DNA of 64,000 nucleotides. Source: a phage. The notes below the pieces were generated by a model. The model did no database searches. It saw nothing but the letters and a program-made list of their open reading frames with translations, and was not told the origin of the DNA. The translations under genes and the position numbers were made by a program. Shown one piece after another: positions 1 through 64,000 of the stretch (position 1 is the stretch's first letter; each line of letters begins with the position of its first letter). The stretch is taken from the sequence record NC_111505.1, one strand, 5' to 3'.

Positions 1-2222
1 CAGTCTCAGTTTTGGACCATAAACGACATCCTCTGGGTGCTCAAAAGAAACATACTTTAAGTAGATTGTTGGGTCACCGTAGGTGCCATCACAAACACTT
101 TTGTGCATGTTTTCGCCAAGATCTAGACGAAGCCCTGTCACCACTTTAGACGTGTCGGTGAATTTGTCTGTTAAATCAAATTCATACCACCACCATCCAC
201 CACCAAGCATAAATTTCTTGCATCGAGCATTGTCTGTATCAGATATTCTCTTATCCCCTGCAAAAGGTGAATCAGCAAACTGATAATGCAGAGCAGTCTC
301 GAATAAATGTGTTGAGGTTCCGTTTTCTGCAAGAACTTGCTTACCTATTAAGTCGCACTTAATGATCATCACAACACGTTTGTACCCGTTTGTTACTGGA
401 ACTTGCATAGACATGGATGTCCCATCCATGTTTGATCTCAGCACGGTCATGACGATATAAGGGTCAACGGCATTGCCCAGAGTTTCAGGACCAGGGATTA
501 TCTTGTACTTCTTAACCTGCCCCATAAACCTGTCACTGGCGTAAGTTGCAGCCTCGAAGCAAGATCCTCCATTAGGTAGTTCGCCAGGACCCCAGAAAAA
601 TGCGCCATAACAGTTATAAAACCACTTGTTAGGATCGTATTTGTTCTTGAAGGTCTGAACCTCGTTAGCCTGTTTTGTCAAGAAAACCTGAGTATCTGTG
701 AAGATTGCAGGATTCACTCTTGCCTGTCGATCAGCATATCCAGGTTGGTTAAACCACTGATTGCAAGAATAGTCCCGCATATAGTCATAATCAGAGTATT
801 TATTGTTTGCATCCTCGTTCCAACACATATTAAGGTTGGTGCCGCCCATGCACACAATATATTCTTCAACGTATTTATCACTTCGGGTGGGAATACCTAC
901 GAACCATCTATTAACAGGTTCGTTCCAAGCAGTACGCTCATCCTTAACGCAGATTGCAATCCAGTCATGTGTCCCTGTTTTCTTGCACACATCGCGCTTC
1001 ATACCGTAGTAGAATTCTTTAGTATTTGGCTCAGGTGCACTTATCAGGTAACTCCACGCCTGGTCTGCATATGTTCCGTTGGTGCGAGGGTCATGATCAA
1101 AGGCATACATGATGATTCTTTCTCCACCAAGATGTTCACCAAGGGTGACTTTGATGTTCACATCCCCGTAACCGTTGCGAACAACATCCATATTATCAAT
1201 AGAAATGCCTCTAGGAGTGTAGGCAATTTTCAGTGAGTTATCCTCACTAGTGCCACCAAGGGTGATCCCAATATTGTTTGTCGTCCCGTCAGCATATCTT
1301 ACTGTAGCTTCCCAGCGTATTCCGAAATATCCTACGTCATGGCTGACAATTTTTAATGTACGAGCACCAGAGTTAGGTTTTCCAGGATCAGGCCAAGGGT
1401 TTGGGTGTTCGTGAACCGTCAACGATGTCCCGTTTTGTTCGTTGACCTGCAACATTTTACCACCCCTTCCGTTTGGGTTGAACTCCCATAGGGCCTGTGT
1501 CTGCACCAAGTTATCATAGGTATTCCGTCGCTGACTATAAATCTCTTGGGTAACATCATAAGTTACTGATCCAGCATCCATTCTATGGAGTCTGACCATA
1601 TACGATGTATCCCCTTCTACTGCAGGCTGGGCCGCATTTAGTCCAAAGTATACAGTGTCATTAACATGGAACTGTTTGTTTCTACCGGCAGTATGCCATT
1701 TACCATCAGACGGATACGCCGGAACAATAGTGTTCCAGTTCAAAGTCCTTGTTGTGTGGGTCCTGCCTGTGCCATGTTTGTCATGATAGGTTATTTTTAC
1801 AGAGTACAGACCACGTCTGTTAACATTCCTGTTATACTGGGTAACAATAACTTCGTTGGCCCCACCGTGGTTCCAGTTAGTAGAGAATTGGTAATTCGCA
1901 TCTGTAACAACCGTGCCTGCAGCATTTACCAGTTCAATCTTGTCAATAATGAACGTAGCACCCTCTGGCTGAGGCTTTAATTTCATCTTGACCGTATCAC
2001 CAATGTAAATATTGCTAACGCTGCTAACACCGTTAACGTCGAAAATATCATCAACACCCCAACTGTCTACTGGGACATTTTTATACCAATTCTCAGGGAC
2101 CTCCGTGAACCCTTGGCTATTAAGTCTGCCGCCAAACAGGTTATTAGATCCTGCAAAACTTCCCCTCGGGATGCCTGACCACCAAAGTTTGCCATTAACA
2201 ACAGTAAAGGTTCCTAAAAAAA
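1..2222 (-). CDS. tail fiber/tailspike protein, distal portion, truncated by window start; +1 frame relative to ORF 2195-3409 and probably the same gene
   Basis: My translation of the minus strand is stop-free from the A7 tract (2216-2222) down to position 1 (...GTFTVVNGKLWWSGIPRGSFAGSNN...MKLKPQPEGATFIIDKIELVNAAG...). Absent from the ORF track because no stop lies inside the window. First in-frame ATG is at 1984-1986. Confidence 0.55.
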
Positions 2223-3409
2223 CCTTCTCTGTGAATGCCTTGGAAATAAACACTTTCTGTCCAGCTAACTGGGAGGCGTTGCTCAACGTATTTGGCTGTG
2301 GCAAGAGCTTGATAGTGGATAAAATTGGCCCTAGGGCTATTGTTTGCAGATTGTGCGCCAATATCATTGCAAAGGTTGCGAGAGAATCCACGGTACTGCT
2401 TAGTACCATTGTTGAAGAAAATGCCACTTGTGCCGTACCCACGAGCCATTATTACCTCATGGGTGTAGGTGATATTCAAGGCACGCCATGTATCATCTCC
2501 CCAAACATCTTGCCCGTAGAATACGTTAACAAGTTGCTGGTCATCAGGTCTGTGCATTCTTTGTGTTACAACCACTGCCCCGTTCGGACCGCACATGAAC
2601 CCTTTCCACTCCTCATCTGTAGGAATGCCCCTCAAATCGTCACGGGTAATCTGAGCGGGGGGCCAAACGAGAGTGTTTCTACTATTGTTTCTCAGAAAGT
2701 CATATCCAGCAATCCAGAAACCTCTAGGACCACCGAAAATAACAGAGTTATCATGCACCTCACAGTTAATGCTTGGGTTTTTCCAAGGACCTGTTTCAGG
2801 ATTTTCCGATGTTTCACCAATCTTTACAGGGGTTGCATGCTGGTTTTTATCCACATGCAAAGACCCGTAGGTGTTGTTACCAGATCCGTACAAGTGTAAA
2901 ATGCCAGTGCCTTCTGCCTCTGCCATAACCCAGACGGTGTTGTTAATACCACCCATCACCTCAACAAGGCGCTCTGGGTGGGTGTCAAGGTGCAATCCTT
3001 TAACGATTTGTTCAGGAAGAGGTGTCCACTCCCTTACACAAACATCATTACCGCCTGCAGCATCAGACCCAATAAGCCCTGCAGTACAGCCGATGTAGAA
3101 AAACTGATTATCAAAAGTTCGGATCACAAACGCACGGTCTGCTCTCCACACATGATCAACGTTCCAGGCAGCCTCATTAGGGTAGTTTATCGTGTCAAGA
3201 TCCCCAGTCCTACACTCCCCGAACCTGTTGTACCCTGTGATATTAAGCTGACCATTGTCAAAAAGTATAGCTAAGCTATTTACATAGGCTACTGTAGTGC
3301 TTGTACCGTCACTGTTGTCTATTGGGTATGACAGAACAGCAAGTTCCTTAACTCCACCCCTCTTATCGAGGAAATGACGACCAAGTTTTAGCAAAGGGAT
3401 TGGAAGCAT
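2195..3409 (-). CDS. tail fiber/tailspike protein, N-terminal portion (404 aa), ends at stop just after an A7/T7 homopolymer
   Basis: ORF track 2195..3409; protein-like composition; ATG at 3407-3409; lies in a run of fiber genes. Confidence 0.55.
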   Translation of the reverse strand: MLPIPLLKLGRHFLDKRGGVKELAVLSYPIDNSDGTSTTVAYVNSLAILFDNGQLNITGYNRFGECRTGDLDTINYPNEAAWNVDHVWRADRAFVIRTFDNQFFYIGCTAGLIGSDAAGGNDVCVREWTPLPEQIVKGLHLDTHPERLVEVMGGINNTVWVMAEAEGTGILHLYGSGNNTYGSLHVDKNQHATPVKIGETSENPETGPWKNPSINCEVHDNSVIFGGPRGFWIAGYDFLRNNSRNTLVWPPAQITRDDLRGIPTDEEWKGFMCGPNGAVVVTQRMHRPDDQQLVNVFYGQDVWGDDTWRALNITYTHEVIMARGYGTSGIFFNNGTKQYRGFSRNLCNDIGAQSANNSPRANFIHYQALATAKYVEQRLPVSWTESVYFQGIHREGFFRNLYCC

Positions 3410-3457
3410 TGTGTTCTCCAGATAAGAAAACCGCCCCGTCAGGAGCGGTCAGATATA

Positions 3458-5203
3458 TTAACGTTGTGCAATAACCACATCCACAATATCACCAACACCA
3501 CAATATGTCAATTGTAGCAAGGTAACGCTGTTGGCTTTGTTGTTAATGACAGGGGTAGCCGACAGTATGGCATATTTATCGTGCAAAGTCACGTTGTGGC
3601 CTACAGCATCTTGAATGACATAGATGATTGCAGTAAACGGGTAAGGTTTATCTTCAGCCGATGTTCCAGGCCATTGGCCTATTGTAAAATCCCCTTTCGC
3701 GTGGACAACATACATACTGGCCTGCCCGTTAGGTGTCCATGTCCCACTCGATGCTTCAACCTCCTCTAAGTCAAAGTCTACTTTTCCTGCGTGGAAAGTA
3801 GGGGCAGTGATGGTTTTACCAGCCTCAATTCCTTGAGAGGTGGTTATCTTACCGCTGGAGTTAATACCATTACAAACAAAGTTGACATTAGAGAAGTCTG
3901 GTAGCCACCCAGTCACTGTGCCGGATATTTCAAGGTTATGAAGGCGTGTTGTTCCTGTGCCGTTGTCATTTAAGCTAACATCGCCATTTACCTGCAAGTT
4001 CCTGGTAACGTTGCAGTTTTCAGAGTTTGCAGTCGTTGCAGTTAAAGTAGTGGTTGTCAGCTCGGTAATTACACCTTTGTTGGCTGTAAGTCCCTCTCCT
4101 TCAAAAGTTGCACGCTCATTGACTCTTAGGGTATTCAGAGATATGTTTTGGATAGATGCTGTACCTCGAATAACTACAGATCCGCCAACCTCTAAATCGC
4201 CATTGATCAGTGCATCCCCCGTGCTTTCAATATAGCTAGGGTAGATCATGGTGCCATCTACAGAGTAGGTTATCCCTGTAACGGTACCTGTCACCTCAAG
4301 GTTCTTAACCCTGGTGGTCCCAGCAACCTGTAATGTTGGTTCGGTTGCTGCCTTCATGGCATTACCACGGATGTACACGTAGTCAAAAAAGTTATTACCC
4401 AGACCATCAAAATGTACATCGTTATTATTAGCCACCGGTTTCCCAGAAGTTATAGTGTCAGCTATAACCCTGTGGGTGGACACTTCATGGGGTTGCAGCT
4501 CTGTACTTCTCCAGTCTGCATGCTTAGGATCGCTCCACGCAAAAGTAAGTGTAGAAGTATTTGCCGTGAGGATTAGATTCCTAAAGCGTGCAGTAGAATC
4601 TGCTCCATTAACAGGCCCATGTAAGGTGAGTGTGCCCCCAACTATGGTGTTAGCAAGTTCTGTAAGACCTTTTACCACCAAAGACCCTACAGTAACCTTC
4701 ATCCCCTCCATAGCTTTAAATATGCTATCCACATAGTCCACAACAAACTCTGTGTTTGCTATAGACTCGGACTTATCGTCCATTGGAGGTGTAGGTACTC
4801 GCGGGTCACCTTCGAATCTTGGGCTGTTAAGTTTTGCGTAGTATTTTGCCATTACTGCAGAATCGGTATATAATCTCCAGTTCGGAGATTGTGAAGGATC
4901 TGCTGGCATCCTAACCGGGTTAGATTTTGATGCTGCTGGGGCGTACCACCACTGAGGGCCTGTATCCCCTTTAAACTCATACAACTGGTTAAAAACTGTT
5001 GTGGATGCACCATACGCCCAAGGGATTGGTGGCGTTTTAAAATAAAGGGTGTCAAGCATGGCTTTTCGTACCGTAGGGATGGTGGTCCCATCCTCTACGA
5101 CAACTTCATCCACAGCGTTACCGTTGACAATCAGGTGCAAACGTTCAGAATCAACAATTACTTGATCTACCGCCTGCTCAAAGCTTGTCATGTCTTGCGC
5201 CAT
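3458..5203 (-). CDS. tail fiber protein (581 aa)
   Basis: ORF track; Thr/Gly/Asn/Val-rich beta-type composition typical of fibers; position in fiber cluster. Confidence 0.55.
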   Translation of the reverse strand: MAQDMTSFEQAVDQVIVDSERLHLIVNGNAVDEVVVEDGTTIPTVRKAMLDTLYFKTPPIPWAYGASTTVFNQLYEFKGDTGPQWWYAPAASKSNPVRMPADPSQSPNWRLYTDSAVMAKYYAKLNSPRFEGDPRVPTPPMDDKSESIANTEFVVDYVDSIFKAMEGMKVTVGSLVVKGLTELANTIVGGTLTLHGPVNGADSTARFRNLILTANTSTLTFAWSDPKHADWRSTELQPHEVSTHRVIADTITSGKPVANNNDVHFDGLGNNFFDYVYIRGNAMKAATEPTLQVAGTTRVKNLEVTGTVTGITYSVDGTMIYPSYIESTGDALINGDLEVGGSVVIRGTASIQNISLNTLRVNERATFEGEGLTANKGVITELTTTTLTATTANSENCNVTRNLQVNGDVSLNDNGTGTTRLHNLEISGTVTGWLPDFSNVNFVCNGINSSGKITTSQGIEAGKTITAPTFHAGKVDFDLEEVEASSGTWTPNGQASMYVVHAKGDFTIGQWPGTSAEDKPYPFTAIIYVIQDAVGHNVTLHDKYAILSATPVINNKANSVTLLQLTYCGVGDIVDVVIAQR

Positions 5204-5212
5204 GATTTCTCC

Positions 5213-5479
5213 TTAAGCTTTTTGCTCTTCGTTTTTAACGTGGTCAGGGTGCTGGCAACCCCACCGGAGCGAGATGAATTTGCTAATAAGCTGGGGGCAA
5301 GCTACTGAAGGTGCGTATATCCACGCATACCATTCAGGAAGCGTATCATTGTACCCCATATGAATAAACACCCCAGTCATCACTGCCATGCCTATGTTTG
5401 ACCATAGCTTAGATTGGGACACTTTTGTAGGGTCATCAGATGCTGCAACCAGTCCCCATAAAAACTGAGTTAATTTCAT
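5213..5479 (-). CDS. hypothetical small protein (88 aa)
   Basis: ORF track; tightly packed between fiber genes on the same strand. Confidence 0.3.
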   Translation of the reverse strand: MKLTQFLWGLVAASDDPTKVSQSKLWSNIGMAVMTGVFIHMGYNDTLPEWYAWIYAPSVACPQLISKFISLRWGCQHPDHVKNEEQKA

Positions 5480-5488
5480 TTACCCTCT

Positions 5489-6535
5489 TTAAGCATAAGA
5501 TATGGTGATCCATTGACCGTTTACAAATTTTTGAATAGCTCCAGTCCAATAGTCTCCCTGATACGGGTGTTTATATGCGTAATTGCCGGAGCACATTACA
5601 TGCCCGGGGTATACTCTTGACTCTCTGTAGGTGGTTCTGAAACGGTTTGCTATCCTTACATCTTCAACACCCCTACTAGGCATAGGGATAGTAAGGTTAC
5701 CACTACTGTCTGCGCTACTACCATTTACCCTGCGGACCACGTTTCTTCCACCAACTGTTGCATATTGACCTCTGGCGGTTTTATCGTTACAATCTACTCT
5801 TCCACCTATTTGAGCGCTGCCGCAGGATTGTTGCCCATTAACAGTGGATCTGGGTATCGTTACCGCATTAGCATTTGCAGAGGAGCTTTTTGCATCATTG
5901 CATTCAAGATTTCCTTGGATAGCCAGTCTTGCACGGTTGGCAGTTATAGCATTGAGCTTCATAGCCGAAAACACAGGCTGCCCACCAGAAGGTTGAAATC
6001 TCCAACGGAAACCGTCTATTTGGTGAGAGGGATCATCAAGGTCTGTGCCGTCAGCACCACCGATGTTGTCCATAATCCAGAAATCCATCATCGTCTTGTC
6101 TGGAGTTATGGTGGTGTATATCGCCGCACTATCTGTTGACGCGGATGCAAACTCGATTCTTTGAAGACCTAAAGTTTGAGTCTGGATCATTGTGTCTCCA
6201 GCCTTGTCAACATAAAGGTCATCCATTTCTTCAGGCGAGTATACATTAAGAACTTGACGTGCAGCAGCTTTGTCTGGAACGTCTGCCAGATTATTAGTGA
6301 CCCTTAAGAATCTATTATCCCATCCTGGGACAACATCTTCTGTTAAATGCTTTAACCACGCAGAGAGCATATTAAGTTCAAAGTTAACAACTTCACATGC
6401 CACTCTTTGTGTCATATCCCAACCTTTCAATCTCTCTTCTTTTTTTGGTTGGGACTTATTCAATTCTCCCGTATTTTCAAGCACAACATCCTGATTGGCC
6501 CAAATATCAAGAGGGATAACTGGTTTAGTCATCAC
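5489..6535 (-). CDS. tail fiber protein, paralog of 7548-8588
   Basis: N-terminus (PLDIWANQDVVLENTG...KGWDM...NFELNMLSAWLKH) parallels that of ORF 7548-8588 (FPLEIWAEEDQVLPNT...KGWDL...NYIFNMLGTWAKY); C-termini diverge. Confidence 0.55.
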   Translation of the reverse strand: MMTKPVIPLDIWANQDVVLENTGELNKSQPKKEERLKGWDMTQRVACEVVNFELNMLSAWLKHLTEDVVPGWDNRFLRVTNNLADVPDKAAARQVLNVYSPEEMDDLYVDKAGDTMIQTQTLGLQRIEFASASTDSAAIYTTITPDKTMMDFWIMDNIGGADGTDLDDPSHQIDGFRWRFQPSGGQPVFSAMKLNAITANRARLAIQGNLECNDAKSSSANANAVTIPRSTVNGQQSCGSAQIGGRVDCNDKTARGQYATVGGRNVVRRVNGSSADSSGNLTIPMPSRGVEDVRIANRFRTTYRESRVYPGHVMCSGNYAYKHPYQGDYWTGAIQKFVNGQWITISYA

Positions 6536-6622
6536 GTTCTCCTGAGAAAATTCCTTAAGGACTATTTTAACACTTTAGAGAACAAAATGCAAGAACGGCA
6601 TCCTTGCCGTTCTGACCTTTGT

Positions 6623-6937
6623 TTACCTTTTACTATGCTCTACAAGCATGTGTAAAATCTTTTGCACATCGGCTCTGATACCGGAGACATCTGTCCTGAC
6701 ATCTTGCTTAAGGTCGTTAATATCGGCCTCTAGCTTACTTAACCGGGTCTCAATAATGGAATCAAGTCTATCTTTTGTAACCATGCTATTTTTCACTAAA
6801 ATGAGGTCTTTCTCCAGCTCATCCAGCCTCTTGGAAATGCCTTTCCATTTGGTGTGCCACTGGTTGAAAGCCCATACACAGATCGGGACAACGGTACCCA
6901 TGCAGATACCGTACAGTGCCGCCAAATCCAACTCCAC
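6623..6937 (-). CDS. hypothetical protein with N-terminal hydrophobic segment and coiled coil (104 aa)
   Basis: ORF track; hydrophobic N-terminus then heptad-like charged region. Confidence 0.3.
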   Translation of the reverse strand: MELDLAALYGICMGTVVPICVWAFNQWHTKWKGISKRLDELEKDLILVKNSMVTKDRLDSIIETRLSKLEADINDLKQDVRTDVSGIRADVQKILHMLVEHSKR

Positions 6938-6948
6938 AACACCTCCTC

Positions 6949-7533
6949 TTAGAGGGTAGGTCGTTCCGGGAAGAAAATGTCAGGGGCTTTAGATGTATCT
7001 ATGTCAAGAAGTTTTACCCTGTACATTTTCAAATCTCTGATGTTGCGTTTTTGGTCATCAGTGAGATCGTATTCAAGGTCAATCATGTCTTGATAGGCAC
7101 CAATTCTAGCAGTAGCCCAAGCAAGTTCTGTCTCTATGACACCCTCTGCCTGTTGAACAAAGAATTCATTGTCTGTGACAAATTCATCACCAACTAAACG
7201 CAAAGCGTCGTGGTGGAGCATAATGTTTTCTGGTACCTCTTCTTTTTTGGCGATAACCACACGAAGACCTGGAGCAGGCCACAAGGCATCGGGTTCTTCT
7301 GTAGATGTCTTAAGAATACCCTTCTCGTCAACAAGTAGGAAGATACAACCCGGATTTTCTTGTCGTAATGTTCGTGATTGCACATACCAATCGCCATCAT
7401 CATTACGTAAAAAATATCCAGTGTATGCCGTATAATCCTCAACCTCCTGAGGAGTCAGCTCCTTGGTACCTTTGTTGGTGTGGTATTCGCCAGATCCCGG
7501 TTGGTAAAGCTTAAACTCTTGAAGTATTTTCAT
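6949..7533 (-). CDS. tail fiber assembly protein (Tfa-like chaperone)
   Basis: 194 aa, directly downstream of a fiber gene; C-terminal ...YRVKLLDIDTSKAPDIFFPERPTL resembles the conserved Tfa C-terminal motif. Confidence 0.55.
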   Translation of the reverse strand: MKILQEFKLYQPGSGEYHTNKGTKELTPQEVEDYTAYTGYFLRNDDGDWYVQSRTLRQENPGCIFLLVDEKGILKTSTEEPDALWPAPGLRVVIAKKEEVPENIMLHHDALRLVGDEFVTDNEFFVQQAEGVIETELAWATARIGAYQDMIDLEYDLTDDQKRNIRDLKMYRVKLLDIDTSKAPDIFFPERPTL

Positions 7534-7547
7534 GCTAGTCCTCCGAT

Positions 7548-8588
7548 CTACGCATAATTAACAGTGATCCATTGACCATTTACAAGTTTCTGTAAAGGCC
7601 CTGCCCAGTAGGTTGAACCACGCATCTCTTTTTTATCACCAAAATGCCAACCTGTGACAACGTAGCCGTTGCGAACTGGAGATTCAGAAACACCATCAAC
7701 AAGTCTTGCGCCGATTCTGATATCCTGTACACCTGTCTGCGGGATGGTGATCGTTACATCTCCGTTGCCGTTAGCCGTCACTCCATTCACAGAGCGCACC
7801 ACATTTCTGTTACCGACAACACAATGCTGGCTTCTTACAACCATACTGTCACAACTTGCACCTCCATTGACATATACTGACCCAGCCGTCAACTGACTAG
7901 CTACATTGCAGTTGGTGAATGTTGCTGCGCTGCTAATGGTGAGGCTATTACATCGCATGTTATCAACAACTTCAACATTGCCCACCACTTTCAACAACGC
8001 ACGATTAGCCGTGATCGCGTTCAGGTACATCAGGGTGAACTCTGGGTTAATGTCCGGCTGAGTTGGCTGGAATCTCCAACGGAACGCATCTACTGTGGAG
8101 GTGCCGCCATCATCAAACGCCCCAACATTATCACTTAACCCAAAGTCGAGAGTTGTCTTATCTGGGCCAATAGTTGTCTCTATCCAAGCCTTATCTGTAT
8201 CGGCAGCTTTAAAGTTGATACGTTGCAAACCCAATGGGCCTGTCATTGTATCACCTGTAACTTTCACATACCTGGCGTCTGCCTCTTCCTTAGTAATAAT
8301 ACCAAGGTTTCTACGGGCAACAGGGATGTTCAAAAGATCACTCAAGTTATTATCACGTACCAGATAACGGCCTTCTTGAGCGGGGATCTGCTCGTCAGCA
8401 ATGTATTTTGCCCAAGTCCCGAGCATATTGAAAATATAGTTAAGTTCTTCACAAGATGGCTTTTGACCAAGATCCCAACCTTTTCTCCACAAATCATCAA
8501 TCGGGCGTAGCCTGTTCTGTCTGTGGGTGTTAGGCAGAACCTGATCCTCCTCTGCCCAAATCTCTAATGGAAAACTAGGTTTTGACAT
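7548..8588 (-). CDS. tail fiber protein, paralog of 5489-6535
   Basis: Shared N-terminal domain with ORF 5489-6535; followed by the Tfa-like gene. Confidence 0.55.
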   Translation of the reverse strand: MSKPSFPLEIWAEEDQVLPNTHRQNRLRPIDDLWRKGWDLGQKPSCEELNYIFNMLGTWAKYIADEQIPAQEGRYLVRDNNLSDLLNIPVARRNLGIITKEEADARYVKVTGDTMTGPLGLQRINFKAADTDKAWIETTIGPDKTTLDFGLSDNVGAFDDGGTSTVDAFRWRFQPTQPDINPEFTLMYLNAITANRALLKVVGNVEVVDNMRCNSLTISSAATFTNCNVASQLTAGSVYVNGGASCDSMVVRSQHCVVGNRNVVRSVNGVTANGNGDVTITIPQTGVQDIRIGARLVDGVSESPVRNGYVVTGWHFGDKKEMRGSTYWAGPLQKLVNGQWITVNYA

Positions 8589-8600
8589 TTTATCTCCTGA

Positions 8601-10673
8601 TTATGAGAAGTCTGGCGGGACAACATCTTCTACATACCCTTTCAGAGCAACCTGCCCCATATGAAGCACGGTAGAATCTCTGGCGGTAACAGTGATGCTG
8701 TCAGACATTACTTGCGGGTATGCCCACACATACTGTTTTACCTCAGGGTATCTATACTCTATGGTTGCCATGTTTCCGCAAATACATCTCCATAAAAATT
8801 CTTGGTAATTCCTGGTTGGGTCGTAGCCATATACCGGAGCAAGCTCTTTGCTAGGAACGAACCCTGCAAGGTATTGTATTTCAGACGGTTGCCAACCTAA
8901 CTTAACGATAGGTATGTTTACAGACTCTTTTGCCTTTTCAATACCACCCTGCATCACCCAATCGTAGCACTCAGTGCAGAAGAAATCAAGAGCACCTGCT
9001 TCCTTTTTATATTGGTCAGCAAGGTTCAGCTTTTGCGTAAGCTCGGTTTCCATAATGGTCGGGAAAAACAGCAAAGCTGTCATCTGAGCCGATGCAGCGT
9101 GTGCTTTTATTGCCTTTGAAATAGCTGCAATACGAGCGCCAAGCTTACCACGACAAAATGCTACATACTTGTCATAAACACCGCCAGTTTTAGGATCGTC
9201 AATAGTCCCAATGTCTAGGGCATATTCACCAGTCTCATCATAAAACGCCTGTTTTGTAGGGTAGTCATAAATACAAGGTCTACGAGTATCGGTATTGTAC
9301 CACCACCACGGTTCACCAACCTGCATAATCACTGGCAGGTTGTTTCTCATAGCGGCTGATGCAAAATTCTTAAATACTGCAGTAAGGAAATTCATACCCT
9401 CTTCAATGGTTGGAGACAGGAGGTAACTACAAGGTGTATATCCTGTTTTAGCGTAGTTATCGTTCCAGTCTCTTTGGGTCCATTCCAACGGACAGGCATC
9501 GCTGAAAAGCTCAAAGCTTACAGACTGCATAACGTCGAAGTCATGTCGTTTGGCATTGTACATAAAGTCATCATGCCATTTATAAGCTGCAGCGTTTAGA
9601 GCCCCTGTTCTGTTTATAGACCATTGAGTTCCGGACCATGTGTAATCATAATAATGGCTCATACCAACATAATGGTTTATGGTTCCGGTATAGCCTAGAC
9701 GCTTGATATTGCTCAACACCCTTAAAGGAGATACGTTCCACATATCGTCATATGCTGTGCAGATCCCAACGTCGTGCTCTTTCACCTGGATATTGTTAAG
9801 TTGCATCATCTTCCAGCCTGTGTCCGGCTGAAGCAGATCTAGACGCAACTCGCACTCTACATTTTCCGTTCTTGGGTCTGTGCTATTACTTACCCAATCT
9901 TTAGGCATAAGTGGTATTAAAATCCTTCTCACCTGCCGAGGATCAACACCCATCATGTTGTTGTTCTGGTCCATCCCGACGCAGTCCTCGAAATCAATAT
10001 GAATTTCTGCAACATTCTTATCCTCTGAGATGCTGACAGCATATTGAGCTAAAGGAACATAGATGATTGTGCCGTCAACAAGGTCTACAGTCATAATCAT
10101 CTTTTCAGGGGTGGAGAAGTTGCTGGCATTAGTTATTGACATTCTGAACCAAAGCTTGGTGTTTCTCATCTCATAGTGATCATCAAATCCAATGCCGAAA
10201 TGGTCATACTTGTCAACTGTTTCCCAAATGCACCCAGCCATGCCGCCATATGTTCTTGACACTAAACGGTTAATACAGCAGTTATTATCCGCAACAATAC
10301 AGGTGCTTTCAGTTTGCTGTGTGGTTGTAACCCAATATCTTGGGTGAAACATTCTCTCCTCAACGGTATCCCAAGATATTCTGTCAAGATTCTCATCTGA
10401 AACTATTGTACATTTCGCTCTTTGTGTTCCAATCATAACCCCTTGGGAGTTTGATGAAAACTCCATAAAGAAGCTTCTTGGCAACCTGTTTGGCAATTTG
10501 TCAACAATTTCTACAGGGATCTCAATACTGGTTGCCCCAACCGGGATAGTTACATCTCCCTCAACATGATCATAATCTCTACCTGGAACTGCAGTATCCT
10601 GAACTGTGCGGTAATGAAACCGTGCAGCCATCGTAGAGTAATCACGGTAAGGTTTAAAAACAGCTGTTGCCAT
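8601..10673 (-). CDS. large tail/baseplate-associated structural protein (690 aa)
   Basis: ORF track; position between baseplate-like genes and fibers; no motif recognised. Confidence 0.4.
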   Translation of the reverse strand: MATAVFKPYRDYSTMAARFHYRTVQDTAVPGRDYDHVEGDVTIPVGATSIEIPVEIVDKLPNRLPRSFFMEFSSNSQGVMIGTQRAKCTIVSDENLDRISWDTVEERMFHPRYWVTTTQQTESTCIVADNNCCINRLVSRTYGGMAGCIWETVDKYDHFGIGFDDHYEMRNTKLWFRMSITNASNFSTPEKMIMTVDLVDGTIIYVPLAQYAVSISEDKNVAEIHIDFEDCVGMDQNNNMMGVDPRQVRRILIPLMPKDWVSNSTDPRTENVECELRLDLLQPDTGWKMMQLNNIQVKEHDVGICTAYDDMWNVSPLRVLSNIKRLGYTGTINHYVGMSHYYDYTWSGTQWSINRTGALNAAAYKWHDDFMYNAKRHDFDVMQSVSFELFSDACPLEWTQRDWNDNYAKTGYTPCSYLLSPTIEEGMNFLTAVFKNFASAAMRNNLPVIMQVGEPWWWYNTDTRRPCIYDYPTKQAFYDETGEYALDIGTIDDPKTGGVYDKYVAFCRGKLGARIAAISKAIKAHAASAQMTALLFFPTIMETELTQKLNLADQYKKEAGALDFFCTECYDWVMQGGIEKAKESVNIPIVKLGWQPSEIQYLAGFVPSKELAPVYGYDPTRNYQEFLWRCICGNMATIEYRYPEVKQYVWAYPQVMSDSITVTARDSTVLHMGQVALKGYVEDVVPPDFS

Positions 10674-11359
10674 TAACCCTCCTGTCTAGTTGCGTTTACT
10701 GTAATACTTTCACAATAAATGGTTGTGGTGTCCCAATCAGGTCTTACGTCAGGAACATACAACAAAGTAGCCAGCCCACCAACTCCGAATTGGTTTTCTT
10801 CCCACACCGATCCGAAGCCAAGAGCTGTAGAGTCCCCTTCAAAACCAAAAGCTTGCCCTTGAGATTCTGTAAGACGCAAATGACAAGGCAATGGTAGCAT
10901 GTCTAAGATCTGATCAATAGACTGCAATATGTCAAAGCAAGTTTTTCTAATATTTATGTCAAACCTGAAGTTGTCCCCTTTCCACGTATCGAAATTGTCT
11001 CTTCCGAACAATTGTCGCAAGGTTGAGATGACATCTTCACGAGTCCCGCCTCTCGATGCTGCTGCCTGCTGAATAATCAGGGTGGCACGAAAATCAGCAT
11101 CTGAAAGCCCATTCCGAAGAATACCGAGTTGATTACCAACTTCGTCAAGGTATCTTCCGCTGGCATTGTTAAGCAATCTTCCTTCAGCCAAACCTACCAG
11201 CATCTTATCAACATTCTCCAACCTTTTAAGGTACACGGTTAAGAATGTGACTAAATTAACCTTCTCAGCCAGAAAATCTCCAGGCAGGTAGTCAAGACCC
11301 CCCTGAACAAAATCTGGCAGAGTGTGGATGTGGTTAACATCCGACTTAATCCCTGCCAT
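10673..11359 (-). CDS. putative baseplate protein (228 aa)
   Basis: ORF track; start overlaps the stop of the upstream gene (coupling); synteny only. Confidence 0.35.
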   Translation of the reverse strand: MAGIKSDVNHIHTLPDFVQGGLDYLPGDFLAEKVNLVTFLTVYLKRLENVDKMLVGLAEGRLLNNASGRYLDEVGNQLGILRNGLSDADFRATLIIQQAAASRGGTREDVISTLRQLFGRDNFDTWKGDNFRFDINIRKTCFDILQSIDQILDMLPLPCHLRLTESQGQAFGFEGDSTALGFGSVWEENQFGVGGLATLLYVPDVRPDWDTTTIYCESITVNATRQEG

Positions 11360-11370
11360 ATTCCGCCGCC

Positions 11371-12861
11371 TTAAATAGTTTGTTGGAAAGTTATATTACT
11401 TTCATCGAGGTCAAACACCTCGGTCATGTTTGCAACAATATCGTTTGTGGTGTAAGCTTCGTCAGAGGCTCCCACAGGTTTAACTTGAATTACCAATCTG
11501 TTAAATCTGCCTATCGACACAGCAGCTGATGCAGCACCTACCAATTGGATATTGTACAACGTATCGGCGACATCCAAGCCGTTAACAACCTGCAAAAGAG
11601 CCTCTGTAATGGCATCTTTTTCGGTAGTAGAAAGAGCAGCACCTGAGTAGGTAATTATCATATCCAGGCGGTAAGTGTTTGCCTTAGAATAATAAATCCT
11701 TTCAGTCTGACCGTCTGATGTGGTAATATCGTAGAAGATATTCCCATAAGTTCTGTTTGTGCAAGCTATGGTTTGATACAGCGCCTGACAGATATCCTCT
11801 GTTGCACCACCAAACACCACCACTTGAAACTTATAAGGTGGTATACCTTTCGCATCCGTTTTATCGGTGTTGTTAGAGAACACTCTTACTTTCTCAACAC
11901 CTTTCACTTCGCTTACAGCGCTAAGGATTGCAGGGCGGGTAGCTTTAGATGTCAACTGTTTAGTGCTGGAAGCTCTTAGGCGATACTCTGAGTCCTTCTC
12001 AACATCCCTACCCTCATTGAATCTTTCTCGGTTGGTAAGCTTGATAAATCCGCTGGGAGTAGGCGACATTGTTGTTACAGTTTCTGCCTCTCTTGACAGC
12101 TCACCTGCCTCGTTAGCGATAACATCTAGGGTGATAGTTCTTTCACCTACAATCGGGGATACTCTGAAATCTACTCTGCTATTAAGCCCAACTTGATCAA
12201 GATTCGAATTGTATCCTATCCACAACGTTCCTGTCAACATATCTATCTGAATTAAATCGTCGTTCAACAGGGTTGTGTTATCTACAATAAATTGCTTAAT
12301 CTCGCCGTAAAAGCTTGGTAAATCAGAAGAGTCCAGAGACTTATCGGTTAAAACCAGACTTTTTGTTTTGATACTTCCATCTGTCTGGTTGGTAATTTGA
12401 AAGTTGTATTTACCGATTCTTAGATCTGGAGCGTTTATCCTGTGAGCAATAAGATTCCCCGCCACCTGCACGTCACTGCTAAGAACAAAGTTGCCACTAT
12501 CCAGCGTGTAGGTTTTGGAATCATAAATCATATTGTACGGCACAGTTGTGTTAATTGTCAACTGGCAAGTGCCTGATGATTTAGAACGACCTCTCCGGTA
12601 AATACCTTGCCTTCCAAGAAGTTCATCAAGGTAAATACCTTCTGCCCCATACAGCGTCTGGGATGCGTATACAGATGCTGCCATAAGAATAAGTTGATAC
12701 TCTCGCTCGTTGAAGATAGTGGTCAGCTTATCTGCAACGGAGTTACTTTGTACGTTGAAGTTTTCGCCAAAAGCACGGATCAGGCTTTGCTTAGTTTCAA
12801 CGATTAGGTCATTTAGGGTTGGTATAACGAAACCAGCCTCGGTCAATCCATACTTAGCCAC
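11371..12861 (-). CDS. putative baseplate wedge protein (baseplate-J-like)
   Basis: 496 aa; size and position; weak resemblance to baseplate J family; own promoter-like element upstream. Confidence 0.4.
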   Translation of the reverse strand: MAKYGLTEAGFVIPTLNDLIVETKQSLIRAFGENFNVQSNSVADKLTTIFNEREYQLILMAASVYASQTLYGAEGIYLDELLGRQGIYRRGRSKSSGTCQLTINTTVPYNMIYDSKTYTLDSGNFVLSSDVQVAGNLIAHRINAPDLRIGKYNFQITNQTDGSIKTKSLVLTDKSLDSSDLPSFYGEIKQFIVDNTTLLNDDLIQIDMLTGTLWIGYNSNLDQVGLNSRVDFRVSPIVGERTITLDVIANEAGELSREAETVTTMSPTPSGFIKLTNRERFNEGRDVEKDSEYRLRASSTKQLTSKATRPAILSAVSEVKGVEKVRVFSNNTDKTDAKGIPPYKFQVVVFGGATEDICQALYQTIACTNRTYGNIFYDITTSDGQTERIYYSKANTYRLDMIITYSGAALSTTEKDAITEALLQVVNGLDVADTLYNIQLVGAASAAVSIGRFNRLVIQVKPVGASDEAYTTNDIVANMTEVFDLDESNITFQQTI

Positions 12862-12894
12862 GTCACTCCTCCGGTATGAAAATCTCTACAAGGT

Positions 12895-12923
12895 ATTTTA
12901 CCAAATTTTGTAACAATAGTCAA
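12895..12923 (-). promoter_or_regulatory. sigma70-like promoter upstream of baseplate gene 11371-12861
   Basis: Minus strand TTGACT, 17-nt spacer, TAAAAT. Confidence 0.4.
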
Positions 12924-12930
12924 TCTGAGC

Positions 12931-12962
12931 ATAAAAATAAACCCCGCCGAAGCGGGGCTTTA
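12931..12962 (-). terminator. rho-independent terminator after the 1279-aa fiber gene
   Basis: Minus strand AGCCCCGC-TTCG-GCGGGGT followed by TTATTTTTAT. Confidence 0.6.
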
Positions 12963-12966
12963 AAGG

Positions 12967-15900
12967 TTAGTCGTGAGACTCGTTCCAAGGTCCCTGGAAG
13001 CTAGAGTTTGAACGACTTACTACAACGGTAGGACAGGATATTGTGATGCCTGTCACGTTCCCTGTTGACCACGGCGTGTAAATTTCAACGATAATGTCTA
13101 TGGTTTGTTCTCCAAGGCCTGTTATCCCGATAGCGCACATACCGTCATTGTCGTTTCCGTACTTCTTGCCAGCAAGGAGCTGATGACCAGCTATCCACGC
13201 ATTCAGTTGAGAGTTGGCACGCGTACCGTTCAGTTTAAAGAAGAATGTTACGTTCTTACCTTGGCCTTGTACGTTGTCCACATATCTCCATCTCCAACGG
13301 CAAACCCTTTGCTGGGAGTTATATACTGGAGCACAATCCCCGTAAGTCCTGTGTGCAACAATTGCACCTTCGAACTGGTTAGCGCGGATAACAGAAGCTT
13401 CTACACGACCACGGAAGGTACCTCCGGTTGCATCTATGGTGCCTCTAAAGCTACCATTATTGGCATAAACATCCCCACGGAAGGTACCACTAGTGGCGTT
13501 AACTGCCCCTGTGAAGTTACCAGAACTGGCGTTGATGTTGCCTTTCACCCACACATCCATAAATTGGGCGTGCCCGTTCTTGTTAATATACCAACCGTAT
13601 TTATGGTACCCGTTGCCATCGTAGTTGTTTGACGAAATTTCTTGTGCAATCTTGGCAGAAGAGATCGTCCCGTTCTCTATAAAAGCATCTTTCAAGAACG
13701 CTTGGTTGTTCTTGATTGCGAAAGCAAGGGTTGCTGTTCCATTTCCAGGGTTGTATACCGCAAAGTTGTTTGCACTAACCATGAAGTATGATTGTACTTG
13801 GCCTCCAGAACCTTCCATGCCCAATTGGATACCTGCCACATACTTATTCCCTGCGGAGTCTACCTGTATTTTTGTGCCCCATTGAGCATTTACTTTGCCC
13901 TCTAAGTCGGTCACAGCCTTAGATGTTGTAGCCACTGCAGCTCTTAGCTCTGATACATCCCCAACATCATCAATGATCTCCTGCTTAGCAACAGCAAGTT
14001 CTTGACGAATAGCTGACGCTGTGCCATTAATAAGATCCACGGTTGCTTTGTTGGTATCGGAGATTGTAGCATCTAGAGCTGTTTTTGTGGAGGTCAGTTT
14101 ACCATCCAAATCCGCAATCGCCTGTTTGTTGGTAGAAATCTCCCCACGTGCAGAAGTTATCTGCTCCGACAGTGCGGAGGTTTTCTGATTCAACAAATCT
14201 GTGGTGGCCTTGTTGGTATTGGCAATCAGGGTATTGAGATCAGTTTTTGCGGTAGTTATCTTACCATCAAGGGTGGTATAGTTCTTAGATACTGTCGCGT
14301 TTGTCTGACTGATCTTTTGATCCAGAGTTTCAGAGGTCCTGTTGAGAAGATCCACTGTCGCCTGGTTGGTGCTTAAGATGCTTGCATCAAGTTCCGTTCT
14401 CTGGGTATTGATCTTGCCATCTAGAGTTTTATCTCCAGCAAGGTATCCGCTCTCCACACCACTTATTTGTTCTACCAACTCCCCTTTGGCTGCAACCAAT
14501 TTCTCGTCCAAAGCCTCTGTCTTTTTGTTCAGAAGATCAGTGGTTGCTTTATTGGTTGTCTCAATCAGGGATGCCAATCTTCCACTTTCAGTGTTCAAAT
14601 CGTTGGTGAACTTGTTCTGTGCAGCAACAAGTTTCCTATCCAGCGCTGTGATATTGCCATTGACATCCTCAAACTTCTGAGTTGTCTCTGTAACTACCGC
14701 ACCTATTCTGTCTCCAAGTTGCTGGAATGCCTCATCTACCCTACCATCCATGTACCTGTTAAGTTCTGTGACACGATTTTCAACCTCTTCAATAGAGGAA
14801 TCCAAAGTGCTCATCAACTCTTTATAAGTTTCTGTCTTTTTGAATTCAGCATCTATCTGAGGCATCAAATCCTCAATAGAGGTGTAGCAGCGTGCAGCGC
14901 ATTCTACAAACTGAGAACTGCCAAAAGCGTTTGTGGTCCGAATATACCAATAATAAACCTTATCGTTCTGCAGACCTTCAGATGTCCAAGTTGAACCAAC
15001 ACCCATACGGGTGGCGTTTGAAGTAACGGTTGCATCACTGGTGTCGGGCAACCTTGTCATACCGGATGTCCAAAAGTCATACTGGGTGCTTACACTTGCC
15101 AAATCCCTGCTGTGTGGAATCAAGGTGATAGCAAAGTATCCCTGCTTAACCTCTACAGAAACCGGAGCCTCAGGTGCCTGAATGTTAAACTCGCAGTACG
15201 CTTCTGGAGATACACCACCTTTATAAGATGTTGCAACCACGGTTGCTGTGTATGACCCTTTGGTCAAACCTTCTACTCTGACAAACTGCTCAACTGTCTG
15301 TGCTGTCCAAACAATCTCTCCGTTCTTTCTTACCTGCACAATATTTTGAGCGTAAGTCCCAACGTTGTCCCAAGCTAAAACACCGTGAGTTACTTCTCCA
15401 GCTTGGAGAACGGAATATCTGAAGTTTTGCGGTTGAGCTACACCAGATGGGGATATCGGAATATCTACATCGCCAGAATCCGGAAGTTGCCCTGTGGCAT
15501 CATTCCACTCTTTAGCATCTTGACGAAGTTTTACCTTGACACCGCCCTTTTTGGTGAACTCCCATTCAAGAACCCTCATTTCTTGGCCCACTATACCAAT
15601 ACTTGGGAGGTCCATTGTAACATAACGGCCAGGCTTAAATTTAAAACCTCGCATATTGCAGGTGACTTCAATAATCCTGCCAGCTCTAGCACGTCTTAAG
15701 AAGATTGCAGAAACACGTTGAGCTTGATAAGGACTGGTAACAAAGCGATAGTCTATATCGATTATCTTTCTTTCTCCATCCTTCTCTATCCACTCTGGTA
15801 CAAACACTGATGGGAAATCTGTTTCAGAATACCCTTTGGTCGGACTAGTGAATCTGCCAGTTATTGTGTTAGATCTTTTGTCAAATGAGGCTTCCGGATA

Positions 15901-16806
15901 GATCTTAACCTCACCACAGACACAGTCCTCCCTCAATGTCATTGTTGCCGGACCATAGTATGCACCAACCAGCAAACCATACTTACCAGCAACATAACTA
16001 AGGTCTGCACCGCAAGCTTTCAGCATTTCTGCCATAATACTTGCTGGGGCCTCATCCATGTCAAACTCACCGTTAATGGTGTAACGTCGCTCACTGGTGC
16101 CGTCAGCGTTTTTTACCGCCTCGTCGCATATGTTGGCAGCCTCCCTGAAGGACTCCCAGTTGATGGTTTCGTCAGGACATTTAAGGTATGTTCTTAAATA
16201 GTCCAGAATCACCAAGGCAGCGTTATTGGTATACACCTCTTTACTGGTGCGAGGATCATAGCATTTTTTACCAACCTTAACGAGTGTTACGTTTGGCAAC
16301 CCAAAAGGAAACTTGTTAGGGTCAAACCTAAAGCTGACCCGTAGCCAACTGATCCCTCTGCCTATCATGTCCGGTGACCACGATGGGCAGTGTGTTCCCA
16401 TAAAAGGATCAGAGGTTTTTCTGTCGTTATGTAGCTCCCACGATACCAAATCCCCATACGAAGAAATAGGATTACCGTCGATAAGTATATCTTCTATACC
16501 TTCTAGAGGGTGATTGGCAAGAACAATGGCACAATGGAGGGTTCTGTCTCTATCCTGCTCCAAAAATGCAAGCAATCCAGATGTACGTGTCTTCCCATAT
16601 ACTACAGAACAAGGTGCAGCAGAAGATCTAAGAAGCTTTTGCCTATCTTGCTGACTTCTGTAAGATTTGTTACCCTCGAAAATCTTATCCAGAGTTCTGG
16701 TGGTAACAGTGTTCAGGCTGTCAGCCAGAGCTGCCTTGGATGCGTTCCAGTCATAGCTTGAAGATCTTGCAGAAGCAACGATGTTATCAATCATTGCAAT
16801 TGGCAT
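12967..16806 (-). CDS. large tail fiber/central fibre protein (1279 aa) with internal coiled-coil repeats and C-terminal tip domain
   Basis: N-terminal third resembles host-specificity (lambda J-like) tail tip proteins (GISWLRVSFRFDPNKFPFGLPNV); five repeats of an ~33-aa motif (TNKATTDLLN-type); Gly-rich tip; terminator after stop. Confidence 0.55.
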   Translation of the reverse strand: MPIAMIDNIVASARSSSYDWNASKAALADSLNTVTTRTLDKIFEGNKSYRSQQDRQKLLRSSAAPCSVVYGKTRTSGLLAFLEQDRDRTLHCAIVLANHPLEGIEDILIDGNPISSYGDLVSWELHNDRKTSDPFMGTHCPSWSPDMIGRGISWLRVSFRFDPNKFPFGLPNVTLVKVGKKCYDPRTSKEVYTNNAALVILDYLRTYLKCPDETINWESFREAANICDEAVKNADGTSERRYTINGEFDMDEAPASIMAEMLKACGADLSYVAGKYGLLVGAYYGPATMTLREDCVCGEVKIYPEASFDKRSNTITGRFTSPTKGYSETDFPSVFVPEWIEKDGERKIIDIDYRFVTSPYQAQRVSAIFLRRARAGRIIEVTCNMRGFKFKPGRYVTMDLPSIGIVGQEMRVLEWEFTKKGGVKVKLRQDAKEWNDATGQLPDSGDVDIPISPSGVAQPQNFRYSVLQAGEVTHGVLAWDNVGTYAQNIVQVRKNGEIVWTAQTVEQFVRVEGLTKGSYTATVVATSYKGGVSPEAYCEFNIQAPEAPVSVEVKQGYFAITLIPHSRDLASVSTQYDFWTSGMTRLPDTSDATVTSNATRMGVGSTWTSEGLQNDKVYYWYIRTTNAFGSSQFVECAARCYTSIEDLMPQIDAEFKKTETYKELMSTLDSSIEEVENRVTELNRYMDGRVDEAFQQLGDRIGAVVTETTQKFEDVNGNITALDRKLVAAQNKFTNDLNTESGRLASLIETTNKATTDLLNKKTEALDEKLVAAKGELVEQISGVESGYLAGDKTLDGKINTQRTELDASILSTNQATVDLLNRTSETLDQKISQTNATVSKNYTTLDGKITTAKTDLNTLIANTNKATTDLLNQKTSALSEQITSARGEISTNKQAIADLDGKLTSTKTALDATISDTNKATVDLINGTASAIRQELAVAKQEIIDDVGDVSELRAAVATTSKAVTDLEGKVNAQWGTKIQVDSAGNKYVAGIQLGMEGSGGQVQSYFMVSANNFAVYNPGNGTATLAFAIKNNQAFLKDAFIENGTISSAKIAQEISSNNYDGNGYHKYGWYINKNGHAQFMDVWVKGNINASSGNFTGAVNATSGTFRGDVYANNGSFRGTIDATGGTFRGRVEASVIRANQFEGAIVAHRTYGDCAPVYNSQQRVCRWRWRYVDNVQGQGKNVTFFFKLNGTRANSQLNAWIAGHQLLAGKKYGNDNDGMCAIGITGLGEQTIDIIVEIYTPWSTGNVTGITISCPTVVVSRSNSSFQGPWNESHD

Positions 16807-17243
16807 TAATACCTCCAGACATCAACAACGATAGAATCTTTCATATCGAACGTAAAGATCCCTTTATCACCTTTCGCCCAAATCTGGTTGTTCCAGAACA
16901 CACCAGCGGTGAGGCCGTTCAGACCTTCGAAAATAACAATATCACCACGCTGAACCTGTTTAGGAGTATCCAGTCGAGTCAAAAAGAGATCAAAAATAGT
17001 AGGCAGGTGTGTGGTTTTGAAACGGAGCATGCACCATCTCTTGCTTTCCAACTCTGTTTTATACGTTCCTTCAAAGTTAGAAAGAAAATCTGTTCCGTAT
17101 TGGGCATCAACACATTTAGCCGCAAAAGTGCAACAATCGTGGAATCCCCATTCAAACGGGGCGGTGGCTTCTTCGTCAAATACTTTCCACAATTTTTCTT
17201 GCCAGTCTACTAAACGAGGGTGTGTGCTCATTAAACCTCCCAA
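16806..17243 (-). CDS. putative tail protein (145 aa)
   Basis: ORF track; overlaps neighbours by 1-13 nt (operon packing). Confidence 0.3.
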   Translation of the reverse strand: MGGLMSTHPRLVDWQEKLWKVFDEEATAPFEWGFHDCCTFAAKCVDAQYGTDFLSNFEGTYKTELESKRWCMLRFKTTHLPTIFDLFLTRLDTPKQVQRGDIVIFEGLNGLTAGVFWNNQIWAKGDKGIFTFDMKDSIVVDVWRY

Positions 17244-17797
17244 ATGATCGGGCGGCTCGCCACCTGATCCACATATTTAAAAAATCTGTCATTATCGTTT
17301 CTTGAGCTATGGCTTTCCTCTGTGTATCGGTAAGGAAAACCTCTTAACCAGCTGTTGAAGATGGAAGAGATGGATATGGACAAAGCACTATTCTCCCCTG
17401 TCTGAATAGCCATGTCTGTTATAAGGCCGTCAAACAAGCCATTAGTTGTGACAGGTAAACCATTCTCCATAGCGGTGATATATAACGTGGCACGGCAACC
17501 AGAGTACTCCGTCTTCAGCAGATCGCCAACATATTTAGGATCAAACCCGTTCAATGTTGCTACCACAGATCCGAAGTTGGTGGCATCTTTCTCAGACACA
17601 GCAGTCAATGTTGCTGATCCACCTATCCCTATAAAATGTTGCCCCTCAATCACCACAACACCAGTTCCTGAGCACACCCTGACAGTCCCTGTTGGTAGCT
17701 CTAACTTTGCAGCAATTAAGATTTCAACACCATCAAGCTCTAACTTTTCAAGAAATAAATTATCTAATGGCGCTCTTATCATCTTAGAAATCCTCAA
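17231..17797 (-). CDS. putative tail protein (188 aa)
   Basis: ORF track; synteny. Confidence 0.3.
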   Translation of the reverse strand: MRISKMIRAPLDNLFLEKLELDGVEILIAAKLELPTGTVRVCSGTGVVVIEGQHFIGIGGSATLTAVSEKDATNFGSVVATLNGFDPKYVGDLLKTEYSGCRATLYITAMENGLPVTTNGLFDGLITDMAIQTGENSALSISISSIFNSWLRGFPYRYTEESHSSRNDNDRFFKYVDQVASRPIIWEV

Positions 17798-18374
17798 AGA
17801 AGTTGATAACTATATTGTCACCTTTCTGCATAGCATCAACCTTTTGCTTAATTTTATAAAGATCCCTGATATGAAATCTACCCTTCGGAGATTGAGTTAT
17901 TATCTTCATGGTATCCCCTGCGGCAATAGGTTTCCTAAGTCTTGGGGATATGTTTATAACAGCGGCCCCAACACCATCACTTCGTACTGATGCTGTCACC
18001 ACTTTCAACTCATCATTGACAGATATTTTATCCCCAGCCCTGGCTATATCCCTGTTGGGCTCCCAACCAACCGTCTTCAAAAAATCGTCGTTACCAGTCG
18101 GTCCGAGAGCGATTGGCTCGTTGGAGGTCACTGAATGCCCATAAGCCTTGATGAGAAAAATGTTTCCATCTTTGTAAACCTGATCAACAAAACTTTTAAG
18201 CTCCAACAACTGAGATTCACTGATATTGGAAACCGTCAAAGTACCTTTCCAGTTAGGTGTGGCATAGGTTACTTTTTGCGTCTTACCTGTAAACGGGCTT
18301 TTAAATGTAACGATGTCTGCCAGTAACTCCAATCTAATATCTGGGAGGTATCTAGGCCTTTCCCATAAAAACAT
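17784..18374 (-). CDS. putative tail protein (196 aa)
   Basis: ORF track; synteny. Confidence 0.3.
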   Translation of the reverse strand: MFLWERPRYLPDIRLELLADIVTFKSPFTGKTQKVTYATPNWKGTLTVSNISESQLLELKSFVDQVYKDGNIFLIKAYGHSVTSNEPIALGPTGNDDFLKTVGWEPNRDIARAGDKISVNDELKVVTASVRSDGVGAAVINISPRLRKPIAAGDTMKIITQSPKGRFHIRDLYKIKQKVDAMQKGDNIVINFFEDF

Positions 18375-18435
18375 TGTGCCTCCAGGTTAAACAAATATGA
18401 TAGTTATTTTACCAGATTTTAAGTTAATACGCAAT

Positions 18436-18467
18436 ACAAACAAAAAGCCCCCGCCGAAGCGAGGGCA
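18436..18467 (-). terminator. rho-independent terminator after the 1266-aa fiber gene
   Basis: Minus strand GCCCTCGC-TTCG-GCGGGGGC followed by TTTTTGTTTG. Confidence 0.6.
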
Positions 18468-18473
18468 AAACAG

Positions 18474-21400
18474 TTACTTCAGTTTCTCTTGCAACTCAGT
18501 AACAACCTCCGTCAATTTTTTAACCTGCTCCTCAAGGGCGGTTATTTTATCATCCTGTTCCCTGCAAACCTGGACAAGCAAACCTGTTACAGCTGCGTAG
18601 TCAACGTTATAGAACCTTTCCTCGGTCATCAAAGGAATGCCGTCTTGAGTAGGACCTTCTATTTCCTTCCTTTTCACGAAAGACCCTACTGCCTCTGGCA
18701 ATGCTTCCATAACCTCTTGAGCAATCACGCCTGCATAAGGCATACCATTCTCTTTCAAGGTGTAGGTATAGCCATTCATCTTCCTGATAGCTTCCAGCGC
18801 GTCAGGTATGACCTCTATATTATCCTTCAGATCCCTATCAGAACTTTGACTAACAGTGGTACATACTACCGCACCGTTGACAGCAAAATATCTTGACTTG
18901 GCCTCATCTGCCTTGGCCCCACAGTGGAATACCCAGCTGCCGGTTGTTGAGTTATCACCTATCTGAAACTCCAGCACGTTCTTCCTATCTGCGCCATTGC
19001 CCCAATAGTACAACCTGCCTGTATTAGAAGGCATGTTGGAAGTGTTGGTAACATCCGCTCCACCACCTGTGTGTATTGTAAACTCTGGTTCAAGATTGGA
19101 GCCTTGAGTTTTTAAAGTGATACCCTTACCACCTAGCTGCTGCCAATGGCCCCATGTGAAAACACCACCTATCGTTGTTCCATAACGTAGGAATTTTTCT
19201 CCAAGGTACGATATATATTCCTGTACGCAACTTTCTGGAACGTTGGCGTAGTTCCTGTATACGATAAGCGTACCTGCCTGGGAACATGGGTAGTTTCTAT
19301 CAGGTGTGGCTTGAGCATTGGCCTCCTGATGATAAAAACCCTCCCTATCTCCTTTGTAGTCGTTAAGGTCATTAGTTCCCAACCCTTGACCACGGTGCTG
19401 AATAACTTTGTTCCACGCTCTGTGGTTACCCTGCTCTATGGAACGGGTGTACAGCTGATCTAAACGACCTGCCATCTGGAAAGCATAGTTTCCAGAAAAC
19501 GCCACAGACAACCCGCCAACAACCATTGAACCTTCAGGCCCGTTGACGTTGCCAGCCAGTATTTTGGACGGATTATTATTTCCGAACTGGTTGTTCCAGT
19601 CTGCACCTGTGTGGCATACAAAACCACCAGGGGCCGAGAAAGTACCGTCTTTGTTGAAATTGTAGAATCTGTGAGCGGAACCTACAACATCACGAACAAT
19701 AACTTGACCAGCTTCTGGAGTAGACCTGAACTCTGCTTGACCTTGGAGGCCAGCACCATTACCACATTTAGAGGTAAACGTACCGTTAGTAAGATCATCT
19801 GTCCCATCTGATGCACACTGGAATCCTGCATTAGAGAATAACGCCTTTCTAGGACTGCCGTAGCACAAATAGTCAATACCGTCAGCCCATAGTTCGACTT
19901 TAGGCATGTTCATTTTGCTCATCACCGCATAGCGTTCAGCAGTGCCTATATAGTGCCACTGTGTGCCGCCGCCAGTGTAGAACCCAGAGGTACCTTTGAA
20001 GTCAACAATAGGTCTGGTGTTGGTATTGTTATCTCCAAGAACAGCCAGATTTAAATCTGCTGACTGGAGAGGTGCAACGAACTTAACACCGTCCTGATTG
20101 TTTGTTACAGAGCCGACTTGATAATCTTGCTCTCTGGTAAACACTTCGACAACATTTCTACTTGCGTATATGCTGACAGGGAAAGCACGAGCCTCCGCAT
20201 AGAAAGCAACATACTCTTGTTTACCCCTTGTTGGAGCAACCATCCCAAGAAGTGCTTTTTCATTTTGATAGAAATTCACTACCCCGTAGAAAGAGTCTCC
20301 TCTATCTGTCCAACCACCAGTCCTATAGTGGCACTGTAAGGTGGCGCAGTTCATAGGGTCACCACCGGATGACGATCTGGTGACTAGGGTAATATCAGTG
20401 CCAGTTGCTGGAGCATAGTACGGATCTGTTCTAACGATGATTGGGTAATATTTCCCATCTTCCATACCTGCAGTTCTTGGCAGTGTTAAGAAATCTTTGA
20501 CACCCGCAGCTATAGGAACTTTGAACAGATTCTGAGCATCTGCCAGGGTTGTAGCCCCAGTACCACCCGCTGCCTGAGGTAAAGGTTCCCACTTGGCCTT
20601 CCGGTTGTTATAAACACCCCATTCCAGAGTACCATTACCGGATTCATCCATACCGCCATCCCAGACGACCATCTTAGCGGCTTTCTTGGAACCCCAGAAC
20701 CCTCTTTCTGCCCCTGAACTACGAATCCATTCCCCAAGTCCCCAGTTTGTCAGCTGACCAGTGAGATCCCCGACCTGCATGTACTTAGGACAATCTAATA
20801 CACCATCTTCACGGAATCCTAAATACCGATGAGTTTCAGATCCTTTTGCGCCTTTGTGCAGGTGGACTGTTAACCAAGTCTTATTGTCGTTTCTTACCTC
20901 GGAGTAGATCCTATAACCATGCTCAAGAACACCATCAGCGTCATATTTATCTCCATGGAGAATACCTGAAGCATTTTTAACATCTCCTGAGTATTGAGCT
21001 AAGTAAAGGTGCCCGAAAGCAGGGGAGTTGTTTTTACCAAGGCCGATATGAGATCTGAAGGTGTCATCATTACGAGGTCTGACCATCGGCTGCCATGCAG
21101 TCCACTGGTTTGTGTTGGCCTGATAGGTTCTCAAATACCAAACATCCACGTTAGAGAATGGATAGTATTCCTGACGACAACCTGTACCACCGTTAGCATT
21201 GTTCTGCCAAACAATCAAGTGACCAGCACCAGAACCTGCAGGATAACCATTTGCCTCAGTTGCATTAGCAGTCATCGGCTGATAGTATATGCCGTCCTGA
21301 TTACCAGTCAAGTTATTGATATTGAAATTTGCCTCAAGGGCTGCACGTTGCTTATAGAAAGCACCGATATTGATACGGACTCCAGCGGCATCTCTGGCAC

Positions 21401-22274
21401 CTGTACCACCTTGCTCTATAGCAAGAGGTTGCCACGAGGCTGTTTGCTGGTTCCACATACCCCAACGGCCTGCTGCATCAAGCTGCAAGTACCCTGCCGT
21501 GTTTAAATCATCTCCAGCACGGATAACTGTTCTTGTTGGGTTGTTTGCCTCCAGGCGTTTAAATTCATCACGAAGTGCTATTCTTTTTGTTGTTGCTACA
21601 CCGTTGGTTACTGCAATGGTATACATGGCTCCTGAGGTAGCGCCACGGAAAATACCATCAACAGTTGTAGTATCACGACGAGATACCACACCGTTCAGAA
21701 ATTTTTCACCAGCTGCTTCAGAAGGGTAGTTAGTGGTTCTTCCCTCTTCAATAACTGCAGGGCCAACAAAGTTGACAAGGTGAATGACATCGCCTACAGT
21801 ATGCACAGTACCAAAATCTACCCGCTGTGCAAGCGCTTTAGCATCGTTGGCTGTCTGAACCGTAACATCCATTACATCCTGGACAGACTGCCCTTCAGCT
21901 GTCATGATCATAGATGCGCCAATGGTAGACTCCAGCTCCTCCCTTAAGGACGGGTCTGTATATACCATCCATGCAGCATCGGTAATCCCACCATCAGCGT
22001 ACGGTGAAGACAGTGCAGGAACAGTGTGCGGAAATTCGCCTTTCCAACGCAGGTAGAGGTCTTCCTCTTCGAAGTAGGCAAAATCCATTGGGCCGTTTAA
22101 CTTACCACCTTCCTTAAAGGAGATTACATGAGAAACAGTCCCATCCACATGGACAACATCGCCAATTTTTACACGACGGGTCAGGTCTGGTTGTTGAACA
22201 ACCAGGTAATCATCCTCTGTCACTGCGGTAGTGGCAGGAAGAGATTCAATTCTGACAACTTTAATATCAGCCAT
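18474..22274 (-). CDS. tail fiber/tailspike with C-terminal intramolecular chaperone (peptidase S74-like) domain
   Basis: 1266 aa; C-terminal ...SSDRDLKDNIEVIPDALEAIRKMNGYTYTLKENGMPYAGVIAQEV... matches the auto-cleaving chaperone domain of endosialidase-type fibers; N-terminal anchor region shared with ORF 24909-25577; terminator after stop. Confidence 0.65.
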   Translation of the reverse strand: MADIKVVRIESLPATTAVTEDDYLVVQQPDLTRRVKIGDVVHVDGTVSHVISFKEGGKLNGPMDFAYFEEEDLYLRWKGEFPHTVPALSSPYADGGITDAAWMVYTDPSLREELESTIGASMIMTAEGQSVQDVMDVTVQTANDAKALAQRVDFGTVHTVGDVIHLVNFVGPAVIEEGRTTNYPSEAAGEKFLNGVVSRRDTTTVDGIFRGATSGAMYTIAVTNGVATTKRIALRDEFKRLEANNPTRTVIRAGDDLNTAGYLQLDAAGRWGMWNQQTASWQPLAIEQGGTGARDAAGVRINIGAFYKQRAALEANFNINNLTGNQDGIYYQPMTANATEANGYPAGSGAGHLIVWQNNANGGTGCRQEYYPFSNVDVWYLRTYQANTNQWTAWQPMVRPRNDDTFRSHIGLGKNNSPAFGHLYLAQYSGDVKNASGILHGDKYDADGVLEHGYRIYSEVRNDNKTWLTVHLHKGAKGSETHRYLGFREDGVLDCPKYMQVGDLTGQLTNWGLGEWIRSSGAERGFWGSKKAAKMVVWDGGMDESGNGTLEWGVYNNRKAKWEPLPQAAGGTGATTLADAQNLFKVPIAAGVKDFLTLPRTAGMEDGKYYPIIVRTDPYYAPATGTDITLVTRSSSGGDPMNCATLQCHYRTGGWTDRGDSFYGVVNFYQNEKALLGMVAPTRGKQEYVAFYAEARAFPVSIYASRNVVEVFTREQDYQVGSVTNNQDGVKFVAPLQSADLNLAVLGDNNTNTRPIVDFKGTSGFYTGGGTQWHYIGTAERYAVMSKMNMPKVELWADGIDYLCYGSPRKALFSNAGFQCASDGTDDLTNGTFTSKCGNGAGLQGQAEFRSTPEAGQVIVRDVVGSAHRFYNFNKDGTFSAPGGFVCHTGADWNNQFGNNNPSKILAGNVNGPEGSMVVGGLSVAFSGNYAFQMAGRLDQLYTRSIEQGNHRAWNKVIQHRGQGLGTNDLNDYKGDREGFYHQEANAQATPDRNYPCSQAGTLIVYRNYANVPESCVQEYISYLGEKFLRYGTTIGGVFTWGHWQQLGGKGITLKTQGSNLEPEFTIHTGGGADVTNTSNMPSNTGRLYYWGNGADRKNVLEFQIGDNSTTGSWVFHCGAKADEAKSRYFAVNGAVVCTTVSQSSDRDLKDNIEVIPDALEAIRKMNGYTYTLKENGMPYAGVIAQEVMEALPEAVGSFVKRKEIEGPTQDGIPLMTEERFYNVDYAAVTGLLVQVCREQDDKITALEEQVKKLTEVVTELQEKLK

Positions 22275-22309
22275 TCTTTCTCCTGAAAGGGGGCAAACAG
22301 CCCCCTATG

Positions 22310-24907
22310 TTAAAGGTACAATCCACGGTATTGAGCATAAAGTCCCAGACCGCGAAGGATTTCGCCAGAGTGATAGCCTACCGGATCAGAAACTGCCCAG
22401 CAGCCGTTTAAAACATTATCCCCGTTAATGAAGTGGTGCTTTTGTAGTAACTTCACACAGGCTTCTACAACAATATCTATTTGAGGTATTGTCTCTGAAT
22501 ACCCGCAAAGACCTAGCCAGCAGCAACCTGCAAGCCATTCACCTACCACCCACATCCTGTCCCCTCTGTCTTGATAAGAATATCCACCAGAGGTGTTAAA
22601 GTCTGTAGGGAGATTTCCGGAATGAGATGACTGGAATCTGTTGAGGAACCATGCCCATTTCTGGCAGAACAGGAACAGTCTCTCATCAACAGGTTCTTTA
22701 TGTTTCTTAAGCTCATACAGTGTGCGGCACGCAGCAACAAAGGCTCTTGATTGGAGTTTAGAGTTATCTACCATCTCCCACCAACCAGTCAACCCCTCAT
22801 TACCCCTCTGCCATACGTAGCGGGATGCAACTGGTCCTTCTGTTCTAAATGTGTTATTATACCAAACTTGGGAGTCGTACATAAATCCAATTGTATTTGC
22901 CAATCTTTGACGATCTATGTTTTCCGCACCCATACAGTAGACTACCGGATATTGCATGCCGGGATAGGGCCAATTTGGCCTTTCCTCTAGAAGATAATTC
23001 TCCTTATCTATCACCTTTCCGGCAGGGAACACACCCGGAGTGTGTCTGTATGCGCCTTGCTTGTAGTTTCTGACATAGCAATCACCAACCTTGGCTGTTG
23101 ATTCTGTCTTGCTTGCCATCCATACACTAAACCAGATCATATAAGCATCTCTGTCTGCAACATAAAATTGCGGCAGCGTGTTGACGCAATACAGATCGAA
23201 CAAGCCATTGCCTATCTGCCTGTCGCTCAGGCTGAAATCTACAGAGGTAATTCCTTTAGGGTTAGCAAAGAAAGGTTTAATCTCATCTTCTGTGTGATGA
23301 GGTTGTGTCGGGTCTAGTTTAAAATCCCCTAGGGTAAGAGTTTCTGTTATCCATTGTCCGTTAGTGGCATATAGATCAGCATACCATAACCAACGGTCTT
23401 TGTCAAGAAATTTGACCCTTACCATCTCATCATCTGATCGATAAGTTACTGAGTTTAAAGAGATCTCTCTTCCAAAATTGAAAGTTACCTTGCCTCTTGC
23501 TATGTTGCAACGGGTGAAGTTGTCGGAGTGGTTATAAATGTCGGTATCATACTGCATACTAACACTAGCGCCACCGCTTACGACAATGTTTTCCTCTTTT
23601 GGTAAGAGATACGGGTTACCATCTTTACCAACCACCTCTACGAAATCGGTAACCTTGGCAACTGTCTCTGTTACCTCTGCCCCTCCAAAAGGGACACCTA
23701 TCCTATACTGTTTTTTGTTATTGTTGCCATCATTAAGAATGAAGTGTGGCTGGAACAGAACCCCTTCTCCTCCGAAATTCATAACAATTTCAGCATCTCT
23801 GCCTATCTTGTATGTAGTCCCTTTTTGGATTATTTCGCAAGGTTGGCGTGCGTTCATTCTAAAATTGATATACCCGTCACTGTCCCTGCTCATGACAGGA
23901 ACTGTTCCTGCAACAAGACAAGTACCATCTGTAAACGGTGCCTTAATCAACGTGGTCTTTCTAAACAGTTTGTCGTAGGCATTTATATCACTGAAATTAA
24001 GCAGCTTGTTGTAAGACTGCTTAAACGCAGTGTAATACTTTTCCTCACCTGTCAAGGTGTAGAGTTGATAACAAGCGTCACACCACATTTCTTCCCCGTC
24101 CAACTCTGGGGCTTGATTGTCTGCAACCACATTTATAGGATTTACAATTACAGGGGATCCAGCAGGTATCACCGATCCACCCTGCTCTTGTGGCAATCTC
24201 ACACAGTAGGTTACCTTGTGACTTCCTGTAACACCCTTATCTTGTAATTGGATTGTGCCGAACTCTACAGACGTATGACCACTGTCGGCTATACTACCGT
24301 TAGCCCAATAGCGGTTACCATCCCATGCTATATACCACTCAACCCACCAACTTAATCCGGATGTTGTCCAATCTGGGTTAGCATCTGTGCCACCGTAAAC
24401 ATCGGAGTCTACAGTGTTTCTTCCTAACACACCGTTATACGCTTGGAATGCCTTGTCCAGGTATTCACCCCATGTTGGAGATCCTGCTGGAATTTTTCCT
24501 CTACCATTGGTAAAAGACACCACCACATCTTTAAACCCACCGTGTGATGGAACCCCATCTGTGGATAGAGGGTAGTGGGACAATCTTTGCATTTTACTTT
24601 CTACTGCATATGCACCCAGAAGATGACTATTGTAAGCTTCCCAAGCATCTTTTGCCCTATCCAGATAGAAATCGCTTTTCGATGCCCTATATGCTTCAAT
24701 GTATCCCAGAATCAACACAGCTTGGGACTCATGCATTGCCCAATCATTATTTATCTTATTACCTGCCCACCCTGCAGCTATAAGACCATCAGGGTTTACT
24801 AGCTTATTTTGTGTAGGGGTGTTGGTAATACCTGTGTTGTTATCGAGGCACTTCCTGTGCCCCTCAATCATCTGAAATACGTTATCAATGTTGTGTTGAA
24901 TACGCAT
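22310..24907 (-). CDS. putative tailspike enzymatic module (polysaccharide depolymerase-like), 865 aa
   Basis: Large Trp/Tyr/Gly-rich protein immediately after the anchor-like ORF (stop and start separated by 1 nt); enzymatic role is inference. Confidence 0.4.
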   Translation of the reverse strand: MRIQHNIDNVFQMIEGHRKCLDNNTGITNTPTQNKLVNPDGLIAAGWAGNKINNDWAMHESQAVLILGYIEAYRASKSDFYLDRAKDAWEAYNSHLLGAYAVESKMQRLSHYPLSTDGVPSHGGFKDVVVSFTNGRGKIPAGSPTWGEYLDKAFQAYNGVLGRNTVDSDVYGGTDANPDWTTSGLSWWVEWYIAWDGNRYWANGSIADSGHTSVEFGTIQLQDKGVTGSHKVTYCVRLPQEQGGSVIPAGSPVIVNPINVVADNQAPELDGEEMWCDACYQLYTLTGEEKYYTAFKQSYNKLLNFSDINAYDKLFRKTTLIKAPFTDGTCLVAGTVPVMSRDSDGYINFRMNARQPCEIIQKGTTYKIGRDAEIVMNFGGEGVLFQPHFILNDGNNNKKQYRIGVPFGGAEVTETVAKVTDFVEVVGKDGNPYLLPKEENIVVSGGASVSMQYDTDIYNHSDNFTRCNIARGKVTFNFGREISLNSVTYRSDDEMVRVKFLDKDRWLWYADLYATNGQWITETLTLGDFKLDPTQPHHTEDEIKPFFANPKGITSVDFSLSDRQIGNGLFDLYCVNTLPQFYVADRDAYMIWFSVWMASKTESTAKVGDCYVRNYKQGAYRHTPGVFPAGKVIDKENYLLEERPNWPYPGMQYPVVYCMGAENIDRQRLANTIGFMYDSQVWYNNTFRTEGPVASRYVWQRGNEGLTGWWEMVDNSKLQSRAFVAACRTLYELKKHKEPVDERLFLFCQKWAWFLNRFQSSHSGNLPTDFNTSGGYSYQDRGDRMWVVGEWLAGCCWLGLCGYSETIPQIDIVVEACVKLLQKHHFINGDNVLNGCWAVSDPVGYHSGEILRGLGLYAQYRGLYL

Positions 24908-24908
24908 C

Positions 24909-25577
24909 TTAGATAGCTCCTGCGATAATCAGTGCCCCGTACCAAGTTAGCCCGTTGTCGTAGGTTTCCAACTTGAAAATGTCTGTTGCACCAGCTGTAA
25001 ATGTTAGGATAGGATCTCTTCCGTAGGACCATTTAACATTACCAGGCCAATAGACTTTGTTGCCGCCAGAGGTCTGAGTAATGCATACGGTTATGGTTCT
25101 CGCCACCCCTTCAAGACCTTCTGTTTGATTTTCAAAAGAGATTGTGGTATTTGAAGTTAGTCGAACCTTAAAGGTATCCGCAACTTCAAGATCCATATCA
25201 AGCTGACCACCGATAGATCCGTAATCAACTATTCTGCCAGAAGAAGTTGCAGCAAGCTCACCAAAAACAGACCAGGCATTTGCAGACACACCCCCAGCAC
25301 CCTCTACAGTGGAGTCTGGGAGGATTATTTTAGGATAATCCCCGTTCCACGTGTAGTAGCGCTTAGTTTCTGGATCATAAGCAAAGTCCTTCTTGCTCTT
25401 AAGATAACCACCCTCTGTGAAATAGACTATCTTAGTAATGCTAAGATCGTTGACAACATCGTCAATCTTAGCCTTTCTTGTCCCATCAGTCTGGTTGACA
25501 ACCAAGAAGTCATCACTCAGGACTGTTTCTGCATCTTCAAGATCTGGAATTGGTATTGTAGGATAAGCTACAGCCAT
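24909..25577 (-). CDS. tail fiber N-terminal anchor-domain protein (222 aa)
   Basis: N-terminus (IPIPDLEDAETVLSDDFLVVNQTDGTRKAKIDDVVN...YFTEGGYL) parallels the N-terminus of the 1266-aa fiber (ESLPATTAVTEDDYLVVQQPDLTRRVKIGDVVH...SFKEGGKL). Confidence 0.45.
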   Translation of the reverse strand: MAVAYPTIPIPDLEDAETVLSDDFLVVNQTDGTRKAKIDDVVNDLSITKIVYFTEGGYLKSKKDFAYDPETKRYYTWNGDYPKIILPDSTVEGAGGVSANAWSVFGELAATSSGRIVDYGSIGGQLDMDLEVADTFKVRLTSNTTISFENQTEGLEGVARTITVCITQTSGGNKVYWPGNVKWSYGRDPILTFTAGATDIFKLETYDNGLTWYGALIIAGAI

Positions 25578-25586
25578 GATTTCTCC

Positions 25587-26303
25587 TTAGTTAACATCAA
25601 TAGCACGACCAGACTGGTTGGCAATAGCCTCATCATTGGAGGTAGCAATAACACCAGAGTATTCGCGCTCATCTGGAGCAAGCGTCCAGGTATTGCGGTT
25701 AATGGTTTGTTCTGCCTCAGTCATCAGCAGATCTTTATCCTGAGTCAACAGAGAGCCTACAGGGATCGGGTTTTCCATCTCAGGACCAGCATACTGGTTC
25801 CACCATGTGGCATCTCCGGTTCTAGGCAATCTGAAGTTGATCAGATAGTACAGTTTATTAGCCCACTTAATCCAACCCTCATCATCACAAAGAGAGGTTG
25901 TCCCAGAATCAGGCTGTGGGTAGGTGAGCTGATCAAGACCTACGAAGGCCAGCCTTACAATCTCGTTCTCTTTGGTAACAACCTCAAAGAACGCTTGGTA
26001 TGTTCTCGATCTTCGATCCATGGTAGACTGGAAGTTTATGATGTTTAGCACATCCGGCTCTTGTCTTGCCACTTCCATAATCTTGTTATCAAGAACAGTC
26101 TTCATGACCTTCTTACTGAGAAAGTCCATATAAGGGAAGCCAAACAGCTCGTCAAAGTACCAGCTCCCCTTCCACGTATTAAACCTCATCCACAAGCGCT
26201 GGCGCAGACTTACCTGGTTTGAATCTATCAACTCAAGACCTTTGTCTATCGCCAAATCTCCTGTTTGTGGGTCCATCAATATATCACTATAAAGCGTAGC
26301 CAT
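25587..26303 (-). CDS. putative baseplate wedge protein (238 aa)
   Basis: Position next to spike-like gene; weak resemblance to gp25/W-type wedge proteins. Confidence 0.35.
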   Translation of the reverse strand: MATLYSDILMDPQTGDLAIDKGLELIDSNQVSLRQRLWMRFNTWKGSWYFDELFGFPYMDFLSKKVMKTVLDNKIMEVARQEPDVLNIINFQSTMDRRSRTYQAFFEVVTKENEIVRLAFVGLDQLTYPQPDSGTTSLCDDEGWIKWANKLYYLINFRLPRTGDATWWNQYAGPEMENPIPVGSLLTQDKDLLMTEAEQTINRNTWTLAPDEREYSGVIATSNDEAIANQSGRAIDVN

Positions 26304-26315
26304 GAAAGCCCTCTA

Positions 26316-26993
26316 TTAGTGCGGTCCACTTGTCTCGCCATCAGGGCAAGAGTGGGTATGACCTTTATATTCTGCATAGAATGAATCCAAATCCACACCA
26401 GCAGCAGTTATAATTCTACCAGATGGGTCTATTGTGGCACCATTCATTCTGATATTTCCATCCACAGCAGCTCGCAAATTGGCAGCCCCGTTAGTGAAAG
26501 AAAACTCCCCACTGCTGTCGCACCGTAATGTCCCACCCGGTGTTTGAAGCTCAAAATCGCCAGAAGGTGTCAGTTTAAAATAAACCCTATCATTCCATAA
26601 CTCTACGTTATCAGGATCAATTTGTAAAGCGTTCGAGTCTGAATGAACAGAGGTGATTGCCCACCCTGGAAACAGGCCGTGAGTTTGTTGATCGTCGTTA
26701 TTGTTTTCATTCCTCTCTGAAAACTGCAATCCTACAACATCTCCGGCCTTAATAGGGAGTGTTAACCTTGCCTTTCCGCTGTTTGCAGACATCACCTGAA
26801 TCGGAACGTCATAGATAAGAGGGTATCTCTCCACATCTCCGTCATCAAACGTGGTTTCAGCTATTGGCTGCACGGCTGCAGAAGGTATACTGTAGTCAAC
26901 ACTGACAACTCTGGCCCTGATACTGGTGTGGTAGTCCCTCATTATTTTTTCTATAAAGGATCTTACAGCAGCATCTTTCCTATTTATTGCCAT
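26316..26993 (-). CDS. putative baseplate central spike (gpV-like)
   Basis: 225 aa; C-terminal ...YKGHTHSCPDGETSGPH resembles the metal-binding spike apex of V-type spikes; synteny. Confidence 0.45.
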   Translation of the reverse strand: MAINRKDAAVRSFIEKIMRDYHTSIRARVVSVDYSIPSAAVQPIAETTFDDGDVERYPLIYDVPIQVMSANSGKARLTLPIKAGDVVGLQFSERNENNNDDQQTHGLFPGWAITSVHSDSNALQIDPDNVELWNDRVYFKLTPSGDFELQTPGGTLRCDSSGEFSFTNGAANLRAAVDGNIRMNGATIDPSGRIITAAGVDLDSFYAEYKGHTHSCPDGETSGPH

Positions 26994-27997
26994 TATACCT
27001 CCTCAGTTTTGTCAACAACTCCACCTACTGTTTCCCCAAGACCAAGCTCTGTAGTGTAATCACCACCTTCTATGGTGCCCTTATGATGCACCGTGATCAC
27101 CTTATAGAAGCCTGTATATTGATTGCTTTTAAGATAAATAGTGGACTCTGGGAGGATAGCTCCGTTAAGGCATGTGGTTACAGTAAGGCCAACATCCTCT
27201 CTCGGGTTTTTCTTTTTCTTTTTAGATGTCGAACCACCTTTGGCAGCAGCTTTAGCTTTTCGTTTTTTAGCAGGTTCTGGGTTTTTAGGGGTAGGTGATC
27301 CGTGCATCCCAGACTCTGCACTTATTTCAAACACAGAGTCCTTGAACCTTTTTCCAACCTTGGTCCAATATAAAGCACCGTCCTGAACGCTGAATGTTGA
27401 GTTTGTCAGCCTTGCAAACCTGCGGAGGTTTTCTGCGGTGTTTCCGGAGAAAGCCATAGAGTATTGCAAAGTCTGGTTTCCAAAACCAACAACCCTACCT
27501 TTTGGCAAGTTCATATCCTTCAGCAGGTCATTAAGCACAGAGTTCAGAGGTGTGCCTTTCTGATAAGATCTTGTGCTCTGGCACTTAATGATGTTCTCAG
27601 TGCCATCCCCAAAGATGAACTTAGTTTTTCTGGTCGGACCTTCCCACCTGTCTTCAACAAACTCCACAGTTCCGGAGAATATCAACTGGTTCTCATTATC
27701 ATAGCCAGCTTCAAACATAACTGCAAGGGCATCAGCCTGATGCATATCCAGATAGTTAACTGTATCGTCAGACAGGTTGTAAACTGTCACATAGCCTTTG
27801 TTTGGCTCTTTGGTATTATCCTTTTGTATGTCAAACTCTATATTGGCAGCACCAGTGTCCGAGCTAATCTCATAAACTCCGGAATCACTCTCCCCTTTCT
27901 TTTCAACAGATTTTGGGATATTGGTTTTTGATTTGCCGCCATGTTCTACAGGACGACCAAATAGCAATCGCCATGTTCTACGTCTGTACTCTGCCAT
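26993..27997 (-). CDS. putative baseplate hub protein (334 aa)
   Basis: ORF track; Lys-rich linker (KKRKAKAAAKGGSTSKKKKK); start overlaps upstream stop. Confidence 0.35.
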   Translation of the reverse strand: MAEYRRRTWRLLFGRPVEHGGKSKTNIPKSVEKKGESDSGVYEISSDTGAANIEFDIQKDNTKEPNKGYVTVYNLSDDTVNYLDMHQADALAVMFEAGYDNENQLIFSGTVEFVEDRWEGPTRKTKFIFGDGTENIIKCQSTRSYQKGTPLNSVLNDLLKDMNLPKGRVVGFGNQTLQYSMAFSGNTAENLRRFARLTNSTFSVQDGALYWTKVGKRFKDSVFEISAESGMHGSPTPKNPEPAKKRKAKAAAKGGSTSKKKKKNPREDVGLTVTTCLNGAILPESTIYLKSNQYTGFYKVITVHHKGTIEGGDYTTELGLGETVGGVVDKTEEV

Positions 27998-28377
27998 TAT
28001 TCTAACCCTTGCTGTTCCTTGTAAAGATCAACTGGGGTACCGTATACAAGTTGCAGCTCAGATCTTGCTCCAAGGTTGTATCTTCCAACCCTTCCCCAAT
28101 ATTGATCGTCTTTAAACGACAGCACCATCAATCTACCTTTCGGTAAATCGTCTCTGTAATGCAGTCCGTCTAGAATATCTTGACAAGCTGTTACTTTTCT
28201 GGTTACTAAAGGACTGTCACCTACCGGACCAAGAGATAACCACCAGGACTCATCCCTCTCATTCCATTGCATACGCATTTCATACGTCTCATTGTCTAAA
28301 ACAACACGCATGGTTTGATCAGGAAAGCCGTCAATGTCCCACACAAAGGTGATTATGCACCAATCTTTAAGCTCCAT
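27997..28377 (-). CDS. hypothetical tail protein (126 aa)
   Basis: ORF track; synteny. Confidence 0.3.
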   Translation of the reverse strand: MELKDWCIITFVWDIDGFPDQTMRVVLDNETYEMRMQWNERDESWWLSLGPVGDSPLVTRKVTACQDILDGLHYRDDLPKGRLMVLSFKDDQYWGRVGRYNLGARSELQLVYGTPVDLYKEQQGLE

Positions 28378-28389
28378 TACACGCTCCCC

Positions 28390-29301
28390 TTATTTTCCGT
28401 TAACTTTGTTGTAGTTCCCCTGCTCAGATGGGACTATGGTAGAAGGTCTTCCATATTCCTGATAATACCAATCCGCAGCAGATTGGGTAACACCGTTTTC
28501 ATCCGTCCACATCATAGATTTGTATGGCTGCCACTCTTCTGCAGCATTTGTGGATGCAGTGTCTGCAAATGCCCCTGTGTCCCTCTTGTTACCTACGTTA
28601 CTGCCATTCTTACAGTCGTTGACAGCACCTTTTTGCTGGGTCTTGCCCACTTTCTTAGGGTTGCTGTATACAGTTGCATTAACAACCTTGTTCAAGTAGA
28701 ATGTGCGGAACTCTGTAAGTTCTACATCAAACACCATCGCAGCACCTTCACCAACAGACTTGTTGGCAGAAAGGCTGGTTATGATGTAGTTCTCAAGGAG
28801 TCTCTCCTCGGTAACCAAAGAAACCAACTGGCGCTTATTAATGATCTCAGTCAAAGCCTCCAGTGCAGCGCCCGGTCGCATAGATGCTGCAGGGTTTTTA
28901 GAGTCAGTATTCCTGTCAATGTAGTTTTGCTCATAGATTATATGTGGTGATGTATTTACCCTACCAGTAAAAGAAAATACACCATCTTTAATTACAGCGT
29001 GGTCTGACAGGGTAGATTTATCTTCCACCGCAAAATCAGTCTTATCAACCGTATGTTTGAAAGAGTAGTTCTCAATCTGATCGAAGATGATGGCAAGATC
29101 GTTAGTAAAGTTTTTACCCTTCATCTCCGTATTGCGACCACCATAGTTAAGACCGCTGACAAACATAGTGTATTTTACATCGCTTTCAGTTTGCTGCTCT
29201 GCCTTTTCAGCCTTTGGAGATTTAACCTCTTGAGGCTTGTACAGGTCTTTTTCATCAACTATATTGCTTGGCATAACCTCTCCAGGACACTCCGATACCA
29301 T
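28390..29301 (-). CDS. hypothetical tail/baseplate protein (303 aa)
   Basis: ORF track; first gene after tape measure. Confidence 0.3.
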   Translation of the reverse strand: MVSECPGEVMPSNIVDEKDLYKPQEVKSPKAEKAEQQTESDVKYTMFVSGLNYGGRNTEMKGKNFTNDLAIIFDQIENYSFKHTVDKTDFAVEDKSTLSDHAVIKDGVFSFTGRVNTSPHIIYEQNYIDRNTDSKNPAASMRPGAALEALTEIINKRQLVSLVTEERLLENYIITSLSANKSVGEGAAMVFDVELTEFRTFYLNKVVNATVYSNPKKVGKTQQKGAVNDCKNGSNVGNKRDTGAFADTASTNAAEEWQPYKSMMWTDENGVTQSAADWYYQEYGRPSTIVPSEQGNYNKVNGK

Positions 29302-29340
29302 CTAAATATTGTATCATAAAATAGCCGTTTTTACAACACC

Positions 29341-29368
29341 GATAAAATAAAGGGGGCCGGAGCCCCCT
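29341..29368 (-). terminator. rho-independent terminator after tape measure gene
   Basis: Minus strand AGGGGGC-TCCG-GCCCCCT followed by TTATTTTATC. Confidence 0.55.
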
Positions 29369-29380
29369 GTGTGCTGTTTA

Positions 29381-31720
29381 TTACCAAAGATCTGTTGACA
29401 TAAAGTTAATATCTTTGTTATTCTCCCACTCAAGTTTTGCATCAAGTATTTTGCTAAACTCACCCTCATCTATTGAAATCGTGATTTTCCCATCGCTGAT
29501 CTCTAAAGGTAGCATTTCCATAGTTCTTAATTGAGAAGCAAAACCAGGACCACCCGGCAACGGAAGAGTTCCTCCCGGCAAGGTGTCCAAAGGATCAACA
29601 AATCCGTTACCTCCCGATATGATATCTTTGCGAATCATATCACTGATAGTATCCAGTTGCTGATTTCTCTCACTTAGCGGGTTGAAACGGTCATTAAATA
29701 ACTCCCCGGCACTTAATATTGTACCGATAATACCAAGCTTCCCAAGCAGGCCAACTCTACCACCAGGTGTCTTGAGGCCACCTCCCCCTTTTCCTGCCGC
29801 ACCACCACCAGATCCTTCTGTGGTAGCTGCACCTGCACCTGCTGCTCCAGCTGCGCCTCTTATAGAACTAAGGAATTTGAAGGTTTTTACAAGCATAGAT
29901 GCCATGACAAAACCTTTTGTCAGGGCGTTCACTACCAGCATGATGGCAGCAGCAAACCCTGCCCATTTAGCATAGCTAAAGGTGTCATTAAGCTCTTCAG
30001 AATATTCCTTCGTCTTAGCTGTTATGAATCCCCATTTAATCCCCCATTCAAGGAAAAACATGCGGATCTTGACTATGGTATTGTTTAGTTCGCCAACTAC
30101 CCAGTTGAGACCTCTCACAAAACCGCTAACAAAATCACCAGAGGCATCCCACACAAATTGCAAAGTCTCACCTGTGCGAATCAGTGTATAATAGAACTCT
30201 GTTAATTCATCAGCCCAACGGGTGAACAGCTTCTGACGAGATAGTTCGATGAAGGTTTTCAGTCTGTTTTCTGCCAGTACGTTAGACTTCTGCATTCTTT
30301 CATAACCAGCTGCAGATGCCTCGTTCATGTACTTAGCTACATACTTCATGATCTTGGCTGTCTTAACCTCACCTTTCTTCATCATGTCCATGAACTGATC
30401 CATGGATAGTTCAGAAAGACCAAAAGCCTCTTTGGTGGCTTTGATAAAAGGTTCGTATGCACCGGGCAATGCTTCAGCAAGTTGTTGCTTCAGTTCTTCG
30501 GACATTACCTGTCCTTTACCAAGCATTTGCTGGATTGCCATAATACCGCGCTGGTATTTTACCTCATCCGCACCATAAGCAGCAGCATACTGTGAGTATG
30601 CAGAGAATAGCTCATGCACTTCCTGATTTGTCATCTGGTTTTTGGCGTTTACCGCCATCTGGGCGTAACCTTGAAGACCAGATTTGAGATCAAAACCAAG
30701 ACGCATAGCCTCTTGCTGGACAAACGCAACCTCACTGTTGGCTTTGTTTGGATCTCCAGTAACAGCAGTAAGAGCAGCACTTGCCCCCTCCATCATGTGA
30801 CCAGATCTGTTCACAGCAGTAAATCCAGAGAAAGCCGTATACGCAGCTGTTGCATTAATAACAGATCTACGTAAGTCTCTCATGGCATCGCCTAGTGTAA
30901 GCGTTTGGCTGGTGGCGCTTTTAAATCCAGACTGCAGAGCTGACAGGTGGGCGTTAAAGGTTGACTTTTTCATCTCTCCGCGAGCAAACCTGGACTCTAA
31001 CTCTGAGTATCCTGGCAAGCTTCCACGGAATCCGGCTCCATACTTGGCAGAAAGTCTTATCGCAGAGTTGTAGAGGTGGGTTCTCCTTGCCTCACGATCA
31101 GACATAAGCTTATTATCCATACCAGCTTTACTGTCTCTTCTTAGCTGTCTATGATAACGATTCATAGCGGCTGTCTGAGCTTTCACAAGGTTAGGGTCGG
31201 AAGCCACACCACCCATATTAGGGTTACCTGGGATATACTTGAAAGATTTGGCATTAGCCAAAACTCTTGCCTTTGGTGCCTTATAACCGCCGTAAGACAC
31301 TGGTGTAGATTTGGCAGCCTTTTTGGCCTCTTTAGCTTGCTGCTGGTAGAACTTACGCATCCTGGCCATTTCTGGATTTTTAGCGGTAAGATTACCTACA
31401 GCCTGTTTACGTCTTGCGTTTTCCCTACGTTCTATTGCAGCCCTTACTGCAGCCTCTTTCTTGGCTTGTGCTACGCTCTCCCTGTGAAGTTTAGCATTTG
31501 CCTGAGATTGCTGTCTGGCAACCCGCTGCATTGTTTGCTGGGTTTTAACAGCCACTGCCTGCCATCTACTCATTGGGTTGGCTGAGTTAAAATCCTCGCC
31601 CAGTTTCCTGAACTCCCTCCCAATACTGCGAATTTTCTCTACAGCTTTTTTGTAGGAGGAGTTCTCTATCTCAAAGCCAATCTTGTTGACTGTTGTGGCA
31701 ACTATTTTGTTTGTAGCCAT
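29381..31720 (-). CDS. tail tape measure protein (779 aa)
   Basis: Long, mostly alpha-helical, Ala/Gln/Lys-rich, with a Gly-rich segment (GAAGAAGAGAATTEGSGGGAAGKGGGG); directly follows the chaperone pair; terminator after stop. Confidence 0.75.
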   Translation of the reverse strand: MATNKIVATTVNKIGFEIENSSYKKAVEKIRSIGREFRKLGEDFNSANPMSRWQAVAVKTQQTMQRVARQQSQANAKLHRESVAQAKKEAAVRAAIERRENARRKQAVGNLTAKNPEMARMRKFYQQQAKEAKKAAKSTPVSYGGYKAPKARVLANAKSFKYIPGNPNMGGVASDPNLVKAQTAAMNRYHRQLRRDSKAGMDNKLMSDREARRTHLYNSAIRLSAKYGAGFRGSLPGYSELESRFARGEMKKSTFNAHLSALQSGFKSATSQTLTLGDAMRDLRRSVINATAAYTAFSGFTAVNRSGHMMEGASAALTAVTGDPNKANSEVAFVQQEAMRLGFDLKSGLQGYAQMAVNAKNQMTNQEVHELFSAYSQYAAAYGADEVKYQRGIMAIQQMLGKGQVMSEELKQQLAEALPGAYEPFIKATKEAFGLSELSMDQFMDMMKKGEVKTAKIMKYVAKYMNEASAAGYERMQKSNVLAENRLKTFIELSRQKLFTRWADELTEFYYTLIRTGETLQFVWDASGDFVSGFVRGLNWVVGELNNTIVKIRMFFLEWGIKWGFITAKTKEYSEELNDTFSYAKWAGFAAAIMLVVNALTKGFVMASMLVKTFKFLSSIRGAAGAAGAGAATTEGSGGGAAGKGGGGLKTPGGRVGLLGKLGIIGTILSAGELFNDRFNPLSERNQQLDTISDMIRKDIISGGNGFVDPLDTLPGGTLPLPGGPGFASQLRTMEMLPLEISDGKITISIDEGEFSKILDAKLEWENNKDINFMSTDLW

Positions 31721-31774
31721 GCTTTCCTCATAATAAAAAGGGCCAGATCCCAGAAAAGGAATCCGGCCCTTAGA

Positions 31775-32141
31775 TTATCCTCTCCTGCGTTTAGCTTTCG
31801 CAGCAGCTGCGGCAGCCTTCTGCTCCCGCTCCATTTCCCTGTTTTGGACGGTATCTAGGAATTCTTCGATATCAAGATACTCACAGAGCTTCAGGAAATA
31901 CGCCATATCTGCAAGATTTAGCGATTCAAAATTTTCCCCTTTGAAATTCTTGAGCACCCTGCACCAAAGAAAGTCGAACCAGTTGAGTGAACTGTTCTTG
32001 GCTGCCCACTCACTGGCCCTCACAACAACCTTGCTTATTCCTGCTCTTCCGGAGTCTGATCCAGATTGTTCACCTGCTGAATCATACCCATCTGCTGTAA
32101 CATCTCCAGAAGGCTTCCTAAACCGTCTTGTGTGAAAAAAC
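31775..32141 (-). CDS. tail assembly chaperone -1 frameshift extension (GT-like)
   Basis: The -1 frame is open from the slippery T TTT TTC site (plus 32134-32140) through ORF 31775-32023; extension ends in a Lys/Arg/Ala-rich tail (KAAAAAAKAKRRRG). Confidence 0.45.
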
Positions 32142-32508
32142 AGCCGTAGTTAACCTCCAGAACCTTACCTGCCAGCTTAATCATCTCCAGTAGATGCCCT
32201 GCAAACACAACATCAGGGTTAAGCTTATCCACACCATCCACGGTAATATCTTCGAACAAGATTTTAAATAACTCCTCAATAGAGTTATCATCAAGTTCTT
32301 GGAACAGGTAAGCCAGGGCTGTAGGAAGGACCTCTGCCATATTCTGACCGCCTGATAGAATAGATCCACCGATAGCACCTAGCGGGACAGCCACAATCTT
32401 ACCGATTTTAGGCATGTTTTTCATTGCTTTCATCGGCCCCCAGTGGGTGATCACAAAGTTGTGCCCTGCTAAATCAATCTCTGTTGTAGGTCTAAAGTTT
32501 ATAGCCAT
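32035..32508 (-). CDS. tail assembly chaperone (G-like), 157 aa
   Basis: Small acidic protein immediately upstream of the tape measure gene; contains slippery heptamer near its 3' end. Confidence 0.55.
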   Translation of the reverse strand: MAINFRPTTEIDLAGHNFVITHWGPMKAMKNMPKIGKIVAVPLGAIGGSILSGGQNMAEVLPTALAYLFQELDDNSIEELFKILFEDITVDGVDKLNPDVVFAGHLLEMIKLAGKVLEVNYGCFFTQDGLGSLLEMLQQMGMIQQVNNLDQTPEEQE

Positions 32509-32614
32509 TTTATAGCATCCTTATTAGTCATGTTGTGCACCATATTTGTGTATTTTACCATGATTATGGTGCATTGTCAATTTAACCTTTCAAGCAATTC
32601 AAGAACGTGTGTCA

Positions 32615-32652
32615 AAACCATAAAAGCAAAAAGCCCCACCCGAAGGTGAGGC
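32615..32652 (-). terminator. rho-independent terminator after tube gene
   Basis: Minus strand GCCTCACC-TTCG-GGTGGGGC followed by TTTTTGCTTTTAT. Confidence 0.6.
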
Positions 32653-32670
32653 CTATGCTAAAGTGTGCCC

Positions 32671-33144
32671 TTAGATAATACCTGCAAGACCTGCGAGGCC
32701 AGTGAGAGCACCAGTGATGTTGTCACGGTTGAGCCATGCATCCAGAATACCAATATCCCAGTCCAGCTGACCTACTTCGGTTCCGTAAGTCAGGTCAGGC
32801 TGTTTCTGGATCCAACCGATTGTAGAAATACCAGGGCCTTGGCTACCTTCCAGCAGAACCGGGAAGAATACCAGACCAGTAATCGATGCCTGTTTCTGCC
32901 AGTCAGAAAGGTAAGCGTTCCATACAGAAGTGTTCTGCAAGGATACAGTCATAACACCGGATTGGTTACGAGACAGTGCCGCAGACATTTCACCATCCAC
33001 ACCAACGTGAGGGTAGATGTTGTCTTCGTTTCTTGAAACAACGATCTTGGTGTCAGCAGCGAAGCCAGTGACACGCTGCTGCATCAGATACAGTTTGACC
33101 TTTTTAGGGTCATACGCATAAGGAGTTAAAATTTGAGTTTCCAT
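32671..33144 (-). CDS. putative tail tube protein (157 aa)
   Basis: Size and position between putative sheath and chaperones; terminator downstream. Confidence 0.45.
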   Translation of the reverse strand: METQILTPYAYDPKKVKLYLMQQRVTGFAADTKIVVSRNEDNIYPHVGVDGEMSAALSRNQSGVMTVSLQNTSVWNAYLSDWQKQASITGLVFFPVLLEGSQGPGISTIGWIQKQPDLTYGTEVGQLDWDIGILDAWLNRDNITGALTGLAGLAGII

Positions 33145-33154
33145 CTAGTCTTCC

Positions 33155-34531
33155 TTATTCAGTCATTGCAACAGCATTGGTGGATTTAGAACCAACTTTG
33201 TCCAGGAGGACGTTGATCCGGATACGAACGAAGTGCAGGGCGTTGTTATACACCAGTTCTACTTTCACACCTTCCAGAACACGAGCAGCCAGCTGATTGG
33301 TTGGGATCTCTGCACGTTTAGGAACTGTGATGATCGGGTCGTAGAACACATTGTTGTCTTCGTCAAAACCTGTCAGGATCGCGCCATTCTTAATGCCAGT
33401 GTTGATCGGGTTGTTCATCAGAACAGACTTGATAACCGGAAGATCATCATCAGACATCTTCATGCTTAAACCCATATTGGAGCGGCGATGCATGTACCCG
33501 AACATGGATTCTTCAGATCTGAACTTGATCCAGTGTGCAAAACGAATAGCGTCTGCATACTGACCTGAAGCACACTTACCTTCCCAGAAAGCGCCAACAC
33601 CGTTAATCATTCTGTAGAAGTTAACGTGGTTTTCCCAAATCGCCATACGCTGAGTTAAAGTCAAAGATGGTGCAATCACACCCGGCATCTGTTTTAAGTG
33701 CAAACTGTCACCATAGGACGGATCGTTGGATGCCATAGCACCTATGATACCACCCTCCGGGAAGTCCTTATCTGCACGAGGATCGTACATGCCAACACTG
33801 TCATATTGTGCAGCCATTAGTTTGGTGGCGATGTTATTATCTTTACCAGTCACATCTTCTGCAGTAGAGTAGACATGCAGCTTGTAGTTAGCCTGAGCCC
33901 ACTTAGCACATGCTTCAATGTCGGTGTGATCTTCATGGCACAGGAAGTACCAATTGTCACGCTCAGCATTGATCTTATCAACTACTGTAGAAGGTTTTTC
34001 AGCATTGGCGATATTTTTGATTGTATAGTTACCAGTATGATAACCAACAGTACAGTCACCCGTGATGGTGAGAACACCGTCTTCAGCCGCTACAGTGATA
34101 TCGTTCAAGCTATCATCTGCTTCAATTTTAGTCTTCATTGACTCTGCAATCTGAGTTGCACCTGTTCCACCAGAGATAGGCACTATCAGAGAAGTATTGT
34201 AGCTACCTTTTGCAATAGTCATTACGACATCAGTATCAGCTGCGGCAGCAATACCTTTAAAATCTACAGTGGTTTTTTCTTTTGCCTGTCTGCCGATCAT
34301 AACATACTGTGGAGGGAATACACCGCCGAAAGCTTTTGCTGCAAACTCATACGCTGCAGAGCCTTGTGCGAAACCGTCTTCCACCATCTGATCCAGCTCA
34401 GCATATACGCGAGCTCGCTCAGTAAAGTTGTTGTGGATAGCGATGAACAGCGGGGTTTCGAAACCTACAGTGTCAATAGGCTGGGTTCCGAGGTTAACTG
34501 TAACATCTACCACTTTATCTAAATATGGCAT
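33155..34531 (-). CDS. putative tail sheath protein (458 aa)
   Basis: Size, position upstream of tube-sized gene, and a C-terminal segment (GVGAFWEGK...IRFAHWIKFRSEE) reminiscent of sheath C-terminal domains; a siphovirus major tail protein is not excluded. Confidence 0.45.
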   Translation of the reverse strand: MPYLDKVVDVTVNLGTQPIDTVGFETPLFIAIHNNFTERARVYAELDQMVEDGFAQGSAAYEFAAKAFGGVFPPQYVMIGRQAKEKTTVDFKGIAAAADTDVVMTIAKGSYNTSLIVPISGGTGATQIAESMKTKIEADDSLNDITVAAEDGVLTITGDCTVGYHTGNYTIKNIANAEKPSTVVDKINAERDNWYFLCHEDHTDIEACAKWAQANYKLHVYSTAEDVTGKDNNIATKLMAAQYDSVGMYDPRADKDFPEGGIIGAMASNDPSYGDSLHLKQMPGVIAPSLTLTQRMAIWENHVNFYRMINGVGAFWEGKCASGQYADAIRFAHWIKFRSEESMFGYMHRRSNMGLSMKMSDDDLPVIKSVLMNNPINTGIKNGAILTGFDEDNNVFYDPIITVPKRAEIPTNQLAARVLEGVKVELVYNNALHFVRIRINVLLDKVGSKSTNAVAMTE

Positions 34532-34603
34532 TTGTTTCCTCTTAATATCTGTGCACGGATATCAAACACGCAGTGTAATCATTACACTACACAATTATAA
34601 CGA

Positions 34604-35155
34604 TTACTGACCACTGTCTGTAACCGATTTATCAGAATTGGGTGAAGGGAAGTGCGTGGTTATTTCAGCCTTAATTCCCTGAAGATCCTCAAAAGCCCCA
34701 ATGTCTGTCTCAACAAACCTTACGTTAAATGTCAGCATTACCGTGGCTCTATTTTCATACGTCTGCTTATTCAACGGCACCCTTTGAGGGGAGATTGTTG
34801 AATTGTTAGAGTAAGCAAAGCACGATCCCAGAGGGAAATACTTGTCATAAAACATTGGAAGATTTATTGCTTGCAATACTCTGCTAAGTGCAGCATGTGC
34901 CCTGCCACGATAAGCTGTTAACAGATAGGTAACAGTGTAACTGTGTGTTACGTAAGCATTACCCTCCGCATCTTGAAACTCATTATCTTCCCAAGTGGTG
35001 GGATTGATCGCCAAGGTTTGTAAAAGTACAAACTCACCTTCCGGCTTCGGTATGGTAGAGCTTTCTGCCAGAACTACAGTTCTTCCTGTGGCAACCTTGA
35101 CAAGCTTAGCAATGGTTGTTTCAAGATCAGAAAAAACTTTTTCGAAAGCTTCCAT
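34604..35155 (-). CDS. putative neck/tail terminator protein (183 aa)
   Basis: ORF track; synteny between head and tail genes. Confidence 0.3.
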   Translation of the reverse strand: MEAFEKVFSDLETTIAKLVKVATGRTVVLAESSTIPKPEGEFVLLQTLAINPTTWEDNEFQDAEGNAYVTHSYTVTYLLTAYRGRAHAALSRVLQAINLPMFYDKYFPLGSCFAYSNNSTISPQRVPLNKQTYENRATVMLTFNVRFVETDIGAFEDLQGIKAEITTHFPSPNSDKSVTDSGQ

Positions 35156-35580
35156 CAGTCTTCTCCTTCAGGCTCTTCTACCACAAAAAATCTATATCTT
35201 CCACCACCAGACGTTACATATGCATCACATTTTAAAACGGTAAACCATTTCAAGTCACCCCGGATGCCAGGCAGTTGAATTTGATCAGCCATTGCATATG
35301 TTCCTTCATCTGGACTATACAACTTGGTTGAGGAGTAAACTGTAAAAGCCTCGTACTGTCTGTCACCTTCAGGATTTATTTGAGAGGAGTAATCTTTAGC
35401 TGCCCTTCCCGTCAACGGCTGCACAACACACTCTAAGACATCAAACTCTTCATACTCAAGTTCTAACCCCTCGTTAGCAAAAGGACCACCAACTGTTTTG
35501 TTATACACTCTGTGGCGACCTTTGAATGTTTTACGAGGTATTAGCCTGTTCTTTCCTATCAGCTTATAACCTGCTGCCAC
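35155..35580 (-). CDS. putative neck/tail completion protein (141 aa)
   Basis: ORF track; start overlaps upstream stop. Confidence 0.3.
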   Translation of the reverse strand: MAAGYKLIGKNRLIPRKTFKGRHRVYNKTVGGPFANEGLELEYEEFDVLECVVQPLTGRAAKDYSSQINPEGDRQYEAFTVYSSTKLYSPDEGTYAMADQIQLPGIRGDLKWFTVLKCDAYVTSGGGRYRFFVVEEPEGED

Positions 35581-35589
35581 TCAACCCCC

Positions 35590-36066
35590 TTATTTTTGCT
35601 GTCCAATTTTAAAGGTTGCAGATTCCAGCAGCACATCGTAATGCCGCATAGCCTCGTTGAAGCCCTTCTCTTGTGCCCACTGCTCACTAACAGTAGGGTT
35701 ACTAAACTGACCAGCCTCAATAACAAACTGGATAGCTTTGGCCCCTGTGTCCCCCATCTGCTTAAGAACAGCCTCTGCACTTGATCCTCTAGCCATAGCT
35801 CTCAACAATTTTTCTGTCAAGGTCTGCAGTTGCGTGCTGTGAAATGCAAAGGCCGTCTCCATGAAATTGCGAACAGGCAGCCCGTTCCAACCGAAGTTGT
35901 GAATAGCTGCCAATGTTGCCATATTTAAGCCTGACGGGTGAGGTTCATCATAAAAGCCGTAGGTTATTGTTTTGCTTTCGAGTTTCACAAGGTCTTTGTA
36001 AAAGCGATCTAAACGCTTTAGGTTGAACCTGGTTTGACATTTAACCTTTAGCATTATATTCCTCAC
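35590..36066 (-). CDS. putative head-tail connector protein (158 aa)
   Basis: ORF track; synteny. Confidence 0.3.
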   Translation of the reverse strand: MRNIMLKVKCQTRFNLKRLDRFYKDLVKLESKTITYGFYDEPHPSGLNMATLAAIHNFGWNGLPVRNFMETAFAFHSTQLQTLTEKLLRAMARGSSAEAVLKQMGDTGAKAIQFVIEAGQFSNPTVSEQWAQEKGFNEAMRHYDVLLESATFKIGQQK

Positions 36067-36107
36067 TAATGTATTTTACCACAAAGATACATCAAAAGCA
36101 ACAATTT

Positions 36108-36785
36108 TTAAAAACTGCGTTTGCGTCTTGGGTGACGAGGAGGTTGATTATTTAGACCACTGATAGGTGTAATTCCCTGAACATCGAACGGGCCGTTACT
36201 GTTTTCATTAAATTTAACCCGAATACCTTCGTCTACACGAACACCACCGATGATAATCATTCTGCTGTAAGCGTCTAGCTCAGAGTCTACATAATCCGGA
36301 TGTGCCAGCAGCCAATCAAGGAAATCTTTCCACTGGGCGTAAGAAGACCCGCCACGAATCTCTATGGTCTCATCACCTATTTTTTCCAGACGAGAAGTTA
36401 TACTTGCATTACCGCTGGACACTTCCTGCATCATCAGCCACCGCACAAGCTGCACAAGCACATTGTATTTAAGCAGAGGTAGCTTATCAGGATCTGCCGG
36501 ATAATTTAGTTTCAGCTTCTCCATGTCAAGGAATGTTTTAATTACCTCATCAGGAAGTGTTTCCTCATCAACATTGCCAAGCAATAACCTCATAATATCA
36601 ATAAGAGGTTGGTCTGGATCAGGTTCCGGAGGTACAGGATCTTCTTTTGGTGGTTCTTCTGGGGTATCGACTACACCATCCTGGTTAGGCGGGGACGGGA
36701 TAATCTCTTCATCTTCATACCATGCCATTTGAAAATACCTCGTAAAAATAAAGCCCCATTCCTGATTTGGAAGGGGCCTTAACAA
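36108..36785 (-). CDS. hypothetical head-associated protein (225 aa)
   Basis: ORF track; Pro/Glu-rich N-terminus. Confidence 0.3.
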   Translation of the reverse strand: MLRPLPNQEWGFIFTRYFQMAWYEDEEIIPSPPNQDGVVDTPEEPPKEDPVPPEPDPDQPLIDIMRLLLGNVDEETLPDEVIKTFLDMEKLKLNYPADPDKLPLLKYNVLVQLVRWLMMQEVSSGNASITSRLEKIGDETIEIRGGSSYAQWKDFLDWLLAHPDYVDSELDAYSRMIIIGGVRVDEGIRVKFNENSNGPFDVQGITPISGLNNQPPRHPRRKRSF

Positions 36786-36787
36786 AA

Positions 36788-37603
36788 TTATGCCAGTGCA
36801 GCCTCAAAATCTTTCATCATATTTTGGAAAGTTTTTGCCTTACTTAAGGTAACACCGTACTCTTTAGCAAAGGTTTGGAGTGCATCTTTTGAACCACTTT
36901 TGTCATCTTCGTTGTTAAGAGCTGCGGCCTGTTTAAGGATTTCATCCTTATTCTCAACAGCTGCAGATGCGAAAGAGGCTACAGCCACATCTTGTGGATC
37001 TGCTACAGGACCTTCACTGTCACCCTCAAGAGGTGGTTCCGGCACTTCAGGTTCAGGCTCTGGAGCCACTGTAGAGGTCAGTCCAAGATTTACAACCTGA
37101 GAGCGTTTCTTAGGCCATTCGATGGTGAAAGTTTGGGTATCTTCCTCATAAACAATGCTGCATTGCTCATCGTTTATGGTAACTTTTTTAGGCATCCCTG
37201 CAAGGTCCCACAGATGTCCTTCTGCCACGGAAACTTTGAAAGCAGCATCTACCTCTTTAAACACTGACGGAGTGAGTGTAATATTGACATCCCCGCTTTG
37301 CAGTGTTAAAGTGCTTTCATCAAGGTTCTCTGTGAAGAACAGAAGAATAACACCCATACGGATAGTTGAAATACCAGTATCAATTGGCAGGCCTGTATGT
37401 TTTGCAATCTTCTCGAAGAAGTCTACAATAGTTCTGCATGGATAGTGAACACTGCCAATAACAAATTCTGTTGGTGGCAGCAGGGCTGATAAACCAACAT
37501 TGATTTCTGGGTTATATTGTGCTAAAAATTGATAGAAACTTAACTGATTGTTGAAAACTCTTAATAGAGGATCATACTCAACTGGATATACGGCTCTCTT
37601 CAC
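36788..37603 (-). CDS. hypothetical structural protein (271 aa)
   Basis: ORF track; Pro/Glu-rich linker (PEPEPEVPEPP). Confidence 0.3.
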   Translation of the reverse strand: MKRAVYPVEYDPLLRVFNNQLSFYQFLAQYNPEINVGLSALLPPTEFVIGSVHYPCRTIVDFFEKIAKHTGLPIDTGISTIRMGVILLFFTENLDESTLTLQSGDVNITLTPSVFKEVDAAFKVSVAEGHLWDLAGMPKKVTINDEQCSIVYEEDTQTFTIEWPKKRSQVVNLGLTSTVAPEPEPEVPEPPLEGDSEGPVADPQDVAVASFASAAVENKDEILKQAAALNNEDDKSGSKDALQTFAKEYGVTLSKAKTFQNMMKDFEAALA

Positions 37604-37624
37604 GGGACACTCCTGTTAAACCCT

Positions 37625-37659
37625 AATAAATAAAAAGGGGAGGGGAGAACCCCCTCCCC
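37625..37659 (-). terminator. rho-independent terminator after major capsid gene
   Basis: Minus strand GGGGAGGGGG-TTCT-CCCCTCCCC followed by TTTTTATTTATT. Confidence 0.7.
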
Positions 37660-37683
37660 ATATGGGATGAATCACCTTAGTGA

Positions 37684-38691
37684 TTATTCACTTTTCAGAG
37701 TTGCTTTAACAACCAGCTCTGGACGGGTGTTAACTGCCAGCATGGAAGTTTCAGATTCAATCTTCTCTTCACGCAGGTATGCAGAGTGTTTGTACCACAT
37801 GTACAGTTCCTGTGCTGGAGTGTTTGCTTCGTTAACATCGTCTGCTGGAGCAAAGTGCAGCTGGAACATCTGATCGATACCCATCGGCAGAATGCGAGCT
37901 TCTTTCTTAGGAATATTGCCAGAGATATCTTCGATAAAGGTGATACCTTTATGTTCAAACACACGGTATACGCTGTCCTGACCGCCAGCACCCAGACGGC
38001 GACGCAGAGGTTCCTGAGCAGAGCCGTAATAGGTATATGCCAGTTCTACCAGCGGGTGATGAGTAACAGCACTGAAGAACTCCGGTGAGCACAGTGCTAC
38101 GATGCGATAGCCAGCTGCGTTATCACCAGCTTGCAGTGCGATGTGCAGACGAGCTTCTTCCAGAACCTCCATAGGATCCTGATCTGCTTTTGCAGGGTCA
38201 ATCTCAACAGACTTCTGAGACACACCCCACAGAGTGTAGTAGTCATACTGACAGGTGGTGTCACCAGGTGCATAGGATTTACCCAGGATAGCCTGGAACA
38301 GCGCTTTCTCACGCAGTGCTTCATGAGAAACACGGATACGGCGAACAACGCGGGTTACTACATCCTGAACAGTTTTCGGAGCATCAGGAGTGAAGTAACG
38401 ACGGAAGTTCTGAACATCTGCGGCGGTGATGCCTTTGTCCAGAGGGAAGAACGGGATGTTCAGGTTTTTAACCTGAGCGCGTTCATTACCAACGTAGTTA
38501 CGCTCACCACCACGACGGCGTGCCGGAATGTCGGTTACAACTTCATCAACACGCTCAATCTGAGCAATTGTTGAGGTGCCGAGACGAGTTTCGAACAGAT
38601 CCATACCGGTGATCAGGCGAAATTGACGCGGAACAAGGTCCAGAGTAGCACCTAAATCAACAATGCCAAATTCATCTTTACGAGTAATCAT
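37684..38691 (-). CDS. major capsid protein (335 aa)
   Basis: Size, position after scaffold/accessory genes, strong terminator after stop; loose resemblance to lambda E-type capsid proteins. Confidence 0.65.
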   Translation of the reverse strand: MITRKDEFGIVDLGATLDLVPRQFRLITGMDLFETRLGTSTIAQIERVDEVVTDIPARRRGGERNYVGNERAQVKNLNIPFFPLDKGITAADVQNFRRYFTPDAPKTVQDVVTRVVRRIRVSHEALREKALFQAILGKSYAPGDTTCQYDYYTLWGVSQKSVEIDPAKADQDPMEVLEEARLHIALQAGDNAAGYRIVALCSPEFFSAVTHHPLVELAYTYYGSAQEPLRRRLGAGGQDSVYRVFEHKGITFIEDISGNIPKKEARILPMGIDQMFQLHFAPADDVNEANTPAQELYMWYKHSAYLREEKIESETSMLAVNTRPELVVKATLKSE

Positions 38692-38739
38692 TTATTTCTC
38701 CAAAGTAAAACTTAAATATTTTCCCGAACAATTTAGGGC

Positions 38740-39129
38740 TTACTCTTCACCAAGAGTCTGGACGTGAACTTTGTTACCCAGAGCTTCCAGCTTTTCAAGA
38801 ACAGCCTGCTTAGCTGCTTCACCGTTAGACCCCAGCAGCTTATCTTTTGCAAAGGTAACACCGTGAACTGCAACAACCAGTTTATATTTCTGACCTGTTT
38901 GCAGAGGCTCAGCGAGATGAACTTTTCCTGCATCTTTTACCAGAGCTCGGTCTACAAGAACACCATAAACATCTGAGCCATCATCGTTAGCGATAGTGCC
39001 AGTTTTTGTTACAACAGTACCAGCATGATGGTGCTCTGTCAGTGTAATTTCCATCTCTTTAAAATTGTAGCCAGCATCGCTAGAATCAACTTTGCCGAGC
39101 ACGATATCAGAATATTGAGCGGTAATCAT
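38740..39129 (-). CDS. putative capsid decoration/accessory protein (129 aa)
   Basis: Small gene between scaffold and capsid genes; synteny only. Confidence 0.35.
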   Translation of the reverse strand: MITAQYSDIVLGKVDSSDAGYNFKEMEITLTEHHHAGTVVTKTGTIANDDGSDVYGVLVDRALVKDAGKVHLAEPLQTGQKYKLVVAVHGVTFAKDKLLGSNGEAAKQAVLEKLEALGNKVHVQTLGEE

Positions 39130-39149
39130 TTATTTCCCCCGTTAATGTC

Positions 39150-40127
39150 TTATTTGGTAGATTCTGCACGTGCACGAGCAAGTGCTTTTGCAACGTTTTC
39201 AGCAAGAATTTCTTCTGCGGATTTTGCAATATCATCCACAACAGGTTCGCCATCATTACCATGTTCAGTGGTGGCAAACTCTTCTTTGGTTTTATGCACC
39301 TCTGCTTCCAGCTCTTCAATTTTGGCTTGAGCTTTCTCCAGCATAGCTACAATAGGTTCGTTAGCTTTTTCCAGCATGAAGTCAACCAGGGTTGCATGAT
39401 CTTCTTCACCAACAAAGCTTAAAGCTTGAGCTTTAGTCAGCATTTTAGCTTTTTCAACTTCAACCTGGGCCTTGATGATTTCTTCAGCTTTACTCTGGGT
39501 TGCTTTCAGCTCTTCTACTTGCTTCAGCAGATCCAGATACTCTTTAGTTTTGGTTACGTCCACCGGATTCTCCTCGGTATTTGCGGATTTTGCAACATCA
39601 TCCACCTCGGTAGTTTTATCTACCTCAGTAGGTTCCTGTACCGCCTTGATCAGGTTCCCTTCTTTATCGAAGAGATCAGCGGTTACTTGTTCAAAAATCT
39701 GTTGTGTTTTTAACAGGCTGTACTGATCTACCACACTAAGCTGCTTACCTTCTTTTGCAGCTTTATGAATGGTCACGTTATCACAACGCTCTTCCAGCCA
39801 TGCAATACAAGACTCTGCGTCAGCTTGCGCCCATTCCCAATCAGGATGCTCTTTAGCCCAAGCTTCCTCTTCAATCTCAAAACCAAGCATGTGTGCAAGT
39901 GCTTTGGCATCATCATACCACATATCGAAGAAACGACGCAGGTATTCTTCAAAACTAAGCTCCACAGTAACTTGGCGAAGTGCCTTAACAATATCGTCTG
40001 TTAACTGCTCAGGCTGAAGATCACTCTTCATCAAAAGAGATACAGGTCTGTTGTTAGCGCTATAGCCTTGAGCCTTATGGCACAGGGCAATCCCCTTCTC
40101 TTTAATAGTAATCGTTTTTTCAGACAT
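39150..40127 (-). CDS. putative scaffolding protein (325 aa)
   Basis: Acidic, coiled-coil-rich; between protease and capsid genes. Confidence 0.45.
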   Translation of the reverse strand: MSEKTITIKEKGIALCHKAQGYSANNRPVSLLMKSDLQPEQLTDDIVKALRQVTVELSFEEYLRRFFDMWYDDAKALAHMLGFEIEEEAWAKEHPDWEWAQADAESCIAWLEERCDNVTIHKAAKEGKQLSVVDQYSLLKTQQIFEQVTADLFDKEGNLIKAVQEPTEVDKTTEVDDVAKSANTEENPVDVTKTKEYLDLLKQVEELKATQSKAEEIIKAQVEVEKAKMLTKAQALSFVGEEDHATLVDFMLEKANEPIVAMLEKAQAKIEELEAEVHKTKEEFATTEHGNDGEPVVDDIAKSAEEILAENVAKALARARAESTK

Positions 40128-40558
40128 TATTCATTGCCCTCTTCTACAACACTGATCCCGAAGTTTACGTTGGTAATTTCACCAGTCTCTTCATCAACAT
40201 TGCCTGTTGCCTGAATGCTTAGGCCACCAACAATGCCAGCCTTCTTAGCTTCCCATAATTCAGGATTATTGTATTTAACTTTAGCAACCCAAGAGCCAGC
40301 CTTGATGACCTGCTCAGTGCCAATCACTACAACATCAAACTCTTCTTGAATCCACGTCTTTTCAATGGTGAAAGCATCTGTAGAGGTCAAGTGAAAAAGG
40401 TTTTCAGAAACTAGGCCTGCGGCGTATGCTGCGTCCCAGTTATCTTTAGCCTTTTTGATGGTGTCTTTACTCATCCACTCACCGTGAGCATCTTTAGTGT
40501 CAGGTTCGTAGATGATTTCGTAGGAAATCATTTCTTCCTGTGGCATCTTATTCCCCAT
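40127..40558 (-). CDS. putative prohead protease (XkdF-like); start uncertain (40546 or 40558)
   Basis: Segment ISYEIIYEPDTKDAHGEWMSKDTIKKA resembles XkdF-type prohead protease family; ORF-track N-terminal extension overlaps the portal and is probably not translated. Confidence 0.45.
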   Translation of the reverse strand: MGNKMPQEEMISYEIIYEPDTKDAHGEWMSKDTIKKAKDNWDAAYAAGLVSENLFHLTSTDAFTIEKTWIQEEFDVVVIGTEQVIKAGSWVAKVKYNNPELWEAKKAGIVGGLSIQATGNVDEETGEITNVNFGISVVEEGNE

Positions 40559-40613
40559 GTGGATTATTTTATCACGCCAAAGGAGGTTTTGCAACCCCCT
40601 GTGTTGATAATTT

Positions 40614-42170
40614 TTAATTTTCCATGTTAGATATGGAATTATCTCTGGTTGATGACATCTTAGAAGTGCCGTTGCCAGTGGATCCTGCAGCCATACCATC
40701 ACCAGCCCTGCTGATATCTTGGCCCAAGAGCTTCATCAGCTCTTCCTGATCCATGTCTTCGTCAAATCTTTCATCAAACCCGCCTACTTCAAGAATCTTA
40801 TTAATTACTGCAGGAGTTTTTGGCAAGTAACCTACAGCACCGATCCTCTGGACAAACTTGGAGAAGCTCTCCATGTCCACTTCTTCAATCAGACCAGGTT
40901 TCAGTTTAGGCATATCATCATCTTCAAGGATGATACCATTCAATGCCAGAAGCTGTGGAATAAGATCTTTATTGAAGGCCTCAGTGATAATATCTATATC
41001 ACGCTGAACAAAATGACCATGGATAGATTGTTTTGACTCAGACAGAGAGAAGGACCCAACGTTATCGTTACCGAGGTTAATAAAGCCAGCACCGAAACGG
41101 TCAAGAATCGCCTTCTTACGGGCATCAATCAAATCTTTAGTGGAATACTGCTTACCCATGCCGTCAACCCCCTTCAGGGTCATGGAGTAAAGCTCTTTAC
41201 CAGACTTATCTCTATCAGACGGAAGTATAAAGAAACTTTGCTCCCCGCTATGGGCATTTGCTGCGTCAAGCATAAGATCTGCAACCATTCTCCCTTCCAT
41301 TGAATTCGGGTCAATACTGGCCTTGTTCAGAATATTGGAAGGAATTTTCAGCTCAAGCACACCACCAAGGTCTTTGGAACAGCCAACAACCTCAAGGTTT
41401 TCAATCAGAACTTTCTCACGGAAAGATCTGTAGCAACCTATCATCGGTGACACACCTGCAGGGTTAGATTCTGTTCCTGACAGGGTCATGAGCATAAGCT
41501 TTTTAGCAGGGATGAAAATTTCAGGCTCATTAAAGCCTTTTGAAGGCATTGCAGCAAGAGGGCCAGCCCAGCGTGCATTCTGCGTGTTTAGAAATGCATT
41601 AGGTGATTGATAAATACCTGTCAGTGTTCTACTATTCTTGTCAAAGACAAACGGCTCTGATCTGGACAAACTGGCCTGAGGTCGGAATGCAATTTTATCA
41701 ATAAGAAGCATCCCGGCATATTTACCTTCTTTCTCTCTGCGGTATACTTTCTCAAACAGTGAAAAACCATACTCGTTAAAGGTAGCTGCGCTTCTTGCAA
41801 TATCTCGAAGAGTTTGCTGGTTTGCCAAATTACGCAAAGAATACTCTATAAGCTCGGCAGCTTTCTTAGAGTCTTCACTTTTAACATTATAAAGGATCTT
41901 AAAATCATTGAATGCTTTCGTGATGAAAACATATTTTGTATCTAAGGCAGTAGCAACTGTGGAATCACATTTCATAGTCTCCACTGTTGCAATCAGCTGA
42001 GGCCAACGCAATTCCTCAACCATCATAGATTGTGACTCTGCCATAATTTGGGAAAGTGCGCCAGAACCGATCTCACTCATACGAACATTATGAGTTGGTG
42101 CGCCTGCGTTCCCAGATTTATTCACAGTTTTGGCTGTGGCGTTGTGTTTCCTGCGGTTCTTTTTGGACAC
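40614..42170 (-). CDS. portal protein (518 aa)
   Basis: Size and position between terminase and protease; acidic C-terminus. Confidence 0.7.
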   Translation of the reverse strand: MSKKNRRKHNATAKTVNKSGNAGAPTHNVRMSEIGSGALSQIMAESQSMMVEELRWPQLIATVETMKCDSTVATALDTKYVFITKAFNDFKILYNVKSEDSKKAAELIEYSLRNLANQQTLRDIARSAATFNEYGFSLFEKVYRREKEGKYAGMLLIDKIAFRPQASLSRSEPFVFDKNSRTLTGIYQSPNAFLNTQNARWAGPLAAMPSKGFNEPEIFIPAKKLMLMTLSGTESNPAGVSPMIGCYRSFREKVLIENLEVVGCSKDLGGVLELKIPSNILNKASIDPNSMEGRMVADLMLDAANAHSGEQSFFILPSDRDKSGKELYSMTLKGVDGMGKQYSTKDLIDARKKAILDRFGAGFINLGNDNVGSFSLSESKQSIHGHFVQRDIDIITEAFNKDLIPQLLALNGIILEDDDMPKLKPGLIEEVDMESFSKFVQRIGAVGYLPKTPAVINKILEVGGFDERFDEDMDQEELMKLLGQDISRAGDGMAAGSTGNGTSKMSSTRDNSISNMEN

Positions 42171-42272
42171 AAGCTTTACCCCTCAAAACAGTATAACAAA
42201 ATAGCCCTCATGTCAGAGGGCTAGTATCTCCGATTACTCTATTCTACCACATCTAATTAAGATTGGCAACAC

Positions 42273-43058
42273 TTAGATAAAACGCTTGAACATAGAAGGT
42301 GATGAGATTGATGGAATCACACAAGGCAGCGCTACCTCCTCTTTCTCCAGGAAATTAATCGCAGAAGCTACACAGTCGGCCCAGTCGTCTTTTCTGTTAA
42401 ATGTTGATCTTTCCCCGTTGAACTTTTCAAGTTCAGTCAAAAATGCTTCCAAAGTGTCAGGATGGAAACTGGATTTTACAATCCTCACCATTCCTTGTTG
42501 GGCAAGATTGGCAAAAGGTGAGAACCTTGTCAGTTTAGATTTGTTGGAAGGCATCGGATCTTCTTCAACCCTGAACCCTTCGGCGAGCAAGGATCTGGAC
42601 GAGGTTAAGAACTCACTCTTACCTGCCTGACCGGGGTCCACAGAAAATACGATTATGCAATCATCTCCATCAAACTGCGCCTGTTTCCTGATGATCACAT
42701 CTCGTTCCCCAGCCTTTTTACAGAACTTACCTTCCAGACCTGTGGAATACCTACCGTCATCCACGTTCTCAGGACAATAATCCCCGGACAGGTAATAAAA
42801 ACCGTCGCTATCTTTACTTACCTTAACACTGGCAGTAAAGTCAGGAAATTTATTACCGGAAGTTCTCTCGGTTCCTGCCTTATCCCATGCCCTGCAAGAT
42901 ACTGATCCAAGAGGTACTCTATCGGCATCACGAAGGAAAGATCTTTGGAAATAGTTTGCACCCTCAGGTTTGGCAAACCAGTTGCCATGAAGAAGCTGGG
43001 CTTTTTCAAGCTCTGGTAGACCTTCAAGGAAAGCAAGGTATTCTGGGTTGTCTCTCAA
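42273..43058 (-). CDS. terL: terminase large subunit, C-terminal nuclease domain (second exon-like segment)
   Basis: RNase-H-like terminase nuclease motifs (IIVFSVDPGQAG ... DDWADCVA); ORF-track start is a TTG, so the reading frame may extend upstream to a splice junction. Confidence 0.7.
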   Translation of the reverse strand: MRDNPEYLAFLEGLPELEKAQLLHGNWFAKPEGANYFQRSFLRDADRVPLGSVSCRAWDKAGTERTSGNKFPDFTASVKVSKDSDGFYYLSGDYCPENVDDGRYSTGLEGKFCKKAGERDVIIRKQAQFDGDDCIIVFSVDPGQAGKSEFLTSSRSLLAEGFRVEEDPMPSNKSKLTRFSPFANLAQQGMVRIVKSSFHPDTLEAFLTELEKFNGERSTFNRKDDWADCVASAINFLEKEEVALPCVIPSISSPSMFKRFI

Positions 43059-44049
43059 GCAGACAGGATTATCGAATCCTTATATTCAAAGGTGGTCGCA
43101 ACACCACCCTCCGCACCATTACGTGCTGCTGCATGTTACCATGCAGAGTAGACTATATCACCACCCATCTCAGGGTGCTTCGCTTTTCGAGCGCCATAAG
43201 CTTGCGCCCTACTCCCTCTCGGGATAGTCGTTGAACTACATTACCAATCGTAATTGTTTGAAATATAGGTGTAAGTCTTACGGTCTTTTATTCCTTTAAC
43301 AACACTAAAACTTACACCCCACTTTTTAGCTATTTTATTTACACACAAAACCCTATCACTGAGATCTTCGCAGATACCTATTATCTTGTGCTCACTTATC
43401 CTATTAGAGGTTGGCACTTTTCTAAAGTTAAACTCTTTAGAAATATCCGGGTATACTGAGCCATTCTTTATACCACTTACAAGCGGTTGATTGACACCAA
43501 ACATTTCACAAATGTCTTTTACCCTTGCACCTTGCTCTAACAGTCTACATATTTCAAGGGCAGTAGCATCATCTAGGGACCTGTATTTATTGACATAGTC
43601 CTTTTTAAGTCCCATTTCATGAGCATGATGTGTGTTTTCCTCAGGTGTTGTCCACTCAAGGTTCCATGCGGCGTTATTTAACTTATTGCCATCAAGGTGA
43701 TTTACTTGAGTTTTCACGCTAGGATTATCATTATCAACAAAAGTCATAGCAATAACTCTGTGAACGAGCACTTGGAACTTTTTACCGTCCTCGCACAAAG
43801 TTACCATAGCATAGCCAGTCTTTTTCTGCACATTAGGATGGAGGAATTTATTAGAATACAGACTGTAAATTCTGCCATCGTATGTAGCACAATAATGATT
43901 GTAGCCTAAAAAGCCTAAATTTTTCATTTCAAACATCTCCCTACTACAGGTTCGGAAGGGTAATTATAGCTGCTGATTGTCCGTTTAGCAATCGGATTTT
44001 CCAGCAATTAACGAAGTTATTCGACGTGCATTTCTGCACGAAGCCACTA
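43059..44049 (-). mobile_element. intervening sequence in terL carrying the HNH ORF (candidate group I intron)
   Basis: About 990 nt separate the ATPase and nuclease ORFs; flanks 43059-43240 and 43937-44049 are GC-rich with multiple hairpins and no long ORF. Confidence 0.5.
43241..43936 (-). CDS. HNH homing endonuclease (231 aa) inserted within terminase large subunit gene
   Basis: HNH motif (VNHLDGNKLNNAAWNLEWTTPEEN...HH) plus C-terminal DNA-binding-like region; flanked by the two terminase halves. Confidence 0.8.
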   Translation of the reverse strand: MFEMKNLGFLGYNHYCATYDGRIYSLYSNKFLHPNVQKKTGYAMVTLCEDGKKFQVLVHRVIAMTFVDNDNPSVKTQVNHLDGNKLNNAAWNLEWTTPEENTHHAHEMGLKKDYVNKYRSLDDATALEICRLLEQGARVKDICEMFGVNQPLVSGIKNGSVYPDISKEFNFRKVPTSNRISEHKIIGICEDLSDRVLCVNKIAKKWGVSFSVVKGIKDRKTYTYISNNYDW

Positions 44050-44799
44050 TCATTTAATGGTTGCGCCTATAAACGAGAATGACAACGGTCTTGGCTTGAT
44101 TTCCACACCTAGTCCATTGACCGTGGTGTATTTCTCTATTAACTCCTCTTTAGAGTCTCCCCAGATAAACTCACCGTCGCGTCGGATAAAATATCTTTTC
44201 TTACCACATTTCTCCGGATCTGGATACCCTTCATCGTCCAACCACCACCTAACCAGTTTGGCAAGCATGTGTTCTGAGTCGGGGTTACAACTGATAACCA
44301 TTCTTGATGGATACTTTGACTGAGATCGCAGACGAGACATCAAATAGTCTATCTGCTCCCATTCGAATTGCGTGCCTTCATCGAAGCAAACCATGGTGTA
44401 CTCAAGGCCTTGATGGTTAAGCTTATCTTGGACATACTCCATGTGGCAGTATTTTACAACAGCCCCCTTTTTGCTCCTGTCCCACTTGCCAGTGCTCGGA
44501 TCAAACCGTGGAAAAATAAATTTATGATCCTTCTCTCTAAATTTTGGCTTGATGTTCTCAGGGAGATCGCTGTAGATAGCTACTGCTTTAGGCCATAGAC
44601 CTCCTTCACCCTCCAGCTGCGGGGTTGTTCTTCGGAACATAACCACAGAGCTGTGTGGGTCATCAATAATTTTAAGCGGCATCAACTGCAGGAGGAACGA
44701 CTTACCTGAACCAGCCGCACCACCAATGACAAGAATGTCTGCATCGTTTTCTAGGATCATCTTCTGCTTTTCAGAACACGGTCCGTAAATCTTAGACAT
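44050..44799 (-). CDS. terL: terminase large subunit, N-terminal ATPase domain (first exon-like segment)
   Basis: Walker A (VIGGAAGSGKS) and Walker B (MVCFDEGTQF); ends at TGA 44050-44052. Confidence 0.8.
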   Translation of the reverse strand: MSKIYGPCSEKQKMILENDADILVIGGAAGSGKSFLLQLMPLKIIDDPHSSVVMFRRTTPQLEGEGGLWPKAVAIYSDLPENIKPKFREKDHKFIFPRFDPSTGKWDRSKKGAVVKYCHMEYVQDKLNHQGLEYTMVCFDEGTQFEWEQIDYLMSRLRSQSKYPSRMVISCNPDSEHMLAKLVRWWLDDEGYPDPEKCGKKRYFIRRDGEFIWGDSKEELIEKYTTVNGLGVEIKPRPLSFSFIGATIK

Positions 44800-45086
44800 T
44801 AACCTCTCTCCTTTGGAAACAGTGTTCTAATATAGTCTTGCAAAATGATCAATTTAGCCCTATCATTACTGCAAGACAGGTTATTATCCCTCATAATGCC
44901 AGAATTCACCGCATCAGGCGCACCTTTCTTTAAAGGTATAGCTTTAGCAGGAGGCTTCATAGCACCTTCGGGCGGTTTAACAATCAATCTTCCCACATCC
45001 GGAGGATCAATCTTATATTCTTTTTCGACACTTGTCGCACATCCGCACAGCAGCAAGCAAGCAACTAATAATACGGTGGCTCTCAT
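44799..45086 (-). CDS. o-spanin (outer-membrane lipoprotein, Rz1-like)
   Basis: Signal peptide with lipobox (LLLCGCA); Pro-rich mature region; overlaps i-spanin by 4 nt. Confidence 0.6.
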   Translation of the reverse strand: MRATVLLVACLLLCGCATSVEKEYKIDPPDVGRLIVKPPEGAMKPPAKAIPLKKGAPDAVNSGIMRDNNLSCSNDRAKLIILQDYIRTLFPKERG

Positions 45087-45481
45087 CTACCCTCCTGATT
45101 AATGCTCTCATTATAGATATCTATAAGCTGGTCAGGGAGTGTTGACTTCTTACCTTCAGGTGATTGGAGGTAGATAATCTGCTTTTCTTTACCTGCCTTC
45201 TCAGCCATATTTAATTTATCCTGTAGGTCAGAAAGAGATTTTTCAAGGTTTTTAACCTCCTCTGCGTGGCCCATTTTAATTTTGTCGGCCTGCTTTTGTT
45301 GTTGGTCAAGGATCCGTTCCCACTTTAACTCTGTTGCTGACACACCTTCCTGATAAGCATCATTGAGCTTAGAGTTAAACCAATACACGGCCCCAAGATA
45401 AGCTATGCCTATAGCCGCTGCAAAAACTAAACCTTTTATGATCCCTCTGTATTTACTCATCAATGTTAAAACTGAAATCAT
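45083..45481 (-). CDS. i-spanin (Rz-like)
   Basis: N-terminal transmembrane segment followed by charged coiled-coil; paired with lipoprotein gene. Confidence 0.6.
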   Translation of the reverse strand: MISVLTLMSKYRGIIKGLVFAAAIGIAYLGAVYWFNSKLNDAYQEGVSATELKWERILDQQQKQADKIKMGHAEEVKNLEKSLSDLQDKLNMAEKAGKEKQIIYLQSPEGKKSTLPDQLIDIYNESINQEGR

Positions 45482-45495
45482 TTTAAGGCTCCAGA

Positions 45496-45534
45496 AACGA
45501 AAAAACCCCGCAGCTATACAGCTAACGGGGCGGG
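45496..45534 (-). terminator. terminator-like hairpin after ORF 45587-45856
   Basis: Minus strand CCCCG-(15-nt loop)-CGGGG followed by TTTTTTCGTTT. Confidence 0.4.
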
Positions 45535-45586
45535 TTAAAATTGAGTAACCTAAATAGATCGAAACTAACTAAAAGGAGACTAATAC

Positions 45587-45856
45587 TTATCGAGGCACTC
45601 GGTGGATGATTCTAACAGTAACTGCATTTTCATTCATCAAGTATGCATCTACATCTCTGTAAATATAAAACTTCTGCTCACTATCAACAACACAAGCTAC
45701 CGCCCCTTCAGAGTTGTCTTCAAAAAAGACCACCACTGCATCGCAGCTGAGTTCATGATATGACTCTCGAAGATTTACAGCCAGAGGATTGAAATCGTCA
45801 CGAAAATCTACAGTATTGGTTGGATTTACACGCTCTACAATTTTAAGTGTATACAT
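45587..45856 (-). CDS. hypothetical protein (89 aa)
   Basis: ORF track; terminator-like hairpin downstream. Confidence 0.3.
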   Translation of the reverse strand: MYTLKIVERVNPTNTVDFRDDFNPLAVNLRESYHELSCDAVVVFFEDNSEGAVACVVDSEQKFYIYRDVDAYLMNENAVTVRIIHRVPR

Positions 45857-45902
45857 TTTAAAGGTTCCTTTTGTGTGTATATGTTTAAAGTATAACTAAA
45901 GG

Positions 45903-45948
45903 TGGTCTCCACGGAGTGATTCGAACACTCGACCTCCTGATCCCAAAG
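45903..45948 (-). tRNA. 3' half of split tRNA-like gene: anticodon loop (UGG, Pro-like), variable loop, T-arm, acceptor 3' strand and CCA
   Basis: Minus-strand CTTTGGGATCAGGAGGTCGAGTGTTCGAATCACTCCGTGGAGACCA: T-arm GAGTG/TTCGAAT/CACTC, acceptor CGTGGAG, encoded CCA. Confidence 0.5.
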
Positions 45949-46290
45949 TTATGGTAGTTCTAAAAGTCCTGCATGTACGGCAGCATGACAATTTCTACAA
46001 AGTAATACACAGTTTTTAATTTCATTATCAATTCTTTGCAGACTCCAACCTCTCATTTGAGCAAATTTAGAGTCTTTAATTTTAGGATCTAAATGGTGAA
46101 TATCTAAAGAAACAATCCATTTATCGAACCCACAATTGATACATTTACCGCCTAACTTGTCTACAGCATACTGTCGTTTCTGCCTCCCAAGATTCATGGT
46201 GTACTCATTGTGACATTTCCCACATATAGTCTTTTTATGACCATAAAATTTACATGGATCTTCTTCCCCACAACGACTGCATTTGTGCAT
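45949..46290 (-). CDS. HNH endonuclease with Zn-ribbon (113 aa) lying between two halves of a tRNA-like gene
   Basis: CxxC...CxxC plus HNH motif (DIHHLDPKIKDS...NCVLLCRNCH); ATG at 46288-46290, stop at 45949-45951. Confidence 0.75.
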   Translation of the reverse strand: MHKCSRCGEEDPCKFYGHKKTICGKCHNEYTMNLGRQKRQYAVDKLGGKCINCGFDKWIVSLDIHHLDPKIKDSKFAQMRGWSLQRIDNEIKNCVLLCRNCHAAVHAGLLELP

Positions 46291-46300
46291 CTTTGATTAT

Positions 46301-46325
46301 CTCTACCAAGCTGAGCTACGCGGAG
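46301..46325 (-). tRNA. 5' half of split tRNA-like gene: acceptor 5' strand and D-arm
   Basis: Minus-strand CTCCGCGTAGCTCAGCTTGGTAGAG; acceptor CTCCGCG pairs with CGTGGAG of the 3' half (six Watson-Crick pairs plus one G-U). Confidence 0.5.
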
Positions 46326-46336
46326 TATTTATAATT

Positions 46337-46411
46337 TGGTGGCCCTGGGTGGAATTGAACCACCGTCTGGCGATTATGAGTCGCTTGCTTGAACCTTCCA
46401 GCTACAGGGCC
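46337..46411 (-). tRNA. tRNA-Met (anticodon CAU; initiator, elongator or Ile-lysidine not distinguished)
   Basis: Hand-folded cloverleaf: acceptor GGCCCTG/CAGGGCC, anticodon loop CTCATAA, T-arm GGTGG/TTCAATT/CCACC, CCA encoded. Confidence 0.7.
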
Positions 46412-46412
46412 A

Positions 46413-46488
46413 TGGTGCTGATGGCAGGACTTGAACCTGCAACCTATTGATTACAAATCAATTGCACTGCCAATTGTGCTACATCAGC
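46413..46488 (-). tRNA. tRNA-Thr (anticodon UGU)
   Basis: Acceptor GCTGATG/CATCAGC, D-stem GCAC/GTGC, anticodon stem ATTGA/TCAAT with loop TTTGTAA, T-arm GCAGG/TTCAAGT/CCTGC, CCA encoded. Confidence 0.75.
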
Positions 46489-46492
46489 AAAA

Positions 46493-46591
46493 GGTGCTAG
46501 GTGATGGAATCGAACCATCTATGTATTCAACGACTACCTCGTCTATTTTCAGGATTAAAAATCCTCGCCCTTGCCAAAGGGCTTACCTAGC
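46493..46591 (-). tRNA. atypical tRNA-like element (~97 nt), anticodon ambiguous (possibly UUU)
   Basis: Good acceptor (GCTAGGT/ACCTAGC), D-arm (GCCC/GGGC) and T-arm (GATGG/TTCGATT/CCATC), but anticodon arm is a near-palindrome (AGGATTTTTAATCCT) and about 30 nt lie between anticodon arm and T-arm. Confidence 0.4.
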
Positions 46592-46689
46592 GCAATATGT
46601 TGACCATGTGGCTAGTCGGCGATGACGACTGTAACATTTGATAATCCGGTTCTGCTTCCGGCTTTCGCTTAATTACAAGGTCAACAATG

Positions 46690-46780
46690 TGGCGGAGAGT
46701 AATGGAATCGAACCATCATCGAGTCATCCTCAACGGGACGGTTTTCAAGACCGCTTGAGCACCATTGCTCCCTACCCTCC
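46690..46780 (-). tRNA. tRNA-Ser (anticodon UGA), long variable arm
   Basis: Acceptor GGAGGGT/ACTCTCC, anticodon stem GCGGT/ACCGT with loop CTTGAAA, T-loop TTCGATT, CCA encoded; 91 nt. Confidence 0.65.
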
Positions 46781-46894
46781 TTTATAAATTACACTGATAA
46801 TGACACTGATTTTCGAGCAGTTAGTGACTAGTATAAACGACGATAAACATCAATGCCATTATCTGTATGATTTATGCATTTAAAAATATAAATT

Positions 46895-46981
46895 TGGTGG
46901 GGAGTGGTGGAGTCGAACCACCCGAGTCGCAATGACAATAGATTTACAGTCTACACCGCTACCTCTACGGGATAACTCCCC
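46895..46981 (-). tRNA. tRNA-Tyr (anticodon GUA), long variable arm
   Basis: Acceptor GGGGAGT/ACTCCCC, anticodon loop CTGTAAA, T-arm GGTGG/TTCGACT/CCACC, CCA encoded; 87 nt. Confidence 0.7.
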
Positions 46982-46985
46982 AATT

Positions 46986-47060
46986 TGGCACCCCGTACTG
47001 GACTCGAACCAGTGTCAACGGCTTAGAAGGCCGCTGCTTTATCCACTAAGCTAACAGGGC
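46986..47060 (-). tRNA. tRNA-Arg (anticodon UCU)
   Basis: Acceptor GCCCTGT/ACGGGGT (two G-U), D-stem GCTT/AAGC, anticodon stem GCGGC/GCCGT with loop CTTCTAA, T-arm ACTGG/TTCGAGT/CCAGT, CCA encoded. Confidence 0.7.
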
Positions 47061-47118
47061 ACTGGGTGGCTTTCTTTTACACCTGAGCCGCCAGAAAAGG
47101 TGGGAGACCATGTTTACA

Positions 47119-47147
47119 ATATTACACTGTTAAGCAAAGTTTGTCAA
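47119..47147 (-). promoter_or_regulatory. sigma70-like promoter upstream of tRNA cluster
   Basis: Minus strand TTGACA (47142-47147), 17-nt spacer, TAATAT (47119-47124). Confidence 0.5.
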
Positions 47148-47156
47148 GAAAATATT

Positions 47157-47495
47157 TTAACTATTGCCAACAGGCTGTATCTCTGTGGTAAATGGCATAA
47201 AAGGTGCTGGTTTTTCAGCCTCTTCTACTACCACCTCTTCCTCTTCACCAAACATCTCATCATATTCTTCCTGCATTCGGTCTGCCTTATCAAGGACATA
47301 CTCTGCAATGCTTTGACGAATATTTTGCTTGGTTTTCGGATCCAACATCAGCTCTCTTAAAACTTTGTGAGCTTCTGGAACCATCGCTATAAAAGATTCC
47401 TTCATATCAAGAATGTTCTTCTCTAGCTGAATGGCGTTGGACTCCTCTTTCAGAGGTCTGCCTCTACGGCGACGCTTTTTAGTTGTATCCGCCAT
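47157..47495 (-). CDS. hypothetical small basic/acidic protein with AT-hook-like motif (112 aa)
   Basis: Start ATG 47493-47495 preceded by GGAGGA; N-terminal KKRRRRGRP then acidic C-terminus; the ORF-track 5' extension lies in GC-rich non-coding sequence. Confidence 0.45.
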   Translation of the reverse strand: MADTTKKRRRRGRPLKEESNAIQLEKNILDMKESFIAMVPEAHKVLRELMLDPKTKQNIRQSIAEYVLDKADRMQEEYDEMFGEEEEVVVEEAEKPAPFMPFTTEIQPVGNS

Positions 47496-47499
47496 GTTT

Positions 47500-47780
47500 C
47501 CTCCATTATCACGTGATAGGTGGATTTTATCACGGCAAATACTGATTGTCAAGTTCGCCGCAGGGTGGTATTCCCTGCGACTTGCCCAGCGTCCTAGACC
47601 AGCAAGACCCAACAAGTGGGTTACCAGAGACCCATTACCGCGCTTTGGCTCGACCTTATTACAGGTTGGCTGGGGTCACATCGTCATGTGCTGGCTGCCC
47701 CTACCATTTTAAGTGTGGTGCACTATCAAGCCCTCTAAGGGGAACTCAGCCTTCTCCGAACCCTGTTTCAAAGCATCCGG
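47500..47780 (-). ncRNA. GC-rich structured non-coding region (candidate leader or small RNA)
   Basis: Locally GC-rich relative to flanks; perfect 7-bp hairpin CGCAGGG/CCCTGCG at 47569-47589; the only ORFs here are plus-strand ORFs in the six-frame track (47431-47712, 47546-47860) that do not look coding. Confidence 0.3.
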
Positions 47781-47840
47781 AGATAAAGCCATCAAACTCA
47801 TCTTTAAATTGGATATTCATCATGATACACGAAAACAACC

Positions 47841-48083
47841 TCATTGTAAAGCACAAATAAATAAAACATACTTAATTTGTTTGTTATCGGGCTCAGGGTA
47901 GAAGTAGAAGATCTTGCTATCACCAATCTGAACACCACCATCCCAACAACATAAACCATAACCCGTATTCATACAAGCTAAGTCGTTGGCAAAATCTATT
48001 GCATCATCTAGTGCACGAAATTCACCTTCATCTTCTAAATAATCCTCATTCATGGAACGGAAAACGAGCTTAACCTTAAACAT
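47841..48083 (-). CDS. hypothetical protein (80 aa)
   Basis: ORF track. Confidence 0.3.
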   Translation of the reverse strand: MFKVKLVFRSMNEDYLEDEGEFRALDDAIDFANDLACMNTGYGLCCWDGGVQIGDSKIFYFYPEPDNKQIKYVLFICALQ

Positions 48084-48159
48084 AGCATTACCTGTAGACC
48101 TCGTAAGTTAAAATTGTATCACATCATATTGCAGATCTTATCAGGTAACATTATTTTTG

Positions 48160-48348
48160 TCAACAGATTCCGGCCTTATCCCTCCTGTCTGCGTATTCTT
48201 TAATCGCAACCTCACCTGCATTGGTAACCAGATCTTCAAAGTAATTCTCAAGCTCCTCGTCAATGTCCGGTGACCAGCTCTTTTTCCTGTCAGTGTGAAT
48301 TGCAGACCTGTTGAACTTATTACAGTTCTTTGCTACCGGATTGTTCAT
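48160..48348 (-). CDS. hypothetical protein (62 aa)
   Basis: ORF track. Confidence 0.25.
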   Translation of the reverse strand: MNNPVAKNCNKFNRSAIHTDRKKSWSPDIDEELENYFEDLVTNAGEVAIKEYADRRDKAGIC

Positions 48349-48358
48349 TAAGCTCTCC

Positions 48359-48937
48359 TCAACGTTCGTAGTAAATCTTATTCAACATTACCTCATCGTT
48401 TGCAGAAAGGATATCAAGATATGCATCACCAAATCTGCCTGCAACAACCTCTGCATGATACATCACTTCGTCAACATCGTCAAGAGTGATAACCGGATGA
48501 CCATATCTTTCTGAATATTGCCTCAGGGTGCGATGTAACGAGTCGTCATCATATGCAGACTTTTTAATATCACAAACACGACGAATGGCCTTGATGTCGA
48601 AAAAACCTGTGCGATACCACCCAAGAAAAAAGTTCCGTGTGGTGTCAACATCTACATCAATACCATCAAGAACCTTATCTACAAGATAGCTGTCATCCTT
48701 TGGACCAGCGTCCTTAGTGCGAATGTAGTTGCCATCTTTTCCAGGCGATAGCTCCTTCTCATCACCAACCTGCATGCCATCATTTGGCGGTGTTAGCCAC
48801 TTATCCGGATGCTTACGATCACGAGCGTTAGAATGATTACGCTGGAAACCTGGCTTCCACTTGAAAGTTTTCTCCATCTGTTCTTCATTCTGATAACGTT
48901 TTGCAATCTTTTCGCGGTCATCTTTGCGTGAACTCAT
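48359..48937 (-). CDS. hypothetical protein (192 aa)
   Basis: ORF track; first gene downstream of the long regulatory intergenic region. Confidence 0.35.
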   Translation of the reverse strand: MSSRKDDREKIAKRYQNEEQMEKTFKWKPGFQRNHSNARDRKHPDKWLTPPNDGMQVGDEKELSPGKDGNYIRTKDAGPKDDSYLVDKVLDGIDVDVDTTRNFFLGWYRTGFFDIKAIRRVCDIKKSAYDDDSLHRTLRQYSERYGHPVITLDDVDEVMYHAEVVAGRFGDAYLDILSANDEVMLNKIYYER

Positions 48938-49039
48938 AACTGCCTCCTCTTCAAGTTATAGAAAAACTCACTGTATCGCTTTGTAACGAGCTTTTCTATC
49001 AAACTGGTGCGATTGCCTTACTTGGTATAGTTTACGCAG

Positions 49040-49310
49040 CTGTGTGGCGATTTAGGGGCCTTCCTGTCCGTTTCCACACATAAACTTTAACCAAACTCGC
49101 GCGGGAGGCTCTCAACCGACTCCTTACGGCGCTGGCAAGCTTTCGTCGGTGGCCCACATTAGTGCTCGGCATTTGGCCTGCGCTATCGCTTCGCTCCCAC
49201 ACATGTTAACAGTCCTGCATGTATGCACTCCTGTTATTGTGTGCACTATGGAGGCCCGGCATCTCGCCCCTCGTAGGCGAGTGCCAATGAGGGGCCGACA
49301 CTACCAATAG
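49040..49310 (-). ncRNA. GC-rich structured non-coding region (candidate leader or small RNA)
   Basis: No ORF of 60 aa or more on either strand across 48938-49598; nested hairpins (CTCGCC/GGCGAG, CCCCTC/GAGGGG at 49263-49295); GC-rich island in AT-rich surroundings. Confidence 0.3.
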
Positions 49311-49440
49311 TAAGTAATAAATTTAAAACATGGTACTTAGGATCTAGTATATTCTACATAAGTTAAGTATATGTACTTTAGTACCATAAGTACTAGATCT
49401 TTTATTTTTTATTATTTAGTTATTTTAGTTATATTCTTTA
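49310..49440. promoter_or_regulatory. AT-rich segment with nested inverted repeats (candidate promoter/origin region)
   Basis: Inverted repeats such as GATCTAGTA / TACTAGATC and GGTACT / AGTACC within very AT-rich DNA between the GC-rich island and the repeat array. Confidence 0.35.
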
Positions 49441-49441
49441 T

Positions 49442-49525
49442 GTGTCCGTATCACGGACAGTTAGTGTCCGTATTACGGGCAGATGTGTCCGCGTGACGGA
49501 CAGTAGTGTCCGTATCACGGACAGT
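49442..49525. repeat. four tandem copies of a 19-bp palindromic site (operator/iteron-like)
   Basis: GTGTCCGTATCACGGACAG (49442-49460), GTGTCCGTATTACGGGCAG (49464-49482), GTGTCCGCGTGACGGACAG (49486-49504), GTGTCCGTATCACGGACAG (49507-49525); 21-22 bp period; each an inverted repeat. Confidence 0.7.
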
Positions 49526-49598
49526 TACTACCCTCTGCTCTGGGATGGACATAAAACATACGAATCCTTATAGTACAGATATTTAAGTTTTTACTGGT

Positions 49599-49949
49599 CT
49601 AACCAGTTGTTGACATTCGAATAACCTCTTCTGGTGGCAAAACTTTGGAAAATGTGCACCTTTTACCTCTCCCTTGTGTGGATATTTCAACCACTCCTGC
49701 ACATTCTAAAGTTTTAACGCACGCTGCTGCTTTTGTTTTCTTTATCCCAACATCTGCTGCAATTTTCCTTGTGCTGGGTGTGAAGCGTGAACTTCCTCCA
49801 AGCTTATACCAGTTGTGCAGGTAGCAGTATACGATCTTGTCATACAAGTCAAGAATAACAACCTCCCCAGTTGTGTCATTCAAAACTTTTGACATAGACA
49901 GTATTTCAAGGGGGACTTTAAGATATAGCAGCTTATCCCCATCTTTCAT
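49599..49949 (-). CDS. putative DNA-binding protein with helix-turn-helix (116 aa)
   Basis: Segment TRKIAADVGIKKTKAAACVKTLECAGVV resembles a winged-helix recognition region; adjacent to the repeat array. Confidence 0.35.
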   Translation of the reverse strand: MKDGDKLLYLKVPLEILSMSKVLNDTTGEVVILDLYDKIVYCYLHNWYKLGGSSRFTPSTRKIAADVGIKKTKAAACVKTLECAGVVEISTQGRGKRCTFSKVLPPEEVIRMSTTG

Positions 49950-49996
49950 ATCTCCTGATTCTCCTTGTGTGGCAATTTTCTTTAAAATAGCAGGGA

Positions 49997-50551
49997 TTAC
50001 TCACCGCTGTCAATAGCAAAACTCATTGCAATACGGTATGCCTCTTCTAATGGTAAGAGTCTCCCCCACACATCCCAACCGACATCAAACTGCCTGCCAA
50101 ACAACTGCTGTGTGGTTCCGTGAGCATGACCGAACAGTTGGACTGATCCGTGAGGCTTTCTGTTCCACTTTGCAAACTGGTAATGGCTCATACAGATCAA
50201 ATTCTTGTTGTGGCGAAGCTCGTAATAATCTACAACCTCATGACCGAACTCTTTCATAATTCTGACAGTCGTTCTTGTGTCATGGTTACCACGAACAAGA
50301 ATAATATGTCCGTTCAACATATTTAGAACATCTGGAAGCAATTTGTTGATATTCTTATCATTAGTGCACGCAATATCCCCCAAGTGAAACACAGTGTCTG
50401 CAGGTGACACAACAGAGTTCCACTTGGTGATGATTCCCGCATTCATACTGTCAAGATTGTGATCATACTGAGATCTGTGTTTTTGACATGAGTCGAACTC
50501 CATTACCCGCTGGTGGAGAAAGTGTGTGTCGCTTGTTACAAAGTATTTCAT
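49997..50551 (-). CDS. calcineurin-like metallophosphoesterase (candidate RNA 3'-end phosphatase)
   Basis: Motifs DTHF, HLGDIA, GNHD, FGHAHG; real start MKYFVTSD at 50549-50551, 7 nt after the kinase stop. Confidence 0.65.
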   Translation of the reverse strand: MKYFVTSDTHFLHQRVMEFDSCQKHRSQYDHNLDSMNAGIITKWNSVVSPADTVFHLGDIACTNDKNINKLLPDVLNMLNGHIILVRGNHDTRTTVRIMKEFGHEVVDYYELRHNKNLICMSHYQFAKWNRKPHGSVQLFGHAHGTTQQLFGRQFDVGWDVWGRLLPLEEAYRIAMSFAIDSGE

Positions 50552-50558
50552 ACATTCC

Positions 50559-50969
50559 TCATTTAAGTTTAATGCAGTTTTTAAGCTGGCGTTCCATACG
50601 ATCCACAACCCTGTCTGGAACATCATGAATGCTTTTATTACCATGGCGGTTTTCAACCACGATCACGGTATAACTATATCCATGACTGATCGCCATGTCA
50701 ATATATTCTTGCACATATTTTTCTTTTGTAAACGTATTACTTACCACGATACGGTCGTAGCCCATACGCATCATATCTTCTACGTTATCTTTGCACCATT
50801 TTGCTGCAAGTGTTACTTTACTTGCATCCCAATTGTAATTGCCGTCATCGTCGTACCAGAACATATCGTTCTCAAAATGTGGATACAGACCTTCTAAAGA
50901 TAGCGCATTTGCCAGTGTTGATTTGCCAGACCCTGGTAGACCACGCACGATATATAGCATTTTAGACAT
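50559..50969 (-). CDS. polynucleotide 5'-kinase-like P-loop protein (137 aa)
   Basis: Walker A GLPGSGKST; layout resembles T4 Pnk kinase domain (IVVSNTFT..., ...HDVPDRVV...); start ATG 50967-50969 with GGAGAG upstream. Confidence 0.6.
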   Translation of the reverse strand: MSKMLYIVRGLPGSGKSTLANALSLEGLYPHFENDMFWYDDDGNYNWDASKVTLAAKWCKDNVEDMMRMGYDRIVVSNTFTKEKYVQEYIDMAISHGYSYTVIVVENRHGNKSIHDVPDRVVDRMERQLKNCIKLK

Positions 50970-51029
50970 AGTAACTCTCCGTTTTAATTTTAATGATAGT
51001 ATACCTAACTGTTTTGTTAATTTCAAGTG

Positions 51030-51058
51030 TTGACACCAGGTTATTTGTGTGGCAGAAT
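51030..51058 (+). promoter_or_regulatory. candidate promoter for the ligase-like gene
   Basis: TTGACA 51030-51035, 17-nt spacer, weak -10 CAGAAT. Confidence 0.3.
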
Positions 51059-51087
51059 AAAGGGACAAAATGACAAATGAGGAATGT

Positions 51088-52005
51088 ATGATGAAGTATT
51101 TTAATGCAGACGACCTGGTTGACAAAGGTCTTGTAACCAGCAGATATTACCCAGATCTTGGATTAAAGATCTACAAATATGCCAGAAAAGTATTCTACAA
51201 CAATTTATGGCATTTGTCTCCGCGTTTACTAGAGTGCCGAGGCATTGTTGTCGGTAATGAAGGAAATGTTGTGGCATGGCCCTTCACAAAAGTGTTTAAT
51301 TTGGGAGAAAACTCCACCAACCTGCCTGACAATAAACTTGTGACGGCGGTAGAGAAAAAGAACGGATTCCTTGGTGTGGTATCATCTCATAAAGGTGAAC
51401 TATTGTTTTCAACAACCGGGTCTCTTGATTCTCCATATTGTAACCTTGCAAAGGAAACCATCCAGGAGCAATGTGGTAATTTAGATCTCATCAAAAAGGT
51501 TATGGGCCATGAAAACATGACATTCATGTTTGAAATTTGTCACCCTTCAGATCCGCATATTGTTCAGGAAGACCATGGCGCATATTTGATAGGTTGCAGA
51601 TATAACGATTCTGGAATAATGCTACCAGAAGCAGCTTTAGATGGGATTGCCAAATACCTTGGTGCAAAACGTCCTCACACTGTGCGTGAAATTCCGTTCA
51701 GCTATGCAAAAGAATTAGCTGCAGAAACAAGAGGTGAAGGGTATATGATTCGTAAGCCTTACTACCCTTATGATCTGCAGCTGAAGATCAAGTCTCCATA
51801 CTATTTGGCACGGAAGGCCGTAATGAGGGGTAAAGCTTGGAAGATTTGGGATGATGATATCTTTAAACGTATTGACGAAGAGTTTTACGGCATGGTAAAC
51901 TTCATTCGTAACAATTACACAGAAGATGTGTGGAACTGCCTCCTAGAGCAGGAACGCCGTGAGATACTTGACTGCTATTTCCACAACGAGGACTATATGC
52001 AATGA
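51088..52005 (+). CDS. nucleotidyltransferase-type ligase, RNA-ligase-like (start 51070, 51088 or 51091)
   Basis: Ligase motifs I (KKNG), III (FEICHP), IV (EGYMIRK), V (LKIKS); motif IV/V flavour resembles Rnl2-type RNA ligases; divergent from kinase/phosphoesterase pair. Confidence 0.5.
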   Translation: MMKYFNADDLVDKGLVTSRYYPDLGLKIYKYARKVFYNNLWHLSPRLLECRGIVVGNEGNVVAWPFTKVFNLGENSTNLPDNKLVTAVEKKNGFLGVVSSHKGELLFSTTGSLDSPYCNLAKETIQEQCGNLDLIKKVMGHENMTFMFEICHPSDPHIVQEDHGAYLIGCRYNDSGIMLPEAALDGIAKYLGAKRPHTVREIPFSYAKELAAETRGEGYMIRKPYYPYDLQLKIKSPYYLARKAVMRGKAWKIWDDDIFKRIDEEFYGMVNFIRNNYTEDVWNCLLEQERREILDCYFHNEDYMQ

Positions 52006-52352
52006 AGAAGTTGATTGTGTGGCTGGATGACTTGAGAGATCCGTCAAATTATGGGCTCCCAGATGCTCTTTGGCTAAAGAATTCCTCTGAGTTTATGGAT
52101 TTTATTAACGATAAGGGAAAGCTCTACAGGCGCGTTTCTGAGTGGCACATGGACAACGACCTTGGAGAGGTATTTGAAGGGTACGATTGCCTATCTATGC
52201 TGGAGGAAAAATTTGTATTTGGTAAGCCTCCTGTAGTTGACAACGTGAAGATTTTCGTGCATACTTCTAACCCATCAGCTGCTCGTAAATTCATGCTTGC
52301 TGCTGACTCGTTTAAAAAGTTTGGAATAGAGATTAAACAAAACATCTACTGA
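52002..52352 (+). CDS. hypothetical protein with receiver/Rossmann-like residue pattern (116 aa)
   Basis: ORF track; start overlaps ligase stop (ATGA); pattern LIVWLDD ... D ... VHTSNP; no confident family. Confidence 0.3.
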   Translation: MKKLIVWLDDLRDPSNYGLPDALWLKNSSEFMDFINDKGKLYRRVSEWHMDNDLGEVFEGYDCLSMLEEKFVFGKPPVVDNVKIFVHTSNPSAARKFMLAADSFKKFGIEIKQNIY

Positions 52353-52360
52353 GGACACTT

Positions 52361-53122
52361 ATGCGACGACTGATCATTATCTCCGGTGCTGGTTTGAGCG
52401 CTGAATCTGGTATCCCAACTTTCCGATCTGGTGGCACTGCAATGTGGGAGAATTTCAGCATCGATGAGGTGTGTAACATCCACACCTTTGCCAAGAACTA
52501 CTATAAGGTTCATGACTTTTACAATGCACGGCGTGTAGCTCTTGGCAGTGTTGATCCTAACCTTGCACATCTCCGGATCGCTGAGTGGTATTCCCGCTGG
52601 TCTGGTCGTGTGATTAACCTGACCACCAATGTAGATGATTTGCTGGAGCGTGCTGGTGTAAAACATGAAGATATTTTACATGTCCACGGATATTTGCCAG
52701 AAATAGTCTACGAGGATGATGAAGGGAGTAACGTCATTAAAGACATTGGATACTCTGAGGTAGATGCAAGCAAGTATACTTGGGTTAAGCCTAATGTAGT
52801 GTTCTTCGGAGAAGTAGCTCCAAAGTATACAGACATGTATGACCTGTTGACTTCTCTGACGAGCAATGATATGGTTATCCTTGTAGGGTGCTCCAACACA
52901 GTTATCAATTTTAACTGGGAGCTATTCCCTGCCTGTAATAAGGGGACCAAACTGCTGATCGTTAACAAATACGACTCACAGCATTTAGGGGAGAATGGCA
53001 TTTCACGTAGTGACATTTACCAGTATGAGGATCGCGGCATCCCAGTTTGGTTTAACGGGGCTGTTGACGCTTTCTCTGATAAAACATTCATTGACATCGT
53101 AGAAAACTTTATGGAACTGTAA
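52361..53122 (+). CDS. Sir2-family (sirtuin-like) NAD-dependent protein
   Basis: Canonical sirtuin motifs: ISGAGLSAESGIPTFR, TTNVDDLLERAG, HVHG, VVFFGE, ILVGCS; SD GAGGA 5 nt upstream of ATG. Confidence 0.8.
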   Translation: MRRLIIISGAGLSAESGIPTFRSGGTAMWENFSIDEVCNIHTFAKNYYKVHDFYNARRVALGSVDPNLAHLRIAEWYSRWSGRVINLTTNVDDLLERAGVKHEDILHVHGYLPEIVYEDDEGSNVIKDIGYSEVDASKYTWVKPNVVFFGEVAPKYTDMYDLLTSLTSNDMVILVGCSNTVINFNWELFPACNKGTKLLIVNKYDSQHLGENGISRSDIYQYEDRGIPVWFNGAVDAFSDKTFIDIVENFMEL

Positions 53123-53136
53123 GCGGAGGCCTTTTA

Positions 53137-53850
53137 ATGCTGAATACTAAACTGATTGACAACTTGGAAAAACTGTCTCAGCCTGAAAACTACCTTTGGT
53201 CTGCCAACTGGGTGGAAAATTGGAACCGTGTAGCAGCTAAAGTGAAAAAATCATACACACCATTCGAACTTCAGCTGAGTTTCATTGAGGAAGAGTTCAA
53301 TGAAGTTTTGGAAGAGTTGGAGAAAGGTGATGGTGGGGATCATCTCCTAAAAGAGGCCTGCGATCTTCACGTTGTCACAAGTTATGCCGCTTATCTTGTT
53401 AACGATAACCATGAAAAGTGGTCAAACCTGTTTGATAATCCGCGAGGTCTTAAGTTTAAGATCGGTGAATTTTATGATACATTGATCGCTGCGAAAAATA
53501 CCTCTAAGCAAAGAGCGTCTGCTTACCGCTTAGCAGAGTTGTCAACAGCTTTGCTGTTCCAGCTTCGCGGCGATGTGTGCGGGATGATGCGTAAGGTTCT
53601 CAAATCGAATGACAGCAAGTTTGCACGGGTCAACCATCTACGGTATTCACACGGTGCCAGTGCAGATATGCCTGCTGAACAACTCATCGAGTTGGAGATT
53701 AAAGATCTTGAGCGACGCTTTGATGGTCGATATGAAGGTTTTGTTGCTAAGGAAGAATTCTACAACGGAAATAAAGTTATCATATTCCTCGACAGTAAAG
53801 GTAAGATTATGAAGCCTTCAAGCTTCAAGGATGTAACAGAATATATTTAA
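53137..53850 (+). CDS. MazG-like nucleotide pyrophosphohydrolase domain protein (237 aa)
   Basis: ExxE...ExxD-type arrangement (IEEEFNEVLEELEKGD...LLKEACDL); C-terminal half unassigned. Confidence 0.4.
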   Translation: MLNTKLIDNLEKLSQPENYLWSANWVENWNRVAAKVKKSYTPFELQLSFIEEEFNEVLEELEKGDGGDHLLKEACDLHVVTSYAAYLVNDNHEKWSNLFDNPRGLKFKIGEFYDTLIAAKNTSKQRASAYRLAELSTALLFQLRGDVCGMMRKVLKSNDSKFARVNHLRYSHGASADMPAEQLIELEIKDLERRFDGRYEGFVAKEEFYNGNKVIIFLDSKGKIMKPSSFKDVTEYI

Positions 53851-53856
53851 CAACAT

Positions 53857-53886
53857 AGCCGGGGCGATCCCGGCTTTACTTGTTTC
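53857..53886 (+). terminator. rho-independent terminator
   Basis: Hairpin AGCCGGG-GCGAT-CCCGGCT followed by TTACTTGTTT. Confidence 0.5.
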
Positions 53887-53914
53887 GGAAAGTATGCAAG
53901 TGAGGTAGAAAGTT

Positions 53915-54223
53915 ATGTACAAGCACTCCAGAGACCTTGAAAACGATGCTGTGTTTGGAGATCAGATGAAAGAATTGGTTAAACTTATAGGTAGGATAGA
54001 GGATAAGTTTGACACTAAGATCTACATCGACAGCAAAGTATTCAACCACAAAATATGGACAAATCTGTGTGTTGGACTACATGGAGATAAGGATGTGGTA
54101 AATTTAGTTGTAATTAAGTTCATAGTGTGGCAGAATAGAACCATAAGTTATTACGATCCGCACCTACTTGTTTACCCGATAAAAGATCTATTAGAGAAGG
54201 AGGACTGCAATGCCGTTATTTAA
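53915..54223 (+). CDS. hypothetical protein (102 aa)
   Basis: ORF track. Confidence 0.3.
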   Translation: MYKHSRDLENDAVFGDQMKELVKLIGRIEDKFDTKIYIDSKVFNHKIWTNLCVGLHGDKDVVNLVVIKFIVWQNRTISYYDPHLLVYPIKDLLEKEDCNAVI

Positions 54224-54479
54224 TCTTGCTAAACCTGTAGAAGCACACCAGTTTGATGGAAGCTCTTCATCAGTATCTGATCTGCAACGGTGGATTGATA
54301 CAGGTGTGTTTACATCGTCACCTGTTCGAACCAGAGATATTCTTCGCATGTGTGAGCTTGTCGAGCCGTTTGGTAACCTTGTCTTGTACCAAGGGGATTG
54401 GTTAGTTGACTTTATGGGAGACTGGTTGGTAATGAGCAAAGAAGAGATGTTTAAAATTTTTAAGGAAGAGGCTGAGTAA
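54210..54479 (+). CDS. hypothetical protein (89 aa)
   Basis: ORF track; stop overlaps ligase start (TAATG). Confidence 0.3.
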   Translation: MPLFNLAKPVEAHQFDGSSSSVSDLQRWIDTGVFTSSPVRTRDILRMCELVEPFGNLVLYQGDWLVDFMGDWLVMSKEEMFKIFKEEAE

Positions 54480-55762
54480 TGCATCAGATCAAAACAACAC
54501 TGTACGCACTGAACAAAGATGGCAGCTACCAACAGTGGAAAGTATTCACGGATGGTGATAAGGTTATCGTAGAGTTTGGCAAGCTTGATGGTAAACTGCA
54601 ATACAAAGAGACGATCTGCACACCTAAGAACGTTGGTCGTGCCAATGAAACTACAGCTGAGCAACAGGCTGAGCTGGAAGCGATCAGTAAGTGGGAAAAA
54701 CAAGTCCGTCTTGGGTATGTTGAAAATATGGAAGATTGCGAGCAGGGTGTTGACCTTTTACCCATGCTGGTGCATGACTACCTGAAGCGTGGAAAGGCAC
54801 TTAAATTACCTTGCTGGATCTTGCGTAAGTTAGATGGCCTTCGTCTACTTGTTGTTTTCCAAAATGGTGAGCCTAAATTTATTTCCCGTGGTAATAAGTC
54901 CTACCCTATTCAAGGAAAGCTTCTGGAGCAACTTCGTTCTTTCCACTTCACCACCGGTATTAAACAGCTCGACGGAGAGATCTATATTCATGGCCTGCCT
55001 CTGCAGAAAATAGTGTCTCTTGCTAAACGGTGGCGCACACAGGAAGAGATTCAGGCCGAGATCGATAAAGACTACGAGGCAGATAAAAAACGCCGTCATG
55101 CCGCAATTAAGGCAGGCTTATCAACATACAAAAACTTCAACAAGGTAGATATTCCTGTTGATGTTGAGCCTGTTCGTGATGATTTGCGTTACGGTGGGTA
55201 CTGTAGCTACGATCTAGAGTATCACATTTTTGATATTCCTAGTGACAAGGTGTGGTGGGATCCAGAAACAGAATCTGGACGCTGCAAGGATCTTATGGAT
55301 GTAGAAGATACCATTACCACTCTGATGCTTGACCATATCAAGGTTGTTGACGCAGAGCTTGCGTACACAGTTGATCATTGCGAAGAATCTGTCGGTGTAT
55401 TCATGTCCGAAGGGTATGAAGGTACTATCATGCGTAACTTCTGTGGTAAATACGAATACGGTCAGCGAACATCTGAAGCATTGAAATGGAAAAAGTTCAA
55501 CGATGCTGAGGTGAAAGTTATTGACGTTGAGAAAGATAAGAATGATGAAGGTGTTCTTATCTGTGTTGACAAGGAAGGTATTGTTGTTAAAATGAAGATG
55601 AAAGGTACGCACGAGGAGCGTAGCTATGACAGGATGCAGGAAATGATCGGCAAGTTTGTCACCTTCAAATATCAAGCAAGGACAGAAGACAACAACTACC
55701 AATTCCCTGTCGGTATCTGCGTCCGAAATGTTAACCCAGACACTTGGGAGGTGCTGGAATAA
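54479..55762 (+). CDS. ATP-dependent DNA ligase (427 aa)
   Basis: Motif I ILRKLDGLR (KxDG), motif III GEIYIHG, motif IV EGYEGTIMR, motif V LKWKKF; C-terminal OB-like region. Confidence 0.65.
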   Translation: MHQIKTTLYALNKDGSYQQWKVFTDGDKVIVEFGKLDGKLQYKETICTPKNVGRANETTAEQQAELEAISKWEKQVRLGYVENMEDCEQGVDLLPMLVHDYLKRGKALKLPCWILRKLDGLRLLVVFQNGEPKFISRGNKSYPIQGKLLEQLRSFHFTTGIKQLDGEIYIHGLPLQKIVSLAKRWRTQEEIQAEIDKDYEADKKRRHAAIKAGLSTYKNFNKVDIPVDVEPVRDDLRYGGYCSYDLEYHIFDIPSDKVWWDPETESGRCKDLMDVEDTITTLMLDHIKVVDAELAYTVDHCEESVGVFMSEGYEGTIMRNFCGKYEYGQRTSEALKWKKFNDAEVKVIDVEKDKNDEGVLICVDKEGIVVKMKMKGTHEERSYDRMQEMIGKFVTFKYQARTEDNNYQFPVGICVRNVNPDTWEVLE

Positions 55763-55912
55763 TTTAGGTATGTTTAGTAGCTAACGGTAGCCAATTGAAT
55801 GAGTGTTTTCAATTGGCACCTGCATATGCCCTGATATTCGCACTGTGCAATATACCCATGCTGTACAGTGTTGTTGATCGGATATGCTATAAGTAGATTG
55901 GAGAGTAAAAAA

Positions 55913-56629
55913 ATGATTAATTTCTTCTTCAATGATAATTTTGCATTTTGGTACAAAGATGGGGAGCTAGTTTGGACAAAGAATCATTATAGAGGCCGAG
56001 GTAAAAATCAACTCTTCATAAAAGCTGGCACAAAAGCTGGTTGTAATGATGCACAAGGGTATGTTATAATCAACTCTCATAAAGGTGGTGATAAGAAGCG
56101 TCATAGAATTATTTACGACATGTTTTATAACTCTTTAACAAAAAACTTTCTTGTCAGGCATTTAAATGATATAAAAGGCCAGGATAATATAGAAAATCTT
56201 TCTATGGGCACCTACAGTGATAACAACAAGGACCGTATAAGAAATAATTTACTCCCGAAAAATAACCCGCACGGTAACTTAGGAGTTTATAAGAAATGTG
56301 GTTTATGGTATGCAGTATATAACACCCTCGAAGGAGATAGGTTTGCTGGGTACTTTAAGACCAAAGATGAGGCTGTAGAGGCAAGAAAACAGCTAGTTTC
56401 AGGTACTTATAAAGGCAAAATACTAAAACTTAATAACACATCTGGGTGTACAGGTGTTAAATGGAGACACGATACTGACAAGTGGCAAGTTCAGATTGCT
56501 GAAAACAGCAAAAGGTATCATTTGGGGCAATACACGGAGTGGTGGGATGCTGTATGCGTCAGAAAATCCGCAGAATATGCAAAACATGATGATTCGTTGG
56601 AAGAGTGGTTTAATCGGAGGTTTAAATGA
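55913..56629 (+). CDS. HNH-AP2 homing endonuclease
   Basis: HNH motif (VRHLNDIKGQDNIENL) followed by two AP2-like modules (GVYKKCGLWYAVY...; TGVKWRHDTDKWQVQIAE...); ATG 55913 with GGAGAG upstream. Confidence 0.7.
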   Translation: MINFFFNDNFAFWYKDGELVWTKNHYRGRGKNQLFIKAGTKAGCNDAQGYVIINSHKGGDKKRHRIIYDMFYNSLTKNFLVRHLNDIKGQDNIENLSMGTYSDNNKDRIRNNLLPKNNPHGNLGVYKKCGLWYAVYNTLEGDRFAGYFKTKDEAVEARKQLVSGTYKGKILKLNNTSGCTGVKWRHDTDKWQVQIAENSKRYHLGQYTEWWDAVCVRKSAEYAKHDDSLEEWFNRRFK

Positions 56630-57105
56630 AGCTAGATAAAAATGTACAATTGAGAGCATTTTTTTCGATGATTTCACACTCAGAAGGTACTGACAGGTAT
56701 GGTGGCGAAGATGCTTCGTACCACATCCTTGTTGGTGGAAAATACATAGAGGATCTCAGCAGGCATCCCGGTATTTATGTCAAATTAAGACCAGGCCTTA
56801 CCTCTTCAGCATTTGGCAGATACCAAATTCTGGAGAAATACGCTAAGCATTACATGAAGCAGCTTGGCTTAAGAGATTTTGGTCCGGCAAGTCAGGATGC
56901 CATAGCAAAACAGTTGATCCGCGAATGTAAAGCCCTTGATGACATTTATGAAGGAAGGATCCGTTCAGCTATCTATAAATGCCGTAGCCGTTGGGCAAGT
57001 TTCCCACCACCACCGGGGGCTGGTAAACTGTATGATCAGCGTGTAGAAAACATAGAGAAGATGCTGGACGTCTTCCGAAAAGCCGGAGGCACAGTACTGG
57101 ATTAA
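56626..57105 (+). CDS. endolysin, lambda R-like lytic transglycosylase
   Basis: Strong resemblance to lambda R as I recall it (...SEGTD...GRYQ...KQLGL.DF...SQD...GGTV...). Confidence 0.75.
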   Translation: MKLDKNVQLRAFFSMISHSEGTDRYGGEDASYHILVGGKYIEDLSRHPGIYVKLRPGLTSSAFGRYQILEKYAKHYMKQLGLRDFGPASQDAIAKQLIRECKALDDIYEGRIRSAIYKCRSRWASFPPPPGAGKLYDQRVENIEKMLDVFRKAGGTVLD

Positions 57106-57108
57106 TGG

Positions 57109-57137
57109 TTGACATAACCACACGGACGTGGTATTGT
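57109..57137 (+). promoter_or_regulatory. sigma70-like promoter
   Basis: TTGACA 57109-57114, 17-nt spacer, TATTGT 57132-57137, then GGGAGGG RBS and ATG 57169. Confidence 0.5.
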
Positions 57138-57168
57138 CACCTCATAAAATGTTTGGGAGGGTTTAACC

Positions 57169-57375
57169 ATGAAAGATTTTCTGTTGGCAATTTTGTTCAT
57201 GGCAGCATGCCTTGTCTGTGGTGTCGTGTTTGCAGGTGAGACAGCGTACCTTGTAGATGTATATCGGGACAATGGTAAACGTATTTGCCTTTATGAGACA
57301 AGCCAAGGTGAGCTATATGAGCTTGTGAAACAAGGTGAGGCAGGTTCCTGCCCTCGCACCCATTTCTTTGAATGA
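57169..57375 (+). CDS. small membrane/secreted protein (68 aa)
   Basis: N-terminal hydrophobic segment (LLAILFMAACLVCGVVFAG), Cys-containing soluble tail; lysis-related role is speculation. Confidence 0.35.
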   Translation: MKDFLLAILFMAACLVCGVVFAGETAYLVDVYRDNGKRICLYETSQGELYELVKQGEAGSCPRTHFFE

Positions 57376-57384
57376 GGAGGATAC

Positions 57385-57849
57385 GTGGAAGACGGACGTT
57401 TAATGAAGTCTGAACGCAGGCTTATTGTGCAACTGATCCCAGAAACAGCTTGGTATAATAACCTCCGAAACGCTGTGAAGAAGAGTGAGTGGGATAAGAT
57501 CCGTAAGAAGTGCTACAGAGAAGCCAACTACACTTGCGAGGTGTGTGGTGGCAAAGGTAGCAAACACCCTGTGGAGTGTCATGAACTTTACACCTTCGAA
57601 GAGGGGGTGATCCGGCTTGTCGGACTGATAGCCCTGTGCCCAGATTGTCACACATCGGTGCATCCTGGGTTAGCAAATATCCGTGGGAAATATGCTCAGG
57701 CAGTTAATCAGTTGGCTAAGGTAAATAAGATCACTAAGGGCATGGCTGAAGCTTATTACCGAGACTGCTTTGCAGAGTGGCTGGAGCTTAGTAAAGTTCC
57801 GGAATGGAAGACCGACTTTTCGTGGATAGAGGGTTACCTTGATGGCTAA
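57385..57849 (+). CDS. HNH-like zinc-binding nuclease domain protein (154 aa)
   Basis: CEVCGG ... HPVECHELY ... CPDCH pattern; GTG start 57385 after GAGGAGG. Confidence 0.45.
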   Translation: MEDGRLMKSERRLIVQLIPETAWYNNLRNAVKKSEWDKIRKKCYREANYTCEVCGGKGSKHPVECHELYTFEEGVIRLVGLIALCPDCHTSVHPGLANIRGKYAQAVNQLAKVNKITKGMAEAYYRDCFAEWLELSKVPEWKTDFSWIEGYLDG

Positions 57850-58132
57850 GAAACCTGTAAAAGAAAAATTTGATAAGACAGCTTTTGTATTCGATACACC
57901 TCTGGACGACATTATTAGAGGTATGCAATCATTGTACCGGAAGGCTGAATCTGATCAGTTGTCTGAATCAGAACTTTACTGGCTTGGTTGGTGGGAGCTA
58001 AACCTTCCTAAAGCTGAAAGTTCTTGTCTGAGAACTGTTAAAACGTGCGCCCAAGAAAACGCTGCACTTGGAATCTACCACAAAAGGAAAAGATCAACAA
58101 AAAGCTCTCCAAGGAAGACTAAAAAGTCTTGA
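57839..58132 (+). CDS. hypothetical protein (97 aa), basic C-terminus
   Basis: ORF track. Confidence 0.3.
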   Translation: MMAKKPVKEKFDKTAFVFDTPLDDIIRGMQSLYRKAESDQLSESELYWLGWWELNLPKAESSCLRTVKTCAQENAALGIYHKRKRSTKSSPRKTKKS

Positions 58133-58158
58133 CAAAAGTGTTATTAATCTGATATTAT
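58129..58158 (+). promoter_or_regulatory. sigma70-like promoter
   Basis: TTGACA 58129-58134, 17-18 nt spacer, TATTAT 58153-58158; RBS AGGAGAA and ATG 58192 downstream. Confidence 0.55.
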
Positions 58159-58191
58159 CAGTCAGATATTTATAAACCAGGAGAACTAGAT

Positions 58192-58500
58192 ATGCTTAAA
58201 ATTTTTATTGTTGAAGATAAAGATATTGTCCAGTTGTATGCAAACGAGAATCATAAAGGTATGATCCTGAAGAAGGCAAGCAACCTTCATGAAAACACCA
58301 TTCAACCTGGCGATGTAATTAAGATCTGTGGCTATCTGATACCAGACTCCTTGATGAAAATAACCCACCACTGGGGGTCTAATCCGTTCCTTTTTGAAAA
58401 ATATTGGGATGTTGAGTCGCTTATTGCAGAGAGTGATGATGCATTCCATTACAGCATCCAACCATCTTGCAGAGTAACTAACAGGAGGGTCTTTGAGTAG
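58192..58500 (+). CDS. hypothetical protein (102 aa)
   Basis: ORF track; first gene after promoter. Confidence 0.3.
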   Translation: MLKIFIVEDKDIVQLYANENHKGMILKKASNLHENTIQPGDVIKICGYLIPDSLMKITHHWGSNPFLFEKYWDVESLIAESDDAFHYSIQPSCRVTNRRVFE

Positions 58501-59632
58501 AGAATATCCACTTATTGAGTCCATAGATTGTCTAGCTGATCTTCTTGAACCTGACGCTATAGTTTATTATGACTTCGATCAGGTTGCATATCAAGCTGCA
58601 GCAAGTTGCGAAAAAAGGACAATTGAGGTAACACACAAAGCCTCCGGACGTAAGAAGATGTTTAAAACACGAACAGAGTTCTGGGGGCGGCAGAAGAACA
58701 CAGTTGGTGGTTGGTTAAAAGCTGAGAATACCAACCGTGAAGCTGCATGTAAAAAGGCTGGCAAGGAGTTTATTCCGTGGACACGAGAAGATTTCGATGT
58801 CTTGGATATCCAAACCCCTGATCCTGTAGAGAACTGCTTGCACACAATTAAGTGTAAAGCTAATGCAGTCCTTAATTATCTCGGTATTCCGGAAGATCGG
58901 TGCGTGGGGGTACTTGGAGGCACAGGTAATTTCAGACTAGATCTTCCCATGCCGGAAAGATATAAAGCCAACCGTAACAATACTCTTCGACCACTGCTGC
59001 TTGGAGATGCAAGACAGTATCTCCAAAAGCAGTATAATGCTCAAGTGATCAACGGTATCGAGGCTGACGACTGGTTAGCTATCCAGCAATTTGAAGGTTG
59101 GAACCACTACCAAAAAACAGGTAAGTTCAACAAGTTTATTATCTCTATTGATAAGGACCAAAGAACACTACCGGGGCTTGTGTTCGATCCCATGCGAAAC
59201 GATAAGGGAGATTTTGTAAGGGAAACCCCTATGCTGATCGATAACGGTATGGGGAACATCTTCATGAAGCCTAATGGAGAGGTTGGTGGTTACGGGATGC
59301 TGTTCTTCGGATACCAAATGCTGTGTGGTGACTCTGCTGACAATATCAAGCCGTATCAAGGACTTATCGGTAAGGGTAAGTTCGGGGATGCCTCAGCATT
59401 CTACCTACTGTCTCAGTGCAGCACTCCAAAGGAGATGTGGGTGGCTATTATTGATCAGTACAAGAAGTGGTTCCCGAAAGGTGTTGTTAAGTATACTGAC
59501 TTCAATGGTATTGATCGCAGAATTTCCGTAGGTCAATGGATGAGTATAATTTTTGACTGTTTGTATATGAAGCGAACATTCAATGATCAAACAAAACTTG
59601 TTAACGTTCTTAGAAATGTTGGAGCAATTTGA
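58493..59632 (+). CDS. putative 5'-3' exonuclease / flap endonuclease-like protein (379 aa)
   Basis: Segments IISIDKDQRTLPGLVF and CGDSADNIKPYQGLIGKGKFG resemble FEN-family motifs; TTG start after AGGAGGG. Confidence 0.45.
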   Translation: MSREYPLIESIDCLADLLEPDAIVYYDFDQVAYQAAASCEKRTIEVTHKASGRKKMFKTRTEFWGRQKNTVGGWLKAENTNREAACKKAGKEFIPWTREDFDVLDIQTPDPVENCLHTIKCKANAVLNYLGIPEDRCVGVLGGTGNFRLDLPMPERYKANRNNTLRPLLLGDARQYLQKQYNAQVINGIEADDWLAIQQFEGWNHYQKTGKFNKFIISIDKDQRTLPGLVFDPMRNDKGDFVRETPMLIDNGMGNIFMKPNGEVGGYGMLFFGYQMLCGDSADNIKPYQGLIGKGKFGDASAFYLLSQCSTPKEMWVAIIDQYKKWFPKGVVKYTDFNGIDRRISVGQWMSIIFDCLYMKRTFNDQTKLVNVLRNVGAI

Positions 59633-59964
59633 TGACTAAAAATGCTGTAGATAACGCAATTATGGAAGCTGTTTTTGAGGATGATCATACAACAGGGACA
59701 CTTAAAACAAAAAACACATTCGTTGTTGCCACAGGTATGTGGCGGTTGTATGAAGATGACACCATTTCATACATCCTGTACACTGATGATTACGCAGATG
59801 ACCGTGTATGGTCTGCTGTTTTAAAAGAGGATTGTGAGCTGATTGAGGGCGAGCGGTTATGCATGTTCACCAGTGTGGAAACAGATGTTAAGCTTTGCTC
59901 TCTCGTCTTGTTCAAAGATAAGGCTTATGCTCCTGATGAAGGAGAGGAGGATGAGGAAGCATGA
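59632..59964 (+). CDS. hypothetical acidic protein (110 aa)
   Basis: ORF track; ATG 59632 after GGAG. Confidence 0.3.
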   Translation: MTKNAVDNAIMEAVFEDDHTTGTLKTKNTFVVATGMWRLYEDDTISYILYTDDYADDRVWSAVLKEDCELIEGERLCMFTSVETDVKLCSLVLFKDKAYAPDEGEEDEEA

Positions 59965-60590
59965 GAGAGCGTCTATTATCCATAGACCAGTCGTTGACAC
60001 ACACAGCTTGCGTTGTATGGGACGATGGAAAGCCTGTTCATAAGGTTGTGTTACGAACTCAAAGCTCATCTGCAAAAGAGAAGAAACCAGGGACGGTTTC
60101 TTTTGCAACAGCTGCTGAGCGTATTGACTGGATCTGCAAACAGGTTAGATATTATATCCACACGCACGGCGTTGACACCGTGGTAATGGAAGGGCTCTCC
60201 TTCGGATCGCGAGGGGATGCTACACGTGAACTGGCTGGGTTGTTTTACGGTCTTGAAGTTATGTTATGGGATGCTTTAGCGGATTGTGAAAATGACGGCC
60301 TGTTTAAGGTCCACACAGTGACACCTACAACTGCCAAAAAGTTTGCTCGTAGTCATCTACCTGAAGAACTTGCTTTTGAGGAGAAGAAAAAGCTTGACAA
60401 AAAGACAGGTAAAGAGCATACTGTGAAGAAACCTGTTACGATGGATAAAAAGTTGATGGTCAAGGCCTGCGAAGTATCTGAACCGGGGTTCCTAGATGGG
60501 ATCAATTTAGTACAAGGTAAGGCCGATCTCGCAGATGCTTATTGGATAGGCAGGGCGCATCTGGAGGGATTATCGCAAAGCGTAAAATAA
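59961..60590 (+). CDS. RuvC-like Holliday junction resolvase
   Basis: Catalytic-residue pattern: SIDQSLTHTACVVWDD (Asp), VVMEGLSFGSRGD (Glu), DLADAYWIGRAH (Asp). Confidence 0.6.
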   Translation: MRERLLSIDQSLTHTACVVWDDGKPVHKVVLRTQSSSAKEKKPGTVSFATAAERIDWICKQVRYYIHTHGVDTVVMEGLSFGSRGDATRELAGLFYGLEVMLWDALADCENDGLFKVHTVTPTTAKKFARSHLPEELAFEEKKKLDKKTGKEHTVKKPVTMDKKLMVKACEVSEPGFLDGINLVQGKADLADAYWIGRAHLEGLSQSVK

Positions 60591-61117
60591 GAAAGAAAGC
60601 TGTCAAAGCCCCCGTTCATAACGGGTGGCTAAAAGATTCTAAGGATATAGCCAACTTTCGGAAAGAATTGTCAGAAGAGCAGGATGGTCTTGATCCGATC
60701 TTGTGCGAACCACTTCGTAAGCCTTGTTTAGATCATGATCATCTGACTGGTCGTTGCAGGGGTGTTTTGTCCCAATGCACTAATACCTTTGAGGGGTATG
60801 TGCTTAAATACTGGATGAAATACTGTAACGAGTATACAGATTGCAGTTTATCAGAGGCGTTGCGCCGGATGGCTGACTATCTGGAGAAAGACTACAGCGA
60901 CTTCCCGCTCCACAAAAACTACAGGGACGATATGACAAAGTTCTTGAGGAGATGCTCTAAAGCTACGATTATTGCACGGGCAGAATCGGATCTCGATCTT
61001 GTCATTAATTCAGAGTACACCAAGCATGAGGCTATTGAGGCCTACATGCAGGAGTTTATAAAGAAAACTGAGGAGAGAGATTTCTATGGAGACGAAAAAG
61101 GTATTCAATCCTTGTGA
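60542..61117 (+). CDS. endonuclease VII-like (T4 gp49 family) protein; start uncertain
   Basis: CLDHDHLTGRCRGVLSQCTN zinc/His motif; ORF-track start is TTG overlapping RuvC-like gene by 49 nt. Confidence 0.55.
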   Translation: MDRQGASGGIIAKRKIRKKAVKAPVHNGWLKDSKDIANFRKELSEEQDGLDPILCEPLRKPCLDHDHLTGRCRGVLSQCTNTFEGYVLKYWMKYCNEYTDCSLSEALRRMADYLEKDYSDFPLHKNYRDDMTKFLRRCSKATIIARAESDLDLVINSEYTKHEAIEAYMQEFIKKTEERDFYGDEKGIQSL

Positions 61118-61307
61118 TTCAGTTCTGATCAGGATGAAATACCGTAACTGGAAAGGTGTTGTTGCAGATCGCTGCGTTACTGAGCCTAGTTTATGGTTTG
61201 GATCTACAGAGTATCATAAAGAAGAGCAGTGGTTGATGCATGCATTTGATGTAGACAAGGGCGAATATCGTGACTTCGCTTTAAAAGACATTCTTCAGTT
61301 TTACTAA
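61086..61307 (+). CDS. hypothetical protein (73 aa)
   Basis: ORF track; ATG after GAGGAGAGAG. Confidence 0.3.
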   Translation: METKKVFNPCDSVLIRMKYRNWKGVVADRCVTEPSLWFGSTEYHKEEQWLMHAFDVDKGEYRDFALKDILQFY

Positions 61308-61319
61308 GGAATCTTAACG

Positions 61320-62303
61320 ATGATGACAAAGTTAACTCTTGAGCAAATTTTAACACTGAAGCAACAGGGATACACTAATAGACAAATTGCTCGTGAATTT
61401 TTAGGTCGTGAGTCACGTGAGAGCTGGATCCGGCTACAGCTTAAACGTGCACAAGAGAATATGTCAGAGATTGTAGGAGAGGCAACGGAGCGCTTCCTTG
61501 AAGAACACAAAGGTGCCAAAGTTTGGGTGTATGATACAGAGACATCTCCAACAAACGGCTGGTTCTTTGGGCATTATAAGACCAACATTCAAACCTGCGG
61601 TATTGAAATTATGCCATATATGCTAACTTTCGCAGGTAAATGGTTAGACAGTCCTAGCGTGGTTGACTGTGCTCTTCCTGATTACAAAATGTGGGACGAG
61701 GATATCCACAACGATCTTGAACTGATTCAAGATTTGTGGTATTATCTGGATAAATGCGATGTCGCAGTAGCGCACAACTCTGGTTTTGACTGTGGGTGGG
61801 CCAACCAACGATTTGCATTTCACGGTTTGCCGCCAACAAGCCCATACAAAGAGGTTGACACCCTCAAGATGATTAAAAAGGCATTCCGTTTGAATGCAAA
61901 CACGTTAGAGTATGCATGTAAATACTTCCAACTGGCCCGACAGAAACTAATTGACCACACATTTGAAATGTGGATCAAGTGTGTTCATGGTGATCTTGAG
62001 GCGTTTAAACAGATGCGGGAGTATAATGTTGGGGACATCTTGTCTCTGGAAGGTCTGTATTTGCTGGCGCGTCCGTTTGCTAAGCAGCACCCCAACATGT
62101 CGTTGTACTACCAAGATGAGGAGTCAAAAGTTCGTTGCCCACGTTGTGGTGGAGAACACCTTCACGAGGAAGAGGCTTTGGCGTATACTCAACTGAGTGC
62201 ATTTAAAACCTACCGCTGCGAAGGTTGTGGATCTGTTGTTCGTGATCGTAACAACATCCGTACCCGAGAAGAGATGAAAAACACCCTGATTCAGATAATC
62301 TGA
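61320..62303 (+). CDS. DnaQ-like (DEDDh) 3'-5' exonuclease with N-terminal HTH and C-terminal Zn-ribbon
   Basis: Exo I VWVYDTETS, Exo II VAHNSGFDCGW, Exo III YNVGDILSLEGLY; N-terminal GYTNRQIAREF; C-terminal CPRCGG...CEGCG. Confidence 0.6.
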   Translation: MMTKLTLEQILTLKQQGYTNRQIAREFLGRESRESWIRLQLKRAQENMSEIVGEATERFLEEHKGAKVWVYDTETSPTNGWFFGHYKTNIQTCGIEIMPYMLTFAGKWLDSPSVVDCALPDYKMWDEDIHNDLELIQDLWYYLDKCDVAVAHNSGFDCGWANQRFAFHGLPPTSPYKEVDTLKMIKKAFRLNANTLEYACKYFQLARQKLIDHTFEMWIKCVHGDLEAFKQMREYNVGDILSLEGLYLLARPFAKQHPNMSLYYQDEESKVRCPRCGGEHLHEEEALAYTQLSAFKTYRCEGCGSVVRDRNNIRTREEMKNTLIQII

Positions 62304-62310
62304 CAAGTAG

Positions 62311-62340
62311 AGGGAGGCTTGCGCCTCCCTTTTCATTTTG
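62311..62340 (+). terminator. rho-independent terminator
   Basis: Hairpin GGGAGGC-TTGC-GCCTCCC (62312-62329) followed by TTTTCATTTT. Confidence 0.6.
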
Positions 62341-62348
62341 GAGGCACT

Positions 62349-63155
62349 TTGAGCAAGAAAGAGTCCAACGACAAATATTACACAGACCCTGAGTATGCAG
62401 AATATCTTGTTGGTAAAGTAAAAGGTAGGTATGGGAATTGTGCATACGTTGAGCCTTCTGCTGGAAAGGGTTCTTTTTCAAAACTATTTTCAGAGATACT
62501 GTCGTACGATTTGGTACCAGATCCTGGATTTGAAGGCCCAACACCGTGTATTAAGGCAAACTTCTTAGAGGTGTACCCTAAGGCTGATGTCTTCATAGGC
62601 AATCCTCCATTCGGCAAAAATTCGTCTTTAGCTTGCAAGTTCTTTAACCACTGTGCATCATTGCTAGAGCCTGGTGGGGCTATAGCCTTCATCTTGCCAC
62701 GGACATTTGAAAAAATATTTTTTGCAAACAGGCTTGACATGTCGATGCACCTTATTTACAGCGAAAGGTGCCCCAAGAACTCGTTTTTACTTAACGGCAA
62801 ACCTTATGACGTGCCATGTGTTTTCCAAATTTGGGAGAAAAAGGTGTGCAATAGGGATCCTGTAGAGATTGGAGAGAATAAGTTATTTTCTTTTAGCACC
62901 CCAGATGACTACGACTTCTGCATAAGACGTGTTGGGTATAATGCTGGAAAAGTATTGGGAGAGGATGACCCAAAATCTGAAGAATCAACATATTTCATAA
63001 AATCTTTAGTTGAGGGTGTTGACAGAGTGTTTGCTGAATGCTATTCTTCTTTTCAAGAAGAAGCAGGTAAGACTGCTGGAATGAAGAGTATAGGCAAGAA
63101 AGAACTACAATACATTTTGGAGACCAGGTATGATCAAAAGTATAGACTTGACTAA
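62349..63155 (+). CDS. N6-adenine DNA methyltransferase (probable TTG start)
   Basis: SAM motif VEPSAGKGSF and catalytic FIGNPPFG; the ORF-track 5' extension would translate the terminator hairpin, so start placed at TTG 62349 after GGAGG. Confidence 0.65.
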   Translation: MSKKESNDKYYTDPEYAEYLVGKVKGRYGNCAYVEPSAGKGSFSKLFSEILSYDLVPDPGFEGPTPCIKANFLEVYPKADVFIGNPPFGKNSSLACKFFNHCASLLEPGGAIAFILPRTFEKIFFANRLDMSMHLIYSERCPKNSFLLNGKPYDVPCVFQIWEKKVCNRDPVEIGENKLFSFSTPDDYDFCIRRVGYNAGKVLGEDDPKSEESTYFIKSLVEGVDRVFAECYSSFQEEAGKTAGMKSIGKKELQYILETRYDQKYRLD

Positions 63156-63588
63156 AGAGCTTACTGATGCAAAGGCTTTTGGTGAAACAGCCGTGCAAAG
63201 GGGACAGGCTATGGGGCTGGCACTACCTTTTGTCTTAAAAGAGCATTTTACAGATTTTCAGCTTATCCGTGGTGAAAAGGGTATGCTTATTCTGGAACAT
63301 AAGTTGAGTAAGAAACGTTATAAAGTTGTTTTTAATTCTAAAGCCCCAACAAAACTTGGATTCAGAACTTACAATCTCAACCCTTCTTATACTAAGGGTG
63401 TTGGAAGAGTGGAACAGCAGCATTTCAGTGCTAGAGCTTCTTTAGCACCTTTGATGGTAAATTTCTCAGGTGTGGCTTTAGGATACCTGGATAAGAAAAG
63501 AGTTCTTCATGTTCGTTTTACAGACTTTGTAACGCTTTTAGCTAACAACGAAGTAGATGAAAAGGGACGTGTAAAAACAAACTTCTAA
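63130..63588 (+). CDS. hypothetical protein (152 aa)
   Basis: ORF track. Confidence 0.3.
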   Translation: MIKSIDLTKELTDAKAFGETAVQRGQAMGLALPFVLKEHFTDFQLIRGEKGMLILEHKLSKKRYKVVFNSKAPTKLGFRTYNLNPSYTKGVGRVEQQHFSARASLAPLMVNFSGVALGYLDKKRVLHVRFTDFVTLLANNEVDEKGRVKTNF

Positions 63589-63603
63589 TAACGCACAGTA
63601 TGA

Positions 63604-63807
63604 TTGGAGACCGCAATGACACCAGAGTTAACAATCCCAGACAGCTTTTCAGAAAGCTTTATTCCAGAAATGATGGGAAAGATGCGATCACTGCTTGATC
63701 AGATTGAGGAGGCTGTTTGGGAAGACGATGCTGTAGTGGCTAACGAGCTGGTAGATAAGTGTAAAAGTATTATTGATGCAGTCGAAGAATATCACGGAGG
63801 TTTTTAA
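63604..63807 (+). CDS. hypothetical small acidic protein (67 aa)
   Basis: ORF track. Confidence 0.25.
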   Translation: METAMTPELTIPDSFSESFIPEMMGKMRSLLDQIEEAVWEDDAVVANELVDKCKSIIDAVEEYHGGF

Positions 63808-64000
63808 TGGATATTATTGTTCTTAATGCTCCACCAAGTTCTGGAAAAGACCATATCGCAGATCTTTTGTTGGAAGCCATTCCAAACTCGCATCACCGCG
63901 AGGTAAAGGAAATGCTATTCAGTGTGGCAATTAAGGCAGCTGGTATTTCACCACAGTTGTGGAATGCACTCTATGATCGCCGCTACAAAGAAGAACCGTG
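63807..64000 (+). CDS. dNMP kinase-like P-loop protein, N-terminal fragment (window end)
   Basis: MDIIVLNAPPSSGKDHIADLL resembles the N-terminus of phage deoxynucleoside monophosphate kinases; ACGGAGG RBS. Confidence 0.5.
   Translation, partial: MDIIVLNAPPSSGKDHIADLLLEAIPNSHHREVKEMLFSVAIKAAGISPQLWNALYDRRYKEEP

Follow-up and report, generated by a model that had tools for sequence, protein, structure and literature searches.

Cleavage by host anticodon nucleases yields ends with a 2',3'-cyclic phosphate and a 5'-OH, and the tRNA repair carried out by Pnkp and Rnl1 of phage T4 counters one such enzyme, the PrrC anticodon nuclease. In bacteria, the Pnkp/Hen1 system of Clostridium thermocellum brings together a kinase, a dinuclear metallophosphoesterase and a ligase, and Keppetipola and Shuman reportedly found in 2007 that phosphoesterases of this kind can open 2',3'-cyclic phosphates, giving 2'-phosphate products. 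A further comparison is with KptA/Tpt1, ART-fold enzymes that remove RNA 2'-phosphates in an NAD+-dependent reaction as ADP-ribose 1'',2''-cyclic phosphate.

The closest described system is the type-2 sirtuin-centred phage RNA-repair neighbourhood, defined by purely computational means, with Escherichia phage V5 and Proteus phage Mydo as prototypes (Iyer, Burroughs, Anantharaman & Aravind, 2022, Viruses 14:1977, PMC9503650, section 3.7.3). Its authors proposed a stepwise repair scheme in which the sirtuin is predicted to strip 2'-phosphates in the manner of KptA/Tpt1 (PMC9503650). The cREC family that accompanies it had been defined earlier (Iyer et al., 2021, PMC7824862) and is described in the 2022 paper as experimentally uncharacterised, with a predicted cyclic-phosphate phosphodiesterase activity (PMC9503650). 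No biochemical or genetic test of the cREC, sirtuin or MazG-like protein was found in the literature. A specific contextual prediction was thus already in print, and the statement of the first-pass annotation that the function of the locus cannot be read from sequence was too pessimistic.

The window analysed here (the whole stretch of 64,000 nucleotides, record NC_111505.1) belongs to a Vequintavirus, an rV5/FV3-like phage of E. coli, that is, to the same genus as V5. All six components of the type-2 neighbourhood, a T4-like RNA ligase, a cREC, a nucleotide kinase, a sirtuin, a MazG-superfamily pyrophosphatase and a calcineurin-like phosphoesterase, lie within 49997-53850, and nothing essential sets the locus apart from the published description. 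In a nucleotide comparison, at least 109 phage records keep the gene arrangement at 93-98% identity. The features are the following.

46337..47060, minus strand: phage tRNA cluster (ARAGORN; Rfam tRNA matches above gathering score)
49997..50551, minus strand: calcineurin-like metallophosphoesterase, 184 aa (Pfam Metallophos, Metallophos_2; PHROG 547)
50559..50969, minus strand: P-loop kinase, polynucleotide 5'-kinase-like, 136 aa (GLPGSGKST; Pfam AAA_33, Zeta_toxin; PHROG 505)
51030..51058, plus strand: sigma70-like promoter, TTGACA-17-(TG)CAGAAT, a consensus match only
51070..52005, plus strand: T4 Rnl1-type RNA ligase of 311 aa, which opens the unit (Pfam RNA_lig_T4_1; PHROG 562)
52002..52352, plus strand: cREC (cyclic-phosphate-processing receiver) protein, 116 aa, with acidic pocket D9, D10, D51, D53, T88
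52361..53122, plus strand: zinc-ribbon-less sirtuin, 253 aa (Pfam SIR2 PF02146; SIRT5/CobB matches; 32-sequence alignment)
53137..53850, plus strand: all-alpha NTP pyrophosphohydrolase of the MazG/dimeric-dUTPase superfamily, 237 aa (fold, metal-binding motifs)
53857..53875, plus strand: intrinsic-terminator-like hairpin, AGCCGGGGCGATCCCGGCT with a T-rich tail behind it, a consensus match only
53915-54223 (102 aa) and 54210-54479 (89 aa), plus strand: two small conserved ORFs, function not assigned (PHROG 7684, PHROG 14585)
54479..55762, plus strand: ATP-dependent DNA ligase, 427 aa (Pfam DNA_ligase_A_M, DNA_ligase_OB_2; PHROG 114)

Four cistrons follow one another on the plus strand in the order rnl1-cREC-sir2-mazG-like, and the last three are the genes delimited in the first-pass annotation, whose coordinates (52002-52352, 52361-53122 and 53137-53850) were exact. 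Its placing of the module start at 52002 missed the upstream rnl1, its stop codon overlapping the start of cREC, together with the divergent kinase and metallophosphoesterase genes. The junctions are tight, with a 4-nt overlap (ATGA) between rnl1 and cREC, a gap of 8 nt between cREC and sir2 and one of 14 nt between sir2 and the mazG-like gene. In a consensus scan, the promoter-like site matches 10 of 12 consensus positions, carries an extended -10 TG and lies 12 nt 5' of the RNA ligase ATG, and the terminator-like hairpin (8 pairs, 6/8 of them G-C), identical in sequence in phage HMD-6, stands directly 3' of the mazG-like gene. This layout is consistent with co-transcription of all four genes, and hence with the earlier suggestion that sir2 is co-transcribed with the gene for the 116-aa protein. 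The tRNA cluster (Met, Thr, an odd 99-nt tRNA-like gene, Ser, Tyr and Arg), 4 kb from the repair genes, is context outside the operon. The two small ORFs downstream accompany the repair block in related phages, being syntenic in loci L003-L008 and L052-L076.

The RNA ligase matches RNA_lig_T4_1 with E=8.3e-15 (55.7 bits, Pfam cut-off 28.3) and PHROG 562 with E=1.8e-66. The kinase reaches 39.3 bits against AAA_33 (Pfam cut-off 27) and E=3e-10 against PHROG 505, 'polynucleotide kinase'; in phage HMD-6 it is annotated as a 3'-phosphatase 5'-polynucleotide kinase. The metallophosphoesterase, with E=5e-51 against PHROG 547 'phosphoesterase' and DTH, GD, GNHD and GHAHG in its translation, is a candidate for the end-healing enzyme acting on 2',3'-cyclic phosphate or 3'-phosphate. 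With T4 the locus shares an Rnl1-family ligase, a P-loop 5'-kinase bearing a T4-Pnkp-like GxPGSGKST and the logic of phage tRNA healing and sealing. Unlike in T4, where a HAD domain is fused to the kinase, the phosphatase is here a separate metallophosphoesterase, and the cREC, sirtuin and MazG-like proteins are additions with no T4 counterpart. The combination of kinase, metallophosphoesterase and ligase recalls bacterial Pnkp, from which the phage set differs in having its activities on separate proteins, in lacking the Hen1 methyltransferase and in using another ligase family. Because rnl1, the kinase and the metallophosphoesterase form this context, the module is best reframed as one of RNA end-healing and sealing, i.e., of defence against anticodon nucleases. 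Of the earlier idea of a host-takeover or counter-defence module, counter-defence is plausible, while the RNA-end-repair context points away from interference with the signals of Thoeris, DSR or CBASS.

The 116-aa protein, called receiver-like in the first-pass annotation, scores 53.3 bits against Pfam PF20274 (cut-off 27), a family matched by all but one of 54 cREC homologues. Its model has the receiver (CheY-like) fold, and the DD / DxD / T acidic pocket is conserved. No histidine kinase gene is present in the window region, and in loci L001-L013 the neighbours of cREC are Rnl1, kinase, Metallophos and Sir2. Weak bacterial matches, for instance L027 with its HATPase_c neighbour, probably represent receiver domains of the ordinary kind.

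The sirtuin covers profile positions 1-178 of 180 of PF02146 (E=1.1e-26, 94.3 bits, cut-off 24), and every motif quoted for it earlier was found: GAGLSAESGIPTFR at residues 9-22, TTNVDDLLERAG at 88-99, HVHG at 107-110 and VVFFGE at 146-151. Its key residues are GAG 9-11, Y54/R57 (YxxR), N90/D92, H109 and FGE 149-151. The catalytic set is thus intact, with both N90 and H109 present, and H109 stands opposite H158 of SIRT5 in the HMMER alignment. Since the NAD-binding GAGxS...GIPxFR, the (T/Q)N(V/I)D at 88-93 and H109 are invariant or at least 90% conserved among these 32 phage homologues, it is very likely that the protein is catalytically active and uses NAD.

The evidence on its substrate is divided. 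Compared with PDB sequences, the protein comes closest to SIRT5 and to CobB of E. coli (E 5e-21 to 7e-21), NAD-dependent protein deacylase models lead the NCBIfam matches, and conservation extends to GAGxS, N90/D92, H109, FGE and a YxxR of the desuccinylase type. Y54 and R57, at least 90% conserved in the clade, align as FY54NAR57R opposite FY102HYR105R of SIRT5. The YxxR motif is an anion-binding pair in SIRT5 and CobB, as established by structural work, and the zinc ribbon of canonical sirtuins helps to form their peptide-binding cleft. These likenesses would suit an ordinary CobB/SIRT5-type protein lysine deacylase, resetting host or phage protein acetylation or succinylation during infection, with targets such as lysines in the active sites of the flanking ligases or metabolic enzymes; the position of its gene in the block would then reflect a shared timing of expression rather than a shared chemistry. 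The position of Sir2 between the kinase gene and the ATP-dependent DNA ligase in most relatives, where the DNA ligase gene lies directly 3' of it, and the occurrence of the clade apart from any RNA ligase would also fit. Nevertheless, we consider a deacylase rather unlikely. The phage sirtuin is no CobB equivalog, because its NCBIfam scores fall far under the curated cut-offs (120.9 vs 243 for NF001753, the best match, and 102.3 vs 320 for NF040867 CobB). The Cys4 zinc ribbon between the catalytic His and FGE is absent, with no cysteine in residues 110-147, between H109 and F148 (the only cysteines are 38, 177 and 192), and the small domain is cut to about 38 residues. In the 32-sequence alignment the substrate-side loop reads GCSNxVINFNWELFP, specific to the clade, instead of the canonical GTSxxVYP. 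The repeated linkage to phosphate-processing enzymes (cREC, HAD_SAK, Metallophos and kinase) argues against this reading as well. Among 131 parsable relatives, a compact CxxC...CxxC ribbon occurs in 84 and none in 40, and the ribbon-less ones cluster nearest to the phage sirtuin (15/20 within the top 25). The ribbon loss and the remodelled VINFNWELFP loop fit a non-peptide substrate, and the retained YxxR could bind phosphate.

ADP-ribosyltransferase activity is known for some sirtuins, and the same two departures could also suggest a macromolecular ADP-ribosyltransferase that tags host proteins or nucleic-acid ends (cf. T4 Alt/Mod and SirTM), with cREC or the phosphoesterase as the eraser. 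Such activity is discussed for sirtuins by Iyer et al. (PMC9503650), which counts in its favour. However, the same authors take a neighbouring Macro domain or ADP-ribosyl hydrolase to be what marks sirtuin ADP-ribosyltransferase systems (PMC9503650); here neither a Macro domain nor any other known ADP-ribosyl hydrolase adjoins, and the catalytic His, responsible for the second deacylation step or for a 2'-OH attack, is invariant. This possibility appears quite improbable.

With the SIR2 effectors of host defence (ThsA, DSR1/2, SIR2-HerA and SIR2-pAgo) the protein shares the superfamily, the use of NAD and the missing zinc ribbon. It differs from them in being phage-encoded, a stand-alone protein of 253 aa without a sensor domain, and in its class III affiliation. 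An assignment to the defence-effector NADase type was rejected, given the lack of a PADLOC match and the nearest solved relatives, the class III deacylases SIRT5 and CobB.

Synteny extends across several phage genera: in L003-L008, Metallophos, Rnl1, cREC, kinase, Sir2 and DNA ligase are co-linear at merely 55-64% protein identity. Among 51 IMG/VR Sir2 loci, the repair block encloses Sir2 in 13, and in 24, from T5-like phages, neither an RNA ligase nor a kinase or cREC lies within 6 kb of it. In T5-like phages the same Sir2 clade adjoins a HAD 'Swiss-army-knife' phosphatase (Pfam HAD_SAK_2), a member of another RNA-end phosphatase family. On four contigs of 97-153 kb, three of which measure about 150 kb, a distance of about 33 kb separates Sir2 from the cREC/phosphoesterase block, and cREC is missing from five Sir2-bearing repair blocks. 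The linkage of Sir2 to the repair block is frequent, not universal.

On the model of the first-pass annotation, Sir2 and the MazG-like protein could form a counter-defence or host-takeover module which would destroy or reshape NAD+ or the nucleotide second messengers of Thoeris, DSR or CBASS. Both enzymes have nucleotide-type substrates, and here Sir2, cREC and the mazG-like gene share one putative transcript, bounded by a consensus promoter and terminator. Iyer et al. saw cREC as a possible processor of cyclic ADP-ribose-type molecules (PMC7824862), and L015, a distant cREC locus, likewise has a MazG-domain neighbour. Against this, cREC, Sir2 and the MazG-like protein have no PADLOC-DB match at E<=0.01, the Sir2 is of the class III type rather than a ThsA- or DSR-type NADase, and a phage NADase would deprive the phage's own metabolism. 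NAD-salvage genes are not annotated in FV3 60-122 kb. The conserved partners are RNA-end enzymes and the mazG-like gene parts from Sir2 in relatives, so that such a module is highly unlikely.

The earlier description of a Sir2 flanked by receiver-like and MazG-like proteins is borne out, on the MazG side, by a four-helix-bundle fold with EExxE...ExxD metal-binding motifs, an invariant signature. The top fold match is to dUTPases, in a model of moderate confidence (pLDDT 70). Unlike dimeric dUTPases and MazG proteins, it has a C-terminal alpha/beta extension of about 75 aa and no Pfam MazG, PRA-PH or dUTPase_2 match at E<=0.01; a precomputed PF01503 match exists in a few homologues 52-55% identical to it, and PHROG 671 is matched with E=5e-22. 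The pairing of Sir2 and MazG as neighbours does not hold up in the relatives: in every related locus examined, the mazG-like gene lies a few genes 3' of the DNA ligase, whether Sir2 is adjacent, missing from that locus or 33 kb off. It tracks the DNA ligase rather than Sir2, to which its tie is loose, and it is the weakest member of the repair set. The protein may scavenge ADP-ribose derivatives in the manner of a Nudix enzyme; at least as likely is a dUTPase-type enzyme of the dNTP pool that in this genus does no more than share the transcript. The chances are about even that it is independent of Sir2 and cREC, as a phage dUTPase or another dNTP-pool sanitiser for DNA replication. Its invariant signature and its position would support this, as would the presence in FV3 of ThyX and ribonucleotide reductases, with no dUTPase annotated in FV3 60-122 kb. 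The opposite is suggested by the putative transcript shared with sir2, 14 nt away in Vequintavirus, by the only moderate model confidence, by the recurrence of MazG in the neighbourhood (PMC9503650) and by a Nudix pyrophosphatase that fills the analogous slot in the jumbo-phage version (PMC9503650).

The best explanation for the locus, to which we assign a probability of about 0.45, is that the four-gene unit and the divergent kinase and phosphoesterase constitute an RNA end-healing and sealing kit, most likely one that rejoins tRNAs cut by host anticodon nucleases. Following the published scheme, the kinase would phosphorylate the 5'-OH end, and the metallophosphoesterase and/or cREC, the latter possibly by receiver/HAD-type aspartyl-phosphate chemistry, would open the cyclic phosphate. 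Wherever a 2'-phosphate is left over, the zinc-less sirtuin would then remove it using NAD+, as KptA/Tpt1 do, with nicotinamide and ADP-ribose 1'',2''-cyclic phosphate as the expected products; cREC could linearise the latter, and Rnl1 would seal the nick. Whereas these reaction steps are inferred, the identities and folds of the genes, their conserved catalytic residues, the operon-like arrangement and the synteny are observed; they speak for the repair kit, as do the phage tRNA cluster 4 kb away and the HAD_SAK_2 partner in T5-like phages. On the other side, the T4 paradigm of Pnkp and Rnl1 works without 2'-phosphate removal, the sirtuin is by sequence nearest to genuine protein deacylases and keeps all deacylase catalytic residues including YxxR, the linkage between Sir2, cREC and the repair block is not obligatory, and the mazG-like gene follows the DNA ligase. 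The likeness to KptA/Tpt1 is a functional analogy only: the sirtuin has no KptA family match in Pfam or NCBIfam, and its Rossmann fold of the SIR2 type is unrelated to the ART fold with its R-H-R-R tetrad. The narrower assignment, in which the sirtuin is an RNA 2'-phosphotransferase of Tpt1/KptA chemistry, its YxxR pocket holding the 2'-phosphate, and cREC an aspartyl-phosphate cyclic phosphodiesterase, the two jointly forming an NAD-dependent tRNA-repair branch that beats anticodon nucleases, is tentative and on balance unlikely.

As a prediction, this well-conserved neighbourhood had already been catalogued, and the locus is no new discovery; what is added here are the folds, the operon boundaries, the zinc-ribbon loss and a linkage of Sir2, cREC and MazG looser than that of a fixed module. 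Its value lies in offering a clean, small, testable six-gene system from a phage of E. coli. Should the published hypothesis hold, the sirtuin works on RNA rather than on protein and the receiver domain of cREC is an enzyme rather than a signalling switch, which would be new biochemistry and would widen the known range of two very large superfamilies. In that case rV5-like and T5-like phages, common candidates for phage therapy, would bear an NAD-dependent tRNA repair against anticodon nucleases.

In nucleotide searches, the segment 51000-56000 is 98.1% identical to the Escherichia phage HMD-6 and 97.1% to FV3, which is classified in the Vequintavirinae, genus Vequintavirus, and Vequintavirus genomes match the window over this segment (109 records with at least 80% query coverage). 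It carries a Sir2-family ORF of 253 aa (52361-53122), preceded by a 116-aa ORF (52002-52352) and followed by a MazG-like ORF of 237 aa (53137-53850), as placed in the first-pass annotation, whose observation is correct, well above chance. That annotation took the three genes for a module and overlooked their context, namely an RNA ligase gene (rnl1) overlapping the start of the 116-aa gene (cREC, a cyclic-phosphate-processing receiver protein), and a kinase and a metallophosphoesterase gene divergent from rnl1; the functional unit is instead a six-gene RNA-repair block, with the MazG-like gene as its loosest member. Around the three ORFs lie the following features:

Divergent from rnl1: P-loop kinase of 136 aa (GLPGSGKST), matching AAA_33/Zeta_toxin and PHROG 505 'polynucleotide kinase'
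Divergent from rnl1: calcineurin-like metallophosphoesterase of 184 aa, with the usual motifs all present
51030-51058: sigma70-like promoter with an extended -10, a consensus match only
51070-52005, plus strand: T4 Rnl1-type RNA ligase, rnl1 (Pfam RNA_lig_T4_1, E=8.3e-15; PHROG 562, E=1.8e-66)
53857-53875: GC-rich hairpin and T-run directly 3' of the MazG-like stop codon, a consensus match only
From 54479: ATP-dependent DNA ligase

The rnl1 stop codon and the cREC start share an ATGA overlap, the hairpin is identical in HMD-6, and rnl1-cREC-sir2-mazG-like appears to form a transcription unit bounded by these consensus-only signals. PDB sequence searches with the kinase and with Rnl1 gave no match. 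The GC skew changes sign at ~50000-52000, from about -0.13 to about +0.14, coinciding with the point at which the minus-strand kinase and phosphoesterase genes diverge from the plus-strand rnl1 operon; this is the border between a minus-strand block, ending with spanin and terminase genes, and a plus-strand nucleic-acid-metabolism block. Two small plus-strand ORFs downstream (53915-54223, 102 aa, PHROG 7684; 54210-54479, 89 aa, PHROG 14585) keep synteny with the RNA-repair/DNA-ligase block in distant phages, where their places differ, orf102 directly preceding the phosphoesterase and orf89 directly following the DNA ligase. Between the DNA ligase and a lysozyme gene there is also an HNH homing-endonuclease ORF (55868-56629, plus strand; PHROG 99, E=5e-37); since FV3 lacks an ORF here and has its own HNH genes at other sites, it is a mobile insertion varying among close relatives.

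The 253-aa protein belongs to the SIR2 family (Pfam E=1.1e-26), with the sirtuin motifs quoted in the first-pass annotation found at residues 9-22, 88-99, 107-110 and 146-151. Among solved structures it is closest to two class III sirtuins, human SIRT5 and E. coli CobB (E about 5e-21 to 7e-21), and it scores far under the NCBIfam CobB cut-offs. In an alignment of 32 phage homologues (46-98% identity; homologue search with the C-terminal half as query), the NAD-binding GAGxS...SGxxxFR, the TTNVDD motif (N90, D92), the catalytic H109-G110, KPNVVFFGE and the class-III pair Y54-x-x-R57, which aligns with SIRT5 Y102/R105, are all invariant or at least 90% conserved. The catalytic His and Asn, on whose presence the initial proposal depended, are thus retained, as H109 and N90 are kept across these homologues. 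The zinc ribbon is absent, the 38 residues between H109 and F148 containing no cysteine, and a clade-specific GCSNxVINFNWELFP stands in place of the canonical GTSxxVYP substrate loop. Relatives were sought among 1.84 billion cluster representatives; among the 150 matches listed, 131 of the 147 newly returned could be parsed; in this segment a compact CxxC...[IV]GY...CxxC ribbon is present in 84 of them, and 40 have at most one cysteine. Zinc-less forms are enriched among the nearest relatives (15 of 20 in the top 25 of the matches listed, against 3 of 21 in the last 25), so the ribbon loss is derived in the phage clade, in which the embedded D[IV]GY motif is still present. The wider sirtuin subfamily around this clade (the relatives P0194, P0205, P0213 and others) has an unusually compact ribbon of ~35-40 residues, CxxC-x5-6-[IV]GY-...-CxxC, of which the phage proteins retain IGY and have lost all four cysteines. 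PADLOC defence models gave no match with the 253-aa protein, and a defence-type Sir2 was ruled out on this ground. The retained YxxR pair, the lost zinc module and the remodelled substrate loop would agree with a non-peptide, anionic substrate.

The fold of the 116-aa protein, initially described as unknown, can be named, since the cREC alignment shows no or almost no variation at the acidic residues of the receiver-domain phospho-acceptor pocket: D9/D10 follow strand 1, D51 and D53 follow strand 3, and T88, within an invariant HTSNP, follows strand 4. The protein thus has a receiver fold whose aspartate pocket looks complete, and it has no histidine kinase partner. The cREC family was defined as receiver-like, never accompanied by histidine kinases and tied to RNA ligases and NAD/ADP-ribose enzymes, with the opening of cyclic phosphates as its predicted activity (Iyer et al., 2021; PMC7824862), and it has been described as experimentally uncharacterised (PMC9503650). 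At five distant cREC loci from IMG/VR (L014-L018) the neighbours are almost without Pfam matches, save a single protein with a MazG domain and a single SNF2 helicase, and so say little about context. Bacterial 'cREC' loci (L020-L028) were set aside: they match weakly (25-38% identity), their gene contexts are unrelated (sulfatase-modifying enzyme, peptidase, DnaB, histidine kinase), and several of them are probably ordinary receiver domains.

The linkage of these genes in other phages was examined by phmmer and profile searches of loci fetched from IMG/VR. In ~145-kb phages whose proteins are 55-64% identical to those of the window, the genes follow one another on a single strand in the order orf102, Metallophos, Rnl1, cREC, kinase, Sir2, DNA ligase, orf89, with MazG-like slightly further on (L003-L008, the same loci as six of L052-L058 and L076). 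Among 51 Sir2 loci, a non-independent set in which many isolates are nearly identical, 13 lie within such an RNA-repair block (cREC is within 6 kb in 8 of these and not in the other 5), 24 lie in T5-like genomes of 104-122 kb, and 14 in other contexts. In the T5-like loci (Erwinia phage KEY, L029, and the IMG/VR contigs L032-L051, L056, L065, L069 and L072) no RNA ligase or kinase homologue was found within 6 kb of Sir2, which adjoins a HAD 'Swiss-army-knife' phosphatase (Pfam HAD_SAK_2 in phage KEY, L029 6143-7925) and a conserved ORF of ~118 aa (118-121 aa). This ORF, upstream of Sir2, was considered as a diverged cREC and ruled out (hhalign probability at most 0.5%). Four contigs of 97-153 kb, three of them ~150 kb (L009, L011-L013), carry a block of cREC, Metallophos, DNA ligase and MazG-like, with or without Rnl1 and kinase, and their Sir2 (L059-L062) lies ~33 kb from it. 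Unlinked Sir2 genes of 150-kb and jumbo phages have mostly unannotatable neighbours, with an arginase in one locus. In a 279-kb jumbo phage contig (L081, 5721-7198) the Sir2 homologue lies between a DUF4326 protein and a nucleoside 2-deoxyribosyltransferase-like protein, an NAD/nucleotide context differing from that of RNA repair. We conclude that cREC belongs with the RNA-end enzymes, that the linkage of Sir2 to them is frequent and not obligatory, and that the MazG-like gene follows the DNA ligase, not Sir2.

The 237-aa MazG-like protein matches PHROG 671 'nucleotide pyrophosphohydrolase' and some of its homologues carry PF01503; the protein itself gave no Pfam match, and no PDB match by single-sequence or profile search. 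FV3 encodes ThyX and ribonucleotide reductases, and no dUTPase is annotated in its 60-122 kb region. An independent dUTPase-type role is at least as likely as ADP-ribose scavenging.

With gene identities, folds, conserved catalytic residues, layout and synteny shown, the block can be tentatively read as an RNA-repair-linked, NAD-dependent phosphate-processing system, at a probability of roughly 0.45. Host anticodon nucleases would leave 2',3'-cyclic phosphate and 5'-OH ends, the kinase would phosphorylate the 5' end, and the metallophosphoesterase and/or cREC would open the cyclic phosphate. To a persisting 2'-phosphate the sirtuin would transfer ADP-ribose from NAD+ and then release ADP-ribose 1'',2''-cyclic phosphate, a second step that the invariant His would drive; the product could be linearised by cREC, and Rnl1 would seal the break. 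The opening step is supported by the fact that related dinuclear phosphoesterases can yield 2'-phosphate products and by the Asp-nucleophile phosphatase of T4 Pnkp, whose attack on RNA>p proceeds by way of a phosphoaspartyl intermediate and sets a precedent for the same chemistry in an Asp pocket of the receiver type. Against the model, a T4-type pathway requires no 2'-phosphate removal, the Sir2 looks, judged by its sequence, like a competent deacylase, and its linkage to the repair block is not universal; Tpt1-like chemistry by the sirtuin specifically is rather unlikely. Of the original interpretation, a phage sirtuin probably acting in counter-defence stands; the defence class at which it was aimed, working through NAD or nucleotide signals, was the wrong one.

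About 4 kb from the RNA-repair block lies a group of tRNA genes:

46337-47060, minus strand: phage tRNA cluster (Met-CAT, Thr-TGT, Ser-TGA, Tyr-GTA, Arg-TCT and an odd tRNA-like gene)
46493-46591, minus strand: the odd tRNA-like gene, 97-99 nt, inside the cluster

The odd gene scores 37.5 bits with the Rfam tRNA model (gathering score 29), and its MFE structure (z = -4.0) is a cloverleaf in which the D stem has 6 bp and the extra arm is long; ARAGORN assigns no anticodon, giving a 4-base 'atcc' instead, and the annotations of FV3 and HMD-6 lack the gene. Reading the anticodon stem as 4 bp and its loop as 7 nt would give the anticodon UUU (Lys), which is classically targeted by the anticodon nucleases PrrC and PARIS. 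With the cluster and the repair block together, the phage may be able both to replace tRNAs and to repair them.

The system is not novel, because the neighbourhood is already catalogued with a prototype of the same genus. The published RNA-repair prediction has the sirtuin remove 2'-phosphates in a KptA/Tpt1-like manner, with partner enzymes either opening the 2',3'-cyclic phosphate or processing the ADP-ribose>P product, and covers the T5-like (SP15) variant with a HAD phosphatase (PMC9503650). A literature search of incomplete coverage, which does not prove absence, found no experimental follow-up. The system remains an attractive and compact case.
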